Shown here: positions 1 to 64,000 of the stretch, piece after piece
How the letters are laid out: every line of letters begins with the position of its first letter
How positions within the stretch are numbered: the first letter of the stretch is position 1
DNA from: an uncultured Planctomycetales bacterium
Lineage (GTDB): Bacteria > Omnitrophota > Gorgyraeia > Gygaellales > Profunditerraquicolaceae
Direction of reading: 5' to 3'
DNA: 64,000 nt
Assembly: GCA_964542785.1 (NCBI GenBank)
Contig: CAZIUK010000001.1
Coordinates: 69,115 to 133,114 of the forward strand
Notes under the pieces: generated by a model
Seen by the model: the letters and a program-made list of their open reading frames with translations, nothing else
What the model was told of the DNA's origin: nothing
Databases searched by the model: none
Made by a program: the position numbers and the translations under genes

Positions 1-1
1 T

Positions 2-253
2 AGGTTTTGCGATTATCATAAGGTAAGCCGGCTTAACGGCTCTTTGAATCCTCTTGATATTGCGCAAGAAATATCCTCTATACCCCAGCTGCATTTTTTT
101 GGCGTTAATGACAAGATTGTCCCTTTATTTGTTAGTAGGGATTTTATAAAAAAGTTAGGTAAAGATAAGGTAGCTAAGGTGGTTGACGGGGTTACCCATA
201 GTAAAGGGTGGGATAAACATTGGCAGGAATTATTGTTGATTGAGTTAGAGTAG
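2..253 (+). CDS. 3' end of a gene that runs off the window start; C-terminal fragment resembling an alpha/beta-hydrolase (esterase/peptidase-like)
   Basis: Reading frame is open from nt 2 to the stop at 251-253. The track start at 44 is an internal TTG. The tail has an Asp...His arrangement (GVNDKIVP ... GVTHSKGW) like the end of the alpha/beta-hydrolase catalytic triad. Confidence 0.35.
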   Translation, partial: RFCDYHKVSRLNGSLNPLDIAQEISSIPQLHFFGVNDKIVPLFVSRDFIKKLGKDKVAKVVDGVTHSKGWDKHWQELLLIELE

Positions 254-270
254 GGGTAAAAAATATATAT

Positions 271-298
271 TTGAATTAGCAGAAAATTATGCTAAAAT
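271..298 (+). promoter_or_regulatory. sigma70-like promoter candidate upstream of the heptose-kinase/kds/lpt gene string
   Basis: TTGAAT (271-276), 16-nt spacer, TAAAAT (293-298), in the 90-bp gap before the CDS at 345. Confidence 0.35.
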
Positions 299-344
299 CA
301 TTAGTCTTAAAGAAGTAGATAATCAAGTAATGTTTTTCTAAATT

Positions 345-1358
345 ATGAAAAAATTAATAGATATAGTTAAAAGGTTAAATCAAGCGCGCGTTTTAGTTAT
401 TGGAGATATAATACTTGATGAGTATCTCTGGGGGGATGTAGATAGGATATCCCCGGAAGCGCCTGTCCCTGTTGTATGGGCGAATAAATTAACCCATGCC
501 CCCGGCGGGGCTTCTAATGTAGCTTATAATATAAGCTCTTATGGAGCGCGTGCTTATTTATGCGGGGTTATCGGTAAAGATAAGAATGCTTCTGTGCTCT
601 TAAAGGTTCTAAAAAAAGAGAATATAGATACTAAAGGGGTATTTGTTTTGCCTGATAGGTGTACTACGATTAAAACACGCATAGTCGCAGGGCATCAGCA
701 GGTTGTCAGAGTTGACTGGGAGCATAGAGAGCCGCTGTCAAAGGGCTTGATACTTAAGTTATTTAATTTTGTTAAAAAGAATATAAAAGGATTGGATGCT
801 ATTATCATAGAAGACTATGGCAAGGGGGTAGTTAATGCGCAGTTGCTTAAGATGTTAATCCGCCTTGCCCGTCAACGCAAAAAGATAATTTTAGTTGATC
901 CTAAGGAGGATAATTTCCAGTATTACCAAAAAGTTACCTCTATAACCCCCAATCGTAAGGAGCTTGAGAACGCAGTTAGAAATTTAAAGATAAAAGATGT
1001 TAAGAACAGGCTGAAGCTTAATAGTGATAAATTCTTTACAGATGAAGATATAGATAAGGCAGGGAAAAAGATATTAGAGTATCTTAAGTTAGATTCATTA
1101 TTAGTTACCTTAGGAGAAAAGGGAATTAAATTATTTGAGAAGAGGGGGAAGGTAACGTATATTCCCACCGCAGTTCAGCAGGTTTTTGATGTTTCAGGCG
1201 CAGGGGATACGGTAATTGCTACTTTTGCTTTAAGTTTAGTTGCCGGGGCAAGCAGGGAAGAAGCGGCGCGTATTGCTAATTACGCAGCAGGGATAGTTGT
1301 AGGCAAGTTAGGCACAGCAACTGCTACAAAGAAAGAATTGATAGAGAGGTTAAGTTAA
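345..1358 (+). CDS. hldA: D-glycero-beta-D-manno-heptose-7-phosphate kinase (RfaE/HldE domain I, PfkB carbohydrate kinase family), monofunctional
   Basis: N-terminal RVLVIGDIILDEY...PGGASNVA and C-terminal DVSGAGDTVIATFA (PfkB GAGD motif). 337 aa, kinase domain only with no adenylyltransferase domain. Confidence 0.75.
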   Translation: MKKLIDIVKRLNQARVLVIGDIILDEYLWGDVDRISPEAPVPVVWANKLTHAPGGASNVAYNISSYGARAYLCGVIGKDKNASVLLKVLKKENIDTKGVFVLPDRCTTIKTRIVAGHQQVVRVDWEHREPLSKGLILKLFNFVKKNIKGLDAIIIEDYGKGVVNAQLLKMLIRLARQRKKIILVDPKEDNFQYYQKVTSITPNRKELENAVRNLKIKDVKNRLKLNSDKFFTDEDIDKAGKKILEYLKLDSLLVTLGEKGIKLFEKRGKVTYIPTAVQQVFDVSGAGDTVIATFALSLVAGASREEAARIANYAAGIVVGKLGTATATKKELIERLS

Positions 1359-1359
1359 G

Positions 1360-2112
1360 ATGGATGTAATTGGGGTTATACCGGCGAGGTATTCATCAAC
1401 GCGTTTTTATGGAAAGGTCTTAGCCCAGATAGCCGGCAAGTCTATGGTTCAACATGTCTGGGAGAAGGCAAAACAAGCGAGGATGCTTGATGAGGTAATA
1501 ATTGCCTGTGACAATGAAGAGGTTGCTTCTGTGGCTAGCACTTTTGGGGCAAAGGTAGCTTTAACATCCAAGGCGCACTCCTGCGGCACTGATAGAATTG
1601 CCGAGGTTGTCAACCCTTTAGATGTCAAGATAATAGTGAATATCCAGGCGGATGAGCCGCTCATTCATCCGATGATGATAGATAGCGTAGCACGCGCTTT
1701 GGCCGAGGATAGTTCTGTTTCTATGGCAACAGTTAAAAAGAGGATAGAAGACAAAAATTTAATTAATGATCCCAATGTAGTGAAAGTAGTAACCGATAGG
1801 AACGGATTTGCTTTGTATTTTTCACGTAGCCCTATCCCCCATTTGGCGGCTGATTCTGAAGTCAAAGAACCGGTATACTTTAAACATATAGGGCTTTACG
1901 GCTACACTAAGGATTTTCTTTTTACATATAAGAATTTACCGGTATCTAACTTAGAGGGGATAGAGAAATTAGAGCAGCTAAGGGCTTTGGAAGCAGGGTT
2001 TAAGATTAAGGTCATTGAGACAAAATTTGATACCATAGGCATAGATACCCCTGAGGATTTAGTTAGGGTAGAAGAATTGCTTAAGAAAGAGGCAACCGAT
2101 GCAGCAGGTTAA
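1360..2112 (+). CDS. kdsB: 3-deoxy-manno-octulosonate cytidylyltransferase (CMP-Kdo synthetase)
   Basis: N-terminus VIGVIPARYSSTRFYGKVL typical of KdsB. About 250 aa. Sits beside kdsA. Confidence 0.85.
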   Translation: MDVIGVIPARYSSTRFYGKVLAQIAGKSMVQHVWEKAKQARMLDEVIIACDNEEVASVASTFGAKVALTSKAHSCGTDRIAEVVNPLDVKIIVNIQADEPLIHPMMIDSVARALAEDSSVSMATVKKRIEDKNLINDPNVVKVVTDRNGFALYFSRSPIPHLAADSEVKEPVYFKHIGLYGYTKDFLFTYKNLPVSNLEGIEKLEQLRALEAGFKIKVIETKFDTIGIDTPEDLVRVEELLKKEATDAAG

Positions 2113-2932
2113 GATTAAGAATATAAGTATAGGAGATAAAAATAAATTAGTCCTTATTGCCGGGCCCTGTGTTATAGAATCAGAGCAAGAGGTTTTAAAT
2201 ACTGCCAAGAGGATAAAAGATATTACCTCTAAACTTAAAATTCCTTTTATATTCAAAGCGAGTTTTGATAAGGCTAATCGGATGTCTTTAGAGTCTTTCC
2301 GCGGGCCGGGGCTCAAAAGAGGGCTGGATATTTTAAATAAGGTAAAATCCAAAGTAGGCGTTTCTATATTAAGCGATGTCCATTGTGTAAAAGATATTTT
2401 AGAAGCAGGTAAGGTTTTGGATGTTATTCAGATACCTGCTTTTTTATGCCGGCAGACGGATATTGTGGTAGCTGCGGCTAAGACCGGTAAAGCGGTAAAT
2501 ATAAAAAAGGGGCAGTTTTTAGCACCATGGGATATTCTCCCTATAATAAAAAAGGCAGAATCAACAGGAAACAAAAATATTATTATCACCGAGCGGGGGG
2601 CGTCTTTTGGCTACAATAATTTAGTTACGGACTTTAGGTCCTTAGGGATTATGCGTCAATTTGGTTATCCGGTTATTTATGACGCTACCCATAGCGTGCA
2701 GATACCTGCAGGCAGGGGTGGTTCTTCAGGAGGGGATAGAGAGTTTATAGAGGGGCTTTCGCGCGCCGCAGTTGCTTTTGGTTGTGATGGGCTTTTCTTA
2801 GAGGTACACTCTAATCCGGATGAAGCACTCTGCGACGGTCCGAATATGCTTGACTTGAAAAACTTAGATAAATTGCTTCTCCAGGTAATAAAAATAAGAA
2901 GGGTATTAGGGGAAAAAGAGGGGCAGGAATGA
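2099..2932 (+). CDS. kdsA: 2-dehydro-3-deoxyphosphooctonate aldolase (Kdo-8-phosphate synthase)
   Basis: LIAGPCVIES...ASFDKANR...HCV motif pattern of the DAHP/KDO8P synthase family. 277 aa. Confidence 0.85.
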   Translation: MQQVKIKNISIGDKNKLVLIAGPCVIESEQEVLNTAKRIKDITSKLKIPFIFKASFDKANRMSLESFRGPGLKRGLDILNKVKSKVGVSILSDVHCVKDILEAGKVLDVIQIPAFLCRQTDIVVAAAKTGKAVNIKKGQFLAPWDILPIIKKAESTGNKNIIITERGASFGYNNLVTDFRSLGIMRQFGYPVIYDATHSVQIPAGRGGSSGGDREFIEGLSRAAVAFGCDGLFLEVHSNPDEALCDGPNMLDLKNLDKLLLQVIKIRRVLGEKEGQE

Positions 2933-3897
2933 AAGTTGATATTTTAAAAAGAGGAAGAGAAGTTTTAGAGGTTGAGTCTTTGGCGATAAGAGAGTTAAAA
3001 AAAAGGATAGATAATAGTTTTAAGCAGGCGGTAAATATTGTATTAAAGACTAAAGGTAGGGTTATTGTAAGCGGGATGGGTAAGACTGGGATAATTGCTC
3101 GGAAGTTGTCCTCTACTTTAGCTTCTACTGGTACCCCAAGCCTTTTTTTGCATACTGCTGAAGCAGTGCACGGAGATTTAGGTAGGGTGACTATTGAAGA
3201 TACCGTAATTATTTTGTCCAATAGCGGTTCTACTGATGAGATGAAGAAGTTTTTACCTATTTTAAAAAAGATAGGGTGTAAGGTTATTGCTCTTACCGGA
3301 AATTTAAAATCAGTTTTAGCTAAATATAGCGATTTGGCCTTGGATATTTCCGTAAAAAAAGAGGCTTGTCCTTTAGGTTTAGCGCCTACTACTTCAACAA
3401 CTGCAGCTTTGGCAATGTGCGATGCTCTGGCTGTTTGTTTATTGGAGCTTAGGGGTTTTAAGGAAAAGGACTTTGCTTTTTTCCATCCAGGAGGGGCATT
3501 AGGGAGGCGGTTGCTTTTAAAGGTAGAAGATATCATGCGCACAGGCGCTCAAAGCCCCCTTGTAAAGGAAGATGAGAAGGTTTCAAAAGTTCTTTTAAAG
3601 ATTACGCAGGCAAGGGCAGGATCTGCCGTAGTAGTAGATAAAAAAGGAAGACTCTCCGGGATATTTACCGATGGAGATTTGCGCAGGCATTTTGAAAAAG
3701 ATATTAATCTGCCGAAACGAAAGATAAAAGAAGTCATGACTAAGTCTGCAGTTGTAGTGGGTAAAGATATGCTTGCGGCAGAGGCGATGCGCATTATGCA
3801 AGAGAGGCATATTGATGAGCTTCCGGTAGTTGATAGTAAAAGGCATCCGGTAGGATTGTTGGATGTCCAGGATTTGCTTAAGGCGGGTTTAATATAA
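2929..3897 (+). CDS. kdsD: arabinose-5-phosphate isomerase (SIS domain plus tandem CBS domains)
   Basis: SIS motif VIVSGMGKTGIIARK and a C-terminal CBS pair. Sits between kdsA and kdsC. Confidence 0.85.
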   Translation: MKVDILKRGREVLEVESLAIRELKKRIDNSFKQAVNIVLKTKGRVIVSGMGKTGIIARKLSSTLASTGTPSLFLHTAEAVHGDLGRVTIEDTVIILSNSGSTDEMKKFLPILKKIGCKVIALTGNLKSVLAKYSDLALDISVKKEACPLGLAPTTSTTAALAMCDALAVCLLELRGFKEKDFAFFHPGGALGRRLLLKVEDIMRTGAQSPLVKEDEKVSKVLLKITQARAGSAVVVDKKGRLSGIFTDGDLRRHFEKDINLPKRKIKEVMTKSAVVVGKDMLAAEAMRIMQERHIDELPVVDSKRHPVGLLDVQDLLKAGLI

Positions 3898-3901
3898 AGA
3901 T

Positions 3902-4435
3902 ATGACAAAAAAAAAGAAAATAGACGCTTTAGCTAAAAAAATAAAACTATTGCTTTTAGATGTAGATGGGGTGCTTACTGACGGGCGGATAATTTATGAC
4001 TCAAAACATAGGGATTCTAAGTTCTTTGATGTTCATGATGGTTTAGGTGTATATCTTTTAAGTAGGGTAGGGATTAAGACCGTTCTTATTACAGCTAAAG
4101 CTTCAGAGGCGATAGCCCCAAGAGCTATTGATATGAGGGTTGCTGAGGTTTATGGGGATATTTCCCCTAAGAGTGCGATATTAGCAAATCTCCTTAAAAA
4201 ATATAAGGTCAAAAAAGATGAGGTTTGTTTTGTTGGCGATGACCTTGTAGATTTAGGTTTGATGAAGCTGGTAGGTTTTAAGATCGCAGTAGCCAATGCC
4301 TGTCCTGAGATAAAAAGAATTGCCTCCTATGTAACCGTAAAGTTCGGGGGTAGGGGGGCTGTGCGCGAGGTAGCAGAGTTAATCCTTAAGGCGCAAGGAA
4401 AATGGAAAAGTATTATAAGAGAGTATGAGCGTTAG
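3902..4435 (+). CDS. kdsC: 3-deoxy-D-manno-octulosonate-8-phosphate phosphatase (HAD superfamily)
   Basis: HAD motif I LLLLDVDGVLTDG and motif IV FVGDDLVD. 177 aa. Typical KdsC size and position. Confidence 0.85.
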   Translation: MTKKKKIDALAKKIKLLLLDVDGVLTDGRIIYDSKHRDSKFFDVHDGLGVYLLSRVGIKTVLITAKASEAIAPRAIDMRVAEVYGDISPKSAILANLLKKYKVKKDEVCFVGDDLVDLGLMKLVGFKIAVANACPEIKRIASYVTVKFGGRGAVREVAELILKAQGKWKSIIREYER

Positions 4436-5300
4436 AGTAATAGCACTTTTGGTTTCCTTTTTCTTTTTATTTTTCTCTGACACCTTCGCCTCTTTCTCTT
4501 CTGAAGTTCCGCTACAGCAGATAAGTGATTTTTCTTTATCTGGGTATGAGGATAAAGGAAGAAAGAGTTGGGATATATCAGGTAAGTCAGCGGATGTTTT
4601 TACAGAGGTGGTAAAGTTAAAAGATATAAGTGGGAATCTGTATGCAGAAGGTGAAAATGTTAATCTTACTGCAAGAAAAGGTGATTTTAATAAGAGTGAA
4701 GATAAGGTCTATTTAGAGGATAATGTGGTAATTACTACCTCTAAAGGTGCTAAACTTACTACTGATTCTATGGATTGGGACAGGAAGAATAAATTAGTCA
4801 CCACAGAGGATAAAGTAAATATTAATAGGGATAATATAAATATTTCCGGGATAGGGGCTTTGGGAGAGCCTAATCTTAACAAGGTTTCTTTAAATAAAGA
4901 TATAAGGGTAGATATCAGTCCTTTACCAACAGAAATCATTACGGATGACTTAAGCAAAGGCAAGGTCTTTATCACCTGCGATGGGCCCCTTGAGGTTGAT
5001 TATGATAAGAATACAGCTATATTTTATAATAACGTTAGGGTGGAAAGGCAGGATATTATAATTTATAGCGATAGGATGGAGGCTTTCTTTGCTATGGATA
5101 GAAACGAAGTGAAAAAAACGGAAGGACTCCAAGAGCCTATAGCTGGGAGCATAGAGATTATAGTAGCCAAAGGCAATGTAAGGATAATCCGCGGGGATAA
5201 TATCTCTTATAGCGATGAAGCTGTGTATAATGCTAAAGATAAGAAGATAATATTAAACGGCAAGCCTCGGTTAGTTTTTTATTCTAAGGAAGAGTTTTAA
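4425..5300 (+). CDS. membrane-anchored periplasmic LPS-transport protein of the LptC/LptA (OstA-like beta-jellyroll) family, possibly an LptC-LptA fusion
   Basis: N-terminal TM anchor (VIALLVSFFFLFFS). Two consecutive OstA-like segments follow (..KLKDISGNLYAEGEN.. and ..NNVRVERQDIIIYSDRMEAF..AKGNVRII..). Sits between kdsC and lptB, where lptC-lptA normally are. Confidence 0.6.
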   Translation: MSVRVIALLVSFFFLFFSDTFASFSSEVPLQQISDFSLSGYEDKGRKSWDISGKSADVFTEVVKLKDISGNLYAEGENVNLTARKGDFNKSEDKVYLEDNVVITTSKGAKLTTDSMDWDRKNKLVTTEDKVNINRDNINISGIGALGEPNLNKVSLNKDIRVDISPLPTEIITDDLSKGKVFITCDGPLEVDYDKNTAIFYNNVRVERQDIIIYSDRMEAFFAMDRNEVKKTEGLQEPIAGSIEIIVAKGNVRIIRGDNISYSDEAVYNAKDKKIILNGKPRLVFYSKEEF

Positions 5301-5303
5301 AAG

Positions 5304-6026
5304 ATGCATCTTTTAGAGATTAAAGGTTTAAGTAAATCTTATAACGATAGAGAGGTTGTCTGTGGCGTTGATATCTTAGTTAAGCGCGGCGAGATCGTAG
5401 GGCTCTTGGGTCCTAATGGCGCAGGAAAGACTACTACCTTTTACATGGTCGTAGGTATTATCTCCCCTAACCGTGGTAGGATAGTATTTGACAATTATGA
5501 TATTACTAACCTCCCCATTCATGAGCGTTGTCGTTTTGGGATAAGCTATCTTTCACAGGAAGCGTCTATATTTAGGAAGTTGACGGTTGAAGAGAACATA
5601 ATGGCGATACTAGAGACTCTTCCCATAGGAAGAAGGGAGAGGTTTAGAAGACTGGATAACCTTCTTAATGAGTTAAATATAGCGCATTTAAGGAAGAATA
5701 AATCTTACACCCTTTCGGGGGGAGAAAGGCGGAGGCTTGAGATTACTCGGGCATTGGTCACTAACCCTTCTTTTATACTTTTAGATGAGCCTTTTTCCGG
5801 GATAGATCCGATTGTGGTTAACGAGGCTCAGGAGATTATAAAGGAGCTTAAAGATAAAGGTTTAGGAATACTTTTAACTGATCATAATGTAAGGGAGACC
5901 TTGTCTATTACTGATAGGGCATATCTTATAGCTGAAGGAAAGATCCTTATCTCTGGTACAGCAGATGAACTTATTAAAAATAGCAAGGCAAGGCAAGTTT
6001 ACTTAGGGGAAAAATTCAGAATGTAA
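5304..6026 (+). CDS. lptB: LPS export ABC transporter ATP-binding protein
   Basis: Walker [10 protein letters not shown], signature [11 protein letters not shown], Walker B ILLDEP. 240 aa. Confidence 0.88.
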
Positions 6027-6045
6027 TTTTTAATGAAAGGAAAAG

Positions 6046-6924
6046 ATGAAGATTGAGGTAAAAAAAATTGATGGTAATATAAGGGAGATTAACATTGAGG
6101 TAGGCGCTGATATCGTAGAGAAGAAATTTGACGATGTTTTTAAGCGTATTTCACAGGAGGCTAAGGTGCCAGGATTTAGGCCTGGGCATGCTCCAAGGGA
6201 TATTATAGAAAAGAAGTTTGGTACCCTTGCCAATGAAGAGGTTTTAAAAGAACTTATCCCTGATGTTTATAACCAGGCAATTAATAGGGAGAGGTTGGAT
6301 GTTGTTGAACTTCCGCAGGTTTCTGATGTAAAATTAAGCCGCAACAACCTTTCTTTTAAGGCAAAGGTAGAGGTGATGCCCGAGATTAACCTAAAAGATT
6401 ACAAGGGTATAAAGATTAATTATAAGAATATAAAGGTTTCTTCTGACGAGGTTAAACGCAATATAGACTCGTTTAAAGAGGCGCGCAAGATCGAAAGTTT
6501 AGATGATAATTTAGCAAGGTCTTTAGGGTATCCTACACTTTTAGAGTTAGAGGGTGTTTTAGAAAAACAAATCTATTTAAATAAGGAGTCTGCTCAAAGG
6601 CAGGATTTAGAGAATCAGATAGTTGAAAATCTGCTTAAGGGTGTAGAGTTTAGTTTGCCGCAATCTATGGTCAAGCGTCAGCAGGAGGATATGCTCAGAC
6701 AGGCTAAATTAGATTTAGCCTTAAAAGGCATTCAGCGTGAAAAGATAGAGGGCCAACAAGAGAAGATGCTTAAGGATCTTGAGCCTGAGGCGAAAAGGCA
6801 GGTTAAAGTTTATTTGATATTATCCTCAATAGCTAAAAGAGAGAATATTCCGGTAGATGAACATATGCCGCGCAAGACAATGGAGTTTTTATTAAAAGAG
6901 GCGGACTGGAAGATAGCGGATTAA
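6046..6924 (+). CDS. tig: trigger factor, short form lacking the central FKBP-type PPIase domain
   Basis: N-terminal ribosome-binding signature GFRPGHAPR (the GFRxGxxP motif). The arm/C-terminal chaperone region follows directly. Only 292 aa, against about 430 for canonical TF. clpP lies immediately downstream, as in the canonical tig-clpP arrangement. Confidence 0.75.
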   Translation: MKIEVKKIDGNIREINIEVGADIVEKKFDDVFKRISQEAKVPGFRPGHAPRDIIEKKFGTLANEEVLKELIPDVYNQAINRERLDVVELPQVSDVKLSRNNLSFKAKVEVMPEINLKDYKGIKINYKNIKVSSDEVKRNIDSFKEARKIESLDDNLARSLGYPTLLELEGVLEKQIYLNKESAQRQDLENQIVENLLKGVEFSLPQSMVKRQQEDMLRQAKLDLALKGIQREKIEGQQEKMLKDLEPEAKRQVKVYLILSSIAKRENIPVDEHMPRKTMEFLLKEADWKIAD

Positions 6925-6945
6925 AAAATATTTAAGGAGGCTATT

Positions 6946-7554
6946 ATGAGTATTAAAGGACAAACATTAGTTCCTATGGTTATTGAGCAGACAGCAAGGG
7001 GTTATGAGAGGGCTTATGATATATATTCAAGACTTTTAAAGGATAGGATTATTTTTATCGGTACCCCTATTGATGATTATATAGCCAATTTGATTATAGC
7101 TCAGATACTCTTTTTACAGATGGAAGATTACGCTAAGGATATAAATATATATATTAATTCCCCCGGAGGTTCAGTTACCGCAGGTTTAGCAATATATGAT
7201 ACGATGCAATTTGTAAAATGCGATATAGCCACTTATTGCGTAGGTCAAGCTTCTAGCATGGGCGCGCTTTTATTGTGCGCCGGGACAAAAGGTAAGCGTC
7301 AATCTTTGCCTAATTCAAGGGTTATGATACATCAGCCTTGGGGAGGGGTGCAGGGGCAAGCTGAGGATATCTCGCGGCACGCGAAAGAGATTTTAAATAT
7401 GCGCGATAAGATTAATCAAATACTCTCTTTGCATACTGGACAGTTGCTGGAAAAGATCCAGAGAGATACGGATAGGGATTATTTTATGTCGGCAGAAGAG
7501 GCCAAGGAATATGGTTTAGTTGATGAGGTTATCTTGCCGGGGAAGAAGAAGTAA
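6946..7554 (+). CDS. clpP: ATP-dependent Clp protease proteolytic subunit
   Basis: [11 protein letters not shown] (catalytic Ser), HQPWGG (catalytic His) and [12 protein letters not shown] motifs. 202 aa. Confidence 0.92.
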
Positions 7555-7597
7555 TCCTGTTAATCTTTTTAAAAAATAGATAGGGAAAGGAATTAAC

Positions 7598-8737
7598 ATG
7601 CGTAAGAATTATCTTTTAACACCCGGGCCTACACCTTTGCCTGAAGAGGTTTTAGGCGCAGCAAGTAAACCGATTATACATCATCGCACTCCTCAATTTC
7701 AGACAATATTAAAAGAAGCGATTGAAGGGTTAAAGTATGTTTATCAGACGAAGAACGATGTTTTTATCTTAGCTTCTTCCGGGACAGGGGCGATGGAGGC
7801 GGCGGTTGTTAATCTTTTATCTTCTACGGATACGGCCTTAGTTGTTCAAGGAGGAAAATTTGGGGAACGGTGGACAGAGATTTGCAAAGCATATGGGATA
7901 AATACAGAGGTTATTAATATTGAGTGGGGCAAGGTAGCTAACCCTATAGATATAGCTAACGCGCTTAAGGCGAATCAAAAGATAAAGGCAGTATTTACTA
8001 CTCTCTGTGAGACCTCAACCGGGGTTGTCTTTGATATAGAGTCTATCGGTAGAATAGTTAAGGATACCCAGGCTGTTTTAGTTGTTGATGCCATAAGCGG
8101 ATTAGGAGCAATTGATTTAAAGACTGATGACTGGGAGGTGGATGTAGTTGTTTCCGGTTCGCAAAAGGGTTTGATGCTTCCTCCGGGATTAGGTTTTATC
8201 TCAGTAAGCCAAAAGGCATTTAAGTTAATCGAAACGTCTAAGAGTCCTAAGTATTACTTTGATTTAAAAAAGGCCAAAAAAGCATTAGATAAGACGGATA
8301 CCCCTTTTACCCCGGCGATTACCCTTATAATCGCCTTAAATGAGTCGCTTAGGATGATAAAGGAAGATGGGTTAGAGAGGATATTTGCAAGGCATAAAAG
8401 GTTGGCAGGAGCTACCAGGGCAGCAATTAAGGCTTTAGGTCTTAAGTTGTTCTCTGCGCAGTTCGGCTCGGATGTTGTTACTGCTGCTTGTGTGCCTGAA
8501 GGTATTGATGGAGAAAAGTTAGTTAAAAAAATGCGTGATACTTACGGAGTTACTATTGCCGGAGGGCAAGATGAGCTTAAGGGTAAAATAATTAGGATTG
8601 CGCATATGGGTTTTATTGAAGAGTTTGATATAATATTAGGTATGTCTTGTTTGGAGAAAGTGCTTTTTCAGATGGGGCATAAGTTTAATTTAGGAAGCGC
8701 AGTTAAGGCCGCGCAAGAGGAATTTTTAAAAGAGTAA
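7598..8737 (+). CDS. class V (AGXT-family) aminotransferase, probably phosphoserine aminotransferase or serine-pyruvate aminotransferase
   Basis: YLLTPGPTPLPEEVL start and SGSQKGL (PLP-lysine motif SxSQK), typical of the AGXT/SerC class V family. Immediately upstream of serA. Confidence 0.7.
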   Translation: MRKNYLLTPGPTPLPEEVLGAASKPIIHHRTPQFQTILKEAIEGLKYVYQTKNDVFILASSGTGAMEAAVVNLLSSTDTALVVQGGKFGERWTEICKAYGINTEVINIEWGKVANPIDIANALKANQKIKAVFTTLCETSTGVVFDIESIGRIVKDTQAVLVVDAISGLGAIDLKTDDWEVDVVVSGSQKGLMLPPGLGFISVSQKAFKLIETSKSPKYYFDLKKAKKALDKTDTPFTPAITLIIALNESLRMIKEDGLERIFARHKRLAGATRAAIKALGLKLFSAQFGSDVVTAACVPEGIDGEKLVKKMRDTYGVTIAGGQDELKGKIIRIAHMGFIEEFDIILGMSCLEKVLFQMGHKFNLGSAVKAAQEEFLKE

Positions 8738-8753
8738 TCGGGAGGTAGTAGTA

Positions 8754-10340
8754 ATGTTTAAAATTTTAGTAAGCGATCCTCTTTCGGAGGAGAGTTTAAG
8801 GATATTAAAAGAGGTAAAGGATTTTGAAGTTGAGGTAAGGATGGGTCTCTCTTCAGAAGAGTTGAAAAGTATAATAAAAGAGTATGATGCGCTTTTGGTG
8901 CGTAGCGCTACTAAAGTAACTAAGGATATTATTGCTTCTGCCGATAGGTTAAAGGTTATTGGACGTGCGGGTGTGGGGCTTGATAATATTGATCTTGATG
9001 CAGCGACTCAGAAGGGTATTATTGTAATGAATACCCCTGGAGGAAATACAATCTCTACTGCAGAACATGCCTTTAGTTTGATATTAGCTTTATCCCGTAA
9101 TATACCTCAGGCAAATATCTCTACTAAAAAAGGAGAGTGGAAGCGCTCTAAATTTACAGGGGTAGAGCTTTATGCTAAGGTTTTAGGGGTTATTGGTTTT
9201 GGTAGGATAGGCAAAGAAGTTGCCAAGCGCGCGCTTTCTTTTGGGATGCGCGTTTTGGCCTATGACCCGTTTTTGTCTAAAGATGTGGCTGAGGGTTTAG
9301 GAGTAGAAGTAGTGGAGTTAAAAGAGTTGTTTAGCCAATCGGATTATATTACTCTACACATTCCCATTACAGAAGAGACTAAGCACATGATATCTAATGA
9401 AGAGTTTATACAGATGAAAGATGGGGTGCGTTTGATTAATTGCTCAAGAGGAGGAGTTATAGATGAAGTGGCTTTACTTTCTGCTATTAAGAAGGGTAAG
9501 GTCTCAGGGGCGGCTTTAGATGTTTTTGAGAGAGAACCCATTGATCCTAATCATGAATTTTTAAAGATGGATAATATCATCCTCACTCCTCATTTAGGGG
9601 CGTCAACTGAGGAGGCGCAGGCAAATGTTGCCATAGAGGTAGCGGAGATTGTCCGTGACGCATTATTAGGCAAGGGGATACGCAATGCTGCTAATTACCC
9701 CTGTTTAGAAGCTGAGGTTTGTAAAGTGCTTGACCCTTACATATCCCTTTGTGAGAAGATGGGAGCTTTTGTTAGCCAACTTGTAGAGGGTAGATTTTTA
9801 GAGATTGATATAAGCTATAGCGGCAGTATAGCTACTTATGATGTAACCTCATTGACTATGGCTTTATGCAAGGGGTTACTCTCTTTGATATTAAATGAAA
9901 ACGTGAATTTTATTAATGCCGTCTCTTTGGCTAAAGAGAGAGGGATTAAAATTAAAGAGGCAAAATCTCCTAAAGAAGGAGAGTTTGTAAATCTTGTTCA
10001 GGTTGAGTTAAAGACAGATAAAGAGTCGAGGGTAATTTCAGGGACTTTGTCAGGGAATAAACAGCCGAGGATTATTAAGATTGATGAATATTATCTTGAG
10101 CTTGCTCCTTCTAGGGATATGATATATATTGAGAACTTAGACAAGAAGGGGTTAATCGGAAGTCTAGGGATGCTCCTAGGAAGAGAGAATGTTAATATTG
10201 CCGCTATGACTATTGGCCGCGATAAGCCCGGGGGCAGGGCAATCAGCGTTTGGAATATAGACAGCCGTGCTTCAAATGAGTTGGTCCAAAAGATAAAAAA
10301 GTTAGAGAATATTTTAACGGCAAAAGGAATCAGGATTTAA
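8754..10340 (+). CDS. serA: D-3-phosphoglycerate dehydrogenase, long form with C-terminal ASB/ACT domains
   Basis: NAD-binding GVIGFGRIGKEVA. D-2-hydroxyacid dehydrogenase catalytic region. 528 aa with an ACT-like tail. Confidence 0.88.
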   Translation: MFKILVSDPLSEESLRILKEVKDFEVEVRMGLSSEELKSIIKEYDALLVRSATKVTKDIIASADRLKVIGRAGVGLDNIDLDAATQKGIIVMNTPGGNTISTAEHAFSLILALSRNIPQANISTKKGEWKRSKFTGVELYAKVLGVIGFGRIGKEVAKRALSFGMRVLAYDPFLSKDVAEGLGVEVVELKELFSQSDYITLHIPITEETKHMISNEEFIQMKDGVRLINCSRGGVIDEVALLSAIKKGKVSGAALDVFEREPIDPNHEFLKMDNIILTPHLGASTEEAQANVAIEVAEIVRDALLGKGIRNAANYPCLEAEVCKVLDPYISLCEKMGAFVSQLVEGRFLEIDISYSGSIATYDVTSLTMALCKGLLSLILNENVNFINAVSLAKERGIKIKEAKSPKEGEFVNLVQVELKTDKESRVISGTLSGNKQPRIIKIDEYYLELAPSRDMIYIENLDKKGLIGSLGMLLGRENVNIAAMTIGRDKPGGRAISVWNIDSRASNELVQKIKKLENILTAKGIRI

Positions 10341-10353
10341 AAAAGAGGTAGAG

Positions 10354-11592
10354 ATGAAAAATAAGCCAAAGATATCAATAATTGACGTGACTAACCGCGA
10401 CGGAGTCCAAACCTCGCGTATATGCCTTTCTAAATTACAAAAGACCATGCTTAATCTTTATTTAGATGGGATGGGGGTATTTCAGTCAGAGTTTGGTTTT
10501 CCTTTAACGCGGCATGAGACTAATTACCTTAATGCCAATCTTCAGCTATCAGAAAGAGGAATCCTTCCTTTAATAAGGCTTGGAGGATGGCTACGCGCAA
10601 CGCCCGGAGACATAAAAAAAGCTTTTAAGTTAACCCCGAATCTTAAACATGTAAACCTATCTATATCTACCTCTGACCAGATGATAGTAAATAAGTTTAG
10701 GGGTAAACTTGATCATCAATCGGTAATAAAGGATATGACTGAGGCGGTCAAAGAGGCAAAGGGTTTAGGCGCTATTTCTATTGGGGTAAATGCAGAGGAT
10801 GCCTCAAGGACAGAGATGGATTACCTGATTGAGTTTTCTTTAAGCGCAAAAAATGCAGGGGCAGATAGGATACGTTATTGCGATACGCTTGGTTTTGATA
10901 CCCCCTTTAGCATATATGAGAGGATAAAGGCTCTAGCAGAGGTTGTTAAGATACCAATAGAAGTGCATTGTCACAATGATTTAGGATTGGTTGTGGCTAA
11001 TTCTATTGCCGGGGCGAAAGCGGCCAATGATGCAGGGGTGGACGCATATATTAATACTTGCGTAAATGGGATGGGTGAGCGCGCAGGTAATGCAGATTTA
11101 GTCTCAGTTATTTTAGCGATAAAATACGGAAGCGGTATGGGGAGGTATTTTTTAGACGAAAATATAGATTTAAAAAAAGCGTGGAGGATATGTAAATACG
11201 CTTCTTATGCTTTTGGGGTGCCTGTACCGATAAACCAGCCGGGAATAGGCGCGAATGCCTTTGCCCATGAATCCGGTATACATGCTGACGGAGCATTAAA
11301 AGATAGGCGTAATTATGAGCTTTATGATTATGAGGAATTAGGCAGGGGTGAGCCTGAAATTATTGAAACGGGGCGCAAGATTACTGCTGGAGAATACTCG
11401 GGGATAAAAGGGTTTAGGAATGTCTACGAGAAGATTGAGGTTTCCTTTTCTGACGATAAAGAGGCGGCTGAAGTTTTGGAATTGGTAAGATACGCTAATG
11501 TGCATAATCAAAAGCCTCTGGTAGATGATGAGCTTAAGTTTGTAGCTAAATATCCGGATATCGCCCGGCAGTTATTTACAATGGCACCTTAG
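10354..11592 (+). CDS. DRE-TIM metallolyase of the 2-isopropylmalate/homocitrate/citramalate synthase family, short form without a LeuA-type regulatory domain
   Basis: IIDVTNRDGVQT (RDGxQ motif) and HCHNDLGL...HESGIH metal-binding motifs. 412 aa. Substrate cannot be assigned from sequence alone. Confidence 0.6.
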   Translation: MKNKPKISIIDVTNRDGVQTSRICLSKLQKTMLNLYLDGMGVFQSEFGFPLTRHETNYLNANLQLSERGILPLIRLGGWLRATPGDIKKAFKLTPNLKHVNLSISTSDQMIVNKFRGKLDHQSVIKDMTEAVKEAKGLGAISIGVNAEDASRTEMDYLIEFSLSAKNAGADRIRYCDTLGFDTPFSIYERIKALAEVVKIPIEVHCHNDLGLVVANSIAGAKAANDAGVDAYINTCVNGMGERAGNADLVSVILAIKYGSGMGRYFLDENIDLKKAWRICKYASYAFGVPVPINQPGIGANAFAHESGIHADGALKDRRNYELYDYEELGRGEPEIIETGRKITAGEYSGIKGFRNVYEKIEVSFSDDKEAAEVLELVRYANVHNQKPLVDDELKFVAKYPDIARQLFTMAP

Positions 11593-11614
11593 TCTTTTTT
11601 AAAATGAAAGTTGA

Positions 11615-12907
<1,293 letters not shown>

Positions 12908-12969
12908 ATTAGCTTATGTTATAGTAAAAAAAATTAAATTAGGCAATTATAATAATAAGGAGAGATAGG

Positions 12970-13623
12970 ATGGTAAAGAGATTAAAAATTATACTGGTGA
13001 TTTTATTAGGCTTATTGTTGTCAAGCTGCACATTTATATTTCAAAAAGGAAGGCGTTCCGATGCATTGAAGATAGAGGAGCTTACTTCTCAGTTGGAAGA
13101 GTTATCGCGTGCTAAAAGCCTGCTTGAGGAGAGGCTAGGAAGAGAGATATCCGATAAGCAGATAAAATTAGAGATGATGGAGAAAGGGTTAGTTATTACT
13201 GTAGTTGGGGATTTGCTCTTTGATTCAGGGAAAGCTAAGATAAGATCTGAGGCATATTCGCTTTTAGATAAGGTTTCTGACGTATTAAAGGAGAATATGT
13301 CTGATTTTAATATAGGGATAGAGGGTTATACAGACGATGTTCCTATCAAGCATTCCAGTTGGAAGTCTAATTGGGAGCTATCCACAGCCCGCTCTTTAAG
13401 CGTTTTGCATTTTCTTGTTAATGAAAAAGGTATTTCTCCTGAAAGACTTTCGGCAATAGGCTTTGGTGAATATCGCCCAGTCGCATCTAATGATACAAGA
13501 GAAGGCAGGAGATTAAACCGCAGGGTTGAGATTGTTATACAGCCGAAGATATCCAAGGTAAAAGAGTCCGGTGTTCCTAAGGAATCGTCCGGTATTATTG
13601 TTCCCAGTAGTAACCTAAAATAA
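12970..13623 (+). CDS. OmpA/MotB-family peptidoglycan-binding lipoprotein
   Basis: Lipoprotein signal with lipobox LLSSC. A coiled-coil linker. An OmpA C-terminal-like domain (TDDVP...NWELSTARSLSV...NRRVEIVI). Confidence 0.7.
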   Translation: MVKRLKIILVILLGLLLSSCTFIFQKGRRSDALKIEELTSQLEELSRAKSLLEERLGREISDKQIKLEMMEKGLVITVVGDLLFDSGKAKIRSEAYSLLDKVSDVLKENMSDFNIGIEGYTDDVPIKHSSWKSNWELSTARSLSVLHFLVNEKGISPERLSAIGFGEYRPVASNDTREGRRLNRRVEIVIQPKISKVKESGVPKESSGIIVPSSNLK

Positions 13624-13638
13624 GCGTATCTTTCTTAT

Positions 13639-14010
13639 ATGGAAGGTTTTTTAAAAAATAGGCCTGTTTTTTTATTATTAATAATAAGCCTCTTTCTTTT
13701 AGTGGCCAATATTGCCTCTTGTTTTAATCTATATAGTCAGAGTTCTTACCGGAGAAAAGAGATGGCAGGGCGCTTAGAAGCCGAAGAGAAGGTAGCAAAG
13801 CTTTTTATTGATAAGGCATCTTTAGCAGGAAAATTAAAAGAAATAGAAAGAGAACTAGAGCAGGAGAGGGCATCCCTAGAGGCAGTTAAAAAGGATTTGC
13901 TTCAGGAGCAGTTAGTATGTCAATCCCTTAAAGAAGATTTGCAAAAAGCCGTTAAATTAAAAGAGGGCCTTGAGGGGGAATTAAAAAAGACTTTAAAAGC
14001 AAACAAATAA
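13639..14010 (+). CDS. small membrane-anchored coiled-coil protein (FtsB/DivIC-like architecture), function unknown
   Basis: One N-terminal TM helix followed by about 90 aa of heptad-rich, charged coiled coil. 123 aa. Confidence 0.4.
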   Translation: MEGFLKNRPVFLLLIISLFLLVANIASCFNLYSQSSYRRKEMAGRLEAEEKVAKLFIDKASLAGKLKEIERELEQERASLEAVKKDLLQEQLVCQSLKEDLQKAVKLKEGLEGELKKTLKANK

Positions 14011-14073
14011 GGATAACAAGATATGAAGTAGCATTGTTATGAGTAAAGAACAGTTTTTCATAGTTCTTTTAAA

Positions 14074-14096
14074 AAGGGGAAGAGTTCCCCTTTTTT
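14074..14096 (+). terminator. rho-independent terminator
   Basis: AAGGGGA-agagt-TCCCCTT hairpin followed by a T6 run, about 60 nt after the stop of the upstream ORF. Confidence 0.65.
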
Positions 14097-14119
14097 GTTA
14101 AGAGAAACGGAGGGAGGAT

Positions 14120-15109
14120 ATGTCTAAGAAAAAGCGCTTTAGTCTTAAAAAAAAGTCAAAGCCGAAGGTTGCTATTAAAAAGAGAGTATCCTTAAAAAAA
14201 ACATCTTCATTAAGAAAAGGGAAAAAGAGAGTTGATTTAAAATCTTCATTGCAAGATAAAAGAATTGATTTAAGTAGGCAGGAGGTAGTAGTAGGGGCAG
14301 TTAAATTCACGCATCCTAAGCAGATGGCTATGCAAGGGCGCTTTACGGAAGAACTCCCTGTTAAATACGGAAAGGATACTTTGGTTTTAGTAGTACGCGA
14401 CCCGTGGTGGGTCTATTCTTATTGGGAGGTCTTGGATTCTACTTGGGATAGAGTAAGGGTAGAACTTAAAGATGAATTTTATGGCGCAAAGAAGATTCTA
14501 CGTGTCTACGATGTTACTGATATTATCTTTAATGGCTTAAACGCAAATAAATTCTTTGATATTCATATCCGGGATGATGCCTTTAACTGGTATATAGATA
14601 TAGGTATCCCTGGAAGGTCTTGGTGTGTGGATTACGGACTCTTGTTAAAGAGTGGAAGGTTTGTAACTATATTGCGTTCTAATATCGTAGAAACTCCTTT
14701 GGATGGGCCTTCTTGGATTACGGATGAGGAGTGGATAATCCCTGAGGACATCTTTGCACGGCTTTATGGCATGGGGTTTGGTTTTGGCAAGAGTTCTCCT
14801 GCTGCTGGGGGTTGGCGTAAGGGGATTGTAAGCTCTCCGGGGATAGCCTCTATGGCAAGCCCTGTTAAAAAAGGAGTTTCAAAAGATTTTTGGCTTTTGG
14901 TAAATTGTGAGTTGATTGTCTATGGTGCTACTGAACCTGATGCGAAGGTTACGGTACAGGGCAGGCCTATAGCCTTAAGGCCTGATGGGACTTTTACTTT
15001 ACGTTTTGCTTTGCCAGACGGCAAACAAGTAATCCCGGTTAAGGCAATCTCAAAAGACAATTCTCAAAATAGGTCAGTTACGCCTGTAGTGACTAGAGAG
15101 ACAAGATGA
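14120..15109 (+). CDS. DUF4912-family protein (the GH57-associated family) with an extremely Lys/Arg-rich N-terminal tail
   Basis: Conserved WxxxxYWE-type core (DPWWVYSYWEV) characteristic of DUF4912. Overlaps the GH57 gene by 4 nt. The first ~50 aa are more than 40% K/R. Confidence 0.6.
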   Translation: MSKKKRFSLKKKSKPKVAIKKRVSLKKTSSLRKGKKRVDLKSSLQDKRIDLSRQEVVVGAVKFTHPKQMAMQGRFTEELPVKYGKDTLVLVVRDPWWVYSYWEVLDSTWDRVRVELKDEFYGAKKILRVYDVTDIIFNGLNANKFFDIHIRDDAFNWYIDIGIPGRSWCVDYGLLLKSGRFVTILRSNIVETPLDGPSWITDEEWIIPEDIFARLYGMGFGFGKSSPAAGGWRKGIVSSPGIASMASPVKKGVSKDFWLLVNCELIVYGATEPDAKVTVQGRPIALRPDGTFTLRFALPDGKQVIPVKAISKDNSQNRSVTPVVTRETR

Positions 15110-16689
15110 TGCATAAAGGATACCTTTGTTTAGTATTGCATGGCCATCTTCCTTATGTTCGGCATCCTGAACATGAAGATTTTTTAGAGGAAGATTGGCT
15201 TTATGAAGCAATTACTGAAACCTATGTGCCGTTGATTTTGGCATTTGAAAGGTTGGTTAATGATGGGGTTGATTTTCGCCTTACCATGACCTTAAGCCCT
15301 ACTCTAATCTCTATGCTTTCAGACTCGCTTTTGCAGGAGCGATATCTAAAACATATAAATCGTTTGATTGAATTAGCGAATAAAGAGAAAGAACGAACGC
15401 GCTGGCAGGCGCAATACCATGAGTTATCCGTTATGTATCTTAATGAGTTTACATCTGCGCGGGATACTTTCTTAAGGTATGGGAGAAATTTAGCCAATGC
15501 CTTTAAGAGGTTCCAGGATTTAGGAAAGCTTGAGATTATTACCTGCGGGGCTACTCATGGTTATTTTCCTTTGATGGATATCTGCAAAGAGTCAGTGCGT
15601 GCGCAGGTTAAGGTAGCTGTTGCGCATTATGAGAGTTTCTTCGGAAGGAAACCAAGAGGTATATGGTTGCCTGAATGCGGGTATAGCCCGGGACATGATA
15701 GCGTATTAAAAGAGGCAGGGTTATTATACTTTTTTACTGATTCTCACGGATTATTGCATGGTAAGCCCCGGCCAAAATATGGGGTCTTTGCTCCGGTCTA
15801 TTGTAAAGGTAGCGGGGTTGCTTGTTTTGCTAGGGATTTAGAATCTTCAAAACAGGTTTGGAGCTCTATTGAGGGTTACCCTGGAGATTACAACTACCGG
15901 GAGTTTTATCGTGATATTGGTTTTGATTTAGAATATGATTACATCAAGCCCTATATACATCCTGACGGTATCAGGATCAATACCGGTATTAAGTATTATC
16001 GGATTACCGGCATCGGTAATCATAAAGAGCCATATGTCCCTGATTGGGCGCGGCAAAAGGCTGCGGAGCATGCTGGTAACTTTATGTTTAACCGTCAGAA
16101 GCAGGTAGAATACCTCTATGATTTGTTGGGTAAAAAGCCGATTATAGTTTCTCCTTATGATGCGGAGTTATTTGGGCACTGGTGGTATGAAGGGCCTTTA
16201 TGGCTTGAGTTTTTGATACGTAAAATAGCTTTTGACCAGAAGGAATTAAGCTTGATCACTCCCTCTGAATATTTGCGTGAAAATCCAAGGAATCAGGTAC
16301 TAGCTCCTTCTATGTCAAGTTGGGGGTGGAAGGGTTATAGCGAGATGTGGTTACAAGGGCCTAATGATTGGATTTACCGTCATTTACATAATGCCTCTAA
16401 AAGAATGACAGAGTTGGTTAAAGGCAATCCGGATGCCGGAGGGTTAGACAGGAGGGCTTTAAATCAGGCGTTAAGAGAGCTTTTGCTTGCGCAAAGTTCA
16501 GATTGGGCATTTATATTAGGCACAGGGACGCATATTGAATATGCTGTACGTCGTACAAAGAGCCATCTATTGAGGTTTAACCGCCTGTATGAGGATATTA
16601 AAAATAATACAATAGACCAGTCTTGGTTGAGTAGTATTGAGTATAAAGACAATATATTTCCTGATATAGATTACAGGGTCCATCAGTAA
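15106..16689 (+). CDS. glycoside hydrolase family 57 alpha-glucan branching enzyme-like protein
   Basis: N-terminal LCLVLHGHLPYVRHPE, the GH57 hallmark. About 527 aa, like GH57 GlgB-type branching enzymes. glgA lies 30 kb downstream. Confidence 0.8.
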   Translation: MMHKGYLCLVLHGHLPYVRHPEHEDFLEEDWLYEAITETYVPLILAFERLVNDGVDFRLTMTLSPTLISMLSDSLLQERYLKHINRLIELANKEKERTRWQAQYHELSVMYLNEFTSARDTFLRYGRNLANAFKRFQDLGKLEIITCGATHGYFPLMDICKESVRAQVKVAVAHYESFFGRKPRGIWLPECGYSPGHDSVLKEAGLLYFFTDSHGLLHGKPRPKYGVFAPVYCKGSGVACFARDLESSKQVWSSIEGYPGDYNYREFYRDIGFDLEYDYIKPYIHPDGIRINTGIKYYRITGIGNHKEPYVPDWARQKAAEHAGNFMFNRQKQVEYLYDLLGKKPIIVSPYDAELFGHWWYEGPLWLEFLIRKIAFDQKELSLITPSEYLRENPRNQVLAPSMSSWGWKGYSEMWLQGPNDWIYRHLHNASKRMTELVKGNPDAGGLDRRALNQALRELLLAQSSDWAFILGTGTHIEYAVRRTKSHLLRFNRLYEDIKNNTIDQSWLSSIEYKDNIFPDIDYRVHQ

Positions 16690-17400
16690 ATGCTGGTTAA
16701 AGATAATCTGCCTAAGCATATTGCTATTATTATGGATGGAAATGGCCGTTGGGCAAAAGAGCGGTCATTGCCGCGTAACTATGGGCATCGTGAGGGGGTA
16801 AAGAGGGTTAAGGAAATTGTTCGGGTAGCGGCTAAAAAAGGAGTAGGTTTTATTACTTTTTTTGCCTTTTCCACTGAAAATTGGAACAGACCAAAAAAAG
16901 AGGTAAATATGCTCATGCGCTATTTAGATAATTTTCTTACGCGTGAAATAGATGATATGCATAAGAAGGGTATTCGTTTTAAGGTTATAGGGGATATCAG
17001 CCGATTGCCTGAGGATATACAAAAAAAGATAAATAACGCGCAAGAGAAAACTACGGGGAATACAGGGTTGACTGTAGTTTTGGCATTAAATTACGGCTCA
17101 AGGCAGGAGATATTAGAGGCAGCGAAGAAGTTTGCCCGGGGCGTACTCTCTAGGCGTATATCTCTTCAGGGGCTTAACTCGGATATATTTAGCAGCTATC
17201 TTTATACCCGGGGTATCCCTGATCCGGACCTTTTAATACGCACAAGCGGAGAGATGCGCTTGAGTAATTTTTTGCTTTGGCAGTTATCCTATTCAGAGTT
17301 TTTCTTTGTGGATAAATATTGGCCTGATTTTAAGGAAGAGGATTTCATGGCTGTTTTAGAAGGGTATAAATTAAGAGAGAGGAGATTTGGGGGTTTATAG
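16690..17400 (+). CDS. uppS: undecaprenyl diphosphate synthase (cis-prenyltransferase)
   Basis: HIAIIMDGNGRWA and FSTENWNRP motifs. 236 aa. Confidence 0.92.
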   Translation: MLVKDNLPKHIAIIMDGNGRWAKERSLPRNYGHREGVKRVKEIVRVAAKKGVGFITFFAFSTENWNRPKKEVNMLMRYLDNFLTREIDDMHKKGIRFKVIGDISRLPEDIQKKINNAQEKTTGNTGLTVVLALNYGSRQEILEAAKKFARGVLSRRISLQGLNSDIFSSYLYTRGIPDPDLLIRTSGEMRLSNFLLWQLSYSEFFFVDKYWPDFKEEDFMAVLEGYKLRERRFGGL

Positions 17401-18225
17401 ATGTCAATAAAAAGGATATTAACTTCTACTCTGGTAAAAAGGATATTAACTTCTGCCTTGTTAATTTCTGTGATTATTGTGGTTATTTCTCTTGATTGGC
17501 TTTGTAGTTTAACAGTTGTTTTATTTATAGCCGCAGGGCTCTATGAGTTTTTTCTTATGCTTGAGCATAAAGGGACTGTGACTTATAAGTATTTCGGCGT
17601 AGTTTTAGGTTCGTTAATTCCGATATCAATAATGTTGCGTTTCGAATTAACTAAGGGCTGGGAGTTTCTTTTTATCATACTCGCGCTTTTATTTTTAATT
17701 ATTATGCAGTTTAAGCGTCACCAGCATACCGGGGCGATAATAGGTATTTCAACTACGGTCTTTGGCATAGTTTATATCTCTTGGTCTTTTAGTTTTTTGA
17801 TTAAGATAAGATATCTTGAGCGAGGGCTTATTTTACTTGCTGCGCTTCTTTTGTTAACTAAGTCATGTGATGTCGGAGCGTATCTTATCGGTAGTAGATT
17901 TGGCAAACATCCTTTGGCCCCGAGTATAAGCCCGCATAAGACTATTGAAGGGTCTTTAGGAGGGATTATTTTTAGTATTTTAGCAGCTATAATTTTTAAG
18001 CCTATTTTGGGTTTTAGCTATTTAACGCTTGTACTCTTAGGTATAGGGATGAGTATTTTAGGGCAGCTAGGAGATATTTCTGAATCTTTGATAAAGCGCG
18101 ATTGTCAGGTAAAAGATTCAGGGAGTATCTTTCCGGGGATGGGAGGGGTGTTAGACCAAATAGATAGCCTTCTTTTTACTGCCCCGGTTTTTTACTTTTT
18201 CTTAAGCGTATTTTTGCCAAGATGA
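17401..18225 (+). CDS. cdsA: phosphatidate cytidylyltransferase (CDP-diglyceride synthase)
   Basis: Multi-TM protein with the C-terminal CTP-transferase signature SxxKRxxxVKDxG (SLIKRDCQVKDSG...GGVLDQIDS). In the conserved uppS-cdsA-dxr position. Confidence 0.85.
   Translation: MSIKRILTSTLVKRILTSALLISVIIVVISLDWLCSLTVVLFIAAGLYEFFLMLEHKGTVTYKYFGVVLGSLIPISIMLRFELTKGWEFLFIILALLFLIIMQFKRHQHTGAIIGISTTVFGIVYISWSFSFLIKIRYLERGLILLAALLLLTKSCDVGAYLIGSRFGKHPLAPSISPHKTIEGSLGGIIFSILAAIIFKPILGFSYLTLVLLGIGMSILGQLGDISESLIKRDCQVKDSGSIFPGMGGVLDQIDSLLFTAPVFYFFLSVFLPR
17409..17462 (+). repeat. 27-bp in-frame tandem duplication (2 copies) at the 5' end of cdsA
   Basis: AAAAAGGATATTAACTTCT recurs at exactly 27 nt offset (17409 and 17436). 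It encodes KRILTST / KRILTSA in the N-terminal tail. Confidence 0.8.
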
Positions 18226-19373
18226 AAAATATCGCTGTATTCGGCTCAACTGGTTCTATAGGAAAGAATACGCTTCAGGTGGTAAGGAGGTTTCCGGATA
18301 AGTTCAGAGTATCGGCATTAACCGCAAACTTAGATACTTCTTCTTTGCTTTTGCAGATTAAAGAGTTTTTGCCTAAGTTTGTTTGTGTAGGGGATAGAAA
18401 CTCTGCACTTTTGATAAAAAAGTATTTTGGCAGGAGAGTAAAGGTTTATTTTGGGGAGAACGGGTTAGTAGAGTTAGCAGGAGAGAAAACGTTAGGTAAG
18501 TGCGTTTTTGCTATAAGCGGTTCTGCTGCTCTTTCTCCTTTAGTTAGTGCGATAAAGAGTAAAAAAGATATTGCCTTAGCGAATAAAGAGGCATTGGTAA
18601 TGGCAGGGGCTCTTATTATGCGTATGGCTAAAAAGGAGAAGGTAAAGATTATTCCCATTGATAGCGAGCAATCAGCAATCTGGCAGTGTTTGCAAGGAGA
18701 GGATAAGAAAAATCTTAAGATGGTTTACCTTACAGCATCAGGAGGGCCGCTATTAAAAGAGAATCTCTCTAGTTTAAGGAGAGTTTCTCTCTTGAAGGTC
18801 TTAAGGCATCCTAGATGGAAGATGGGGAGAAAGATTACTGTGGATTCTGCAACGCTTATGAATAAGGGATTAGAGTTTTTAGAGGCGATGTTTTTATTTG
18901 ATATTAGCCATAGTATGATTAAAGTTTTAATTCACCCTGAGGCCTTAATTCACTCAATGGTTGAGTTTAGAGACGGGGTTATTTTAGCTCAATTTTCTAG
19001 GGCGGATATGCGCATACCTATTCAGTATGCCCTTTCATACCCTGATAGGCTGGATAGCGTTTTGCCGAGTATAGATTTTGTTAAATTAAAATATTTATCT
19101 TTTGAAAGTCCGGATACCTTGAAGTTCCCGTGTTTAAAATTAGCTTACTATGCGGCTAAGGAGTTAGGAACTTTGCCTGCGGTGATGAATGCGGCTAATG
19201 AGGTTGCCGTAGACGCCTTCTTAAACGCTAAGATAAGGTTTACTTCTATTTACGATATTGTAAGCAAGGTTATGCGTAAACATGAGAATAAGGCTGATCC
19301 TGGTTTAGAGGATATTCGGCAGGCTGACCTTTGGGCAAAGGATAAAGCGCGTAGTTATTTAAAAGTACATTAG
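18222..19373 (+). CDS. dxr: 1-deoxy-D-xylulose 5-phosphate reductoisomerase
   Basis: N-terminal NADPH motif IAVFGSTGSIGKNTL. 383 aa. Confidence 0.92.
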   Translation: MKNIAVFGSTGSIGKNTLQVVRRFPDKFRVSALTANLDTSSLLLQIKEFLPKFVCVGDRNSALLIKKYFGRRVKVYFGENGLVELAGEKTLGKCVFAISGSAALSPLVSAIKSKKDIALANKEALVMAGALIMRMAKKEKVKIIPIDSEQSAIWQCLQGEDKKNLKMVYLTASGGPLLKENLSSLRRVSLLKVLRHPRWKMGRKITVDSATLMNKGLEFLEAMFLFDISHSMIKVLIHPEALIHSMVEFRDGVILAQFSRADMRIPIQYALSYPDRLDSVLPSIDFVKLKYLSFESPDTLKFPCLKLAYYAAKELGTLPAVMNAANEVAVDAFLNAKIRFTSIYDIVSKVMRKHENKADPGLEDIRQADLWAKDKARSYLKVH

Positions 19374-19379
19374 GAGGAT

Positions 19380-20465
19380 TTGATGTTAACTCTTTTGATT
19401 TTTTTCTCTATTTTAGGTCTGCTTATTTTAGTGCATGAGTTTGGGCATTTCATTATCGCTAAGAGGGCAGGTGTTAGGGTCGAGCAATTTTCTTTGGGTT
19501 TTGGCCCGGTGCTTTTAAAGAAAAAAGTACAGGATACCGAATATAGCCTTAGTCTTATTCCTCTTGGCGGGTTTGTTAACTTAGCCGGAGATAGCTTAGA
19601 GGAATATACGGGAAAGCCGGATGAATATTTTTCCCAAAAGCCGGGCAAGAGATTTTGGATTATATTTTTTGGCCCCCTGCTTAATTATTTCTTGGCTGTT
19701 TTGCTCTTTTGGTTTATCTTTTTTGTTGGCTATCCTACTCTAACAACTAAGGTAGGAGGGTTAATAGATGGTTTTGGCGCGCAGGAGGCAGGGATAAAAG
19801 CAGAGGATAAAATTATAGCTATAGATGGGAAAAAAGTTGAGTATTGGGAGGAGTTACAGCAGGTAATATATTCTAAAAGTTTAAAAGATAAGGTTAATGT
19901 TTTGTTGCTAAGGAAGGGTGAACCTTTGACTTTAGAGGTTAGAATACAAGAAGAAAATATTTCTGATCAAATAGGCCAAAAACATAACAGGCCTTTGCTA
20001 GGTATTACGCCTTTTGATGAAGTGATTAAGGTCAGGCACGGATTTTTTAAATCATTCTTTTTAAGTTTTAAAAAAGTAAATTCTTTAACGCTTATGACTT
20101 ACCGGGCATTGGGTTTTTTGGTTACCGGGAGGCTTCCTATGCGTGAGTCTATGACTGGGCCATTAGGAATATTTTTTATTACCTCTAAAGCTGCAAGTTT
20201 AGGGTTTATTGCCGTTCTTCATCTTATGGCAGTGTTAAGTTTAAGTTTAGCCATATTTAACCTTTTACCCTTGCCGATATTAGACGGAGGGCATATCGCG
20301 CTTTTAGGTTTAGAAAAATTAAGAGGCAGGCCTTTGATGATTAAGACAGAACGCCTGATAAATAAATTTGGAGTTGTCTTTATGGTCTTTATTGCTTTAT
20401 TCGTCACCTACAATGATATAATTAAAAACTTTGGGGATAAGATAAGCAGATTTTTTATAAGATAA
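19380..20465 (+). CDS. rseP: RIP (site-2) zinc metalloprotease RseP with PDZ domain
   Basis: HEFGHFIIAKRAG (HExxH), an internal PDZ segment, and the C-terminal LDGG motif (LPILDGGH). Confidence 0.88.
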   Translation: MMLTLLIFFSILGLLILVHEFGHFIIAKRAGVRVEQFSLGFGPVLLKKKVQDTEYSLSLIPLGGFVNLAGDSLEEYTGKPDEYFSQKPGKRFWIIFFGPLLNYFLAVLLFWFIFFVGYPTLTTKVGGLIDGFGAQEAGIKAEDKIIAIDGKKVEYWEELQQVIYSKSLKDKVNVLLLRKGEPLTLEVRIQEENISDQIGQKHNRPLLGITPFDEVIKVRHGFFKSFFLSFKKVNSLTLMTYRALGFLVTGRLPMRESMTGPLGIFFITSKAASLGFIAVLHLMAVLSLSLAIFNLLPLPILDGGHIALLGLEKLRGRPLMIKTERLINKFGVVFMVFIALFVTYNDIIKNFGDKISRFFIR

Positions 20466-21511
20466 TGCCTATTAAAAGAAAAAAGACTAGGATAGTTAAG
20501 GTAGGCAAGGTTTTTATTGGCGGAGATGCTCCTATCTCTGTGCAGTCTATGGTTAAGGTTAAGACATCGCAGGTTAATAGGGTAATAGATGAGATTAATA
20601 GTTTAGAAGATGCCGGGTGTGATATTCTGCGACTTGCAATAAAGGATAAGTCCGATGCTATTGCAATAAAGAGGATAAAAAGGAAAGTAGGGGCCTCTTT
20701 GGTTGCTGATATACACTTTGATTATCGCCTTGCCTTAGCTTCTATTGAGAGCGGTGTTGATAAGGTCCGCCTTAACCCGGGGAATATTTATAAAAAAGAT
20801 GAGGTTTACCAGGTAGTTAGAGAGCTTAAATTTGCAAAGTTACCTTTAAGGATTGGCGTAAATTCCGGATCTGTTAAGGAAGATAATTCTTCTATCCCGG
20901 AGAGGTTGGTTAAATCAGCGCTTGCTTATATAAAGATGGTTGAGGGATTTAATTTTCATGACATTATTATTTCTCTTAAGGCCTCAAGTGTTGAGGATAC
21001 CTTAATAGCGTATCGAAAGATATCTAAACTATGTGATTACCCCCTTCATTTAGGGGTTACTGCTACCGGATCTTTTTATTCAGGCTTAGTAAAGTCTGCT
21101 ATCGCCTTAGGCACACTTCTGCTTGAAGGTATAGGGGATACGATAAGGGTTTCTCTGACCGATAAGCCTTTACGCGAGGTTTATGTTGCCAAGGAGATAT
21201 TAAAGTCTTTATCTTTACGTAGTTATGGGCCTGAGATTATAAGTTGTCCGACCTGCGGAAGGTGCGAGGTTAATCTTATAAAGCTGGTAAATGAGTTTGA
21301 AGAGAAAGTATTTAAGTTAAAAACTAAGCCGCTTAAAATAGCGCTTATGGGTTGTGTGGTAAATGGCCCTGGAGAGGCAAGAGAGGCTGATTTAGGGATT
21401 GCCTTTGGTAGGAAGGAAGGTTTGATATTTAAGAAAGGTAAAGCAACAAAAAAGATTGAGTTTTCTAAATCTATTGAATATCTTTTAAGAGAGGTAAAAA
21501 ATAGAAGATGA
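20465..21511 (+). CDS. ispG: 4-hydroxy-3-methylbut-2-enyl diphosphate synthase (GcpE)
   Basis: Start KVGKVFIGGDAPISVQSM, and the C-terminal Cys triad (CPTCGRC ... GCVVNGPGE) of IspG. 348 aa. Confidence 0.92.
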   Translation: MPIKRKKTRIVKVGKVFIGGDAPISVQSMVKVKTSQVNRVIDEINSLEDAGCDILRLAIKDKSDAIAIKRIKRKVGASLVADIHFDYRLALASIESGVDKVRLNPGNIYKKDEVYQVVRELKFAKLPLRIGVNSGSVKEDNSSIPERLVKSALAYIKMVEGFNFHDIIISLKASSVEDTLIAYRKISKLCDYPLHLGVTATGSFYSGLVKSAIALGTLLLEGIGDTIRVSLTDKPLREVYVAKEILKSLSLRSYGPEIISCPTCGRCEVNLIKLVNEFEEKVFKLKTKPLKIALMGCVVNGPGEAREADLGIAFGRKEGLIFKKGKATKKIEFSKSIEYLLREVKNRR

Positions 21512-22767
21512 TAAATATTCTTAAGACAAAGGTAAGGGATAAGATAATTTCTGGTTATGGCAGATTATTTTCAACCGAAGATGTATCTTCACAGGAGTTA
21601 GAGATAGCGATAAATAAAGTCTTAAATGATTTTGCCTCTATCGAACGTATCCCCTTGCAAGATTTAGATAGAAGAAAGATTGTTAAGGAGCTTTTGGATG
21701 ATTTTTTAGGATTTGGTCCGATAGATAGCCTTATGAAGGATAATTCTATTACCGAGATAATGATAAATGGGCCTAAGAAGATTTTTGTAGAGAGGAAAGG
21801 AATAACGGAGCTTTCTGGTATTACATTTGAGGATGATAAACAACTTATGTATTTAATCTACAAGCTTCTTGCTCCTACAAGGCGCAGGGTTGATGAGTCC
21901 TGCCCATACAATGATGTTTCCCTTAAGGATGGCTCGCGCGTTAATATAATTATTCCTCCTCTTGCCTTAGATGGTCCGTCAGTTACCATAAGAAAGTTTT
22001 TAAAAGATTTAAAAGGAATTGAAGATTTGATTAAAATACAGACCTTGGATAACCGTATGGCTGATTTTTTGATAGCTTGTATTAAGGCAAAGATAAATAT
22101 TATGTTTTCAGGCTCTACTGGGGCTGGGAAGACTACTACCTTAGGAGTTCTTTCTAGCTATATATCAGACGACGAGAGGATAATCACAATAGAGGATACC
22201 GCGGAGTTACGCCTAAATCAGCCTAACCTTGTTAGGTTAGAGACGAGGATGCAGAGTATTGAGGGGAAGGGAGAGGTAAGCATTAGAAGTCTTTTTAAAA
22301 ATTCACTTCGCATGCGTCCGGAGAGGATTATTTTAGGAGAGATTAGAAGTTCTGAAGCATTAGATATGTTACAGGCGATATGTTCAGGGCATACCGGCTC
22401 CTTAGCTGTCTTGCATGCCAATACTCCTCAAGAGGTAATTTATCGTTTAGAGACGATGATTCTTACTTCAGGGATACCTATTAGTCTTGAGGCGATACAC
22501 CGGCAGATGACTGCGGCTATGGATATTATAGTGCAGCAAGAGCAGCTTGTAGACGGTTCACGTAAGATTACCTATATTACCCAGGTTAATGGATTAAAAG
22601 ATGGGCAGATTAATCTGGAGGATATATTTATCTATGATTTAGAGAAAGTTAGCGCAGAAGGCAAGGTATACGGGAGATGGAAGGCTACCGGTGTAGTACC
22701 GAAATTCTTTAAAAAGTTTGAGAAATCAGGAGTCGCGTTATCAAAAGAAATTTTTAATAAGGATTAA
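21508..22767 (+). CDS. CpaF/TadA-type secretion ATPase (type II/IV secretion NTPase family), orphan
   Basis: Walker A FSGSTGAGKTTT. Asp box and His box of the GspE/VirB11 superfamily. N-terminal region like the CpaF ATPase N-domain. No tadB, tadC, cpaE or pilin genes nearby. Confidence 0.75.
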   Translation: MINILKTKVRDKIISGYGRLFSTEDVSSQELEIAINKVLNDFASIERIPLQDLDRRKIVKELLDDFLGFGPIDSLMKDNSITEIMINGPKKIFVERKGITELSGITFEDDKQLMYLIYKLLAPTRRRVDESCPYNDVSLKDGSRVNIIIPPLALDGPSVTIRKFLKDLKGIEDLIKIQTLDNRMADFLIACIKAKINIMFSGSTGAGKTTTLGVLSSYISDDERIITIEDTAELRLNQPNLVRLETRMQSIEGKGEVSIRSLFKNSLRMRPERIILGEIRSSEALDMLQAICSGHTGSLAVLHANTPQEVIYRLETMILTSGIPISLEAIHRQMTAAMDIIVQQEQLVDGSRKITYITQVNGLKDGQINLEDIFIYDLEKVSAEGKVYGRWKATGVVPKFFKKFEKSGVALSKEIFNKD

Positions 22768-22769
22768 AG

Positions 22770-24020
22770 ATGCTCTGGTCAAAAACATTAATACCTACTT
22801 TAAAAGAGACTCCGCAAGAGGCTGAGTCAACAAGTCATCAGTTACTCTTGCGTGCAGGGTTAGTGCGTATGCTTATGGCGGGAGTGTATTCTTATTTACC
22901 TTTGGGTTTAAGAGTATTAAAGAATATTCAGCGGATTATAAGGGAAGAGCTGGATGCGTGTGGTGCTTCTGAAGTTTTGCTTCCTGCTTTACAGCCCTTA
23001 GATTTATGGCAGCGCACAGGAAGGGATGAACTTTTAGGAGAGGTGATGTTTAAGGTAACTGACCGTAAGGGTAGAAAGGTTTGTTTAGGACCTACCCACG
23101 AAGAAGTTATTACTGAGTTGGTAAGAGGCTATGTTTTAAGTTACAAGCAACTACCGCTTTTGCTCTATCAGATTCAGGTGAAATTCCGTGATGAGATACG
23201 TCCGCGCTTCGGGTTAATCAGGGCGTGTGAGTTTATAATGAAAGATGCTTATAGTTTTGATAAGGACGAAGAAGGCCTTGATAAGAATTACCAGAAAATG
23301 CATCAGGCATACCTAAGGATTTTTAAAAGGTGTGGGATTAAAGCGCTTTCAATAGAAGCAGATTCCGGGGTTATGGGGGGGGATTTATCGCATGAGTTTA
23401 TGGTATTAGCCAAAGATGGAGAAGATACAGTCTTAGTATGCACAGAGTGTAATTTTGCAAAACCTTTTAAAGATGGCGCGAGTGATATTTGCGATAATTG
23501 TAAATCTAATCTTAAAAAATTTAATGCTATAGAGATAGGACATATCTTTAAGTTAGGGGTTAAGTATAGCCTTGCCTTAGGCGCAAATTTTTTAGGCGCA
23601 GAGGGAAAATTAAAACCCATTATAATGGGTTGTTATGGCATAGGCGTATCGAGGATTATTTCTGCTGTTATTGAAGAGAACCATGATGAACATGGGATTA
23701 TTTGGCCGGTTGGAGTAGCTCCTTATAGGGTAATAATTACTCCTTTAGACGTTACAAATAAGGATATTATGGAGATATCTTTAAATATCTATCGGGAATT
23801 AAACTCTTTGGGGATAAGTGTACTTTTAGATGATCGTGACGAGCGGGCAGGGGTTAAGTTTAAGGATGCTGACTTGTTAGGCATTCCTTATCAGGTTGTT
23901 ATAGGTAAAACAGCACTTAAAGATAATTCCCTTGAATTAAAATTCCGCTCTACAGGCGGGAAGATGATAAAGCAGAAGGGGGAAGTGGTACGTTTTTTAA
24001 AAGAAGAGATTAATGATTAA
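22770..24020 (+). CDS. proS: prolyl-tRNA synthetase, bacterial-type but without the INS editing domain
   Basis: Class II motifs (FRDEIRPRFGLIRACEF motif 2, GCYGIGVSR motif 3). Only 416 aa. Has an internal CTECNF...CDNC Cys4 mini-insertion. Confidence 0.85.
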   Translation: MLWSKTLIPTLKETPQEAESTSHQLLLRAGLVRMLMAGVYSYLPLGLRVLKNIQRIIREELDACGASEVLLPALQPLDLWQRTGRDELLGEVMFKVTDRKGRKVCLGPTHEEVITELVRGYVLSYKQLPLLLYQIQVKFRDEIRPRFGLIRACEFIMKDAYSFDKDEEGLDKNYQKMHQAYLRIFKRCGIKALSIEADSGVMGGDLSHEFMVLAKDGEDTVLVCTECNFAKPFKDGASDICDNCKSNLKKFNAIEIGHIFKLGVKYSLALGANFLGAEGKLKPIIMGCYGIGVSRIISAVIEENHDEHGIIWPVGVAPYRVIITPLDVTNKDIMEISLNIYRELNSLGISVLLDDRDERAGVKFKDADLLGIPYQVVIGKTALKDNSLELKFRSTGGKMIKQKGEVVRFLKEEIND

Positions 24021-24471
24021 GCAGGAATTAATAAACCGATTAGGCGCATATTTTAAGACATCTTTGGATTCATTTGGATTGATTATGGTGGATTTTATGC
24101 TCAGGCATGAAAGTGGGCAGATTATCTTAAAGGTCTTAATAGATAAGCCTTCAGGCGGGATTACCATGGGTGAGTGTGCGGATCTAAACCGCTTTTTTAA
24201 AGGTTTTCTAGACGAAGAAGGATTAGTAGGGGAAGATTATACCTTGGAGGTTTCCTCTCCCGGGTTAGACCGTCCGCTCAAAGTAAGGGAAGATTTTTTG
24301 CGTATGCTTAATAAAGAGGCAAGGTTTTTTTTAAGTGAACCCTTGAATGGCAAGATAGAATGGAGCGGGTTTATTGAGAGTGCAGGAGAAGAAAAAGTTT
24401 CAGTCAGGCTAAAAGAGGGTTTAATAGAGATACCCTATAATAAGATAAATAAATCCAAGCTTATAATTTAA
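24013..24471 (+). CDS. rimP: ribosome maturation factor RimP
   Basis: Conserved LEVSSPGLDRPL motif. 152 aa. Immediately upstream of nusA-infB. Confidence 0.88.
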   Translation: MIKQELINRLGAYFKTSLDSFGLIMVDFMLRHESGQIILKVLIDKPSGGITMGECADLNRFFKGFLDEEGLVGEDYTLEVSSPGLDRPLKVREDFLRMLNKEARFFLSEPLNGKIEWSGFIESAGEEKVSVRLKEGLIEIPYNKINKSKLII

Positions 24472-24489
24472 AAACCGGAGAGATTAGAT

Positions 24490-25740
24490 ATGAGTCAAGA
24501 ATTAATTGCGATAATTGAACAGATAGAGAGAGAAAAAGGAATTAAAAAAGAGGTCTTGATTTCTGCAGTCGAGAGCGCGCTATTAAGTGCAGCTAAGAAG
24601 GTTATTGATTTAAAACCTGAAGAGGAGTTGAGGGTAGAGTTAAATAGGAATAACGGGAAGATTCGTGCCTATAGAAACGGAGAGGAGGTGTCTTCTATTG
24701 ATTTTGGTAGGATTGCCGCTTCTACTGCGCGTCAAGTCATAATACAAAAAATGCGCGAAGCAGAGAAGGATGTTATTTTTAATGAGTTTCAGGGTAAGGT
24801 AGGGGAGATTGTAAGTGGTACAGTCTATAGATTTGAGAGAGGGAATATAGTTATAGATCTATTAGGCAAGGCAGAAGGACTTTTGATAAAACGCGAGCAG
24901 TCACCGAAAGAAGAGTTCAAGCAAGGCCAGCGCATACGCGCCTTGCTTTTAGATGTAAAAAGAGAAGCAAGGGGAGCTCAGATTATATTATCACGTACCC
25001 ATCCGAATTTAGTAAAAAAACTATTTGAGCTTGAAGTTCCGGAGATTTATGAGGGTATAGTAGAGATAAAGTCTATATCTCGGCAAGCAGGAGAGAGGAC
25101 AAAGATAGCCGTATACTCTAAGAATGATAAAGTTGATTCTGTAGGTGCTTGCGTAGGCATGAGGGGTAATAGGGTGCGTAATATCGTAAATGAATTATAC
25201 GGAGAGAAGATAGATATTGTCCGTTTTAATGAGGATACTCGAGAGTATATTAAGAATGCCCTTTCTCCGGCAAAGGTTTCTGAGATTAAATTGGATAAGG
25301 AGAAGCTTAAAGCAGAGGTTGTAGTTGAGGATGACCAACTTTCTTTGGCTATAGGTAAACACGGGCAAAATGTCCGCCTTGCGTCTAGGCTTATCGGTTG
25401 GGAGTTAGATATAAGGACTAAATTCATGCAGGCGGATTCTTCTAAAAAGAAAGACGCAGAGGGTCTTGTTATTTTAGAAGGAGAAGAAGCGTCTATTGGA
25501 AAAGTAAAGAGGAAGCCAAGGAAAGACAAGAAGGTAGAAACACCTCTTTTAAGATTAGCAGGGGTAGGAGAAAAGACCCTAACTAGTTTAAAAGAGGCTG
25601 GAGTAAATTCTTTAGAAAGCCTTATAGACTTAGGCATGGAAGGCTTAATTCAAATTAAAGGGATTAAGGATAAAAAAGCGGGAAAGCTTATTTCTGAAGC
25701 AAAAAGATTAAAACAGTTATTTAATAAGGAAGAAGGTTAA
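24490..25740 (+). CDS. nusA: transcription termination/antitermination factor NusA
   Basis: S1 and tandem KH domains (KIDIVRF.., AIGKHGQNVRLASRL) plus a C-terminal HhH-like tail. 416 aa. Confidence 0.92.
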   Translation: MSQELIAIIEQIEREKGIKKEVLISAVESALLSAAKKVIDLKPEEELRVELNRNNGKIRAYRNGEEVSSIDFGRIAASTARQVIIQKMREAEKDVIFNEFQGKVGEIVSGTVYRFERGNIVIDLLGKAEGLLIKREQSPKEEFKQGQRIRALLLDVKREARGAQIILSRTHPNLVKKLFELEVPEIYEGIVEIKSISRQAGERTKIAVYSKNDKVDSVGACVGMRGNRVRNIVNELYGEKIDIVRFNEDTREYIKNALSPAKVSEIKLDKEKLKAEVVVEDDQLSLAIGKHGQNVRLASRLIGWELDIRTKFMQADSSKKKDAEGLVILEGEEASIGKVKRKPRKDKKVETPLLRLAGVGEKTLTSLKEAGVNSLESLIDLGMEGLIQIKGIKDKKAGKLISEAKRLKQLFNKEEG

Positions 25741-25745
25741 GAATT

Positions 25746-27860
25746 ATGGCAAAGATTGTTAAAGTAAAAAAAGAGGAAAAGAAGAAGGTTTCTTTGAAGC
25801 CTAAAAAGACGGCAGCTAAAAAGGAAGTTAATAAGGGCAAATCTTCTGTAAAGGAAGTTAAAAAGATAGTTTTCCCTAAGTCCAAAAAAACAGTTAAAAC
25901 AGCTCCTGTTTTAACTAAGAAGGTAGTAAAACCTAAACAGAAACCTGTATCAGAAATTAAACCTAAAGGCGTTATTAAAGATAAAGCTGAGGATAAGGCT
26001 AAGGCTCAAGAGGATATTCAGCCTCAAGCAAAGATTGAGGTTAAGCAGGCAAAGCAAGAGATGCCTAAAGTTGAGGTTAGCGCTGCTGCTCCGGTTGTTG
26101 TAGAACTAAGAGAGTTAGAGCTGGAGTTTCCTATTACATTAAAAGATCTTTCAATAAAACTACAAGAAAAACCTTCGGCTATTATTAAGTTGCTTATGGG
26201 AATGAAGATAATGGCAGGGATAAACCAGTCTTTAGATGAAGAGATTGTAATTAGTATCTGCCAAAAATATAATTTTAAGGTTAAAAAAGCCTTAAAAGGG
26301 GAAGAATTAGCGTTAAGCGCGCATAACCTGTCTGATTCTGCCAAGGATCTTAAAGCGCGTTCTCCGGTAGTAACATTTATGGGGCATGTTGACCATGGTA
26401 AGACCTCTTTATTAGACGCGATAAGAAAAACTAAGGTTGCTGAAAACGAATACGGCGGGATTACCCAACATATCGGTGCTTACCGGGCTAGATTACCAAA
26501 TGGAGAGATAACTTTTTTAGATACCCCCGGGCATGAGGCTTTTACTGCTATGCGTTTACGCGGGGCAAAGATTACTGATATTGTAGTTTTAGTAGTAGCT
26601 GCGGATGATGGTGTTATGCCTCAAACTGAGGAGGCTATTGACCATGCCAAAGCTGCAGGGGTGTCAATAATAGTGGCGATAAATAAAATTGACAAGCAGG
26701 GAGTTGATATTGATCGGGTTAAGAAACAATTAGTTAAGCTTAACTTAACTGCCGAGGATTGGGGGGGCAAGACTATTGTAGTTCCTGTTTCAGCTAAGAC
26801 AGGGGAAGGTATAGATGACCTCTTAGAGATGATTATTTTAGAGTCGCAGATGTTAGAGTTAAAGGCGAATCCTAATCGTTTAGCGCGAGGAGTTGTTATA
26901 GAGGCACAGATGTCTAAGGGCAGGGGCCCGGTGGCAACACTTCTTGTGCAGAACGGAACTTTACGCTTAAATGAGAATATAATTGTAGGTAATTTTTACG
27001 GTAAGATAAGGGCGATGTTTAATGATCGCGCGCAGGCAGTAACGAGCGCAGCTCCTTCAGAGCCGGTTGAGGTTTTAGGAATTTCCGGTGTGCCTTTAGC
27101 AGGAGAACAATTTTTTACTATTGCTGATGAAAAAGAAGCTAAAGAGTTGATTGGATTAAGGGTTCAAAAGGACAGGGAAGAGCAGGTTAAGCCGGTAAAA
27201 AGAGTAAGCCTTGAGGATTTGCATAATCAGATTAGTAAAGGCAGTATAAAAGAATTGAGGCTTATCTTGAAGTCAGATATGCAAGGTTCACTTGAGGCGA
27301 TAAAAGAGACTTTAGATAAGCTTAATGTTACAGAGATTAGAATAGAGTTTATACATTCAGCCGTAGGAAACATTAATAGTTCGGATGTTGTCTTGGCAGC
27401 AGCTTCGGATGCTTTAATACTCGGTTTTAATATAGAGGTAGACGATTTAGCAAAAGAGCTTATTGCCAAGGAAGGGGTGGATGTAAAGACCTATAATATT
27501 ATTTATGAGTTAGCAGGTGATATAAAAGCTGCTTTAGAGGGGATGCTTGAGCCTAAGATAAAAAAAGTTTTCTTAGGTAGGGCAGAGGTAAGGAAGGTTT
27601 TTAAGCTCTCTAAGGCAGGGACTATAGCCGGGTGTTTTGTAGTTAAAGGCAAATTTAACCGTACTTGTTTAGTTATTTTAACAAGGAACGGTCAAGAGGT
27701 CTTTGAAGGGAAGCTCTCTTCTTTGAAAAGATTTAAAGATGATGTGCGCGAAGTTTTAGAAGGGTTTGAATGCGGTATAAGTTTGGCAGGATTTGACCAG
27801 CTGATGGAAGGTGATATTATTGAGTCATACGTAGTAGAGAGGATTGCTAGAAAGATATGA
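25746..27860 (+). CDS. infB: translation initiation factor IF-2
   Basis: Lys-rich variable N-terminus. G-domain motifs [24 protein letters not shown] and NKID. 704 aa. Confidence 0.95.
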
Positions 27861-28837
27861 AGAAAGCTCTTCTTAGCGGAATGCGCCCTACCGGTAGGCT
27901 GCACTTGGGGCATCTTGTAGGAGCATTAAATAATTGGGTTAAATTACAAAAGGAATACCGGTGTTTTTTTATGGTTGCTGATTGGCATGCCTTAATGAGT
28001 GAATATGCAGATACCAAAGATTTGCCAGAGAATATTATAGATAATGTTATAGATTGGATAAGCGTAGGCATTAATCCGCAAGAATCAGTTATATTTATTC
28101 AATCAAAGGTTCCAGAGCATCTAAGTTTGTATATGATACTATCTTGTTTAACTCCACTTGGTCTGCTTGAGCGTTGTCCTACCTACAAGGAGCAGTTAAG
28201 AGAGATAGATTCGCGCAATCTTAATACCTATGGATTTTTAGGGTATCCTGTTTTGCAGGCAGCAGATATCCTTCTTTATAAGGCAGAGAAGGTTCCTGTT
28301 GGAAAAGACCAGCTTCCGCATTTAGAGCTTACAAGGCAATTATCAAGGCTTTTTAATAAGTTATGTAAAAAGGAGCTGCTCCCTTACCCGGAGGCAATAT
28401 TAACCAAGGTTCCTAAATTATTAGGGTTAGATGGACGCAAGATGAGCAAGAGTTATAATAATACCATAAATCTTTCTGATCCATCTATTGTCATAACTAA
28501 AAAAGTCTCGACCATGTTTACCGACCCTAAAAGGATCAAGCTTGGCGATCCGGGGCGCCCGGAGGTATGCAATGTTTTTTCTTATTATGCTGCTTTTGCT
28601 CCTGAAATAAAAGATGAGGCACATGATTGGTGCGTGGGGGCAAGAAAGGGTTGCACTGAATGTAAGAAGATACTTTCTGAAAAAGTCGTATCCTTGCTTT
28701 CTCCTATCAGAAAGAAAAGGGAAGGGCTTTGTAAGAACAAAGGTTATGTAAGAAAGGTTATAGAAAGAGGCAATGAACGTGCTAAGGAAGAGGCGGCTAA
28801 AACGATAGGAGAGGTCTTTAAGGGGATAAATTTATGA
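27857..28837 (+). CDS. trpS: tryptophanyl-tRNA synthetase
   Basis: HIGH-class motif TGRLHLGH and KMSKS. 326 aa. Confidence 0.92.
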   Translation: MKKALLSGMRPTGRLHLGHLVGALNNWVKLQKEYRCFFMVADWHALMSEYADTKDLPENIIDNVIDWISVGINPQESVIFIQSKVPEHLSLYMILSCLTPLGLLERCPTYKEQLREIDSRNLNTYGFLGYPVLQAADILLYKAEKVPVGKDQLPHLELTRQLSRLFNKLCKKELLPYPEAILTKVPKLLGLDGRKMSKSYNNTINLSDPSIVITKKVSTMFTDPKRIKLGDPGRPEVCNVFSYYAAFAPEIKDEAHDWCVGARKGCTECKKILSEKVVSLLSPIRKKREGLCKNKGYVRKVIERGNERAKEEAAKTIGEVFKGINL

Positions 28838-29604
28838 ACTACAAGATAAAACTAGAGATATTTGAAGGTCCTTTAGATTTACTTTTGTATCTTGTAAAAA
28901 AGGATCACTTGAATATTTATGATATTCCCATTGCTCAGGTAACTGAACAGTATATGCAGTATATAAATTTAATGCAGTTATTGGATTTAAATATCGCCGG
29001 GGAGTTTTTGGTTATGGCTGCTACCTTGATGCAGATTAAATCTAAGATGCTTCTTCCGGCTGAAGAGGCGGATAATCTTCAAACTCAAGAAGAGGATCCG
29101 CGCGAAGAGTTGGTTAAAAGGCTCTTAGAGTATGAGAAATTCAAAGAGATAGCTGAGAATCTCCGCCAAAAAGAGGCAAGCCAGCAGGATATTTTTAAGC
29201 GCCCTAAGGCAAAGATAGATGTTAAAGATTTGAAAGGTAAAGAAGTTTATTTTGAGGCGAGCATATTTGATTTAATAAATGCTTTTTCCAAGGCGCTCCA
29301 GGATGTTCCAAAAGAGGTTTTTTACGAGGTAGTTAAGGACCAATTTACGGTTGAGCAGGCTACACATGACATACTCCATCTTCTATTAGTGAAATCAGAA
29401 GTTAAACTTTCGGAGTTATTTAACAAGGCTAAAGATAAGATGGGGATTATCGTTATTTTCCTTGCCATATTAGAGTTGATGCGCTTAAAAGAGATTGTGG
29501 CTAGGCAGAACCGGATGTTCGGGGAGATAGAGATTTTAAGAAACAAGGAGAATATTACGCCTTATGAGTCAAGGGGAGAGGGAAGCGCTGATAAAGGGCA
29601 ATAG
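28834..29604 (+). CDS. scpA: segregation and condensation protein A
   Basis: IKLEIFEGPLDLLLYLVKKDHLNIYDIPIAQVTEQY, the ScpA kleisin N-terminus. 256 aa. Confidence 0.85.
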   Translation: MNYKIKLEIFEGPLDLLLYLVKKDHLNIYDIPIAQVTEQYMQYINLMQLLDLNIAGEFLVMAATLMQIKSKMLLPAEEADNLQTQEEDPREELVKRLLEYEKFKEIAENLRQKEASQQDIFKRPKAKIDVKDLKGKEVYFEASIFDLINAFSKALQDVPKEVFYEVVKDQFTVEQATHDILHLLLVKSEVKLSELFNKAKDKMGIIVIFLAILELMRLKEIVARQNRMFGEIEILRNKENITPYESRGEGSADKGQ

Positions 29605-30616
29605 CCTTATTACCAACGCAAAAGAAGCAGAAGAAGACCAGGTATTAAATATATCTTTACGTCCTAAGAGGTTTGCTGAATTTGTAGGGCATATGGATAT
29701 AATAGATAATCTAAAGGTTTCTATTCAGGCGGCAAAACAAAGGAGAGAGCCATTAGAGCATGTTTTATTAAGCGGCCCGCCGGGTTTAGGTAAAACATCG
29801 CTTTCACATATTATAGCCCATGAGGTTGGCTCTAAGATTACTGCAACTTCAGGCCCGGCTATTGAAAGGGCAGGGGATTTAATCGGGATCTTGACTAATC
29901 TAGAGAGAGGGGATATTCTTTTTATTGACGAGATACATAGGCTTTCTAAGGTGGTAGAAGAATTTCTCTATCCGGCAATGGAGACATTCCAGATAGACTT
30001 TATTATTGATAAAGGCCCGTATGCCAAAACGATAAAATTTAACCTTAAGCCTTTTACCTTGATAGGAGCGACTACCCGTACAGGGTTATTGGCTGCCCCT
30101 CTAAGAGGCAGGTTCGGTATTTTTTATACATTAGATTTTTATGAAGATAAGGATTTAGCTAGAATAATTAAAGCCTCCGCTAAGATTTTAGAGATAGGGA
30201 TTACAGAGGAAGCCGCCTTTGAGATATCTCGAAGGGCACGCGGGACTCCACGCATAGCAAACCGCCTTTTGCGCAGGATAAGGGATTACGCGCAGGTAGC
30301 TTCACTTTCTAAAATAGATATAGATATAGCCTCTAAGTCTTTAGATGGGCTTAGGATCGACGAAGCCGGGCTTGATGATTTAGACCGCAGGGTCTTAAGG
30401 TTAATTTTAGAATCATACGCAGGCGGGCCTGTAGGTATAGAGTCTTTAGCTGCCAGCCTTAATGAAGAAGCTGATACTATAGCCGATACTGTCGAGCCAT
30501 ATCTTCTTAAAGCCGGTTATCTTAAGCGTACTCCCCGCGGGCGGATTGCGACTAAATTGGCATTTGATCATTTTAAGATAAAATATACTAAAGACGCTCA
30601 GGAAGAGTTGTTTTAG
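29564..30616 (+). CDS. ruvB: Holliday junction branch migration helicase RuvB
   Basis: LRPKRFAEFVGH...LLSGPPGLGKTSLSHIIA Walker A, DEIHRL Walker B, and a C-terminal winged-helix region. Confidence 0.93.
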   Translation: MSQGEREALIKGNSLITNAKEAEEDQVLNISLRPKRFAEFVGHMDIIDNLKVSIQAAKQRREPLEHVLLSGPPGLGKTSLSHIIAHEVGSKITATSGPAIERAGDLIGILTNLERGDILFIDEIHRLSKVVEEFLYPAMETFQIDFIIDKGPYAKTIKFNLKPFTLIGATTRTGLLAAPLRGRFGIFYTLDFYEDKDLARIIKASAKILEIGITEEAAFEISRRARGTPRIANRLLRRIRDYAQVASLSKIDIDIASKSLDGLRIDEAGLDDLDRRVLRLILESYAGGPVGIESLAASLNEEADTIADTVEPYLLKAGYLKRTPRGRIATKLAFDHFKIKYTKDAQEELF

Positions 30617-30626
30617 GTAGTTATAA

Positions 30627-31160
30627 ATGAGACTCCTTATTCATATTTGCTGTGGGCCTTGCCTTATTCATCCTTTAGAAGTATTGAATCTTAAAGGTTT
30701 TAAGGTATTTGGGCTATTCTACAACCCTAATATCCATCCTTTTCTTGAGTATAATCAAAGAAAGGATGTGTTATCTAAGGCAGGTTTTGATATAGATTTA
30801 ATTTTTTCCGAATACCTTCCGCAGGAATTTTTTAGGGTGTTAAGTTTTAAAGAAGACGTTCCTGTAAGATGTTTAGCATGTTGGAGGTTAAGGCTTAAAA
30901 AAACAGCCGCAATAGCTAAGCTTAATGGTTTTGATTATTTTACTACAACACTTTTAGCAAGCCCTTATCAGGACCATCAGGCGTTAAAAAGAATCGGTGA
31001 TGAAGTATCCAGGGAAGAAGAAGTTAAGTTTTATTACCTTGATTTCAGGCCCGGTTTTAGAAAGGCGCATGAAGAAGCTAGGGCTAAAGGTTTATACATG
31101 CAGAAATACTGCGGTTGTATTTATTCAGAAATAGAAAGGTATACTAAGAAAAATAAATGA
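30627..31160 (+). CDS. queH: epoxyqueuosine reductase QueH (DUF208 family)
   Basis: LLIHICCGPC N-terminal Cys motif and the C-terminal CGC of QueH. 177 aa. Same co-directional block as queA and tgt. Confidence 0.8.
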   Translation: MRLLIHICCGPCLIHPLEVLNLKGFKVFGLFYNPNIHPFLEYNQRKDVLSKAGFDIDLIFSEYLPQEFFRVLSFKEDVPVRCLACWRLRLKKTAAIAKLNGFDYFTTTLLASPYQDHQALKRIGDEVSREEEVKFYYLDFRPGFRKAHEEARAKGLYMQKYCGCIYSEIERYTKKNK

Positions 31161-32338
31161 AAAGAAGGGCATTCTTATTCAGGGTATTTATTTTAGCTTT
31201 ATTTTTAGTTGTCTCTTTAGGTTTATTTACTCCTTCTTTCTCAGGGAGCGTTCCTAAAGGTGTATGGGTAAGCGTGTTTTCAGTAAATAAAGTCCTTTAT
31301 TCTAAGGAGGCGGTAAAGAAGCTTATCTTGCTTTGTAAGGAGGCAAAAATAAGCCATATATATCTGCAAGTCTATCAATCAGGTCAGGCTTATTATGATA
31401 CTAAGGAGTTTAGTCGTTTAAAGTATGAAGAAATTTTGAAGATTTCAGGGGAGGATACAATAGATTTTTTATTAAAAGAAGCCAAGGCAAACGATATCCA
31501 GGTTTTTGCTTGGATTAACTTATTAAGTCTAGGGAATAATTTGAATGCGGATATAATAAAGAAGTTTGGCAAAGATGTTTTAACTAAAGACCGGTACCTA
31601 AGGCCTTCTGGAAGGGGGGAGTCTAATGACTCCGATAAGTATTATTTGAGGGAAGAGCTTTTGTTTTTAGAGCCGGGAGATCAGAGAGTGGTAAAATTTT
31701 TAACTTCTCTTGTAGAAGAGCTCGTAGATAGATACCCTTCATTTAGTGGTGTTCATCTTGATTACACGCGTTATCCGATGACAGTTCCGTTTATCCCGGG
31801 TTCAAGGTTTACTAACTATGGCTTAAGTTATGGTTATGGAGTTAAGAATATGGAGAGATTTAAGGATTGGGCGCGGCTTGATCCGCTTACGGGATTAAAT
31901 ACGCCTAAGGATTATATGCTTTGGGATGATTGGCGAAGAAACCAAATAACCGCCTTGGTAAGAAGTATAGCTAAGAGCGTAAAAGAAAGATCTAAAGAGT
32001 TGTTAGTCTCTTCTGCGGTAGTAGCTTCTTCAGAGAGGGCTTATTCAAGCTTATTTCAAGATTGGCCGTTATGGCTTGAAGAAGGAATATTAGACTATGT
32101 TGTAATTATGAATTATACGATTGACAATCGGCTCGCTAAAGAATTAACCTTAGCGTCTTTGGCCTTAAAGGCAAAGGGGAAGGTTTTTATAGGTTTAGGA
32201 TTATATTTGATGAAGGAGAACGTAAATGTCTTTATATCGCAATATAAGGCTATAGAAGCCCTTAGCCCCGATGGAATAGTAATATTCTCTTACGATGATA
32301 TAACAGATAGCCTTGTTAAATGCTTAAGCACTTCTTAG
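31157..32338 (+). CDS. secreted/lipoprotein glycoside-hydrolase-like family 10 (GHL10/DUF4015-like TIM barrel) protein
   Basis: N-terminal signal/TM segment, then a TIM-barrel-like region with an HLDYTRYP-type motif characteristic of the GHL10/YngK-like family. Sits between queH and queA. Confidence 0.5.
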   Translation: MKRRAFLFRVFILALFLVVSLGLFTPSFSGSVPKGVWVSVFSVNKVLYSKEAVKKLILLCKEAKISHIYLQVYQSGQAYYDTKEFSRLKYEEILKISGEDTIDFLLKEAKANDIQVFAWINLLSLGNNLNADIIKKFGKDVLTKDRYLRPSGRGESNDSDKYYLREELLFLEPGDQRVVKFLTSLVEELVDRYPSFSGVHLDYTRYPMTVPFIPGSRFTNYGLSYGYGVKNMERFKDWARLDPLTGLNTPKDYMLWDDWRRNQITALVRSIAKSVKERSKELLVSSAVVASSERAYSSLFQDWPLWLEEGILDYVVIMNYTIDNRLAKELTLASLALKAKGKVFIGLGLYLMKENVNVFISQYKAIEALSPDGIVIFSYDDITDSLVKCLSTS

Positions 32339-32359
32339 CCTTCCGGTATTAAATACATA

Positions 32360-33349
32360 ATGAAGCTTTCAACCTTTGATTATTCTTTACCCGTAGATTT
32401 GATTGCGCAGTATCCTTTAAAGGAGCGCACTTTGGCTAAGCTTTTGGTAGTTGACCGCAAGAACAAGAGTATATTGCATAAGGATTTTAAGGATTTTGTA
32501 ACTCTTCTTAATAAAGGCGAGCTTCTCCTCCTTAATGATACGCGCGTGCTTACTTGTCGTTTAACCGGACGCAAGGCAACCGGAGGCAAGGTAGAGGTAT
32601 TGTTAATTAAACGCAAAGATGGCAGTAGGTTTGAGGCTTTAATCCAGCCTAGTCGTACAAAGATAGGGGAGAGGATATTTTTTCCCCCAATGGAGGTCGT
32701 GGGGGTGGTAACTTCTTTTAAGGAGGTATCTTTTAAAAAGAAGGATGCGGATAATATCTACCAATTTGGTCAGGTCCCGCTTCCTCCGTATATAAAAAGA
32801 GCGCCCGAAGAGTTAGATAAAGATTATTATCAAACAGTTTATGCTAAAAAAGATGGTGCAATTGCTTCTCCTACGGCAGGCTTGCATTTTACTCATCAGA
32901 TGCTTAAAGAGATAGAGTCTTTAGGGATAGATATAGCCTACCTTACTCTGCATGTAGGGTTGGGTACATTTAAACCGGTTAGAACTGATGATATAACTAA
33001 GCATAATATGGACCCGGAGTATTTTAAGATCCCTAAAATCACTCAGGAGAAGATTAAAGCGGCTAAGGCTTCTAAAAAAAGGATTATAGCGGTAGGGACG
33101 ACTTCTTTAAGGGCATTAGAGGCATATGCAGCAGGATTAAGCGAAGGTTTTACTAATCTATTTATTTACCCGGGATTTAAATTTAAGCTTGCTGATTGTT
33201 TGCTTACTAATTTTCATTTACCTAAGACCACGCTTTTTATGCTGGTATCCGCTTTTGCCAAAGAAGATTTAATCAAAAAGTCCTACAAGGAGGCGATAGA
33301 TAACCGCTATAGATTTTATAGTTACGGCGATGCAATGTTTATAATGTAG
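32360..33349 (+). CDS. queA: S-adenosylmethionine:tRNA ribosyltransferase-isomerase
   Basis: KLSTFDYSLPVDLIAQYPL N-terminus and the GTTSxRALE motif. 329 aa. Confidence 0.92.
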   Translation: MKLSTFDYSLPVDLIAQYPLKERTLAKLLVVDRKNKSILHKDFKDFVTLLNKGELLLLNDTRVLTCRLTGRKATGGKVEVLLIKRKDGSRFEALIQPSRTKIGERIFFPPMEVVGVVTSFKEVSFKKKDADNIYQFGQVPLPPYIKRAPEELDKDYYQTVYAKKDGAIASPTAGLHFTHQMLKEIESLGIDIAYLTLHVGLGTFKPVRTDDITKHNMDPEYFKIPKITQEKIKAAKASKKRIIAVGTTSLRALEAYAAGLSEGFTNLFIYPGFKFKLADCLLTNFHLPKTTLFMLVSAFAKEDLIKKSYKEAIDNRYRFYSYGDAMFIM

Positions 33350-34480
<1,131 letters not shown>

Positions 34481-34483
34481 CAA

Positions 34484-35179
34484 ATGAGGATAGATATAAT
34501 AACTATATTTCCAAGGATGTTTGATTGTGTCTTAAATGAGTCTATAATGAAGCGCGCGCAGGCTAAAAGAAAGGTGAAGTTTTATATTCATGATTTAAGA
34601 GACTATACGCAAGATAAGCATAGAAAGGTTGACGACCGCCCTTTTGGGGGGGGATCAGGCATGGTTATGCGCCCTGAACCGATATTTAATTGTGTTGAGA
34701 AGATAAAATCTAAAATAAAAAGAGCTAAGGTTATACTCTTCTCTGTGCAGGGGCAGGTATTTAATCAGGCTTCTGCTAAAAAGTTTGCTGAGCTTAAGAA
34801 TTTTATACTTATTTGTGGGCATTATGAGGGAGTGGATGAAAGGGTTAGAAGTTATTTAGTTGATGAAGAGGTCTCTATAGGGGATTATATTTTAACCGGA
34901 GGAGAGTTGCCGGCAATGACCTTTATAGACGCGGTAGTAAGGTTATTGCCGGGGGTGTTGGGAGACAAAAATTCCTTGAATTTTGAGTCTTTTGAAGGTA
35001 ATCTATTAGAATATCCGCATTATACTAGGCCGGCTAACTATAAAAATATGAGTGTCCCCAAGGTTCTACTTTCCGGAGACCATAAAAAAATCAGCTTTTG
35101 GAGGAAGAAAGAATCTATTAGGGTGACGGCGGAGCGCAGGCCCGATCTTTTTAAAAAACAAGTTAAGGAGGAGAAATGA
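34484..35179 (+). CDS. trmD: tRNA (guanine37-N1)-methyltransferase
   Basis: [14 protein letters not shown] start and SPOUT knot motifs. 231 aa. Upstream of rplS as usual. Confidence 0.92.
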
Positions 35180-35523
35180 ACAAGGTTAATTTAGAGAAAT
35201 TGTTATTTGTTAAAAAAGAGCATCCTGCATTTAATGTGGGAGATACCATAAAGGTATTTACTAGGATACCTGAAGGCCCGGACAAATTTCGCCTCCATCC
35301 TTTTGAAGGGGTAGTTATCGCAAGGGAGGGTAAGGGGGTTAGTGAGCATTTTACGATTAGAAAGGTCTCTTATGGCGAGGGGATTGAAAGGGTCTTTCCG
35401 CTTAATTCTCCTAGTATTGAGCGTATAGAGGTTATCCGTTTAGGCAAGGTAAGACGGGCAAAGCTCTACTATTTAAGGGGAAAATTCGGCAAACGCGCCA
35501 CTAAGATAGCAAGTAAAGAATAA
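35176..35523 (+). CDS. rplS: 50S ribosomal protein L19
   Basis: 115 aa. FNVGDTIKV...[11 protein letters not shown]. Follows trmD. Confidence 0.92.
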
Positions 35524-35535
35524 ACTTTACCTGCT

Positions 35536-36138
35536 ATGCTCTATTACGAGCGCAGACTCAAGCGTTTAGGGTATAAGTTTATTATAGGGGTGGATGAGGC
35601 TGGTAGGGGGCCTTTGGCCGGCCCGGTAGTAGCTGCCGCGGTATTGCTAAAGAAGCATACCTTTAGAAATATTATTAATGATTCAAAAGTATTAACACCT
35701 TTAGCAAGGGGTAAGGCTTTTACGGAGATTAAAAAGCACTCTTTAATTGGTGTAGGGATTGTAGGTGAAAAGGTAATAGACAAGATTAATATTCTTAAAG
35801 CTACACACCTTGCTATTCAAAAGGCAGTGCGTTCCTTGATAAAGAAGTTAAGTAAGGTAAATACGAATAAGGCTTATATTATTATTGACGGGAATATGTC
35901 TTTAAATCTGCCATTGCCATATCTATCTATTATCCGGGGGGATGCTAAGTCTAAGAGTATAGCTGCTGCTTCTATTATTGCTAAGGTTACAAGGGATAGG
36001 ATAATGCTTGCTTATGATCGCATTTATCCTGAATACGGATTTAAGGCGCATAAGGGTTATCCTACAAAAGAACATAAAGAAATGCTAAAGAGGTTAGGGC
36101 CTTTGTCTGTACACAGGAGAAGTTTTTTAGATGGCTAA
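35536..36138 (+). CDS. rnhB: ribonuclease HII
   Basis: IIGVDEAGRGPLAGPVVAAAV catalytic motif. 200 aa. Confidence 0.92.
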   Translation: MLYYERRLKRLGYKFIIGVDEAGRGPLAGPVVAAAVLLKKHTFRNIINDSKVLTPLARGKAFTEIKKHSLIGVGIVGEKVIDKINILKATHLAIQKAVRSLIKKLSKVNTNKAYIIIDGNMSLNLPLPYLSIIRGDAKSKSIAAASIIAKVTRDRIMLAYDRIYPEYGFKAHKGYPTKEHKEMLKRLGPLSVHRRSFLDG

Positions 36139-36511
36139 AGAAGAATTAAACCTTGGTAAAAACGGTGAGGACTTAGCGGTAGGATTTATTAAGGGTAAGG
36201 GGTATAAAATAATAGCGCGAAGGTATAAAGTTAAGTTTGGGGAGATAGATATAGTAGCATTAGATAAAGATACTTTATGTTTTATAGAAGTAAAATCCCG
36301 TAGGAGCAGTAGGTTTGGTTTAGCAAAAGAAGCTGTCTCTTCTTTAAAGCAGAGGAGGATATCCAAGGTAGCTCTAAATTTTCTTAAAGAAAATTCTCTG
36401 TTAAAGGAAAAGGCGAGGTTTGATGTAGTTTCTGTAGATTTTTCTTCTGCTCCTTTTAAGATAAATTTAATTAAAGACGCCTTTGAGCTTAGTAGCGGTT
36501 TTAATTACTAA
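36131..36511 (+). CDS. yraN: YraN/UPF0102-family endonuclease
   Basis: GEIDIVALD....FIEVKSR motif. 126 aa. Conserved rnhB-yraN pairing. Confidence 0.8.
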   Translation: MAKEELNLGKNGEDLAVGFIKGKGYKIIARRYKVKFGEIDIVALDKDTLCFIEVKSRRSSRFGLAKEAVSSLKQRRISKVALNFLKENSLLKEKARFDVVSVDFSSAPFKINLIKDAFELSSGFNY

Positions 36512-36515
36512 AAAT

Positions 36516-37076
36516 ATGTATAAAGATAAAACCCTTGAGGATTATATTAAAGAGCTTTCATCTAGGCTCCCTGTTCCGGGGGGAGGGTCTGCCGCCGCAT
36601 TATGCGCTGCTATGGCTGCAGCCTTAATGAGTATGGTGATAAATTTTACCTTAGGTAATCCTAAGTTTGTAAAGCATGAGAGCAAGTTAAAAGAGGCTTT
36701 AAGCCAAAGCGAGCGGTTTAGAAAAGAATTTATACGTTTAGTTGATTTAGACGCGGTTGCCTATAAATCTAAAAATATAAGGGATGCGGTGAAAGTGCCT
36801 TTTATGGTTGCTAGGTTCTGTTTTGAAGGGATAAAGTTGGCTTCTTCGCTTACAAAGAAGAGTAACCCTAAATTAATAAGCGATCTTGCTATTGCGGCAG
36901 CTCTTTTTGAAGCAGGGTTCTTCTCTTCCGTTTTTAATATTAAGATTAATTTAAAGAGTTTAGATGATAAGGTGTTTTCTCGTGCTATTAATTCTGAGAT
37001 TAGTAAAAAATCAGCAGTAGTTAGAAAAATAAGGCTTAAGATGGAGGGGGATTTTGGCAACATTATTAGAGGGTAG
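36516..37076 (+). CDS. formiminotransferase-cyclodeaminase C-domain-like protein, probably methenyl-THF cyclohydrolase (FchA-like)
   Basis: PVPGGGSAAALCAAMAAALMSMV motif of the FTCD_C / cyclodeaminase-cyclohydrolase family. The track ORF begins at a TTG (36483) overlapping yraN, so the ATG at 36516 is preferred. Overlaps folD. Confidence 0.65.
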   Translation: MYKDKTLEDYIKELSSRLPVPGGGSAAALCAAMAAALMSMVINFTLGNPKFVKHESKLKEALSQSERFRKEFIRLVDLDAVAYKSKNIRDAVKVPFMVARFCFEGIKLASSLTKKSNPKLISDLAIAAALFEAGFFSSVFNIKINLKSLDDKVFSRAINSEISKKSAVVRKIRLKMEGDFGNIIRG

Positions 37077-37923
37077 GTTAATCGCAGAGAGGATAAAAGA
37101 AGATTTAAGAGGGCGTATCTTTTCCTTAAAAGTAAAGCCTGTTTTAGCGAGTATTATTGTCGGAGAAAATTTAAGCTCGCAAAGCTATCTTAACGCCCAG
37201 TCTAAACTTGCCCGGGAGTTAGGGATTGAATACCAACCTTATAATTTGTCTCTTTCTACTACCGAGAGAGGCCTCTTGGATTTTATAGGCGAATTAAATT
37301 TAAATAAATCTATAAACGGAATTATCTTGCAAAGCCCGCTGCCCGAAGATATTAATTATAAAAAGGCAGTGGCTTCTATTGATTTGGTTAAGGATGTTGA
37401 GGGTATGCATCCTGATAATTTAGGTAAAATTATGCTCGGGGAAAAGAGTGTTCTTCCATGCACGCCTGCTGCAGTTATGGAATTAATTGCAGGAAGCAAT
37501 ATAGATTTATACGGTAAAGAGGTAGTTATCGTTGGGCATAGCCGGATAATAGGCAGGCCATTAGCGCTTTTATTGTTACAAAAGATGGCTACTGTTGCAG
37601 TATGCCATATAGCCACAAGCGAATCCGGAAGGCTTAAAGAGCATGTTAGTAGGGCAGAGGTATTAGTCTCTTCCGCGGGTATCCCTAATTTAATTAAAGG
37701 GGATTGGGTTAAAGAGGGCTCTGTAGTAATAGATGTGGGGATTAATCGGGTAAAAGATAGAACCGTAGGAGACGTGGAATTTGATAGCGCAGAAAAAAGA
37801 GCTTCTTTTATTACGCCGGTTCCCGGGGGCGTTGGGCCTTTAACCGTTACTATGCTTATGCGTAATTTAGTTGAGGCAACAATTATACAAGAACGTTCTA
37901 GGGAAGAGAAGCGGGGAATATAA
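37054..37923 (+). CDS. folD: bifunctional 5,10-methylene-THF dehydrogenase / 5,10-methenyl-THF cyclohydrolase
   Basis: IIVGENLSSQSY, PCTPAAVMEL, and GHSRIIGRPLALLL Rossmann motifs. TTG start. 289 aa. Confidence 0.9.
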   Translation: MATLLEGRLIAERIKEDLRGRIFSLKVKPVLASIIVGENLSSQSYLNAQSKLARELGIEYQPYNLSLSTTERGLLDFIGELNLNKSINGIILQSPLPEDINYKKAVASIDLVKDVEGMHPDNLGKIMLGEKSVLPCTPAAVMELIAGSNIDLYGKEVVIVGHSRIIGRPLALLLLQKMATVAVCHIATSESGRLKEHVSRAEVLVSSAGIPNLIKGDWVKEGSVVIDVGINRVKDRTVGDVEFDSAEKRASFITPVPGGVGPLTVTMLMRNLVEATIIQERSREEKRGI

Positions 37924-38793
37924 ATGAGTTTTAGAGAAAAATTACATTCAGGAAAGTTTATAGTAACCTCTGAGGTTGGTCCACCTAAGGGTATAGAGAC
38001 TAAGCAGATAATTGAGGAGGCTGAGCTTATCCGTGACAGGGTTGATGCCTTTAATGTAACTGACCTGCAGAGTTCTGTTTTGCGGTTAGGTTCATTAGCA
38101 GTTTCGCGCATCTTAAGAGAAAAGGGGCTTGAGCCGATATATCAATTAACCTGTCGTGACCGTAATCGCTTGGCATTGCAGTCAGACCTTTTGTCCGCGG
38201 CAGCTTTAGGCATAGAAAATATTTTGATATTGACCGGAGATTATACTACAGCAGGAGACCACCCAGAAGCTAAGCCGGTGTTTGATTTAGACTCAGTACA
38301 ACTGCTTCAGGCGGCAAGCATGCTTGAAAACGGGTCTGATTTAAAAGGCAATAGGTTAACCGGAAAACATCCGGATTTTTGTTTAGGAGCTGTAGTTAAT
38401 CCGGGGGCAGACCCTTTAGAGCCAGAGATTATAAAGATGGAAAAAAAGATATCTGCAGGGGCAGAATTCTTTCAGACTCAGGCGGTTTATGACCTTAAGG
38501 TTTTTGAAGATTTTTTAAAGAAGGCAAGGCATCTTAATACTAAGATTTTAGCAGGAATAGTTATTTTAAAGTCAGCAGCCATGGCTAAGTATATGAACGA
38601 AAATGTAGCCGGGGTTGTGGTCCCTGAAATTTTAATAAAAGAGATGGAGGGGGCTACGGATAAAAGAGCTAAGGCTATAGAGATAGCCTCAAGCCTTATA
38701 AAAAAGCTAAGGCCGATGTGCGACGGAGTGCATATTATGCCTATCGGCTTAGGGAGACTATTGCCTGAAATCTTAGACGCTTGCGGGTTATGA
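37924..38793 (+). CDS. metF: 5,10-methylenetetrahydrofolate reductase (MetF family)
   Basis: MTHFR TIM-barrel pattern (FIVTSEVGPPKG, ...CRDRNRLALQSDLLSAAALGIENILILTGD...). 289 aa. Immediately follows folD with no gap. Confidence 0.8.
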   Translation: MSFREKLHSGKFIVTSEVGPPKGIETKQIIEEAELIRDRVDAFNVTDLQSSVLRLGSLAVSRILREKGLEPIYQLTCRDRNRLALQSDLLSAAALGIENILILTGDYTTAGDHPEAKPVFDLDSVQLLQAASMLENGSDLKGNRLTGKHPDFCLGAVVNPGADPLEPEIIKMEKKISAGAEFFQTQAVYDLKVFEDFLKKARHLNTKILAGIVILKSAAMAKYMNENVAGVVVPEILIKEMEGATDKRAKAIEIASSLIKKLRPMCDGVHIMPIGLGRLLPEILDACGL

Positions 38794-39674
38794 TGGGTAA
38801 TGTAGTTATTATAGGAGCTTCAGCATCGGGACATAATATCGCCTTAGGGTTAAAGGATAAGCATAGGGATTGTAATGTAGCTTTACTTAGCCAAGAAGAT
38901 TATCCTTCCTATGACCATTTAAAGATACCAGATTTAATAAGCGGAATAGTAAAAGAAAAAGATATATTTTTATGCGACGAGGATTTTTATCAGAAAGCAG
39001 GAATTAATTTTTTAAAGAATAAAAAAGTATCCGGTATAAATACGGAAAAGTCTTTAGTATATTTTAAGGATAGAGGGAGTATTAATTATGACATTTTAGT
39101 TATTGCTTCTGGTAGAAGCCCTGTTATCCCGGATATACCCGGGGCTAGAAAAGTAGGCGCTTATCGTTTATATACCTTAGATGATACTAAAGAGTTTCTT
39201 AAGCGTTTTATAGCACATCCGGTATGTATAGTTGGCTTAAATAGCCTGGCCTTAAAAGTTGCAGAAGCGATAATGGATAGGTACGCAGTAGAGGTTAAAA
39301 TTTTAAGTTCTCTTACGCTTGCTTATTCAGATTTGCCTGGAAAGATAGAGGTTATCTGCGATTCTTTAGTTGAGGTTATTGGCGAAGGAGAGGTGCAGGC
39401 AATAAAGCTTAAGAGCGGTAAAGCCTTAGGGGTATGCGCAGTTTTATTTATGGATAATTATAAATCAAATATTGATTTTTTAAAGAATACAGAGGTATTG
39501 GTTAAGGATGATTTTATAGTAGTTGATAAAAATATGGCTACTAATTACGATAATATCTTTGCCTGCGGAAGCGTTGTAGGCAAGAAGAGCGTATCTTTAA
39601 GCTTGAACTTGGTGGATAGTATAATTAGTAGGTTAGGAAGAGAAGATGCTAGTAGAGTCGTTACAAGCTTCTGA
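38781..39674 (+). CDS. pyridine-nucleotide-disulfide-oxidoreductase-like flavoprotein homologue, short, with degenerate dinucleotide-binding motifs
   Basis: Overall Nox/CoA-disulfide-reductase-like pattern ending in the FAD motif NIFACGSV. Both Gly-rich loops are non-canonical (VVIIGASASGHN and CIVGLNSLALKVA). There is no C-terminal dimerisation domain. Overlaps metF by 13 nt and the ACS-like gene by 29 nt. Confidence 0.55.
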   Translation: MRVMMGNVVIIGASASGHNIALGLKDKHRDCNVALLSQEDYPSYDHLKIPDLISGIVKEKDIFLCDEDFYQKAGINFLKNKKVSGINTEKSLVYFKDRGSINYDILVIASGRSPVIPDIPGARKVGAYRLYTLDDTKEFLKRFIAHPVCIVGLNSLALKVAEAIMDRYAVEVKILSSLTLAYSDLPGKIEVICDSLVEVIGEGEVQAIKLKSGKALGVCAVLFMDNYKSNIDFLKNTEVLVKDDFIVVDKNMATNYDNIFACGSVVGKKSVSLSLNLVDSIISRLGREDASRVVTSF

Positions 39675-41799
39675 AACAAATTTAAGCAATGCTTTAAACT
39701 TAGTTCGTCAAGCCTTAAAGAGTTCAATAGATAGGTTTGGTTTAGCTAAAAAAGTAAGCCCCCCCGGGACAGATTATTTCCTCCCTTTAATCTACGCTTT
39801 CTTAAAAATTAAAGTTGAGAGTTTAGGCGATTTAAGGGTTATTTTAGAGAAGATAGATAACCAGAGCCATTCTTCTTATCCGCAGGATCATTTAAATGAG
39901 GCGGCTTTATTCCTCTTATGTCAGGAGGTATTGGCTTTTTTAGAAGAATTGAATAAGGGTTTTTCTTTAAGGGGAACGGGTTTCATACCGGATATTACTT
40001 TACGTAATTTGGCTATCAGAATTATAGATGGGCGCATATCCGGAGTAGGGGTTATCTTTGGGGAAGTTAAGAGGAAGGATTTAGTTTTAGATATTATACG
40101 GGAATTATATTCAAAAGGTATTTTATCTTTGATTGTCGGAAGCATAAGCAGAAAAGATTTATTTTGCCGGTTTAAAAAAAATAATTTAAAGGAGAATTTT
40201 GAAAATCTCGTCTTTTTTTTAGGCGAGGATTTTTATTCTGTAATACATGCTTTTAATTTTATTATAAGAATTCCGTGGATTTACGGCAATCTTTCTCCGT
40301 GGGAATTAAGCAGGGTAAAGGATTATATACGCAAGCATATTCCGTTGTTTGCCCTCTTTCTGGGCGAGGGCAAAGAGCCTGATTTAGGGCTATTATCGGC
40401 TTGTACGGTATTTGATTTACCGCTGATAAGCGATTCAGCTTTAAGTAACCAAGAAAGATTAGGGCCATATTTGCCTCCTACTATTTTAATCCAACCGGAT
40501 TATAAAAAAATGCCTCTTCAATGTATGCAGTTTAGTTCCTTGAAGGCAAAAGGACTGTCTTTAGATTTTCCTCTTCCTTATTCTGACCTTTTTGAAGGTG
40601 AGAGAGTGGGGGAAGATGATTTGGGTTTTAAGTTTGGGGGAGCAGAAGGGGCTTCTTTTGAGCTTTTAACCTCTTGTAAGGAGAGTGAATTAGAGGATGG
40701 CGTTATTGAATTATACGGCCCTGATATCGATAAAGATTTACTAGGGAGGAAGGATTTGTCTTTGGCTTTGATTGTGGATGTCTATGGAAATAAGATAGAA
40801 AAGGATTTTGAGCCTGTGCTGGAGCGTCAGATACATAGATTTATCAACTATGCTTTTGGCTTAGAGCATCAGGGGCAGAGGGATATGAATTCTTTTAGAA
40901 TAAGCTATAAGGCCTTCTTAAAAGGGTTTAGGTTAAGGCACTTAGGTTTGATTGTATATTCTATGCTTCATAAGGAGTATAAAGGCATCATAGAGAAAGC
41001 CAGGGTAAGGCTTTATACTCGGAAAGAGGATGTCCGGGATAAACTTACCATGGCAAGAAGGGTTTTTTCTGAAAGGGATGAGCGTTTAAACGGACTCTTA
41101 GATGAAGAGGTGGATAATTATTACTCCTGTTCTATTTGTCAATCTGTCTCTCCTAATCATATTTGTATTATATCCCCACAGCGTCCGGGGATGTGCGGAG
41201 CATACTCTTGGTTAGATGCTAAAGTATCGTCTGAGGTTGTTCCTTATGGTTGGAATAACCCCATTCCTAAGGAAAGGGCCCTAAATAGTTCTTTGGGGCA
41301 ATGGGAGGGTGTTAATAAGTTTATTGCGGACAAAACAAATAGCATTATAAAAGAAGCAAGCCTTTACTCTATTACGCATACTCCTTTGTCAACGTCAGGA
41401 TTATTTGAATGTGTTCTTGCGGTTCTTCCGGAAACAAACGGGGTGATTGCAGTAGATAGGAATTATACTGGGATGACTCCTCTGGGGATGGATTTTTCTA
41501 CCCTTTCTGATTTAGCTAAAAGCATTCCTCCTAACCCAGGGTTTATGGGTATATCGAGAAAATATATATTAAGCGGTAAATTTATTTTAGCAGAAGGAGG
41601 GTTAAGGCGTTTGGTGTGGGTATCTAAGGAACTAAAGCTATTGCTTGGAAAGAGCTTAAGAAAAATAGCTTATGACATAGGCGAGCCTACCCTATTAGAA
41701 AAGATTGCTGACGAAGATATCGCCTCTACCCTTAAACCCCTATTAGATTTTCTTAGGAAGGTTAAACACCCGGCTCTTTATATGAGCCTTTTATTATAA
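39646..41799 (+). CDS. acetyl-CoA synthase (AcsB/CdhC) homologue that keeps the [4Fe-4S] Cys quartet but lacks the Ni-binding Cys-Gly-Cys motif
   Basis: 717 aa. C-terminal third carries ACS blocks (VLERQIHRFINYAFGLEHQGQRD, YSCSICQSVSPNHICIISPQRPGMCGAYSWLDAK, GMTPLGMDFSTLSDL, PGFMGISRKYILSGKFILAEGGLRRLVWVSKELK, KIADEDIAST...HPALYM). Cys495/498/507/517 have C-x2-C-x8-C-x9-C spacing. At residues 584-586, 67 residues after the fourth Cys, the sequence is S-G-L (nt 41395..41403) where canonical ACS has C-G-C. Confidence 0.7.
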   Translation: MLVESLQASETNLSNALNLVRQALKSSIDRFGLAKKVSPPGTDYFLPLIYAFLKIKVESLGDLRVILEKIDNQSHSSYPQDHLNEAALFLLCQEVLAFLEELNKGFSLRGTGFIPDITLRNLAIRIIDGRISGVGVIFGEVKRKDLVLDIIRELYSKGILSLIVGSISRKDLFCRFKKNNLKENFENLVFFLGEDFYSVIHAFNFIIRIPWIYGNLSPWELSRVKDYIRKHIPLFALFLGEGKEPDLGLLSACTVFDLPLISDSALSNQERLGPYLPPTILIQPDYKKMPLQCMQFSSLKAKGLSLDFPLPYSDLFEGERVGEDDLGFKFGGAEGASFELLTSCKESELEDGVIELYGPDIDKDLLGRKDLSLALIVDVYGNKIEKDFEPVLERQIHRFINYAFGLEHQGQRDMNSFRISYKAFLKGFRLRHLGLIVYSMLHKEYKGIIEKARVRLYTRKEDVRDKLTMARRVFSERDERLNGLLDEEVDNYYSCSICQSVSPNHICIISPQRPGMCGAYSWLDAKVSSEVVPYGWNNPIPKERALNSSLGQWEGVNKFIADKTNSIIKEASLYSITHTPLSTSGLFECVLAVLPETNGVIAVDRNYTGMTPLGMDFSTLSDLAKSIPPNPGFMGISRKYILSGKFILAEGGLRRLVWVSKELKLLLGKSLRKIAYDIGEPTLLEKIADEDIASTLKPLLDFLRKVKHPALYMSLLL

Positions 41800-41822
41800 T
41801 TTATATTATTCTAATTTTTCTC

Positions 41823-41866
41823 TTGACGTATATGTTTTCTTTTATATAATAAAAGAAAACATATAC
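41823..41866 (+). promoter_or_regulatory. perfect 18-bp-stem palindrome overlapping a sigma70-like promoter (candidate operator/promoter; weak candidate terminator)
   Basis: TTGACG (41823-41828), 16 nt, TATAAT (41845-41850). Inverted repeat GTATATGTTTTCTTTTAT / ATAAAAGAAAACATATAC (41828-41845 and 41849-41866) with a 3-nt loop. No following T-run. Confidence 0.5.
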
Positions 41867-41890
41867 CAACCTTTATTCTTCAAGAAAAGC

Positions 41891-42631
41891 TTGAAAAAAG
41901 CAATTTTAATTTTAATTTTAGGTTTATTTTTATTTGCCCGGGGTTCTTTTGCTTCTTCTCAAGAAGCCATACTCTTAGGTAAACAGGGAGATTTGACTCT
42001 CCTAGAGGCTCAGGCACGTGAATACCGCCAAGAGGGCTTAAAGGCGCAAGATGCAGGTGACTTAGATACGGCAATGAAGATATATCAGAAGGCAATAGAA
42101 GTGGATCCCCTTTATGCAGTAGCATATAATGATTTAGGCGTAGTTTATGAAGCTAAGGGCATGACAAATAGGGCTGAAGAGAGTTATCTTAAGGCCTTAA
42201 AATTAGATCCGTATTATTTAAGTTCCTATACTAATTTAGCCTTTTTATACGAGGAGAGAAGGGAATTCGGCAAGGCTGCTTATTGTTGGAAGAAGCGTTC
42301 AGAATTAGGAGATTTTAACGACCCTTGGACAAAGAAGGCCCAAAAGCGTTTTGAGGATATACGCTTAAGTTTTTCTCAAAATCCGGTAAAAGATTTTAAA
42401 GAACAGGAAATCTTGAAACTAACAAAAGATATCTCTAATGAAAAGTATATATTAAGGCATAATGACAGAGCGCTCTCCCGTAAGCATTTTGAAAATGCCA
42501 AGGCTAGTTATGCAAAAAGCAATTATGCCAAAGCTGTAAAAGAAGCTTTGGATGCCCAGTATTTGGATCCTGAGGATAAGGATATAATGGAGTTTATAGA
42601 AAAGGTTCAGCGCAGGGCATTATCAGAATAG
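41891..42631 (+). CDS. secreted tetratricopeptide-repeat (TPR) protein
   Basis: Signal peptide (ILILILGLFLFARGSFASS). At least three TPR units (AMKIYQKAIEVDPLYAVAYNDLGVVYEAKG..., EESYLKALKLDPYY...). TTG start in the track, so the true start is uncertain. Confidence 0.6.
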   Translation: MKKAILILILGLFLFARGSFASSQEAILLGKQGDLTLLEAQAREYRQEGLKAQDAGDLDTAMKIYQKAIEVDPLYAVAYNDLGVVYEAKGMTNRAEESYLKALKLDPYYLSSYTNLAFLYEERREFGKAAYCWKKRSELGDFNDPWTKKAQKRFEDIRLSFSQNPVKDFKEQEILKLTKDISNEKYILRHNDRALSRKHFENAKASYAKSNYAKAVKEALDAQYLDPEDKDIMEFIEKVQRRALSE

Positions 42632-42681
42632 AGGCCACTTAAGAAAACTTCCTACCAAATTGATTTCCATATTTTTTATTA

Positions 42682-45219
42682 ATGCCTGTTAAAAGATTAT
42701 ATTTATTGGATGCTACATCTTTTTGCTATAGGGCTTTTTATGCAGTCAGGAATTTAAGCACCTCCTGCGGACAACCGACCGGGGCTATTTATGGATTTAT
42801 AAATATTATAAATAAGATACTTAAGGAAGGGCGTCCTGATTATTTAGCCGTATGTTTTGATGTTTCTGGCGATACCTTCAGGTCGCGTAAATTTGCGGAT
42901 TATAAGATACAGCGGCCAAAAATGCCAGATGAATTAGCCAGCCAGATCCCTTTGATTAAAGAGATTGTTTTAAGTTTTGGTTTTAAGATTGTAGAAGAGG
43001 AAGGGCTTGAGGCAGACGATATTATCGCAAGTATAGCCAAGCAAGCGGCTTCTAATGGTTTTTCTGTTACCATAGTAAGCTCGGATAAAGACATGCTACA
43101 GTTAGTAAGCGATGATATTTTAGTCTTAAATCCTTATAAGGGTTTAGGCGTACTTTATGATAAAAAAGAGGTTACCCGGAACTTCGGGATTTTGCCCGAG
43201 CAGATCCCGGACTTGTTAAGTTTGGCAGGAGACGATGCGGATAATATTCCGGGGGTTCCGGGGGTAGGGGAAAAAACCGCGGTAAAGTTAATCCTTCAGT
43301 TCGGTTCCTTGGAGAATATCTTAAACCGTCTTTCAGAGATAGAAAGCGAAAAGATCCAAAGAGCAATTAAAGAGAATATTGATAGGGTTAGGTTAAATAA
43401 AGAGCTTATATTTTTATCTGGGGATTTAAAGTCAGGCTTGGATTTAGAGGCGTTTAAAATAAAAGAGCCGGATTTAGGGAAGTTGTCCGCCTTGTTTAAA
43501 AGGTTAGAGTTTAAAAAATTTCTCTCAACAATTAAGTCCAAAGAGAATATTGCTAATTCTTGCCAAGTGGAAGAATACAAAGATATAGAGTCAGGTAAAG
43601 TTTTAAAGGGTAATAGGGAGTTATTTATATCCGCAGATGATGACGCTAACCTTTTTATTTATATCCAGGGCAAAAAAATGCTCCTTTCTGAAGTAGGTCC
43701 TAACCTTAAAAAGATATTATCTGAACCGAAGGTCAAAAAGATAGGGCATAATTTAAAGAAGGTAAAAGTTGTATTAGGCAGAAGGGGTGTGGCAGTTAAC
43801 GGGATTTCTTTTGACCTTAAGGTTGCTGCTTATCTTTTGAACCCTTCAAAGCCGGATTATAGTTTAGATAGTATAGCGTTTGAGTTTATAGGTGCTGATG
43901 CTTCAATAGAAACACTAAGCCGGCATAAAGAAGCTCATCTGATAAAGATGCTTGTGCCTGCGCTAGAAAAAGAGCTAAAAGATAAAGGGCTTTTTAAGTT
44001 GTTTAAGGAAGTAGAGATGCCGTTGGTTGATGTTTTAGCAGGGATGGAGATTTACGGCGTAAGGCTAGATTTAAAATTACTGGCTTCTTTATCCAAAGAA
44101 TTGGATAAAAAACTTAAATATTTAATGCGCGATATCTATAAGCTAAGCGATGCTAAGTTTAATATTAATTCTCCTAAGCAGTTAAGTAATATTTTATTTG
44201 AAAAGCTTAATCTTCCGGTTATAAAACGTACAAAAACAGGGCCTTCTACGGATGAAGAGGTTTTAAGCAAATTAGCCAAAGAGCATAAATTGCCCGGGGT
44301 ATTATTAGAATATCGGCAGTTGACTAAACTAAAGACTACTTATATTGACCCCTTGCCTTTATTGGTGGATAGTAAAACAGGAAGGCTGCATGCCTCTTTT
44401 AACCAATGCGTCACAGAGACAGGCAGGTTAAGTTCCAGCAACCCAAACTTACAGAATATCCCGATAAGGACTCAGATAGGAGGTAATATTAGACGTAGCA
44501 TAACTGCTTCAGATAAAGATAGCCTGCTTTTCTCCTGTGATTATTCACAGATAGAGTTAAGGGTGCTTGCCCATCTTTCTAAAGATAGCAATCTTATTGG
44601 GGCCTTTAGGAGTAACAAAGATGTCCATAAGATTACCGCTGGTTTAATCTATGGGGTAGAAGAAAAAGATATAACGGAAGAGATGCGCAATACCGCTAAG
44701 AGGGTAAATTTCGGTATTCTTTACGGGCTTACATCTTTTGGCTTAAGCCGTGATTTGAATATTTCCATAGATGAAGCGCAGGCTTTTATAGATGCGTATT
44801 TTTTAAGATATCCTAAAGTTAAAGATTATATAGAAGAAGAAATAAATAGAGCTGAAGAAAAAGGGTTTGTTACTACTATTTTAGGCAGAAGAAGGTATAT
44901 TCCGCAGATTCACAGTAAAAACATTGCGCTCCGTCAGTTTGCCCGGCGTCAGGCGGTTAATACCCCTATACAGGGCTCTGCCTCGGATTTAATTAAATTG
45001 GCTATGGTCAATATCCAAGAGGTTCTAACAAAGAAATCTTTTAAGGCTAGGTTAGTTTTACAGGTGCACGATGAGCTATTATTTGATTTGCCTAAAGAGG
45101 AATTGCCTTCCTTGCTTCCTTTGGTACGGGATAAGATGGAGAATGCATTAGAGTTGGATGTCCCTGTGGTGATTGATATGAAACAGGGGGGTAATTGGCT
45201 TAAGATGGAGAGTATATGA
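42682..45219 (+). CDS. polA: DNA polymerase I
   Basis: 5'-3' exonuclease/FEN N-domain (LLDATSFCYRAFYA). Pol A motifs (DYSQIELR motif A, RRQAVNTPIQGSASD motif B, VHDELLFD motif C). 845 aa. Confidence 0.93.
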   Translation: MPVKRLYLLDATSFCYRAFYAVRNLSTSCGQPTGAIYGFINIINKILKEGRPDYLAVCFDVSGDTFRSRKFADYKIQRPKMPDELASQIPLIKEIVLSFGFKIVEEEGLEADDIIASIAKQAASNGFSVTIVSSDKDMLQLVSDDILVLNPYKGLGVLYDKKEVTRNFGILPEQIPDLLSLAGDDADNIPGVPGVGEKTAVKLILQFGSLENILNRLSEIESEKIQRAIKENIDRVRLNKELIFLSGDLKSGLDLEAFKIKEPDLGKLSALFKRLEFKKFLSTIKSKENIANSCQVEEYKDIESGKVLKGNRELFISADDDANLFIYIQGKKMLLSEVGPNLKKILSEPKVKKIGHNLKKVKVVLGRRGVAVNGISFDLKVAAYLLNPSKPDYSLDSIAFEFIGADASIETLSRHKEAHLIKMLVPALEKELKDKGLFKLFKEVEMPLVDVLAGMEIYGVRLDLKLLASLSKELDKKLKYLMRDIYKLSDAKFNINSPKQLSNILFEKLNLPVIKRTKTGPSTDEEVLSKLAKEHKLPGVLLEYRQLTKLKTTYIDPLPLLVDSKTGRLHASFNQCVTETGRLSSSNPNLQNIPIRTQIGGNIRRSITASDKDSLLFSCDYSQIELRVLAHLSKDSNLIGAFRSNKDVHKITAGLIYGVEEKDITEEMRNTAKRVNFGILYGLTSFGLSRDLNISIDEAQAFIDAYFLRYPKVKDYIEEEINRAEEKGFVTTILGRRRYIPQIHSKNIALRQFARRQAVNTPIQGSASDLIKLAMVNIQEVLTKKSFKARLVLQVHDELLFDLPKEELPSLLPLVRDKMENALELDVPVVIDMKQGGNWLKMESI

Positions 45220-46604
45220 AGATAGCGATTTGTGTTTCCGAGGTTGTGCCGTTTGCTAAGACTGGAGGCTTAGCAGATGTAGCTGCATCTTTGCCAGTTG
45301 CTCTTCAAAAGCAAGGGCATGAAGCCGTTATAATAATGCCGGGGTATCAACAGATAGAGGCAAAAAAATTTAAGGTTAAAAGGCTTAAAGGCAATGTTTC
45401 ATATTGTTTTACCAAGGATAATATAAGAGTTTATTTTATAGAAAGTCAGGAGTATTTTAATCGCAAGGGTTTATATCAAGATGAGTTTGGGGATTACAGG
45501 GATAATTTAGAGCGCTTTGCTTTTTATTGCCGCAGGGCCTTATCTTTATTAAAAGAGGTTAATTTTCCTTGCGATATTATTCACTTGCATGACTGGCAGG
45601 CTTCTTTAATCCCGGCGTATCTTAAGTCTATTTATTCAAAGGATAAGTTTTATAGCAATATGCGTACGGTTTTGACTATACATAATATAGGTTATCAGGG
45701 GATCTTTCCAAAGGAGAAATTCCCAAAGCTTAATCTCGGTTGGGAGATGTTTAATATCGAAGGTTTTGAGTTTTATGACAATATCAATCTTTTAAAAGGT
45801 GGGATAGCCTTCTCTGACATTATAAATACCGTAAGCCCTAATCATGCAAAAGAGATAACTACTCCTGAATTTGGGTTTGGACTGGAGGGGTTATTAAATA
45901 AACGTAGCCGTTATCTATACGGCATCTTAAATGGATTAGATTATGATATTTGGGACCCTCAAAAAGATAAGCATATCGCTTATAATTACTCTTTGTTTAA
46001 GCCTGAAAATAAGCGGCTTAATAAAATTGCCCTTCAGAGGGATTGCGGTTTGCCTATTTTAGAAGATGCCCCATTATTCGGTATCGTCTCTAGGCTCGTA
46101 GAGCAGAAGGGTTTTGATATCCTTTTAGAGGCAATTGAGGATATATGCAAGACGGGCTCTCAGTTAGTGATTTTAGGCAGAGGAGATGCCAAATATGAAA
46201 ATCTGCTTAAAAGATATATGGAGAGGTTTCCTGATAACCTATCTTTTAATATAGGCTTTGATGAACCTTTAGCGCATAAGATTTATGCAGGCTCGGATTT
46301 CTTTTTAATGCCCTCTAAGTATGAGCCATGCGGTTTAGGCCAGATGATTGCCTTAAGGTATGGAGCGATTCCGGTTGTTTATAAGACCGGGGGGTTAGTT
46401 GATACGGTAAATAGTAAAAATGGCTTTCTCTTTTCTTCCCATAATAAAGATAACCTCTTGAGGGCAATAAAAAAAGCAGTTTCTTTATTTACGAATAAGG
46501 ATAAGCTTAAGGCTGTTATCCTTTCTGCTATGAAATATGATTTTTCCTGGCATAAGACTATTAAAGAGTATATAAAGCTATATGAAAAAGCAAGGGTTAA
46601 ATAA
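45216..46604 (+). CDS. glgA: glycogen synthase (ADP-glucose type, GT5)
   Basis: N-terminal KIAICVSEVVPFAKTGGLADV with the KTGGL motif. 462 aa. Confidence 0.9.
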   Translation: MKIAICVSEVVPFAKTGGLADVAASLPVALQKQGHEAVIIMPGYQQIEAKKFKVKRLKGNVSYCFTKDNIRVYFIESQEYFNRKGLYQDEFGDYRDNLERFAFYCRRALSLLKEVNFPCDIIHLHDWQASLIPAYLKSIYSKDKFYSNMRTVLTIHNIGYQGIFPKEKFPKLNLGWEMFNIEGFEFYDNINLLKGGIAFSDIINTVSPNHAKEITTPEFGFGLEGLLNKRSRYLYGILNGLDYDIWDPQKDKHIAYNYSLFKPENKRLNKIALQRDCGLPILEDAPLFGIVSRLVEQKGFDILLEAIEDICKTGSQLVILGRGDAKYENLLKRYMERFPDNLSFNIGFDEPLAHKIYAGSDFFLMPSKYEPCGLGQMIALRYGAIPVVYKTGGLVDTVNSKNGFLFSSHNKDNLLRAIKKAVSLFTNKDKLKAVILSAMKYDFSWHKTIKEYIKLYEKARVK

Positions 46605-47214
46605 AAAAATTGTGATTGGGGTAACAGGGGTATTTGGGAGCGGAAAGAGTACGGTCTCGCGCTTCTTAAAAGCCTTTGGCTTAAAAATTATAGATGTGGA
46701 TAAGATAGCCCATAGATACCTTTTGCCTAATTCTGATACATATAAGGCGATAGTCAATTTTTTTGGAAAAGGGATATTAGGTTCTAAGCGTTGCATAAAC
46801 CGTAAAAAACTAGGCAAGGTAGTTTTTTCTAACCGTAGGTTGCTTAAAAAATTAAATAGCATTATGCACCCTAGCATAATCAAAGATATTAAACTTAGGT
46901 TAAATAAGGTAAAAAGCGGTATTGTTGTTTTAGATGCGCCTTTATTGCTGGAGGCAGGGTTAAGGAATATAGTTGATAGTTTAATTGTAGTTATAATTGA
47001 TAGGGATGAGCATGTCAGGAGGATGATAAGAAAAAGACGCCTTAAAAAAATAGAGATTGTAAAACGTATAAAAACGCAGATTCCGATACGGCATAAAGCG
47101 CATGTAGCGGACTTTATTATAGATAATAGCGGTTCATTTAGTAATACAAAAAAACAGGTAAAATCAATATTAGAAAAAATTCAAGGAGGAAGCAGTGGAA
47201 AAGCTGGAGATTAA
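46582..47214 (+). CDS. coaE: dephospho-CoA kinase
   Basis: P-loop [15 protein letters not shown]. About 200 aa. Start is ambiguous between the ATG at 46582 (overlapping glgA) and the GTG at 46609. Confidence 0.85.
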
Positions 47215-48451
47215 GCGTTTAAAGGAGATGAAGATAAGCGAGCTTAATAAGCTTGCAAAGGAGCTGAATGCTAACGGTGCAAGCGGGCTTAAGAAACAGG
47301 AGCTGATTTTTAAAATTTTGCAGGCTCAGGCAGAAAAAGAGGGGCTTATGTTTGGAGAGGGGGTCTTAGAGATTCTTCCGGAAGGGTTTGGTTTTTTAAG
47401 GAGTCCTAATTATAATTATTTGCCCTGTCCCGATGATATTTATATATCGCCTTCGCAGATAAGAAAGTTTGATTTAAGGACCGGGGATACTGTCTCAGGG
47501 CAGATACGCCCTCCAAAAGAAGGAGAGAAGTATTTCGCCCTGCTTAAGGTAGAGGCGGTTAATTTTGAGAACCCTGAAGAGTTAAAAGAGAAAGTCCTTT
47601 TTGATAACCTTACTCCGGTATATCCGCGCCATCCCTTTGGCCTTGAGACTAAGCCCGAAGAGATATCCATGCGGATTATGAACCTCTTGGCCCCGATAGG
47701 TAAGGGCCAACGCGGGTTGATAGTTGCCCAGCCTTACAGCGGCAAAACCGTACTTTTACAGAAAATAGCAAATGCGATTACTACAAATAATCCGGATGTT
47801 ATTTTGATTGTTCTTTTAATAGATGAAAGGCCTGAAGAGGTAACGGATATGCAGCGTCATGTAAAAGGAGAGGTGATATCTTCTACTTTTGATGAGCCGC
47901 CTGAAAGGCATATACAGGTAGCTGAGATCGTTTTAGAGAAGGCTAAAAGGCTTGTTGAACATAAGCGGGATGTGGTAATATTATTAGATAGCATTACCCG
48001 GCTTGCGCGCGCCTATAATTCCGTTGTGCCACATAGCGGGAAAGTCCTCTCCGGGGGGATTGACTCTAATGCCCTGCAGAAGCCTAAGAGGTTCTTTGGC
48101 GCGGCCCGGGCAGTTGAAGAGGGGGGGAGCTTGACAATTATAGCTACCGCCTTAGTTGATACAGGAAGTCGTATGGATGAAGTAATATTCGAGGAGTTTA
48201 AGGGTACCGGGAATATGGAGACGCAGTTGGATAGAAATTTATTTCAACGTAGGATTTATCCGGCTATAGATATTAAACGCTCCAATACCCGCCATGAAGA
48301 ACTTTTAACCAAGCCTGAAGTTCTTCAGAAGACTTGGATTTTAAGGAAGGTTTTAAATGAATTAAGCAATGTAGAGGCGATGGAGCTTTTAATTGAAAAA
48401 TTAAGCAAGACAAAGAATAATGAAGAATTTTTAAATAGTATGAACCAGTAA
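47195..48451 (+). CDS. rho: transcription termination factor Rho
   Basis: N-terminal RNA-binding/CSD region. Walker [12 protein letters not shown]- and R-loop region. GTG start preceded by AGGAGG. 418 aa. Confidence 0.93.
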
Positions 48452-48488
48452 TCGATAATCTATGAACGGAAAGAAGGAGGAGTAAGAG

Positions 48489-48689
48489 ATGAAGGATAAA
48501 ATACATCCTAACTATAAAGAATCTACCATAGTTTGCGCTTGTGGCGAGACCATACATACCCGCTCCACGCGCCCGAGTATCAGGGTAGAGATCTGCTCTA
48601 AATGCCATCCATTTTTTACAGGAAAACAGAAGTTTGTGGATTCTGCTGGCAGAGTAGATAAGTTTATTAAGAAATACGGTAAAAGATAA
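48489..48689 (+). CDS. rpmE: 50S ribosomal protein L31 (zinc-ribbon type)
   Basis: 66 aa. KIHPNY...CACGE...[10 protein letters not shown]. Confidence 0.9.
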
Positions 48690-48717
48690 TCCCAAGCTCA
48701 TCTGATATAGCTAAGAG

Positions 48718-49773
48718 ATGATAGATAAGTTAGAAAAACTTGAGGCCCGTTATATAGAGTTAGAAGCGCTTTTAGTTTCTAAAGAAGTTCTCTCTGACCG
48801 CTTGCAGTCTAATAGAATAGCCAAAGAGTTATCCGGGATAAGAGAGCCGGTTAATCTATTCCGCGAGTATAAGAGATTGATAAAAGAATCATCCGAACTT
48901 GAAGCAGTGTTAAAAGAAAAACACGATAGCGATTTTGTAGAGTTAGTAAAGAAGGAGCTTGGTGAGTTAAAGAGTAAAGAAGGTAAGATAAAGGAGAAGA
49001 TAGAGTTACTCCTTACCGAGGAAGATAAGGACGCCGGGCGTGATATTATCGTAGAAATAAGGCAGGGGACAGGAGGGGATGAGGCAGGGTTATTTGCCGC
49101 TGACCTTTACCGTATGTATACTAAGTATGCAGAGAGTAAGGGTTGGGTTATCGAACTTATCTCTATCTCTAGTAATGAATCAGGAGGGGTTAAAGAGGTC
49201 TCTTTTGGTGTAAAAGGCAAAGATGTCTATAAGAGGCTAAAATTTGAAAGCGGCGTTCATAGGGTCCAACGTGTTCCGGTAACTGAAGCACAAGGCAGGA
49301 TACATACCTCTACTGCGACCGTAGTAGTTTTAGTAGAACCTGAAGAGGTGGATTTAGTTATTTCTTCGGATGATCTAAGAATAGATACCTACCGTTCAAG
49401 CGGCCCCGGCGGGCAACATATGCAAAAGACAGATTCTGCGGTGAGAATTACGCATATTCCTACAGGTGTTGTGGTTGCTTGTCAAGATGAAAGGTCACAG
49501 GCTAAGAATAAGGCTAAGGCGATGAGGGTCTTAAGGGCTAAATTATTGGATGCTAAAAGAGAAGCAGAGTCAAAGAAGTTATCGCAGGAGCGTAAAAGCC
49601 AGATAGGTTCCGGGGATAGGAGTGAAAAGATACGCACTTATAATTTTCCTGACCGGCGCGTTACAGACCACCGTATAAATTTTACTACCCATGCCTTAGA
49701 GTCAGTCTTAGACGGTGAATTTGACGAGATTTCAGAAGCCTTAATCAAGGCTTCAAAAGAAAAAGAAGAATAG
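48718..49773 (+). CDS. prfA: peptide chain release factor 1
   Basis: PVT tripeptide motif (RVPVTEAQG) and GGQ motif ([11 protein letters not shown]). 351 aa. Confidence 0.93.
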
Positions 49774-49778
49774 ATATA

Positions 49779-50570
49779 ATGACTGAAACCGAGCTTATCT
49801 TTACCGAAGTTTTAGGTTGTAAAATTGATAAACTCTATCTTGATAGGAATAGAATCTTGACTTTAAGAGAATCTCGTTTTATATCATCTGCTTTAAAGAG
49901 GAGGGCATTAGGCGAGCCGATTCAATACATATTAGGCAAGACAGAGTTTATGGGGCTGGAATTTAAACTTAATAAACACGTGCTTATCCCGCGCCCTGAG
50001 ACAGAGATATTAGTAGAAGCAGTATTAAGGTATGCTAAAAAGAGTTTTCTTAGGGGCAAAGACATATTAGAATTAGGGACAGGCTCAGGCTGTATTGCTG
50101 TTTCTGTGGCAAAATTTCTCCTTGATTATAGAATTACTGCTACAGATATATCTTCGGAGGCTTTGAGGTTAGCATCCTTAAATGCGAAGTTAAATGGGAT
50201 AGGAGAAAGGGTATCATTTATTTTAAGTAATCTATTTTCTTCTCCCTTTTTTTTAAAAAATCAGTATTCGCTGTGCGTCTTTAATCCTCCGTATATTCCA
50301 ACTGATGAAATTGATAAGCTTCAGCCTGAGTTAAAATATGAACCTAGGATTGCCTTAGATGGAGGCAAAGATGGGCTTGAGTTTTACAGGCGCATTATTA
50401 ATGAGCCTAAAGGTTATCTTCAAAAAGGAGGAATCTTGATTTTAGAGATAGGGTATGATAAGTCTGAAGATATAAAAAAAATCTTTTCTTTATCTAAGAG
50501 ATTTGAAATAATTGAGATTATTAAGGATTATAATAGTATAGACCGGGTTATAGTCGCTAAAAGGAGTTAG
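49779..50570 (+). CDS. prmC: release factor glutamine N5-methyltransferase (HemK)
   Basis: SAM motif LELGTGSGCIA and catalytic NPPY (VFNPPYIP). Follows prfA. Confidence 0.9.
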   Translation: MTETELIFTEVLGCKIDKLYLDRNRILTLRESRFISSALKRRALGEPIQYILGKTEFMGLEFKLNKHVLIPRPETEILVEAVLRYAKKSFLRGKDILELGTGSGCIAVSVAKFLLDYRITATDISSEALRLASLNAKLNGIGERVSFILSNLFSSPFFLKNQYSLCVFNPPYIPTDEIDKLQPELKYEPRIALDGGKDGLEFYRRIINEPKGYLQKGGILILEIGYDKSEDIKKIFSLSKRFEIIEIIKDYNSIDRVIVAKRS

Positions 50571-50576
50571 GGGGGT

Positions 50577-51836
50577 ATGGATAAATTAGTAATTGAAGGA
50601 GGAATTAAGCTTAAAGGAGAAGTTACTATCTCCGGGGCTAAAAATTCAGTCTTGCCAATTATGGCTGCGACTTTGCTTACAGATGGTGCTTGTCTTATTA
50701 AGGGTGTCCCTGAATTGCGTGATACTAATACTATGATTAAGATACTTCGTTCTTTAGGTAAGGAGGTAGAGTTTAGTAAGGGCGTATTAAGTGTTACTTC
50801 CTTAAAGAAGGCAGGATATACGGCAGACTATAAACTTGTTTCTACTATGCGCGCCTCTTTTTGTGTTTTAGGTCCGCTTTTAGGCAAATTAAAGAAAGCA
50901 AAGGTTTCTCTTCCTGGAGGTTGTATTATTGGAGTTAGGCCGGTAGATTTACATTTAAAGGGAATCAGGGCATTAGGTGCAGATGTAGATATTGACTCTG
51001 GGTATATAATCGCTAAGGCAGGTAAGTTAAGGGGAGCGCATATTTATTTAGGTGGGGTTTATGGCTCCTCGGTTTTAGCTACTGATAATGTGATGATGGC
51101 TGCTGTTTTAGCTACTGGTAAGACTATTATTGAGGCTGCTGCCTGTGAGCCTGAGGTTGTTGATTTAGCAGAGTTTTTAATTAAGATGGGGGCTAGGATA
51201 AAAGGCCATGGCACCCCAACGATAGAGATAGATGGGGTTAGGTCTTTACATGGGGCAACGCATACGATTATCCCGGATAGAATTGAAGCAGGGACTATGA
51301 TCTTGGCTGCGCTTATAACTAAGGGAGATATACTTATTAAGAATGTTTTATCAAGTCATCTTGGTGCTTTAATTGATAAGTTGCAGGAGTCCGGGGCAGT
51401 TATAGTAAAGTCTGATACCTCTTTACGTATCTCTTATAAGCGTCCCTTGCAGGCAGTAAATATTACTACTCTTCCTTACCCTGGTTTTCCTACTGATATG
51501 CAAGCGCAGATGATGAGTTTGATGAGCATTGCTTCGGGGATAACAGTAATAACAGAGAAAGTTTACCCAGATAGATTTATGCATGTTGCGGAGTTAAACC
51601 GTATGGGAGCGCATATACAGCGTGAAGGTCCTCATGCTATAGTAGCAGGGGTAAAAGGGCTATCTGGTGCTTCAGTAATGGCTTCAGATTTACGTGCTTC
51701 TGCCTCTCTTGTTTTAGCCGGTTTGGCTTCTTCGGGTAAGACTACGATATCAAGGATATACCATTTAGAGCGCGGTTATGAGAGGTTTGAAGATAAGCTT
51801 TTAAGTTTAGGCGCACGGGTGTACAGGCAAGAGTGA
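50577..51836 (+). CDS. murA: UDP-N-acetylglucosamine 1-carboxyvinyltransferase
   Basis: EPSP-synthase-fold MurA pattern (KLVIEGG..L.GEV.ISGAKNS, catalytic loop region). 419 aa. Confidence 0.92.
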   Translation: MDKLVIEGGIKLKGEVTISGAKNSVLPIMAATLLTDGACLIKGVPELRDTNTMIKILRSLGKEVEFSKGVLSVTSLKKAGYTADYKLVSTMRASFCVLGPLLGKLKKAKVSLPGGCIIGVRPVDLHLKGIRALGADVDIDSGYIIAKAGKLRGAHIYLGGVYGSSVLATDNVMMAAVLATGKTIIEAAACEPEVVDLAEFLIKMGARIKGHGTPTIEIDGVRSLHGATHTIIPDRIEAGTMILAALITKGDILIKNVLSSHLGALIDKLQESGAVIVKSDTSLRISYKRPLQAVNITTLPYPGFPTDMQAQMMSLMSIASGITVITEKVYPDRFMHVAELNRMGAHIQREGPHAIVAGVKGLSGASVMASDLRASASLVLAGLASSGKTTISRIYHLERGYERFEDKLLSLGARVYRQE

Positions 51837-51908
51837 TAAAAGCTTAAGCCGAAGTCCGGCTCTGTACTTACTTTTTTAGCAAAGATACCTTAAGTAATTT
51901 TTAAGAGT

Positions 51909-52916
51909 ATGTTGATTAAAAAAGCGACAAAGATACTTATAGATAAGAAGAATCTAAAGCCTGAGGAGATAAAAGGGGTTATCTCTGATATGCTTTCTGG
52001 GGTTACAAATACCGCAGATATAGTAGAGTTTCTTACCTTTTTGAATAGCAAAGGAGAAACGGTAGAAGAACTTACCGCGGCAGTAGAGGCGATGCTTAAA
52101 TATGTGGAGCCTATCATTGTAGATAAGCCGAATATATTAGATACCTGCGGTACCGGAGGGGATAAAAAAGGAACCTTTAATATCTCTACTATTACTGCTT
52201 TTGTTGCCAGTGGCGCAGGGGTATGTGTAGCCAAGCATGGGAACCGCTCTGTCTCTAGTAGATGCGGGAGCGCAGACCTGCTTGAGGGGTTAGGCGTAGA
52301 TATAAATATGGATAGAGGTAAGATTAAAAGGTGCCTTGAAGAGTGTGGCATTGCTTTTCTCTTTGCCCCTAACCTCCATCGGGCGATGAGCTATGTAATG
52401 CCTGCCAGAAGGCAAATAGAAGAAAAGACCATCTTTAATATCTTAGGGCCTTTGATTAACCCTGCGCGTGCCACTAATCAGCTTATCGGAGTTTATAGCC
52501 GGCATTGGACTAAGACTTTAGCCGCTGTCTTAAGCAATCTTGGCACTAAGCATGTTTTAGTTGTCCATGGCAACGATGGACTAGATGAGGTTACAACTAC
52601 GGATAAGACCTTTATTTCTGAGGCAATTAACGGAAGTTTTAAGGATTATGAAATATTTCCTGAGGAGTTTGGTTTTCAGAGGGCCTCTATAGAGGATTTA
52701 GCAGGGTCTTGTATTAATGAGAATGTTCGTATAGCCTTGGATATTTTAAACGGTAAGAAAGGCCCTAAGAGGGATATTGTCCTCTTAAACTCTGCCTGTG
52801 CGATTTATGCTGCGGATAAGGCAAGTTCAATAGAAGAAGGAGTTGCCATAGCTAAAGACTCAATAGATAGCGGAAGAGCGTTAGAAAAACTTAATATTTT
52901 AAAGGAGTTTAAATAA
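51909..52916 (+). CDS. trpD: anthranilate phosphoribosyltransferase
   Basis: ILDTCGTGGDKKGTFNISTITAFV and VAKHGNRSVSS motifs. 335 aa. Confidence 0.92.
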   Translation: MLIKKATKILIDKKNLKPEEIKGVISDMLSGVTNTADIVEFLTFLNSKGETVEELTAAVEAMLKYVEPIIVDKPNILDTCGTGGDKKGTFNISTITAFVASGAGVCVAKHGNRSVSSRCGSADLLEGLGVDINMDRGKIKRCLEECGIAFLFAPNLHRAMSYVMPARRQIEEKTIFNILGPLINPARATNQLIGVYSRHWTKTLAAVLSNLGTKHVLVVHGNDGLDEVTTTDKTFISEAINGSFKDYEIFPEEFGFQRASIEDLAGSCINENVRIALDILNGKKGPKRDIVLLNSACAIYAADKASSIEEGVAIAKDSIDSGRALEKLNILKEFK

Positions 52917-52917
52917 A

Positions 52918-53709
52918 GTGAAAAAGATTGATGCCTTAAAAGAGATTGTACAAAAGAAAAAAGAGCGGCTCTCTTTAACTAAAGAGGCTCTTCCTTTAGA
53001 AGAGCTTAAATTAAAATTAGCCTCCACGCAAGGCAAGGCAAGGTTTAAAGATGCGGTTAATAAGCCGCATCAGATATCCCTTATTGCAGAGATTAAAAAG
53101 TCTTCCCCTTCTTTAGGTATTATCCGTCATGATTTTAACCATATTGAGATTGCTAAAGCATATCAAGAGAGCGGGGTGCAGGCTATCTCAGTCTTAACCG
53201 AAGAGGATTATTTTTTAGGAAGCCTTAACTTTTTAAAAGAGGTAAAAAATTTAACAAATTTACCTATTTTAAGGAAAGATTTTATCTTCGACCCTTATCA
53301 GATTTATGAATCTCGGGTTTATGGGGCAGATGCGGTATTATTAATAGCCTCTCTTCTTACTCAGGATGAAATAAAAGAGCTTTCTAGTTTGGCTTTAAGT
53401 TTAGGGATGGATGCTCTGGTTGAGGTGCACGATGAAAAAGAGCTAAAAAAGGTCTTAAAGTTAAAATCCGTCTCCCTCATAGGTATTAATAACCGTGACC
53501 TGCATACCCTTGAGATTGACTTAAAGACTGTTGAGAGGCTCTATCCTCTTGTTCCTAAAGGATTGACGGTAGTAGTCGAGAGCGGGATTAAATCTAGCCA
53601 AGATATCCTCTTTTTAAAGATACTCGGGGTAAATGCCTGTTTAATCGGGACAGTCTTTATGCAGTCTGAAAATATTCCGAGCAAGGTTGAAGAGATTATG
53701 AGGTGGTAA
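52918..53709 (+). CDS. trpC: indole-3-glycerol phosphate synthase
   Basis: IAEIKKSSPSLG and LRKDFI motifs. GTG start. 263 aa. Confidence 0.9.
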   Translation: MKKIDALKEIVQKKKERLSLTKEALPLEELKLKLASTQGKARFKDAVNKPHQISLIAEIKKSSPSLGIIRHDFNHIEIAKAYQESGVQAISVLTEEDYFLGSLNFLKEVKNLTNLPILRKDFIFDPYQIYESRVYGADAVLLIASLLTQDEIKELSSLALSLGMDALVEVHDEKELKKVLKLKSVSLIGINNRDLHTLEIDLKTVERLYPLVPKGLTVVVESGIKSSQDILFLKILGVNACLIGTVFMQSENIPSKVEEIMRW

Positions 53710-54321
53710 TTGGTTAAGGTAAAGATATGCGGTATTACTAATTTAGAGGATGCCTTAGCGGCTTTTTTTAGTGGTGCAGATGCGATAGGATTCGTCTTTT
53801 ATAAAAAAAGTCCGCGCTGTATAGCTTCTCTTAAGGCAAGCCGTATATCCAAGATACTCCCTAACTCTATTAAGAGGGTAGGTGTCTTTGTGAATTCCCC
53901 GGAGAGGCAGATAAAAGAGATTGCGCGTAAGTGTAATTTAGATATGTTGCAATTCCACGGGGATGAGACTCCTGATTTTTGTTCTAGGTTCTTAAGGTTT
54001 AAAGTGATTAAGGCGTTTAGGGTAAGTAGAGGATTTGATTTTAGCAAACTACTTAAATACAAAAGGTGTAGTTTTCTCTTTGACGGCTTTATAAAGAATA
54101 AATACGGAGGGACAGGGAGAAAATTTGACTGGTCTTTGCTAAAAGATAAAGCTAAGATAAGAAGAGAGGTTTTTTTATCTGGAGGACTAAATACCTCTAA
54201 TGTAAAGAAGGCTTTAAAAATAGTTAAACCTGATTGGGTGGATGTTTCAGGAGGAGTTGAGTTAGCCCCCGGGATAAAAAGCCATAAAAAGATAAAAGAA
54301 TTTATTAATTTAGTAAAATGA
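53710..54321 (+). CDS. trpF: N-(5'-phosphoribosyl)anthranilate isomerase
   Basis: VKICGIT...[10 protein letters not shown]-terminus. TTG start. 203 aa. Confidence 0.85.
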
Positions 54322-55550
54322 GGTTAAAATCAACTTGTAAAAAGATACCGGATAATACCGGGCATTTCCTTGAGTTCGGCGGGAGATTTGTTCCTGAGAC
54401 GCTTATCTTTGCCTTAGATGAGCTTCAGAGAGAATACTATAAGGCTATCAAAGATAAAAGATTTATTTCCTGTCTAAACTATCACCTTAAGGAGTACGCT
54501 GGTAGGCCTACCCCTTTATATTACGCTAAAAACTTAAGCAGGTATTTTAAACGTATGGAGGTTTATTTAAAAAGAGAGGATCTTTTGCATACGGGCGCGC
54601 ATAAGATAAATAATGTTTTAGCCCAAGCGCTATTGGCTTTAAGGATGAAAAAATGCAGGGTGATTGCAGAGACAGGGGCCGGCCAGCATGGTGTAGCTGC
54701 GGCTACGGCTGCAGCGCTTTTTGGCTTAGAGTGCGATATCTATATGGGCGAAGAAGATATGAAGCGGCAGAGGCAAAATGTTTTCAGGATGGAGTTGTTG
54801 GGAGCAAGGGTGATACCGGTTTACTCAGGCTCTAAAACTTTAAAAGAGGCGATGACCGAGGCATTGCGCGATTGGGTTACTAATGTAAGGAATACGTATT
54901 ATATTGTAGGTACGGTTGCCGGCCCGCATCCTTACCCATTGCTTGTCAGGGATTTTCAATCTGTAATTGGCAGGGAGGTTAAAACGCAGATAAAGAAAAA
55001 AAGAGGAAGGTTCCCTGATTATCTGATTGCCTGCGTAGGAGGAGGAAGTAATGCCTTAGGCTTATTCCATCCATTTTTTAATTATAAAGACGTAAAGTTT
55101 ATAGGGGTTGAGGCAGGGGGGAGGGGGTTCTCTTTAGGGGAGAATGCCGCAACTTTAGTAAAAGGCAAAGTCGGGGTATTGCACGGAGCAAAGTCAGCTC
55201 TTTTGTATGATAAATTTGGGCAGATAAATCAGACGCATTCTATATCCGCAGGACTTGATTATCCCGGAGTTGGTCCGGAGCATTCTTATTATAAAAAGAT
55301 AGGCCGCGCTAAGTATGTGGCAGTATCTGATAAGGAAGCCTTATCAGCTTTTCGCCTTCTCTGTGAGGAGGAGGGGATAATACCTGCGTTAGAGTCTGCC
55401 CATGCTCTTGCTTATTTGACCAAATTATCCGGTAAGGTAAAAAGAGGCGCAATAGTAGTGGCCTGTCTATCAGGGCGGGGGGATAAGGATTTAGGGATTG
55501 TTACAGGAGTTCTAAAGGATGCAAAACAATATAAACCGAATAGACGATAA
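54318..55550 (+). CDS. trpB: tryptophan synthase beta chain (TrpB1 type)
   Basis: [19 protein letters not shown] (PLP Lys) and [10 protein letters not shown] motifs. 410 aa. Confidence 0.93.
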
Positions 55551-56313
55551 GTTTAAGGAGTTAAGAAAAAGCAGGAAGAAGGCTTTGATAATTTTTATTA
55601 CTGCAGGTTATCCTAATCTTAAGACAACAGAAGAGCTGGTTGTGGAGTTTGTTAGGGCAGGAGTTGATATGATAGAGTTAGGGGTTCCTTTTACTGACCC
55701 TTTAGCAGACGGAGCTGTGATACAGCAGGCATCTTTTGAGGCACTTAAGAATAATGTGCGGTTAATAGATGTTATTAATTTGGTAGGCAGGTTGCGTAAG
55801 AGAGTGCGCATTCCTATATTGATTATGACATACTATAATCCTATCTTTGCAATGGGGGAGGATAAGTTTATAGATATTTCGGCAAGAAAAGGCCTAGATG
55901 GGGTAATAGTCCCTGACTTGCCAGCGGATGAAGGAAAGGGTTTTACTTTAAAGGCCGGTAAGTCCGGGTTGTATAATATATCCTTTGTTGCCCCAACTAC
56001 TACTTTAAAAAGGATGAAGATGATTTTAAGGTTAGCTAAAGGGTTTATTTATTATGTCTCTTTGACTGGGGTTACAGGCGCGCGTAAATCTTTTCCTTTA
56101 AGGTTAAAAGAAAATGTCCGAAAACTCAAGAGGCATACGCAGGTTCCTGTTTGTGTAGGATTCGGGGTCTCCAATCGTAAGCAGGCAACAAGGATATCGG
56201 TGTTTGCGGATGGAGTTATTGTAGGAAGCGCGGTTGTATCTAAGATAAGAGAGAATATAGGGAAGCATAATTTAGTAAAAGAAGTAGCAGGTTTTGTAAG
56301 GGCTTTAAGGTAG
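55519..56313 (+). CDS. trpA: tryptophan synthase alpha chain
   Basis: [13 protein letters not shown] motif. 264 aa. Overlaps trpB. Confidence 0.9.
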
Positions 56314-56314
56314 A

Positions 56315-57592
56315 ATGAATACAGGTTGTCATAAAATTGTATTAAATAATGGCTTAAGGGTTATCTTAAGCCGTATGCCCGGGAGAAACTCCTTATCTTT
56401 AGGGATATTTATTAAGGTAGGCGGTAGGTATGAAGATAATGAGAATAAAGGCTCGGCGCATTTTTTAGAGCATCTTCTTTTTAAGGGCTCGAAAAATTAC
56501 TCTTGCCGTAATATTAAAGAATCTATTGAAGGAGTAGGAGGTATGTTGAATGGTTTTACCTCTGAAGAGTTGACTTGTTACCTGGTAAAGGTATCAAGCC
56601 TTTATACTGATAAGGCATTTAAGGTTCTTTCTGATATGGTTATCAGGCCGCTTTTACCCGAAGTAGAGGTAAAAAAAGAAAGGGGGGTTATATTAGAGGA
56701 GCTTAAGATGTACCGGGACCTTCCACAGAGTTATGTATATGAACTTTTGGATGGGCTTTTGTGGCCGAAGCAACCCTTGGGGCTTCCAATTATAGGCTCG
56801 GTTGATTCTATTTCTAAGGTTACCCGGGGCAGTCTATTATCTTTTTGGAGGAGGTATTATACTCCTTCTAATATTCTCATAAGTATTTCCGGGGATATTG
56901 ATATAGAGAAGTTGAGTAAAGAGATAGATAGAGAATTTGCGTCTCTGCCTAAAGGCAAGGATAGTGTATTTGCTAAAGCTAAGACAAGGCAGTCTTCTGC
57001 TCAGGTAAAGGCGTTTTATAAAGATACTGAACAGACGCATATAGCCTTAGGGTTTAAAGCGCTAAGGCGCGGTCACCCTTTAAGGCATGCCTTAACCTTG
57101 CTCCATATTCTTTTAGGGGCAAATATGTCCAGTAGGCTCTTTAATGAAATAAGAGAGAAACGCGGGTTAGTCTATGGGATTAGCACGGCGGTAAGACGTT
57201 TTTATGATACCGGAGCTTTTATTGTCCACGCCGGGATAGACAATCGCAAAGTATTTGAAGCAGTTAATTTAACGTTAAAAGAGCTTACAAAGGTAAAGGA
57301 TTATCCTATAGGCCGGGCTGAGTTTAAACGGGCTAAAGAATTTTACATCGGGCAATTAAAATTAGGGCTTGAAGATACAATGGAACATATGCTTTGGGTA
57401 GGAGAAAATGTTGCTACTATGGATAGAGCCCCTTCTTTAGAAGAGATTATTGAAGAGGTTGATAAAGTTAGGCAGGAGGATATCTTTTTTGTAGCCCAAA
57501 AGGTCTTTAGGGATGATAACCTTAACTTAGCCTTAATCGGGCCGCTTAAGGGTATAGAAGAGGCTATCAGTAAGAGGATAAATTTAAAATAA
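56315..57592 (+). CDS. M16-family zinc peptidase (insulinase-like), predicted active
   Basis: Inverted zinc motif HxxEH (HFLEHLLFKGS) plus the downstream Glu region. 425 aa. Confidence 0.8.
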   Translation: MNTGCHKIVLNNGLRVILSRMPGRNSLSLGIFIKVGGRYEDNENKGSAHFLEHLLFKGSKNYSCRNIKESIEGVGGMLNGFTSEELTCYLVKVSSLYTDKAFKVLSDMVIRPLLPEVEVKKERGVILEELKMYRDLPQSYVYELLDGLLWPKQPLGLPIIGSVDSISKVTRGSLLSFWRRYYTPSNILISISGDIDIEKLSKEIDREFASLPKGKDSVFAKAKTRQSSAQVKAFYKDTEQTHIALGFKALRRGHPLRHALTLLHILLGANMSSRLFNEIREKRGLVYGISTAVRRFYDTGAFIVHAGIDNRKVFEAVNLTLKELTKVKDYPIGRAEFKRAKEFYIGQLKLGLEDTMEHMLWVGENVATMDRAPSLEEIIEEVDKVRQEDIFFVAQKVFRDDNLNLALIGPLKGIEEAISKRINLK

Positions 57593-57593
57593 A

Positions 57594-58598
57594 ATGGTTA
57601 ATACGGTATTAATTTTTGTATTTGTTATTATTCTATCCGTAGCCTCCTTTATCTTTGCTGCTTCCGAATCTTCAATAATTGCTTTAAGTAGGATAAGGTT
57701 GCGCCATATGGTAGCTAAAGGGGTTAAAAGGGCGCAGAGTATCCAGAGGCTTTCAGGGAAGATGGATAAATTTATAGCCACTACGCTTATAGGCAATAGC
57801 TTTGTTAATATCGCGCTCTCGGCTTTGGTTACCGGGCTGTGCATACCCATCTTTGGTTTTCATTTAGGGACATTTATAGCGACTTTTACTACTGTTTTTT
57901 TTGTTCTTGTTTTTTGCGAGATTACCCCGAAGATATTAGCTACTAAGCATGCGGAGAAAGTCTCTCTTTTTGTAGCCCCGATTATGGAAGTTTTTGTTAA
58001 ATTTCTTGACCCAATAACCAGATTTTTCATCTGGATTAGCAATAGTTTACTTAAAATTTTTGGCGTAGAGCCGCCCAAGCGCTCGCCTCTTATTACGGAA
58101 GAAGAGATTAAACTTATGATTGAGGTTGGTAAAGACGAGGGGGTTGTAAGCGATGAGGAGAGGAAGATGCTACATCGTATATTTGAGTTTGGGGATACGC
58201 GGGTTGAGGATTGCATGGTTACAAAAGAAAATATAGTAGCAGTTAATATAAATACCACCTCTGAGGAGCTTTTGAATATGTTTGTAGAGGAAGGGTATGC
58301 AAGGTTGCCTGTTTATAGCGGAACAATAGAGAATATCGTAGGAATTATTTATGCCCGGGATCTTTTATACCTATTAAGAACTAAGGGGCTTTTTTTATTA
58401 CGGGATCTTGTCCATAACCCTTATTATATTTTAGAAGGTATGCGTGTTAATGAGCTCTTGCGTAAGTTTCAGGCAGATAAGGTCCAACTTGCAATAGTGG
58501 TCGATAAAAACAAAAAAACTCTTGGGCTTGTGACCTTAGAAGATTTAATTGAAGAGATTGTCGGTGAAATAGAAGAGGATAATCATCGTTTACGTTAA
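57594..58598 (+). CDS. CNNM/CorC-type DUF21 + CBS-pair membrane protein (TlyC/hemolysin-family misnomer), lacking the CorC_HlyC tail
   Basis: Four N-terminal TM helices (DUF21) followed by a CBS pair. Ends at 334 aa without the usual C-terminal transporter-associated domain. Confidence 0.7.
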   Translation: MVNTVLIFVFVIILSVASFIFAASESSIIALSRIRLRHMVAKGVKRAQSIQRLSGKMDKFIATTLIGNSFVNIALSALVTGLCIPIFGFHLGTFIATFTTVFFVLVFCEITPKILATKHAEKVSLFVAPIMEVFVKFLDPITRFFIWISNSLLKIFGVEPPKRSPLITEEEIKLMIEVGKDEGVVSDEERKMLHRIFEFGDTRVEDCMVTKENIVAVNINTTSEELLNMFVEEGYARLPVYSGTIENIVGIIYARDLLYLLRTKGLFLLRDLVHNPYYILEGMRVNELLRKFQADKVQLAIVVDKNKKTLGLVTLEDLIEEIVGEIEEDNHRLR

Positions 58599-58698
58599 AA
58601 GGTTTTTAAAAGGATGGGTAATTATTTTTTAAGCGGTAGCTTAGGTTTGAAGATATCTTTTTTAGTTGGTGGCAGTATAAAATAAGGAGAGAGATTAA

Positions 58699-59355
58699 GT
58701 GGTTAAAGCTTTAACTGTCTTAGAAGCAAAGAGACTGGACTTAAGGGCGATTAAGAGCTTTGGTGTCCCTTCTATCTTACTTATGGAGAATGCCGGTAGG
58801 GCAGTCAGCATAGAAGCTTTTAAAAATATAGGTTCTAAGAAACCTAAGATAGCTATAATCTGCGGCAAAGGAAATAACGGCGGAGACGGGTTTTCTGCGG
58901 CGCGCCACCTTATGGCTAGGGGGATAGATCCGGACCTTTATCTGTGCGCCGGATTTTCTGAGGTTAAAGGAGAAGCGAGAATAAATTTAAATATTTTATT
59001 GAAACTAAAGAAAAAAGTTTTTATTATAAATGACAAGAGCCTTAAAGCTTTTAAAAAGAGGTTGGCAAGTTACGGGTTGATAGTAGATTCTATTTTTGGG
59101 GTGGGATTAAAAGGAGTAGTTAAAGGCATAATCGCAGAGGTTATCAATATAATTAACCAATCTAATGTACGCGTTATCTCTGTTGACTTGCCTTCGGGGA
59201 TAGATGCAGATACAGGTGAGGTTTTGGGTATTGCCGTGAAAGCTGATACTACCGTTACTTTTATAGCCCCTAAGTTAGGGATGCTTAAAGGGCATGGAAA
59301 AGAGTTTTGTGGAAAAATTATAGTTCAAGATTTAGGGTTTCCTTTTTATTTGTAA
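58699..59355 (+). CDS. nnrE: NAD(P)H-hydrate epimerase (YjeF N-terminal domain only)
   Basis: LMENAGRAV...ICGKGNNGGDGF motif. 218 aa. GTG start. No fused dehydratase domain. Confidence 0.8.
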   Translation: MVKALTVLEAKRLDLRAIKSFGVPSILLMENAGRAVSIEAFKNIGSKKPKIAIICGKGNNGGDGFSAARHLMARGIDPDLYLCAGFSEVKGEARINLNILLKLKKKVFIINDKSLKAFKKRLASYGLIVDSIFGVGLKGVVKGIIAEVINIINQSNVRVISVDLPSGIDADTGEVLGIAVKADTTVTFIAPKLGMLKGHGKEFCGKIIVQDLGFPFYL

Positions 59356-59378
59356 TTGTAGTATAATATAAAAAAGAG

Positions 59379-59780
59379 ATGAAAAAGGAGAAAAGAAAGA
59401 CAAGGCGTGAAATTAACTGTAATGAGTGCAAGACTCAGTCTGACTGCTGTAGGTTTGGGGCTTGGATTGACTTAGAAGAGGCAAAAAAGATAATATCCGC
59501 CGGTATTAAGGGGGATTTTTTTCATTTAGAGAAAGATAAGAGTTTTCCTTCAGGATTTAGGATAGGCACTAGCATAGAGGATAATCCTTGTGTTTTTTTG
59601 GATAAAGACGGTTTATGCCGCATACACAAATACGATTATTCGCTTAAGCCCGTAACCTGTAAAGAGTTTCCTTATGAAAATGGAAGGATCTCTTCGTTTG
59701 CCGATGTTTTATGTACCCTTTATAGGAATAGGATTAGAAGAAGAACTAGAAATAAAAAAAGAAGGGTTTTGAAAAAGTAA
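59379..59780 (+). CDS. YkgJ/UPF0153-family Cys-cluster (putative Fe-S or zinc) protein with an Arg/Lys-rich tail
   Basis: CNECKTQSDCCRF ... CVFLDKDGLCRIHKY ... CKEFP pattern matches the CxxCxxCC family. 133 aa. Confidence 0.55.
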   Translation: MKKEKRKTRREINCNECKTQSDCCRFGAWIDLEEAKKIISAGIKGDFFHLEKDKSFPSGFRIGTSIEDNPCVFLDKDGLCRIHKYDYSLKPVTCKEFPYENGRISSFADVLCTLYRNRIRRRTRNKKRRVLKK

Positions 59781-59807
59781 AAAATTTATAGCGTAAAAAG
59801 AATTAAG

Positions 59808-60131
59808 ATGGAATTTAATAGTATAAAAGAAGAAGTAAAGAAGATACCCTTTGAGTCTTTACGTACTGATTGCGATAACTACTTTGAAGGAGTGTTGCTT
59901 AAAGAGGAAATCTTTAAGCTAAATGAAAGATTGAAAAGCTTTTTTGGAGACCCTGCCTGGCCCTCAAAAAATAGGTTGGCCTACCATGCCCAAGAAGCAA
60001 TAAGTAGTTTCGGCGGTATTATGCTCGGGCAAACCCTTTATTTTAAAAGAGAAGGAAGCAGCGCTTTATTTGCCATGCTCTGGCCTTGGAAGGATGGTTT
60101 GCGCACCACAGTTAAGATAATCCAAAGATAG
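59808..60131 (+). CDS. hypothetical protein (107 aa), no recognisable family
   Basis: Intact ORF with plausible spacing between neighbours. Assigned only by ORF integrity and context. Confidence 0.35.
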   Translation: MEFNSIKEEVKKIPFESLRTDCDNYFEGVLLKEEIFKLNERLKSFFGDPAWPSKNRLAYHAQEAISSFGGIMLGQTLYFKREGSSALFAMLWPWKDGLRTTVKIIQR

Positions 60132-60139
60132 AGGATTTG

Positions 60140-61609
60140 ATGGAAAGTATAAAATTTGATTTTAATAATATGTTTAATTTTAACATTGGCGATTCTCATG
60201 GGATAAGGGCTTTGGATATTTTAAGATGGTCTAAGAGAATTGAGCATAGTCATGAACATTTATGGGATTTAATAGGGAATAAATCTAGTAGGGTTAAACT
60301 TGGTTTAGAGTGGGCGAATCTGCCTTTCCAGGAAGATAAGAGGATAAAAGAAATACAAAGGATAGCAAATGATATTGCTGCTAAATATGATAATGTCATT
60401 TTTTTGGGGATAGGAGGTTCTTACCTTGGGCTTAAGGCAGCGCAGGATGCCTTAGCGTCTGCGTATTATAATGATTTTTCTTTACTAAGGGGGAAAAATC
60501 CGCGTATTTATTTTGAAGGTAATAACTTAGATCCGGATACCATAATGGTCTTGCTTAAAAATTTAAATCCCCGAAAGACCTTTATAGTGGTTATCTCTAA
60601 GTCAGGGGAGACCACTGAAACTAAGGCAGCTTTTCTTTGTGCAGAGGATTGGTTAAGAAAAGGAGTTGGCAAGAACTACGGAAGGCAGATATTTGCGATT
60701 ACTGATCCGGATTTTGGTTCTTTGCGCAAGAGAGTTAAAGAAGAAAATCAAAAAGATAGAATGAGTTTCCGCAGCCTCCCTTTGTTTAAAGGAGTAGGCG
60801 GAAGATACTCTGAGTTTAATATGGGGCTTTTACATCTTGCGCTTATAGGTGTTCGTATTACTGAAGTTTTAAACGGCGCTAAGGATATGTTGATTAGATG
60901 CAAGGAGCGTAATTTTTTTAATAATCCTGCATATATGTATGCATTGTTGCATTACTTGCTCTATCAAAAGAAGAACAAAACTTTAGCTGTTATCATGCCT
61001 TTTTCTGAAACATTAAAATCTACGGCTGAATGGTATGTCCAGCTTTTAGCAGAGAGTTTAGGCAAAAAGTACCTTAGGAGAGTGAAATTAAATGGCGATA
61101 TTGAAGAGTGGGTGAGGGATAAAAAGAAGATAGTTAATATAGGCAGGACCCCCATACCTTGCCGCGGCACAGGGGATTTACATTCAGTACAGCAGAATAA
61201 TGTAGAAGGTCGGCATGATAAGGTAGTGACTTTTATAAAAGTAAAGCGTTTTAAAAATGAGTTAAAAGTTCCTGCATCTGATGTGCTCTTGTCAGGTAAA
61301 GGATACGCTGAATTGATAAATTTAGCTCAAGAAGCTACTGAGTGGGCTTTAGCTAAAGAGGGGCGGCCGAGTTGTGTGATAACCTTGCCTAAAATAACTC
61401 CGTATTATTGGGGAGCGTTATTATTATTTTTTCAGATTGCTACTGCCTTCGAAGGCGAATTGTTGAATGTAAATGCTTTTGACCAGCCTGGAGTTGAAGG
61501 GTATAAAAATTATATGTATTATAAATTGGGCAAATCGGGGATATCTAAGGATATAGTAGAGGATATAAAGAGTAATCCGCTTAAGAAAGAAAAAAAATAT
61601 ATACTATAA
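60140..61609 (+). CDS. pgi: glucose-6-phosphate isomerase (short bacterial/archaeal-type PGI)
   Basis: FLGIGGSYLGLKAA and VISKSGETTET motifs. The track start at 60137 is TTG, so the adjacent ATG at 60140 is preferred. About 489 aa. Confidence 0.88.
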   Translation: MESIKFDFNNMFNFNIGDSHGIRALDILRWSKRIEHSHEHLWDLIGNKSSRVKLGLEWANLPFQEDKRIKEIQRIANDIAAKYDNVIFLGIGGSYLGLKAAQDALASAYYNDFSLLRGKNPRIYFEGNNLDPDTIMVLLKNLNPRKTFIVVISKSGETTETKAAFLCAEDWLRKGVGKNYGRQIFAITDPDFGSLRKRVKEENQKDRMSFRSLPLFKGVGGRYSEFNMGLLHLALIGVRITEVLNGAKDMLIRCKERNFFNNPAYMYALLHYLLYQKKNKTLAVIMPFSETLKSTAEWYVQLLAESLGKKYLRRVKLNGDIEEWVRDKKKIVNIGRTPIPCRGTGDLHSVQQNNVEGRHDKVVTFIKVKRFKNELKVPASDVLLSGKGYAELINLAQEATEWALAKEGRPSCVITLPKITPYYWGALLLFFQIATAFEGELLNVNAFDQPGVEGYKNYMYYKLGKSGISKDIVEDIKSNPLKKEKKYIL

Positions 61610-61628
61610 AGGATAATTTTATTTTTAT

Positions 61629-61666
61629 AGGGGCGCCTTAAAGGTTAGAGCGCCCCTTACTTTTTA
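61629..61666 (+). terminator. rho-independent terminator after pgi
   Basis: 8-bp GC-rich stem AGGGGCGC / GCGCCCCT (61629-61636 and 61650-61657), followed by TTACTTTTT. Confidence 0.7.
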
Positions 61667-61669
61667 AAT

Positions 61670-62626
61670 ATGCTTAGCATAGGCACCTTTAATTTAAAAT
61701 CCAGCCTTATATTAGCTCCTATGGCAGGGATTAGCGATCTTCCTTTTAGGATGCTTAACCGCAGGTTTGGGGTAGAGTTAGGTTTTGTGGAGATGATTAA
61801 CTGTCGCTCCATCTCCTATAAAAGCAAGAGGACCGCTTTTATGCTTACTTCTGTAAAAGAAGATACTCCTTTAGGGGTACAGATATTAGGGTGTGAAGAA
61901 AAGTTTATTTTACAAGCAATAGACGTTTTAAAAAAGTATAAGTTTGATATTCTTGATTTTAACTCTGCCTGTCCGGCGAAGAAGGTTGTGCGTAGAGGAG
62001 AAGGCGTGGCTCTTATGAGGGAACCCAAAAAACTTATTAAGTTATTGAAAGTAGTAGTAAAAAGTTCACCTTGGCCTGTTACGCTTAAGATCCGCTCGGG
62101 TTGGGATAAGGATACAATTAATGCTAAAGAGGTATCTATAGCTGCGGAAGATGTCGGGGTAAGCGCAGTCTTTATTCACGGAAGGACTAAGGCCCAAGGG
62201 TATAGCGGTAGAGTTGATTATAAAATAATAAAAAAAGTAAAGAGGGCTTTGTCTATCCCGGTTATTGCCAGCGGAGATATCTTATCTGCAGAGCTTGCCG
62301 ATAAGATGTTTCAAGAGACAGGTTGTGATGGTTTAATTGTAGCCCGAGGGGCCTTAGGGAATCCTTGGATATTTAATGAGATTAAAGAATATATAAAAAC
62401 AGGTAAAGTTTTGCCTAAACCTAATATAGATTCAGTGATAAAAGTTATGACTGAGCATTTAGATGCTTCGGTAGATTTTTACGGGGAGAGAAACGGGGTT
62501 ATTCTTTTCCGTAAGTTTTTTAGTTGTTACACAAAAGGTTTTCGGAAGGTTAGGTATTTAAGGGAGTTGGTTTCACGGTTAAAATCAAGGCAAGAGTTGC
62601 TTAAAATATTTAAAAAAGTTATGTAG
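61670..62626 (+). CDS. dusB: tRNA-dihydrouridine synthase
   Basis: LILAPMAGISDLPFR N-terminus and FMN TIM-barrel motifs. 318 aa. Confidence 0.9.
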   Translation: MLSIGTFNLKSSLILAPMAGISDLPFRMLNRRFGVELGFVEMINCRSISYKSKRTAFMLTSVKEDTPLGVQILGCEEKFILQAIDVLKKYKFDILDFNSACPAKKVVRRGEGVALMREPKKLIKLLKVVVKSSPWPVTLKIRSGWDKDTINAKEVSIAAEDVGVSAVFIHGRTKAQGYSGRVDYKIIKKVKRALSIPVIASGDILSAELADKMFQETGCDGLIVARGALGNPWIFNEIKEYIKTGKVLPKPNIDSVIKVMTEHLDASVDFYGERNGVILFRKFFSCYTKGFRKVRYLRELVSRLKSRQELLKIFKKVM

Positions 62627-62652
62627 GTAAAGGATTAACAGATAATTTTAAC

Positions 62653-62684
62653 AAAAAACCCCGAATCTTTTCGGGGTTTTTTGT
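62653..62684 (+). terminator. rho-independent terminator after dusB (potentially bidirectional)
   Basis: AAAAACCCCGAA-tctt-TTCGGGGTTTTTT: a perfect hairpin flanked by an A-run and a T-run. Confidence 0.85.
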
Positions 62685-62859
62685 AGGTGATAGGCCTTTT
62701 GGCTTTCGCTATCTACTTTCAGCCTCCTTGTTGTAGGTTTTGCTTTTCACCTGCAATGAAGTATGCCATATTTATCTTTAAAAATCAAGCCCACCTTAAA
62801 TTATAATTTTTTTGCTATCCCTAGGCTAATTAGGGTATTTTAGCTTTAGGTTATTTCTC

Positions 62860-62889
62860 TTGCAGGTATATTAATCAGGATAGTATAAT
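62860..62889 (+). promoter_or_regulatory. sigma70-like promoter candidate for recG, possibly giving a near-leaderless transcript
   Basis: TTGCAG (62860-62865), 18 nt, TATAAT (62884-62889). The recG ATG at 62897 lies 7 nt after the -10 hexamer, with no Shine-Dalgarno sequence. Confidence 0.4.
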
Positions 62890-62896
62890 AACTTTG

Positions 62897-64000
62897 ATGA
62901 GTAACCCGCAAAATACCTCCATACAATATTTAAAAGGCATTGGCCCGAAGAGGGCTAAAAGTTTTTCCTCTTTAGGCATCAATACTATCTATGATTTATT
63001 TTATTATTTTCCTAAACGTTATGAAGATAGGTCAAATCTTGTTAAAATCTCTGACTTAAAAAAAGGAGAGCTATCTACGATTCAGGCAAAGGTCTTATCT
63101 TTAAAAGGCCGTAGCTCTTGGCGCAGGAGAGGTTTTAATATAACCGAGGCAGAGGTAATGGATAATACCGGTAAGGTCTCTTGTGTATGGTTTAATCAAC
63201 CCTACATTAAAGGATATCTTAAGCCGGGAAAGGATATGGTCTTCTACGGCAAGGTAGAGCTTTATGCCGGGAGGTTACAGTTAAGTAATCCTGAATTTGA
63301 GTTTGTAGGCGAGGATAGCAAAGATAGTTTAAGTCTTGGTAGGATTGTTCCTGTTTATGCTTTGCCTGAAGGGATAGGGCAGAGGAGTTTCCGTAAATTA
63401 GTTAAATTCGCCCTAGATGAATACCTGCCTAAGATAAGCGATTCTATCCCTTATGATATAAGGTTGCGCAATGATTTAGAGAATTTGCCTAAGAGCCTTC
63501 TAAATATACATTTTCCTGAAAGCTTTGCGTTGCAAGAGAAGTCTTACCGGCGTTTAGCCTTTGAGGAGTTCTTTTTATTTCAGGTTCCTTTGGCTTTGCG
63601 TAAATTAAAAAGAGAAGAAAAATCCGGTATTTTGCATAAAGTAGATGAGCTTTTGCTGCGTTCTTTCATTGCAGCATTGCCCTTTAGGTTTACCCGGGCG
63701 CAAGAAAAAGTGCTTGAAGAGATAAAGATGGATATGTTCTCTTCAAAACCTATGCAGCGGCTACTTCAGGGGGATGTAGGCTCCGGTAAGACCATTGTTG
63801 CAGCTACCGCAGCTTTTATAGCCATAACCGGAGGTTATCAGGTAGCATTTATGGCTCCGACAGAGATTCTCGCACGGCAGCATTACGAAAGCATACGTAC
63901 TTATTTAAAGAAAGAGAGAGTATTTCTTTTAACCGGAAGTTTAACTCAAAAAGAGAGGGGCGATATTTTAAAGAAGTTAGCCGAAGGCGAAATAGATTTA
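62897..64000 (+). CDS. recG: ATP-dependent DNA helicase RecG, 5' part; continues beyond the window end
   Basis: HhH N-terminus YLKGIGPKRAKSF. Wedge/OB region. Walker A start GDVGSGKTIVAATAAFIA near the window end. Frame open to nt 64000. Confidence 0.85.
   Translation, partial: MSNPQNTSIQYLKGIGPKRAKSFSSLGINTIYDLFYYFPKRYEDRSNLVKISDLKKGELSTIQAKVLSLKGRSSWRRRGFNITEAEVMDNTGKVSCVWFNQPYIKGYLKPGKDMVFYGKVELYAGRLQLSNPEFEFVGEDSKDSLSLGRIVPVYALPEGIGQRSFRKLVKFALDEYLPKISDSIPYDIRLRNDLENLPKSLLNIHFPESFALQEKSYRRLAFEEFFLFQVPLALRKLKREEKSGILHKVDELLLRSFIAALPFRFTRAQEKVLEEIKMDMFSSKPMQRLLQGDVGSGKTIVAATAAFIAITGGYQVAFMAPTEILARQHYESIRTYLKKERVFLLTGSLTQKERGDILKKLAEGEIDL

Follow-up and report, generated by a model that had tools for sequence, protein, structure and literature searches.

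Why should a nickel-less copy of a carbon-fixing enzyme survive beside three folate one-carbon genes as an intact gene that is under selection yet diverges unusually fast? The question is raised by a block of five consecutive plus-strand genes with abutting or overlapping ends, encoding FchA, FolD, MetF, a truncated PNDR-like protein and a 717-aa AcsB homologue (Table 1), in a 64,000-nucleotide stretch of DNA referred to here as the window. The host is an ultra-small Omnitrophota bacterium. We consider it moderately likely that working THF genes here stand beside a catalytically dead but retained pseudo-ACS, a [4Fe-4S] scaffold with a Ni-independent residual role. All sequences compared come from MAGs or metagenome contigs.

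Table 1. Positions of the features in the window
Feature	Position	Strand	Remarks
fchA, methenyl-THF cyclohydrolase, FTCD_C family	36516..37076	+	start probably ATG 36516; TTG 36483 possible
folD, methylene-THF dehydrogenase	37054..37923	+	Pfam THF_DHG_CYH and THF_DHG_CYH_C
metF, small (289 aa) methylene-THF reductase	37924..38793	+	Pfam MTHFR, 118 bits
PNDR-like protein, truncated pyridine-nucleotide-disulfide-oxidoreductase homologue	38790..39674	+	Pfam Pyr_redox_2, 95 bits
Ni-less AcsB homologue (putative pseudo-ACS), 717 aa, three ACS domains	39646..41799	+	Pfam CODH_A_N, CdhC, ACS_CODH_B_C
N-terminal and middle domains (residues 1-465), hyper-divergent, synonymous-divergence island	39646..41040	+	versus L001
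C-terminal (A-cluster) domain (residues 466-717)	41041..41799	+	purifying selection
[4Fe-4S] ligand motif CSICQSVSPNHICIISPQRPGMC, retained	41128..41196	+	Cys506/509/518/528 equivalents
Former Ni-binding Cys595-Gly596-Cys597 site, now Ser-Gly-Leu	41395..41403	+	alignment to C. hydrogenoformans ACS
Likely 3' transcription-unit boundary	41772..41850	+	weak hairpin, T-run, sigma-70-like match

Layout of the block and its counterparts in Omnitrophota

A sequence-only reading of this DNA had described the five genes as one translationally coupled operon. Its gene identities agree with the Pfam assignments in Table 1, and the ORFs and junctions bear out the overlapping or abutting ends, except that the PNDR-like gene more likely starts at ATG 38790 or 38793 than at TTG 38781, which gives the longest ORF. 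The fchA/folD overlap of 23 nt is identical in L004, L006 and L007, folD directly abuts metF, an ATGA stop/start overlap joins metF to the PNDR-like gene if either ATG is used, and the 29-nt overlap of the latter with acsB is kept in L001, L003 and L004. These overlaps are real but not distinctive of the block, being ordinary here: all 63 genes of the window are co-directional, 23 of its 62 junctions overlap and 19 more have gaps of 0-10 nt (median gap 1.5 nt), and coding sequence makes up about 98.6% of the window. As the tight co-directional array (queA-tgt-trmD-rplS-rnhB-yraN) runs upstream to at least 30627, the block lacks a separate 5' boundary, and the only end that looks like a transcription-unit boundary is the 3' side, after acsB. 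A weak hairpin and T-run are found there at 41772-41788, and the 91-nt gap between acsB and the TPR gene contains the best sigma-70-like match of the scanned 14-kb region (TTGACG-16-TATAAT, 41823-41850); these signals are consensus matches whose total counts do not exceed shuffled-sequence expectation.

The order queA…yraN-fchA-folD-metF-PNDR-acsB-TPR-polA-glgA-coaE-rho… recurs across Candidatus Omnitrophota, and in most relatives the same slot is occupied by an intact AcsB with the Cys-Gly-Cys (CGC) motif, also without adjacent CODH or CFeSP genes. The window copy is thus the positional orthologue of canonical Omnitrophota AcsB. The canonical loci (e.g. P0007/L004, P0012/L006 GCA_026387335.1, P0120/L007 and P0089/L008) share with the window an identical gene order, the overlaps, a YxxxQ FolD and a degenerate PNDR-like partner; they differ from it in that their AcsB keeps CGC, F512 and the alcove and is one of the genes conserved best within the locus, and some have fhs added (L008) or the PNDR-like part fused or truncated onto AcsB. 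This canonical locus reportedly corresponds to the 'partial WLP' of Velamenicoccia/Gorgyraia of Seymour et al. 2023. Partial Wood-Ljungdahl pathways without AcsA/CooS are common in Omnitrophota (PMC10066038). Within the window, neither CODH, CFeSP, AcsE and Fhs, whose absence had already been remarked, nor MetV was found by Pfam and synteny among ORFs of at least 100 aa, nearly all of which received a Pfam family (13639-14010 and 59808-60131 had no match).

The physical linkage of the THF genes with ACS that the sequence-only reading had observed is real, and acsB-metF-folD travel together in relatives, but the slot mostly holds CGC AcsB and Ni loss is seen in a small clade only. Its interpretation is only partly supported: the block is not a lineage-specific remodelled C1 module, since the same locus with intact CGC AcsB and without adjacent CODH/CFeSP is conserved across the phylum. 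The block would instead be the Omnitrophota version of the Wood-Ljungdahl methyl-branch/ACS locus, set inside a long, compact, co-directional housekeeping array. The scenario which that reading had raised against itself, a simple divergent paralogue, would require another part of the genome to carry a canonical CODH/ACS cluster, CGC AcsB included, and would make the window copy a drifting redundant duplicate. CooS plus AcsB-E are indeed encoded by some Omnitrophota (PMC10066038), but the exact slot that the window copy fills is occupied by intact AcsB in every other Omnitrophota locus retrieved, the Ni-less forms nest inside these orthologues in the tree, and, as a weaker indication, no second protein from the window or P0002 genomes appears among the 120 best homologues; we regard the paralogue scenario as very unlikely.

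The clostridial Wood-Ljungdahl cluster, fhs-fchA-folD-metV-metF-lpdA-…-acsB (PMC5039349), likewise has separate fchA and folD, then metF, then a PNDR-family gene, clustered with acsB. The window differs from it in having no metV, acsCDE, acsA or cooC, and its PNDR-like protein is not an lpdA orthologue, the best matches being of CoADR, NirB-N and PadH types.

The folate genes and the PNDR-like protein

The FchA-like product (186 aa in relatives) matches FTCD_C with 152 bits and NCBIfam FchA with 122 bits, under the cut-off of 275; its closest solved structure is the methenyl-THF cyclohydrolase 7vg4 (E = 5e-26), and between the window and L001 it shows 81% amino acid identity and an ω of 0.23. 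In FolD the cyclohydrolase motif Y-x-x-x-K is replaced by Y-x-x-x-Q (YLNAQ from 37186; Lys to Gln in the alignment with 3p2o), a state shared with L001, L004, L006 and L007, and the enzyme is probably dehydrogenase-only. The top NCBIfam match of MetF is PRK08645 (residues 313-587, 243 bits), the protein being closest to the C-terminal half of the bifunctional homocysteine S-methyltransferase/MTHFR model (NF006396); in every lineage compared, metF is one of the best-conserved genes of the locus (93% identity and ω 0.10 against L001). Judging from family membership, these intact and strongly constrained genes would turn formyl-/methenyl-THF into methyl-THF to meet the anabolic demand for one-carbon units.

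The PNDR-like protein, whose family is limited to Omnitrophota and has no PF00070 match, lacks the dimerisation domain and, in alignment with 3cgb, has Leu for the active Cys, GS for GD, and no NAD GxGxxG (motifs GASASG at 38814, GLNSLA at 39234 and FACGS at 39558), a further difference from clostridial lpdA. Its description as a degenerate flavoprotein is upheld by these losses, but the degenerate motifs are common to all relatives compared, so that the degeneration is phylum-wide and older than the Ni loss. In P0033 and P0089 the entire protein is joined to AcsB as a fusion, and AcsB forms of ~850 aa contain it as a truncated central subdomain; the two constitute a phylum-specific pair. With ω at 0.20 for the PNDR-like gene (window versus L001) and at the low value given above for metF, the partner genes of AcsB are not decaying.

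Loss of the nickel site in a single clade

The AcsB homologue can be aligned end to end with bacterial AcsB (E = 1e-148 across residues 23-716 against PDB ACS), sharing the three-domain architecture and fold of the Moorella thermoacetica (1OAO/1MJG) and monomeric Carboxydothermus hydrogenoformans (1RU3) proteins, and its predicted AF2 structure matches ACS in every domain (TM 0.83-0.85 for the N-domain, 0.94 for the C-subdomain). It departs from them in scoring 673.5, under the NCBIfam equivalog cut-off of 800, in having no CODH/CFeSP/AcsE nearby, and in its far faster evolution. Residue-by-residue alignment to C. hydrogenoformans ACS retains the C-x2-C-x8-C-x9-C of the [4Fe-4S] cubane, whose four Cys are invariant in 123/123 aligned sequences, and sets SGL against the CGC that holds both Ni, in line with the Ni-site loss noted earlier. 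Five CO-alcove residues of ACS have been defined experimentally (PMC11321310). The window has G145A (40012), V149I (40024), F229Y (40282) and Val for F512 (41146; Phe in 116/116 intact sequences), three of the five (G145A, V149I and F512V) differing from the states in the 116 intact sequences. While the substitutions are observed, established A-cluster structure and mechanism imply that, once the catalytic Ni-Ni site is lost (C595S, C597L) together with some of the CO alcove, acetyl-CoA would be neither made nor cleaved. No report of a natural Ni-less ACS was found in the searchable literature.

A census at the Ni site gave CGC in 114 sequences, SGL in 2, CGF in 2 (P0004 and P0020), and CGL (P0061) and SSL (P0003) in 1 each, P0002 being SGL like the window; outside the eroded clade all 116 sequences have CGC, and inside it P0005 has CGC as well. 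The degenerate forms group in one clade on long branches (root-to-tip 0.90-1.20 versus 0.72 ± 0.03). Ni-site loss is limited to one small clade, is recent, and has proceeded stepwise from the alcove through CGF to SSL/SGL. That the protein is still an acetyl-CoA synthase with a metal site built from other ligands, e.g. the Cys of F-E-C three residues past the motif, is scarcely credible. This Cys is conserved in Omnitrophota, and the cubane with the bridging Cys509 is kept, but the former is equally present in intact enzymes and hence not compensatory; moreover, neither of the thiolates that hold Ni_p and Ni_d remains, F512 and the alcove have changed, and the breakdown of sequence constraint speaks for loss of the old function.

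Dehalococcoides mccartyi offers a partial parallel: according to the passage of PMC9324843 that cites Zhuang et al. 2014, it has a CODH-less ACS and runs an incomplete Wood-Ljungdahl pathway in reverse for methyl supply (for its core-MetE work see PMC7005905). Both systems lack CODH (in the window, adjacent genes only) and point to methyl-group/methionine metabolism rather than autotrophy. Unlike the window protein, the ACS of Dehalococcoides acts together with CFeSP and has been described as having catalytic activity; MetF is missing from that organism, whereas the window has MetF and an ACS predicted to be unable to bind Ni.

Residual constraint and the divergence island

Among intact lineages AcsB identity is 77-83%, versus 59-69% for polA and glgA. 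In one Ni-less pair it is 64%, versus 81-97% for the other locus genes, and in a second 54% versus 66-81%; from a place near the top of the locus in conservation, AcsB has dropped to the very bottom. The change is concentrated in residues 1-465, which against L001 are 52% identical without indels (ω ~0.24-0.38, on near-saturated dS), with ungapped nucleotide identity of 0.54-0.74 and flanks of ~0.9. The C-domain is 86% identical in amino acids (ω 0.13-0.20, dS 0.41-0.53), and the window and L001 have 28 exclusive derived residues in common there. In canonical ACS, CODH docks on the N-terminal and middle domains, which also house the CO tunnel and change position in the course of catalysis. Ni-site loss would have released acsB from its former strong constraint chiefly in these domains; the pattern shows that the enzymatic constraint is lost and that selection goes on acting on the cubane domain.

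Relaxed constraint alone does not explain the synonymous divergence of the N-terminal two-thirds, where the divergence of synonymous sites is 2-3 times that of the flanks (44/75 four-fold degenerate sites differ, versus 283/1301 in the flanks; p = 3e-11), or its phylogeny, which is star-like in signal and at odds with that of the C-domain and of the remaining locus. Together these features suggest recombination; some additional process is at work, such as divergent-allele recombination, long-lived polymorphism or local hypermutation.

Could the gene be a functionless ORF not yet disrupted, a pseudogene of recent origin within a reductive genome? Besides the missing catalytic residues, the eroded alcove and the fall of AcsB within the locus, 116 of the 199 N-domain positions conserved in intact ACS are replaced (58%), five of five independent recent amino acid variants lie in the N-domain, and Omnitrophota genomes are reduced (PMC10066038). 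However, every Ni-less lineage sampled has the ORF intact, and in at least four that diverged separately (P0001-P0004) its 717 codons are free of stops and indels despite up to ~55% amino acid divergence; dead DNA should also go quickly where coding is so dense. The intact ORF, the better conservation of codon positions 1 and 2 than of 3, the C-domain ω of ~0.13-0.2 with the four cubane Cys invariant, and the predicted ACS fold indicate that it is not a pseudogene, an explanation we find improbable.

The 'moonlighting' idea of the sequence-only reading, an ACS scaffold recruited to the methyl branch, takes definite form as a neofunctionalised electron-transfer module in which the small MetV-less MetF is complexed with Ni-less AcsB and the PNDR-like protein, and these two supply electrons for methylene-THF reduction. 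Small-type MetF in acetogens requires a partner, and the window has such a MetF without metV; the metF-PNDR-acsB order with its stop/start overlaps is kept phylum-wide, the cubane Cys and C-domain are maintained, and both partner genes are still constrained after Ni loss. Yet the same adjacency occurs with fully intact AcsB, where canonical pathway linkage already explains it, PNDR-like fusions are always to AcsB and never to MetF, and the PNDR-like protein, a mere fragment in many lineages, has no NAD(P)H-binding or redox-Cys motifs. A new essential role would also not predict AcsB as the fastest-evolving gene of the locus, and we hold both the module and the recruitment it implies to be unlikely. 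Under the preferred reading of a retained pseudo-ACS, the residual role would probably be exercised with the conserved PNDR-like partner, and the carbonyl branch itself may be vestigial. In having lost catalytic ligands while keeping fold, ORF and partial purifying selection, the window AcsB resembles pseudoenzymes in general.

Gene block, boundaries and conserved gene order

The five consecutive open reading frames recognized in the sequence-only reading are present essentially where it had placed them, and Pfam assigns each of them to a family (see the table below). NCBIfam points to the same families, with none of the five proteins reaching its equivalog cut-off. From 5' to 3', the junctions within the block measure -23, 0, -4 (ATGA) or -13, and -29 nt. 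The earlier proposal of a translationally coupled operon stands insofar as these overlaps are real and kept in relatives, but the spacing does not go beyond the norm of the window, 42 of whose 62 junctions are of 10 nt or less (23 overlaps and 19 more at 0-10 nt; median gap 1.5 nt), with a coding density of ~98.6% and 63 of 63 ORFs on the + strand. The block is without a 5' edge, no gap between 30627 and 41799 being larger than 21 nt. A boundary-like feature is seen only 3' of acsB, in the form of a 91-nt gap and a weak hairpin with a T-run; the best sigma-70-like match of the scanned region falls in this same gap, and both hairpin and promoter-like site are consensus matches only. Scans for promoters and terminators returned site counts not above shuffled-sequence expectation, and their matches are used here only to mark this 3' boundary.

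Features of the fchA-folD-metF-PNDR-like-acsB-like block and other features of the window
Feature	Position	Strand	Assignment or observation
ORF, 123 aa	13639-14010	+	conserved-looking; no Pfam match
fchA	36516 (or 36483)-37076	+	Pfam FTCD_C
folD	37054-37923	+	Pfam THF_DHG_CYH + THF_DHG_CYH_C
YLNAQ of FolD	37186-37200	+	aligned to YVKSK of 3p2o
metF	37924-38793	+	Pfam MTHFR
PNDR-like	38781/38790-39674	+	Pfam Pyr_redox_2
Divergence island	~39,550-41,040		identity to closest relative 0.54-0.74, gap-free
ACS-like	39646-41799	+	Pfam CODH_A_N + CdhC + ACS_CODH_B_C
[4Fe-4S] ligands	41128-41196	+	CSICQSVSPNHICIISPQRPGMC
Ser-Gly-Leu in place of Ni motif	41395-41403	+	replaces Cys595-Gly596-Cys597
F-E-C	41404-41412	+	Cys three residues past Ni motif
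Weak hairpin + T-run	41772-41788		boundary-like
Sigma-70-like match	41823-41850		in gap after acsB
TPR gene	41891-42631	+	hydrophobic N-terminus; own promoter-like site
Identity dip in TPR gene	41940-42089		0.75 to closest relative, N-terminal region; small
Largest listed gap (rho/prfA)	48452-48717		266 nt; contains rpmE
CxxCxxCC-domain protein	59379-59780	+
ORF, 107 aa	59808-60131	+	conserved-looking; no Pfam match; after CxxCxxCC-domain protein

The rest of the window is of housekeeping character (kds/lpt, tig, clpP, serA, purA, isoprenoid genes, nusA-infB, ruvB, queA-tgt-trmD-rplS-rnhB, polA, glgA, rho, prfA, aroA, trp genes, pgi and others). It forms an unusually long, purely co-directional run of real-looking ORFs of at least 100 aa, with a strongly positive and uniform GC skew (all 2-kb bins lying at +0.17 to +0.34) and a GC content of 37-41%. 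The gap between rho and prfA is not truly intergenic, as rpmE (66 aa in the closest relative's locus) falls under the ORF length threshold.

The exact window protein is located on a contig of 646,370 bp. All of the best 120 AcsB homologues with a named source come from Candidatus Omnitrophota, and the closest relative of the window protein, P0002, belongs to the MAG JBASUY01. A scan of genome contigs recovered the locus of this MAG, and one of metagenome contigs recovered a single locus with the Ni-binding Cys-Gly-Cys (CGC) motif and two distant loci. Eight relatives' loci share the order queA-(…)-tgt-trmD-rplS-rnhB-yraN-[fhs]-fchA-folD-metF-[PNDR]-acsB-TPR-polA-glgA-coaE-rho-rpmE-prfA-prmC-aroA, and in none of them does a CODH or CFeSP gene lie within 10 kb. 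This conservation of order, in loci that all lack CODH/CFeSP, indicates that the fchA-folD-metF-PNDR-acsB block is an ancestral, phylum-wide locus. As to the question raised earlier, of whether the SGL-type acsB travels with folD and metF, both genes accompany it in the P0002 locus, and they also accompany acsB in loci with an intact, CGC-bearing AcsB. CODH, CFeSP, AcsE and Fhs are, as had been stated, missing from the assigned ORFs of the window; genes for CODH (acsA/cooS), CFeSP (acsC/acsD), acsE and cooC/acsF were found neither in its 64 kb nor within ±10 kb in the relatives' fetched loci. Seymour et al. (PMC10066038) describe a partial Wood-Ljungdahl pathway without AcsA/CooS in many Velamenicoccia and Gorgyraia.

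By its place in this shared order, the ACS-like gene is also orthologous in position to the canonical AcsB of Omnitrophota, a relationship to be set against the rival view of it as a drifting paralogue. Among local variations, an fhs gene (formate-THF ligase) sits between yraN and fchA in one locus with intact AcsB (L008, 4716-6410), and in L004/L005 folD is separated from metF by an inserted NYN-domain gene (7474-8085 in L004). The TPR gene is found 3' of acsB in every Omnitrophota locus examined.

The C1 enzymes and the PNDR-like protein

FchA matches Pfam FTCD_C with 152 bits, and its best PDB match is the methenyl-THF cyclohydrolase 7vg4 (E = 5e-26); against the NCBIfam equivalog it scores 122, under the cut-off of 275. 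FolD contains both of its domains (THF_DHG_CYH, 89 bits; THF_DHG_CYH_C, 208 bits), with 3p2o as the best solved match (E = 1e-69), but the catalytic lysine of its Y-x-x-x-K motif is absent. The same Y-x-x-x-Q form of FolD occurs in all relatives checked (L001, L004, L006, L007), always accompanied by a separate fchA with a 23-nt overlap. This lysine is needed for the cyclohydrolase but not for the dehydrogenase activity, as seen in K56 mutants of human DC301. The replacement of Lys by Gln, taken together with the behavior of these mutants, predicts that FolD would be a dehydrogenase only, probably across the phylum. A FolD of this kind would fit the presence of a separate FchA, for which the nearest solved structure is the cyclohydrolase 7vg4. 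MetF covers positions 2-286 of the 287 in PF02219 (118 bits), corresponding to a full-length MTHFR TIM barrel; it is of the small type, nearest to the MTHFR half of a YitJ-like bifunctional model, and no gene for MetV was found in the 64-kb window. These three enzymes may have their role in anabolic C1 metabolism.

The description of the flavoprotein as degenerate is borne out by alignment to CoADR-type structures, in which the FAD, NAD(P)H, redox-Cys and GD motifs are all altered. The FAD motif reads GASASG, with the second Gly replaced by Ser, and the GD motif has become FACGS, with Asp replaced by Ser. The NAD(P)H-binding GxGxxG is lost (GLNSLA in place of GGGAIG), the redox-active Cys is replaced by Leu, and the C-terminal dimerisation domain is absent, the protein ending at ~294 aa as against 385-480 aa in relatives. 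No member of this family matches PF00070. The family is essentially Omnitrophota-specific, and the same motif changes are present in all its Omnitrophota homologues, including those adjacent to an intact AcsB. The degeneracy is therefore old, and its origin by co-decay with the Ni site is rejected.

Two AcsB homologues of 1027-1029 aa (P0033 and P0089) carry the whole PNDR-like protein as an N-terminal fusion, and AcsB forms of ~840-868 aa (P0006, P0054, P0061, P0120 and many others) carry in this way a fragment of only its central, former NAD-binding subdomain. This suggests a physical association of the PNDR-like protein with AcsB that has been reduced differently in different lineages. A competing proposal is that the ACS-like and PNDR-like proteins form an electron-transfer module for MetF; a Rosetta-stone search for fusions of MetF with the PNDR-like protein found none.

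Erosion of the active site and constraint on AcsB

The ACS-like protein displays the three-domain architecture of ACS, comprising the N-terminal CODH-docking, middle and C-terminal A-cluster domains, and matches ACS structures over residues 23-716 (phmmer, E = 1e-148), with a score of 673.5 bits against NF040764, under the equivalog cut-off of 800. In Foldseek comparisons of an AF2 model with ACS, the N-domain gave a TM of 0.83-0.85 and the C-subdomain 0.94, the model being moderate overall (pLDDT 71.6, pTM 0.43). The [4Fe-4S] ligands Cys506/509/518/528 (M. thermoacetica numbering) are kept, and all 123 aligned sequences have these four cubane cysteines without exception. Residue-by-residue alignment to the ACS of C. 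hydrogenoformans confirms the absence of the Ni site noticed earlier, with Ser-Gly-Leu occupying the place of its ligands. The CO alcove, which is required for productive CO binding, has been defined experimentally by G145, I146, V149, F229 and F512 (PMC11321310). The window protein has A, I, I, Y and V at these positions, as against G (116), L/I, V (115), Y/F and F (116) in the 116 sequences that do not belong to the eroded clade. From the established structure of the A-cluster, we infer that the protein no longer makes or cleaves acetyl-CoA. An alternative metal site would be a rival reading of the same replacements. In the AF2 model the cluster-binding loops (residues 483-586) are of low confidence, and site geometry is not read from it. 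In AcsB of Omnitrophota a cysteine is conserved three residues past the Ni motif (CGC-F-E-C), where F-E-A is found in the solved ACS of C. hydrogenoformans.

Loss of the Ni site is restricted to one small clade and was stepwise. Among the best 120 homologues, 114 contain CGC, two SGL (the window protein and P0002, with 64% identity), one SSL (P0003), two CGF (P0004 and P0020) and one CGL (P0061). In a neighbor-joining tree the SGL, SSL and CGF forms nest as ((((SGL, SGL), SSL), CGF), CGF), adjoining P0005, a 717-aa protein from a 6.3-kb JGI contig that keeps CGC and has a changed alcove (G145V, I146F, F512L); it is possible that this represents the first step of active-site erosion. The CGL form, with an architecture of ~850 aa and intact forms as its closest neighbors, is probably an independent loss. 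Root-to-tip distances in this tree are 0.90-1.20 for degenerate as against 0.72 ± 0.03 for intact forms.

Among intact lineages AcsB is 77-83% identical, as compared with 59-60% for polA, 62-69% for glgA and 56-71% for queA, whereas between the window and L001, the locus of P0002, it is 64% identical (other genes of the locus 81-97%), and between the window and the CGF locus L003 54% (66-81%). AcsB is thus one of the best conserved genes of the locus where its Ni site is intact, and the least conserved in Ni-less lineages. Positions at least 80% conserved in intact ACS are replaced in the window protein at 116 of 199 sites in the N-terminal, 38 of 119 in the middle and 63 of 175 in the C-terminal domain. 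These replacements are what might be seen in a gene in the course of loss, a rival reading. Against them stands an ORF of exactly 717 codons, without stop or indel, in all of P0001-P0004 (P0001 being the window protein), and the gene is not a plain pseudogene. Constraint has collapsed in the N-terminal and middle domains, and the cubane domain is still under purifying selection (see the table below). Even in the former, identities at the three codon positions (0.71, 0.71 and 0.49) imply that amino-acid-changing positions are still the better conserved. The neighboring genes are not decaying (ω of 0.10 for MetF, 0.20 for the PNDR-like protein, 0.25 for FolD and 0.23 for FchA).

Divergence between the window and its closest relative (L001)
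Region	Four-fold sites that differ	p vs flanks	Amino-acid identity	dN	dS	ω
13 flanking genes	283/1301 (21.8%)
ACS codons 1-465 (N + middle)	44/75 (58.7%)	3e-11	52%	0.35	at least 1.1	about 0.24-0.38
ACS codons 466-717 (C-terminal)	32/90 (35.6%)	0.004	86%		0.41-0.53	0.13-0.20

The divergence island and the Ni-less AcsB

Nucleotide identity between the window and L001 is ~0.9 over 22 kb and drops in the 5' two-thirds of acsB (9905-11395 in L001). This sharp island starts at, or very near to, the acsB start codon and fades inside the gene, identity then coming back to 0.83-0.90. Four-fold degenerate sites, compared only in codons with a conserved amino acid and with saturation at ~70%, are near saturation in the island. 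Relaxed selection is unable to lift synonymous divergence over the neutral level that the flanks define. As the whole cause of the divergence, simple relaxation is rejected by four-fold differences of 59% in codons 1-465 as against 22% in the flanks.

The N-domain is 45% identical between the window and L001 and 46% between the window and the SSL lineage, as against 92% and 72% for polA in the same pairs, and the three proteins P0001, P0002 and P0003 show a mutual identity of ~45% in this domain. Derived residues shared exclusively by window+L001, by window+P0003 and by L001+P0003 number, in this order, 28, 5 and 0 in the C domain, 19, 12 and 14 in the N domain, and 4, 6 and 6 in the middle domain, and the phylogenetic signal of the N-terminal segment is star-like. 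Within 90% clusters there are five recent, independent amino-acid variants, and all of them also lie in residues 1-300. The pattern would be explained most simply if homologous recombination had brought the 5' two-thirds of acsB into one or more of the genomes from a Ni-less lineage that is more distant and unsampled, or if divergent alleles had persisted; a donor for the segment was not found among the best 120 homologues. Local hypermutation may be another cause of such an island.

A pattern of this kind is to be expected where lineages exchange alleles or keep them for long periods, and is usual in conflict or partner-recognition genes. The Ni-less AcsB is a variant form within a familiar enzyme family, from a phylum that has been little studied. 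In the searchable open-access literature, the coverage of which is incomplete, no natural homologue of ACS without Cys-Gly-Cys was found described. Most likely, what persists is a pseudoenzyme whose role is independent of Ni and is probably exerted together with its PNDR-like partner. The near-saturation of the N-terminal two-thirds at synonymous sites, free of indels, with the ACS fold kept and a star-like phylogeny amid ~90% identity elsewhere, could be read further: the Ni-less ACS would be recruited rather than a relic, its N-terminal two-thirds a recombining, highly polymorphic module, and the whole, by origin one of the oldest enzymes of carbon fixation, a fast-diversifying [4Fe-4S] scaffold with a new role, acting with a phylum-specific pseudo-flavoprotein in ultra-small, possibly host-dependent Omnitrophota. 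We regard this extended reading as improbable. If the kept cubane domain does have a Ni-independent function, this activity would be new for the ACS fold. New leads are also offered by the Omnitrophota-specific PNDR-like partner repeatedly fused to AcsB, and by the phylum-wide FolD without the cyclohydrolase lysine, paired with FchA.

The divergence and recombination signature in acsB is intriguing; the practical relevance of the Ni-less AcsB lies in pathway calls in MAGs. The Wood-Ljungdahl pathway has ACS as its signature enzyme, and acetogenesis or carbon fixation is routinely called in MAGs from the presence of ACS. In Seymour et al. (2023, PMC10066038), acsABCDE serve for such calls in Omnitrophota. 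KEGG- and Pfam-based pipelines would mis-score a clade in which AcsB is without its Ni site, for which the motif series CGC to CGF/CGL to SSL/SGL provides a simple filter; since synteny is constant throughout this series, the loss of function can be dated against the neighboring genes. The SGL-type P0002 (MFY9402294.1, WAQ07_02645) is named 'hypothetical protein' by NCBI, its intact relatives being named acetyl-CoA decarbonylase/synthase subunit alpha/beta, and a fragment of the window protein has the JGI name 'CO dehydrogenase/acetyl-CoA synthase beta subunit', so that pathway calls would differ by pipeline.

Follow-up and report, generated by a model that had tools for sequence, protein, structure and literature searches.

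Gene organisation of the acsB' locus

The gene acsB' is located in the window (the whole 64-kb stretch of DNA that was analysed) and is the last gene of an operon fchA-folD-metF-flavoprotein-acsB. It encodes a 717-residue protein related to AcsB, the acetyl-CoA synthase (ACS), which is central to carbon fixation by the Wood-Ljungdahl pathway. The features of the locus, all on the + strand, are the following:

36483 to 38793: fchA-folD-metF, genes of the methyl branch that precede pndr in the gene string (Pfam FTCD_C, THF_DHG_CYH and MTHFR)
38793 to 39674: pndr, FAD-type oxidoreductase (Pyr_redox_2) of about 293 aa (Pfam and PDB relatives)
39646 to 41799, including the stop codon: acsB', ACS ortholog of 717 aa without Ni site (ORF/translation, Pfam, PDB matches and AF2 model)
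39646 to 40545: domain A1 (aa 1-300), the most degenerate domain (46% identity with the sister species; 56/125 conserved positions kept)
40546 to 41025: domain A2 (aa 301-460; PF03598 at 309-463; 62% identity with the sister species)
41026 to 41796: domain A3 (aa 461-717), the former A-cluster domain and constrained core (PF19436 at 474-716; 86% identity with the sister species)
41128 to 41196: codons of the four [4Fe-4S] ligands C495, C498, C507 and C517 (TGT, TGT, TGT, TGC)
41146 to 41148: V501, where canonical ACS has a Phe beside the proximal Ni (alignment)
41395 to 41403: S584-G585-L586 in place of the Ni-binding Cys-Gly-Cys (TCA GGA TTA; alignment to CGC)
41410 to 41412: C589 (FEC motif), a lineage-wide Cys, invariant in 120/120 Omnitrophota homologues including 114 CGC forms
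41772 to 41788: terminator-like hairpin at the end of acsB' (consensus match only)
41823 to 41850: promoter-like site 3' of the hairpin, 11/12 positions matching (consensus match only)

The start codon of acsB' is an ATG, preceded by the ribosome-binding site AGGAAGAG at positions 39635-39642, and the beginning of the gene is overlapped over 29 nt by the 3' end of pndr. The full length of the protein is covered by the Pfam families CODH_A_N (PF18537, E-value 1e-08), CdhC (PF03598, 2e-45) and ACS_CODH_B_C (PF19436, 2e-88). Its top PDB relatives are the ACS of Carboxydothermus hydrogenoformans and Moorella (E-value about 1e-148), in agreement with the original prediction of an AcsB homologue. 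The AF2 model matches the ACS fold in all three domains, with a TM score of 0.72 against open ACS, 0.84 for A1 (TMt) and 0.94 for the C-terminal subdomain of A3; the pLDDT of A3 is mostly 85-97.

The gene order queA-tgt-trmD-rplS-rnhB-UPF0102-fchA-folD-metF-pndr-acsB-TPR-polA-glgA-coaE-rho-...-prfA-prmC-aroA displays full synteny between the Omnitrophota genomes encoding the SGL, CGF, SSL, SAC and CGC forms. The gene had been proposed to be a paralogue. It occupies exactly the position of the canonical CGC-type acsB of other Omnitrophota, which makes it the positional ortholog of the normal gene, in degenerated form. Neither CODH, CFeSP, AcsE, CooC/AcsF nor a second ACS was detected in the 64-kb window or in the approximately 3 kb of visible 3' flank (Pfam; AcsC, AcsD and CooC HMMs). 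The same holds for CFeSP, CooC and a second ACS in all the ±10-kb Omnitrophota loci examined, and the canonical CGC relatives likewise have no CODH, CFeSP, acsE or cooC/acsF genes at their acsB locus.

Residues of the former A-cluster

The four cubane cysteines, encoded at 41128-41130, 41137-41139, 41164-41166 and 41194-41196, display the spacing C-x2-C-x8-C-x9-C. They correspond to Cys506, Cys509, Cys518 and Cys528 of Moorella and are kept in 120/120 close homologues, so that the intact quartet announced by the original prediction is confirmed at the codon level. The tripeptide SGL is found 67 residues past the fourth of these cysteines. In the HMMER alignment, the segment 'plstSGLfecv' falls on 'pmtsCGCfeai' of solved ACS, with conserved flanks; the codons and this alignment agree on the predicted replacement. 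In the column of Cys595-Gly596-Cys597 (Moorella numbering), Cys595 is thus replaced by Ser and Cys597 by Leu. By comparison, CGC is present in 114/120 of the closest homologues.

On the alignment, the degeneration extends beyond the tripeptide. In the column of V501, 99% of canonical relatives have a Phe, and the sister species has an Ala; this position corresponds to Phe512 in Moorella and to Phe515 in C. hydrogenoformans, the role of which has been described (PMC12289521). The nearly invariant hinge residue Gly148 of the gating helix is replaced by A123, the invariant Trp of domain A2 (W416) by Ser, and the GGGVQT loop is absent. Canonical relatives have 345 positions with a conservation of at least 95%; of these, 127 are changed and 218 are kept in the acsB' protein, the latter including 56/125 in A1 and 99/137 in A3.

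The SGL codons could be suspected of being a sequencing or assembly artefact at 41395-41403. We found no point in favour of this explanation, the probability of which is negligible. A separate assembly (Logan, run SRR29782965) agrees with the window at 4154/4154 nt, and a JGI/IMG fragment encodes a C-terminus with the same peptide 'LSTSGLFECV'. The sister species, whose protein is 64% identical, also has SGL on 17 contigs from several samples, and related lineages read SSL, CGF and SGY. Moreover, two separate codons are altered, and a return to Cys would require at least three base changes in total. The substitution defines a clade and is not an error.

Phylogeny and recurrence of the Ni-less forms

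In neighbour-joining (NJ) trees, the SGL, SSL and CGF sequences are monophyletic, and the sequences of this clade indicate a graded decay from CGC to CGF and then to SSL/SGL. The scores on the equivalog model NF040764 are 998, 994 and 891 bits for CGC forms, 827 for CGF, 810 for SGY, 734 for SSL, 709 and 673 for SGL and 514 for SAC. With 673.5 bits, the acsB' protein is below the cut-off of 800, and it likewise fails to reach those of NF007078, NF003379 and TIGR00316. In the sister lineage L013, domain A1 has been deleted outright, and a gap of 69 nt separates pndr from the gene of a 424-aa SSL protein (P0278). The SAC ortholog (35% identity) has an intact ORF, the first 167 residues or so of which have no match to the ACS profile.

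We define here, informally, a Ni-site-less cubane-only group by the presence of the A2-A3 core and of all four cubane Cys, and by the replacement of at least one Ni-bridging Cys. The acsB' protein belongs to this group. Recurrence was evaluated with the 150 family representatives most similar to the degenerate query, a biased sample that does not give population frequencies. From these best 150 representatives, 35 of the 73 non-redundant sequences covering A2 and A3 are devoid of a Ni Cys; they keep 139/140 cubane Cys and 40 core positions. These 35 sequences are scattered over the tree and originate from at least three phyla (Omnitrophota, Chloroflexota and Eubacteriaceae MAGs), a distribution indicating that the conversion of ACS into a cubane-only protein happened repeatedly across the family. 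In a Chloroflexota MAG, an SSL-type homologue of 718 aa is a true paralogue; it is located between CFeSP genes, and its neighbours include a CdhC-type ACS with CGC and a CooC-like ATPase. A literature search retrieved neither a curated family nor a published description of Ni-site-less cubane-only ACS homologues.

Selection and divergence

Between acsB' and its counterpart in the sister genome, there are 0 indels and no stop over 717 codons. The two proteins are 64% identical, against 81-100% for all 17 neighbouring genes; in the genes neighbouring acsB', dS is 0.2-0.5. The dN/dS values are 0.27-0.45 for A1, 0.18-0.27 for A2 and 0.13-0.19 for A3, and the identity of A3 (86%) is on par with that of neighbouring housekeeping genes. 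From these comparisons, acsB' is under purifying selection and does not appear to be a dead relic.

In canonical ACS, domain A1 ensures CODH docking and contains the CO tunnel. Decaying in acsB' and deleted in the sister lineage, A1 appears to be dispensable. After normalisation by the local dS, its constraint is only about 2-2.4 times weaker than that of A3, versus about 1.4 times in canonical pairs. The divergence of the N-terminal two-thirds from the sister genome exceeds that of neutral sites elsewhere, so that a mosaic, recombinant history rather than rate may explain some of the relaxation apparent in A1.

The flavoprotein pndr

The adjacency of pndr and acsB is kept in every Omnitrophota locus examined, and natural pndr-AcsB fusions of about 1025 aa exist in some relatives. 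The pndr family is confined to Omnitrophota. In every lineage, the second of the two dinucleotide-binding motifs of the flavoprotein is degenerate, which counts against a redox-partner role. In the Ni-less lineages, pndr remains constrained (88% identity, dN/dS 0.20). The gene overlap, the fusions and this co-retention suggest that the acsB' protein is probably a partner of pndr.

Discussion

The distal Ni of the A-cluster requires the thiolates of Cys595 and Cys597 together with the backbone amides of the tripeptide. Since both cysteines are replaced and the Phe of the proximal Ni is lost, neither the assembly of the A-cluster nor the condensation of methyl, CO and CoA is expected, and on this established chemistry the acsB' protein almost certainly no longer makes acetyl-CoA. 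With both Ni-bridging Cys gone and the cubane quartet intact, the data fit the pseudoenzyme or cubane-only reading put forward by the original prediction. The explanation that we favour, with some confidence, is an ACS that has lost catalysis and is retained as a [4Fe-4S] module, probably with the overlapping flavoprotein as partner. The gene is the vertically inherited Omnitrophota acsB, which has lost the binuclear nickel site in one sublineage. The protein would still be made and is still under selection, the A2-A3 core being preserved with an ordinary four-Cys [4Fe-4S] cubane, and the N-terminal domain, devoted to CODH docking and CO channelling, would have become dispensable. The acsB' protein would then be the iron-sulfur partner of the small flavoprotein pndr, and together they could constitute a redox pair, from FAD to [4Fe-4S], for the methyl-branch operon fchA-folD-metF-pndr-acsB'.

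A decaying relic would be a gene made useless by the loss of the carbonyl branch and on its way to a pseudogene, its reading frame having stayed open only through chance or through polar effects within the operon. Otherwise invariant residues are indeed progressively lost in all three domains, the profile scores drop along the series CGC, CGF, SSL and SGL, the protein diverges much faster than all 17 neighbours, and the Wood-Ljungdahl pathway is only partial in many Omnitrophota (PMC10066038). However, all three domains have a dN/dS far below 1, no indel or stop interrupts the 717 codons, and A3 is as conserved as neighbouring housekeeping genes. In addition, the ORFs are intact in many independent lineages, even in the SAC form at 35% identity, the Ni-less members keep all but one of their 140 cubane Cys, and acsB' is preceded by a good ribosome-binding site. 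A relic is thus unlikely. A role beside CFeSP seems quite unlikely as well: the Ni-less protein would keep those surfaces of A2-A3 that bind CFeSP or CoA and would assist the methyl-transfer machinery as a non-catalytic partner, a regulator or an activator, and a canonical ACS might lie elsewhere in the genome. The position of the Chloroflexota SSL-type paralogue, with CFeSP genes on both sides and a CGC-type CdhC-like ACS as neighbour, and the 40 conserved core positions of A2-A3 in Ni-less members are in its favour. On the other hand, neither CFeSP, CooC nor a second ACS is found in the 64-kb window or in the ±10-kb Omnitrophota loci, the Omnitrophota gene is an ortholog and not an extra copy, and two conserved A2/A3 features (Trp416 and the GGGVQT loop) are lost.

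That the protein would still be an acetyl-CoA synthase, with a metal site rebuilt around Cys589 or other ligands, is very improbable. Cys589 is located five residues past the former CGC and had been described as a new cysteine, and Cys498, which bridges the cubane and Ni in canonical ACS, is kept. Nevertheless, all 120 Omnitrophota homologues have Cys589, among them the 114 CGC forms, so that it is not compensatory; it is ancestral in Omnitrophota ACS. No clade-specific gain of Cys or His common to the two SGL proteins was found, which, with the ancestry of Cys589, makes the rebuilt site suggested earlier unlikely. The known structure of the distal Ni site and the loss of the adjoining Phe and of the hinge Gly of the gating helix also argue against it.

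Beyond the [4Fe-4S] module favoured above, it is conceivable, although we rate it as doubtful, that Ni-less ACS constitute a distinct and recurrently evolved [4Fe-4S] class. It would comprise a PNDR-AcsB' redox pair feeding or draining the electrons of the folate methyl branch in Omnitrophota and a partner of corrinoid proteins in Chloroflexota; the scaffold would have been exapted on many occasions for chemistry without nickel, and acsB would be an unreliable marker of acetyl-CoA synthesis.

The acsB gene is a standard metagenomic marker for the Wood-Ljungdahl pathway and acetogens, and the metabolism of Omnitrophota has been reconstructed from acsB-type calls. Genes of the Ni-less type often carry a database label that implies acetyl-CoA synthesis; in PGAP, 'acetyl-CoA decarbonylase/synthase' is the name given to the CGF, CGL and SGY forms. 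Intact and conserved genes annotated as ACS can be devoid of the nickel site, and pathway inference from homology only will therefore overcount the carbon-fixing capacity; verification of the CGC column is a cheap safeguard. The natural series CGC, CGF, SSL/SGL and A1-deleted at one locus also dissects the nickel dependence of the ACS scaffold: A1, the gating helix and the Phe would depend on nickel chemistry, and the cubane and the A2-A3 core would be independent of it. Should the cubane-only proteins turn out to have their own function, one of the oldest enzyme folds would have gained a new role.

Comparison with known systems

Short NirB/CoADR/NADH-oxidase-like FAD proteins share with pndr the Pyr_redox_2 fold with two dinucleotide domains (3CGB, 3KLJ and 6RUZ; E-values 1e-17 to 1e-12). 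Unlike them, pndr has neither the C-terminal dimerisation domain nor the active-site Cys of the CoADR/Nox type, its second nucleotide motif is degenerate, and its family is Omnitrophota-only and tied to acsB.

The bacterial AcsB of Moorella thermoacetica, C. hydrogenoformans and Clostridium autoethanogenum have in common with the acsB' protein the three-domain fold and the motif C-x2-C-x8-C-x9-C, with about 35% identity over the full length. Unlike these enzymes, the acsB' protein contains SGL instead of CGC, lacks the proximal-Ni Phe and the hinge Gly, scores under the equivalog cut-off, and has no CODH/CFeSP genes nearby (64-kb window and about 3 kb of flank). For the Dehalococcoides enzyme, which has an intact A-cluster and adjoining CFeSP genes, the presumed reaction is the cleavage of acetyl-CoA; such a cleavage would be excluded for the acsB' protein because the Ni site is gone. 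The CODH-less ACS of the incomplete Wood-Ljungdahl pathway of Dehalococcoides mccartyi (Zhuang et al. 2014, cited in PMC9324843) resembles acsB' by the absence of an adjacent CODH and by its link to folate C1 metabolism.

The canonical Omnitrophota AcsB (for example P0007 and P0012; 'partial WLP' genomes of Seymour et al. 2023) share with acsB' the position, the fchA-folD-metF-pndr partners, the 717-726 aa class and the FEC Cys. They contain CGC and reach 994-998 bits on NF040764, whereas the acsB' protein contains SGL, reaches 673 bits and keeps 218/345 positions. Finally, the archaeal CdhC (the A1-less ACS of the ACDS complex) and P0278 (424 aa) have the same architecture restricted to A2 and A3; CdhC contains CGC and is catalytic, whereas P0278 contains SSL and derives from a deletion of A1 within a bacterial-type ortholog.

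Gene, cysteine ligands and Ni-site tripeptide

The gene acsB' encodes a homologue of acetyl-CoA synthase (ACS, AcsB), the best solved relatives of which are the ACS of C. hydrogenoformans, M. thermoacetica and C. autoethanogenum (E about 1e-148, residues 23-716). Its features are the following.

39646-41799, + strand: acsB', 717 aa (AcsB'), ATG start
39635-39642: ribosome-binding site AGGAAGAG, 5' of the ATG
aa 22-77 of AcsB': Pfam domain CODH_A_N
aa 309-463 of AcsB': Pfam domain CdhC
aa 474-716 of AcsB': Pfam domain ACS_CODH_B_C
41128-30, 41137-39, 41164-66 and 41194-96: codons of C495, C498, C507 and C517, the ligands of the [4Fe-4S] cluster (cubane)
41395-41403: S584-G585-L586 (TCA GGA TTA), 67 residues past the fourth Cys

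In the HMMER alignment, the segment tplstSGLfecvlavlpe of AcsB' is paired with ypmtsCGCfeaimaylpe of the solved ACS. The codon positions and this alignment, together with the ORF and the Pfam domains, bear out the sequence description of the original prediction (ACS homology, Cys quartet, SGL in place of the Ni-binding Cys-Gly-Cys, CGC). The Cys found five residues further on had been described as new; this Cys589 (in the motif FEC) is in fact invariant in 120 of 120 homologues, including those with CGC, and is a lineage feature and not a replacement ligand. A compensatory Cys589 is ruled out, the residue being ancestral.

In the A-cluster, Cys509, Cys595 and Cys597 hold the proximal Ni; the distal Ni is coordinated by Cys595 and Cys597 together with two backbone amides (Moorella numbering). 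Since Cys595 and Cys597 ligate both Ni ions, we infer from known chemistry that AcsB', with Ser and Leu in their place, cannot build the Ni-Ni site and would neither make nor cleave acetyl-CoA.

A structure prediction had been suggested as a check, and an AlphaFold2 model was obtained from a 60-sequence alignment (mean pLDDT 79, most of A3 at 85-97). The model matches open-state ACS structures with a TM of 0.72, the isolated ACS N-terminal domain with a TMt of 0.84 and the A3 C-terminal subdomain with a TMt of 0.94 (rmsd 1.1-1.2 Å). AcsB' is thus predicted to retain all three ACS folds, i.e. A1 (residues 1-300), A2 (301-460) and the former A-cluster domain A3 (461-717).

Conservation of the SGL motif and orthology

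Over 4154 of 4154 nt, the window matches the Logan assembly of the run SRR29782965 exactly; this run may be the source of the MAG, so the identity shows an independent assembly and not necessarily independent reads. A JGI/IMG fragment has its C-terminal 137 aa identical to AcsB', SGL included, and in another Logan run the protein differs by one substitution. The 120 closest cluster representatives have only Omnitrophota among their organism-named members, and 114 of the 120 read CGC in the Ni-site column. Of the six exceptions, AcsB' and its 64%-identical sister read SGL, one reads SSL, two read CGF and the last reads CGL. The sister protein was seen on 17 contigs from several samples, and the SGL, SSL and one CGF sequences are monophyletic in NJ trees of the full length and of A2+A3 (midpoint-rooted root-to-tip lengths were uninformative, the root having landed on a long degenerate branch). 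The separate assembly, the JGI fragment, the sister and the NJ group confirm that SGL defines a clade and is not a sequencing error. A frameshift or a recoding that restores Cys is ruled out, because two separate sense codons are changed and no UGA is involved. The probability of an artefact at this site is negligible, and the finding of an AcsB' devoid of the Ni site is real and robust.

The original prediction regarded AcsB' as a possible paralogue. The gene order queA-tgt-trmD-rplS-rnhB-UPF0102-fchA-folD-metF-pndr-acsB-TPR-polA-glgA-coaE-rho-rpmE-prfA-prmC-aroA of the window is the same in the locus of the SGL sister (L001), in a CGF genome (L006) and in three CGC genomes (L003, L005 and L010). 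AcsB' therefore occupies the position of the canonical acsB product and is its ortholog; a paralogous origin is ruled out by synteny. The only match to AcsB' in a search of genome contigs was the sister MAG (JBASUY010000030.1). The gene acsB' is the last of the string fchA-folD-metF-pndr-acsB, which is followed by two sites known from consensus matches only.

41772-41788: terminator-like hairpin
41823-41850: promoter-like site, 11/12 positions

In the lineage with SAC at the Ni-site column (L011:4541-9951, GCA_018400015.1), folD and metF are separated by fhs (FTHFS) and a PF12225 protein gene; the window operon has neither. The GC skew is strongly positive across the window (positions 1-64000, +0.17 to +0.34 per 2 kb) and almost all sizeable ORFs lie on the + strand, a pattern suggestive of a single long leading-strand segment in a compact genome of about 39% GC.

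Degeneration and selection along the protein

Judged by the positions conserved in canonical relatives, the degeneration of AcsB' is graded and reaches far past the tripeptide.

Conserved positions kept in each domain (reference positions are at least 95% conserved among the 114 canonical relatives)
AcsB' (SGL): A1 56/125; A2 63/83; A3 99/137
SSL form (P0003): A1 78/125; A2 63/83; A3 105/137
CGF form (P0004): A1 97/125; A2 69/83; A3 112/137

In AcsB', V501 takes the place of the Phe that neighbours the proximal Ni (Phe512 in Moorella, Phe515 in C. hydrogenoformans), Ser that of the invariant Trp W416, and KSIPPN that of the GGGVQT loop (625-630). In the helix that gates the CO tunnel, the hinge Gly (Gly148 in the C. 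hydrogenoformans enzyme) has become A123.

Scores with the NCBIfam equivalog NF040764 (cut-off 800 bits)
CGC orthologs: 998, 994, 891
CGF: 827
SGY: 810
SSL: 734
SGL sister: 709
AcsB': 673.5
Very diverged SAC ortholog: 514

The SGL sister is named "hypothetical protein" by PGAP because its score is under the cut-off, and the CGF, CGL and SGY forms are named ACS. More generally, SGL and SSL forms receive the name "hypothetical protein"; NCBI PGAP and JGI call SGY and CGL forms, which are deficient in Ni cysteines and score barely over 800 bits, "acetyl-CoA decarbonylase/synthase" or "acetyl-CoA synthase" (P0121, P0061, P0004-type).

The comparison with the sister genome shows that AcsB' is still under selection. 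The two proteins are 64% identical, with zero indels and zero stops in 717 codons. For 17 neighbouring genes, identities are of 81-100%, dS of 0.19-0.52 and dN/dS of 0.01-0.25; A3 is conserved about as well as these adjacent housekeeping genes.

AcsB' compared with the SGL sister, by domain
A1 (1-300): 46% identity; dN/dS 0.27 (NG86), 0.45 (YN00)
A2 (301-460): 62% identity; dN/dS 0.18 (NG86), 0.27 (YN00)
A3 (461-717): 86% identity; dN/dS 0.13 (NG86), 0.19 (YN00)

When canonical ACS proteins are about 85% identical to each other in A3, their A1 domains are 79% identical (minimum 66%); the SGL pair is far outside this range. The nucleotide identity to the sister, 0.90-0.94 on both flanks, falls sharply at the start of acsB' to 0.57-0.65 over 39.65-40.8 kb, then is 0.77-0.88. 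The difference at four-fold sites of unchanged residues is 0.60 for codons 1-450 and 0.36 for codons 451-717; neighbouring genes have about 0.20. This divergence exceeds the neutral divergence between the two genomes, so that relaxed selection alone is ruled out as its cause; the 5' block would be either a divergent allele imported by recombination or the product of a local hypermutation process. The 5' two-thirds of the gene (39600-40800), compared with L001 and the locus L009, has no indels and a synonymous divergence 3-5 times that of neighbouring genes. Once normalised to local dS, the constraint on A1 is 2-2.4 times weaker than on A3 (canonical pairs: about 1.4 times); A1 is thus genuinely relaxed, if less so than the raw identities imply.

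Stronger and independent evidence that A1 is dispensable comes from other lineages. An Omnitrophota contig of the same synteny (L013:3826-6056, Logan SRR16108674) encodes a 424-aa SSL form that starts at A2, with a gap of 69 nt after pndr and A1 deleted, an architecture that mimics archaeal CdhC. In the SAC form, the ACS profile no longer matches the initial ~167 residues.

Recurrence in the ACS family

Searched exhaustively with HMMER, 1.84 billion representatives yielded 813 ACS-family clusters, of which the best 150 were aligned to the A3 and A2+A3 profiles, leaving 73 non-redundant sequences (at most 80% identity, at least 85% A2+A3 coverage). Both Ni cysteines are kept in 38 of the 73 (CGC, or CxC with another middle residue). 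At least one is missing in the other 35, a count drawn from the best 150 clusters, biased toward relatives of a degenerate query and not to be read as a frequency. The deficient motifs include SGL, SSL, SGY, SAC, SPC, TLS, CGR, CGD, CGF, CYR, IGC, GAS and GSV; these 35 sequences retain 139 of 140 cubane cysteines, and 40 core positions are conserved. In an NJ tree, they are scattered among bacterial- and archaeal-type CGC lineages, which implies many independent losses, NJ being crude on such divergent sequences. In Omnitrophota, SGY alone occurs in at least 6 MAGs, and SAC occurs in the same synteny (L011). The IGC form of a Eubacteriaceae MAG is an orphan gene. A true paralogue is the 718-aa SSL protein of a Chloroflexota MAG (QMNY01000022.1, L014:1-8268), in the cluster ACS(CGC)-acsC-cooC-orf-acsB'(SSL)-acsD-acsC. 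The two ACS genes of this locus stand amid two acsC, one acsD and a cooC-like gene; in its CdhC-type ACS, which has CGC, the third cubane Cys is replaced by Ser (THVS). Full-text searches of a limited literature set found no published description of a Ni-less ACS. AcsB' belongs to a recurrent and apparently undescribed class of ACS homologues without the Ni site.

Proposed flavoprotein partner and carbonyl branch

38793-39674: pndr, Pyr_redox_2 flavoprotein of ~293 aa, stop codon 29 nt inside acsB'

Among solved structures, pndr is closest to CoA-disulfide reductase, NADH oxidase and NirB-type FAD domains (E 1e-17 to 1e-12). It has neither the C-terminal domain nor the active-site Cys of these relatives, and in all lineages the second of its dinucleotide motifs is degenerate. 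The family has about 105 detectable members and appears restricted to Omnitrophota, to which all the named ones belong; the contigs that carry them agree in length with those that carry AcsB. It adjoins acsB in every Omnitrophota locus examined, and fusions of about 1025 aa exist (P0033, P0089, P0123). Many "AcsB" entries of 840-865 aa carry about 126 N-terminal residues resembling the C-terminal half of the flavoprotein. If pndr served the Ni site alone, it should have decayed with that site; instead, all the Ni-less lineages examined, the A1-deleted one included, have kept it under constraint (88% identity, dN/dS 0.20).

Pfam, HMM and phmmer scans in six frames, with the Chloroflexota locus as positive control, detected no CODH, CFeSP, AcsE or CooC in the 64-kb window and ~3 kb of 3' flank, and no WL genes in this flank (Logan contigs). 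These four are equally absent from the ±10-kb loci of CGC relatives, so their absence near acsB' is uninformative by itself. A query with AcsC from the Chloroflexota locus matched only proteins of Chloroflexota and Dehalococcoidia, none of them from Omnitrophota. Seymour et al. 2023 (PMC10066038) describe, for many Velamenicoccia and Gorgyraia, a partial pathway without formate dehydrogenase and AcsA/CooS.

Possible role of AcsB'

Selection maintains the A2-A3 core, with a predicted ordinary [4Fe-4S] cluster. The most economical role, proposed tentatively, is that AcsB' would act within the methyl-branch operon as an iron-sulfur protein paired with the flavoprotein, which is translationally coupled to it and in some relatives fused. 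That AcsB' is instead a slowly dying relic is unlikely, this reading being contradicted by the selection data. A partner of a corrinoid protein, suggested by the Chloroflexota context, is an unlikely role. A rebuilt metal site is highly improbable: compared with canonical relatives, no gained Cys or His is common to both SGL proteins.

Homologues without the Ni site directly affect how far acsB can serve as a pathway marker, and they represent a natural dissection of the ACS scaffold. AcsB' is a new variant within a known enzyme family and not a different kind of system.
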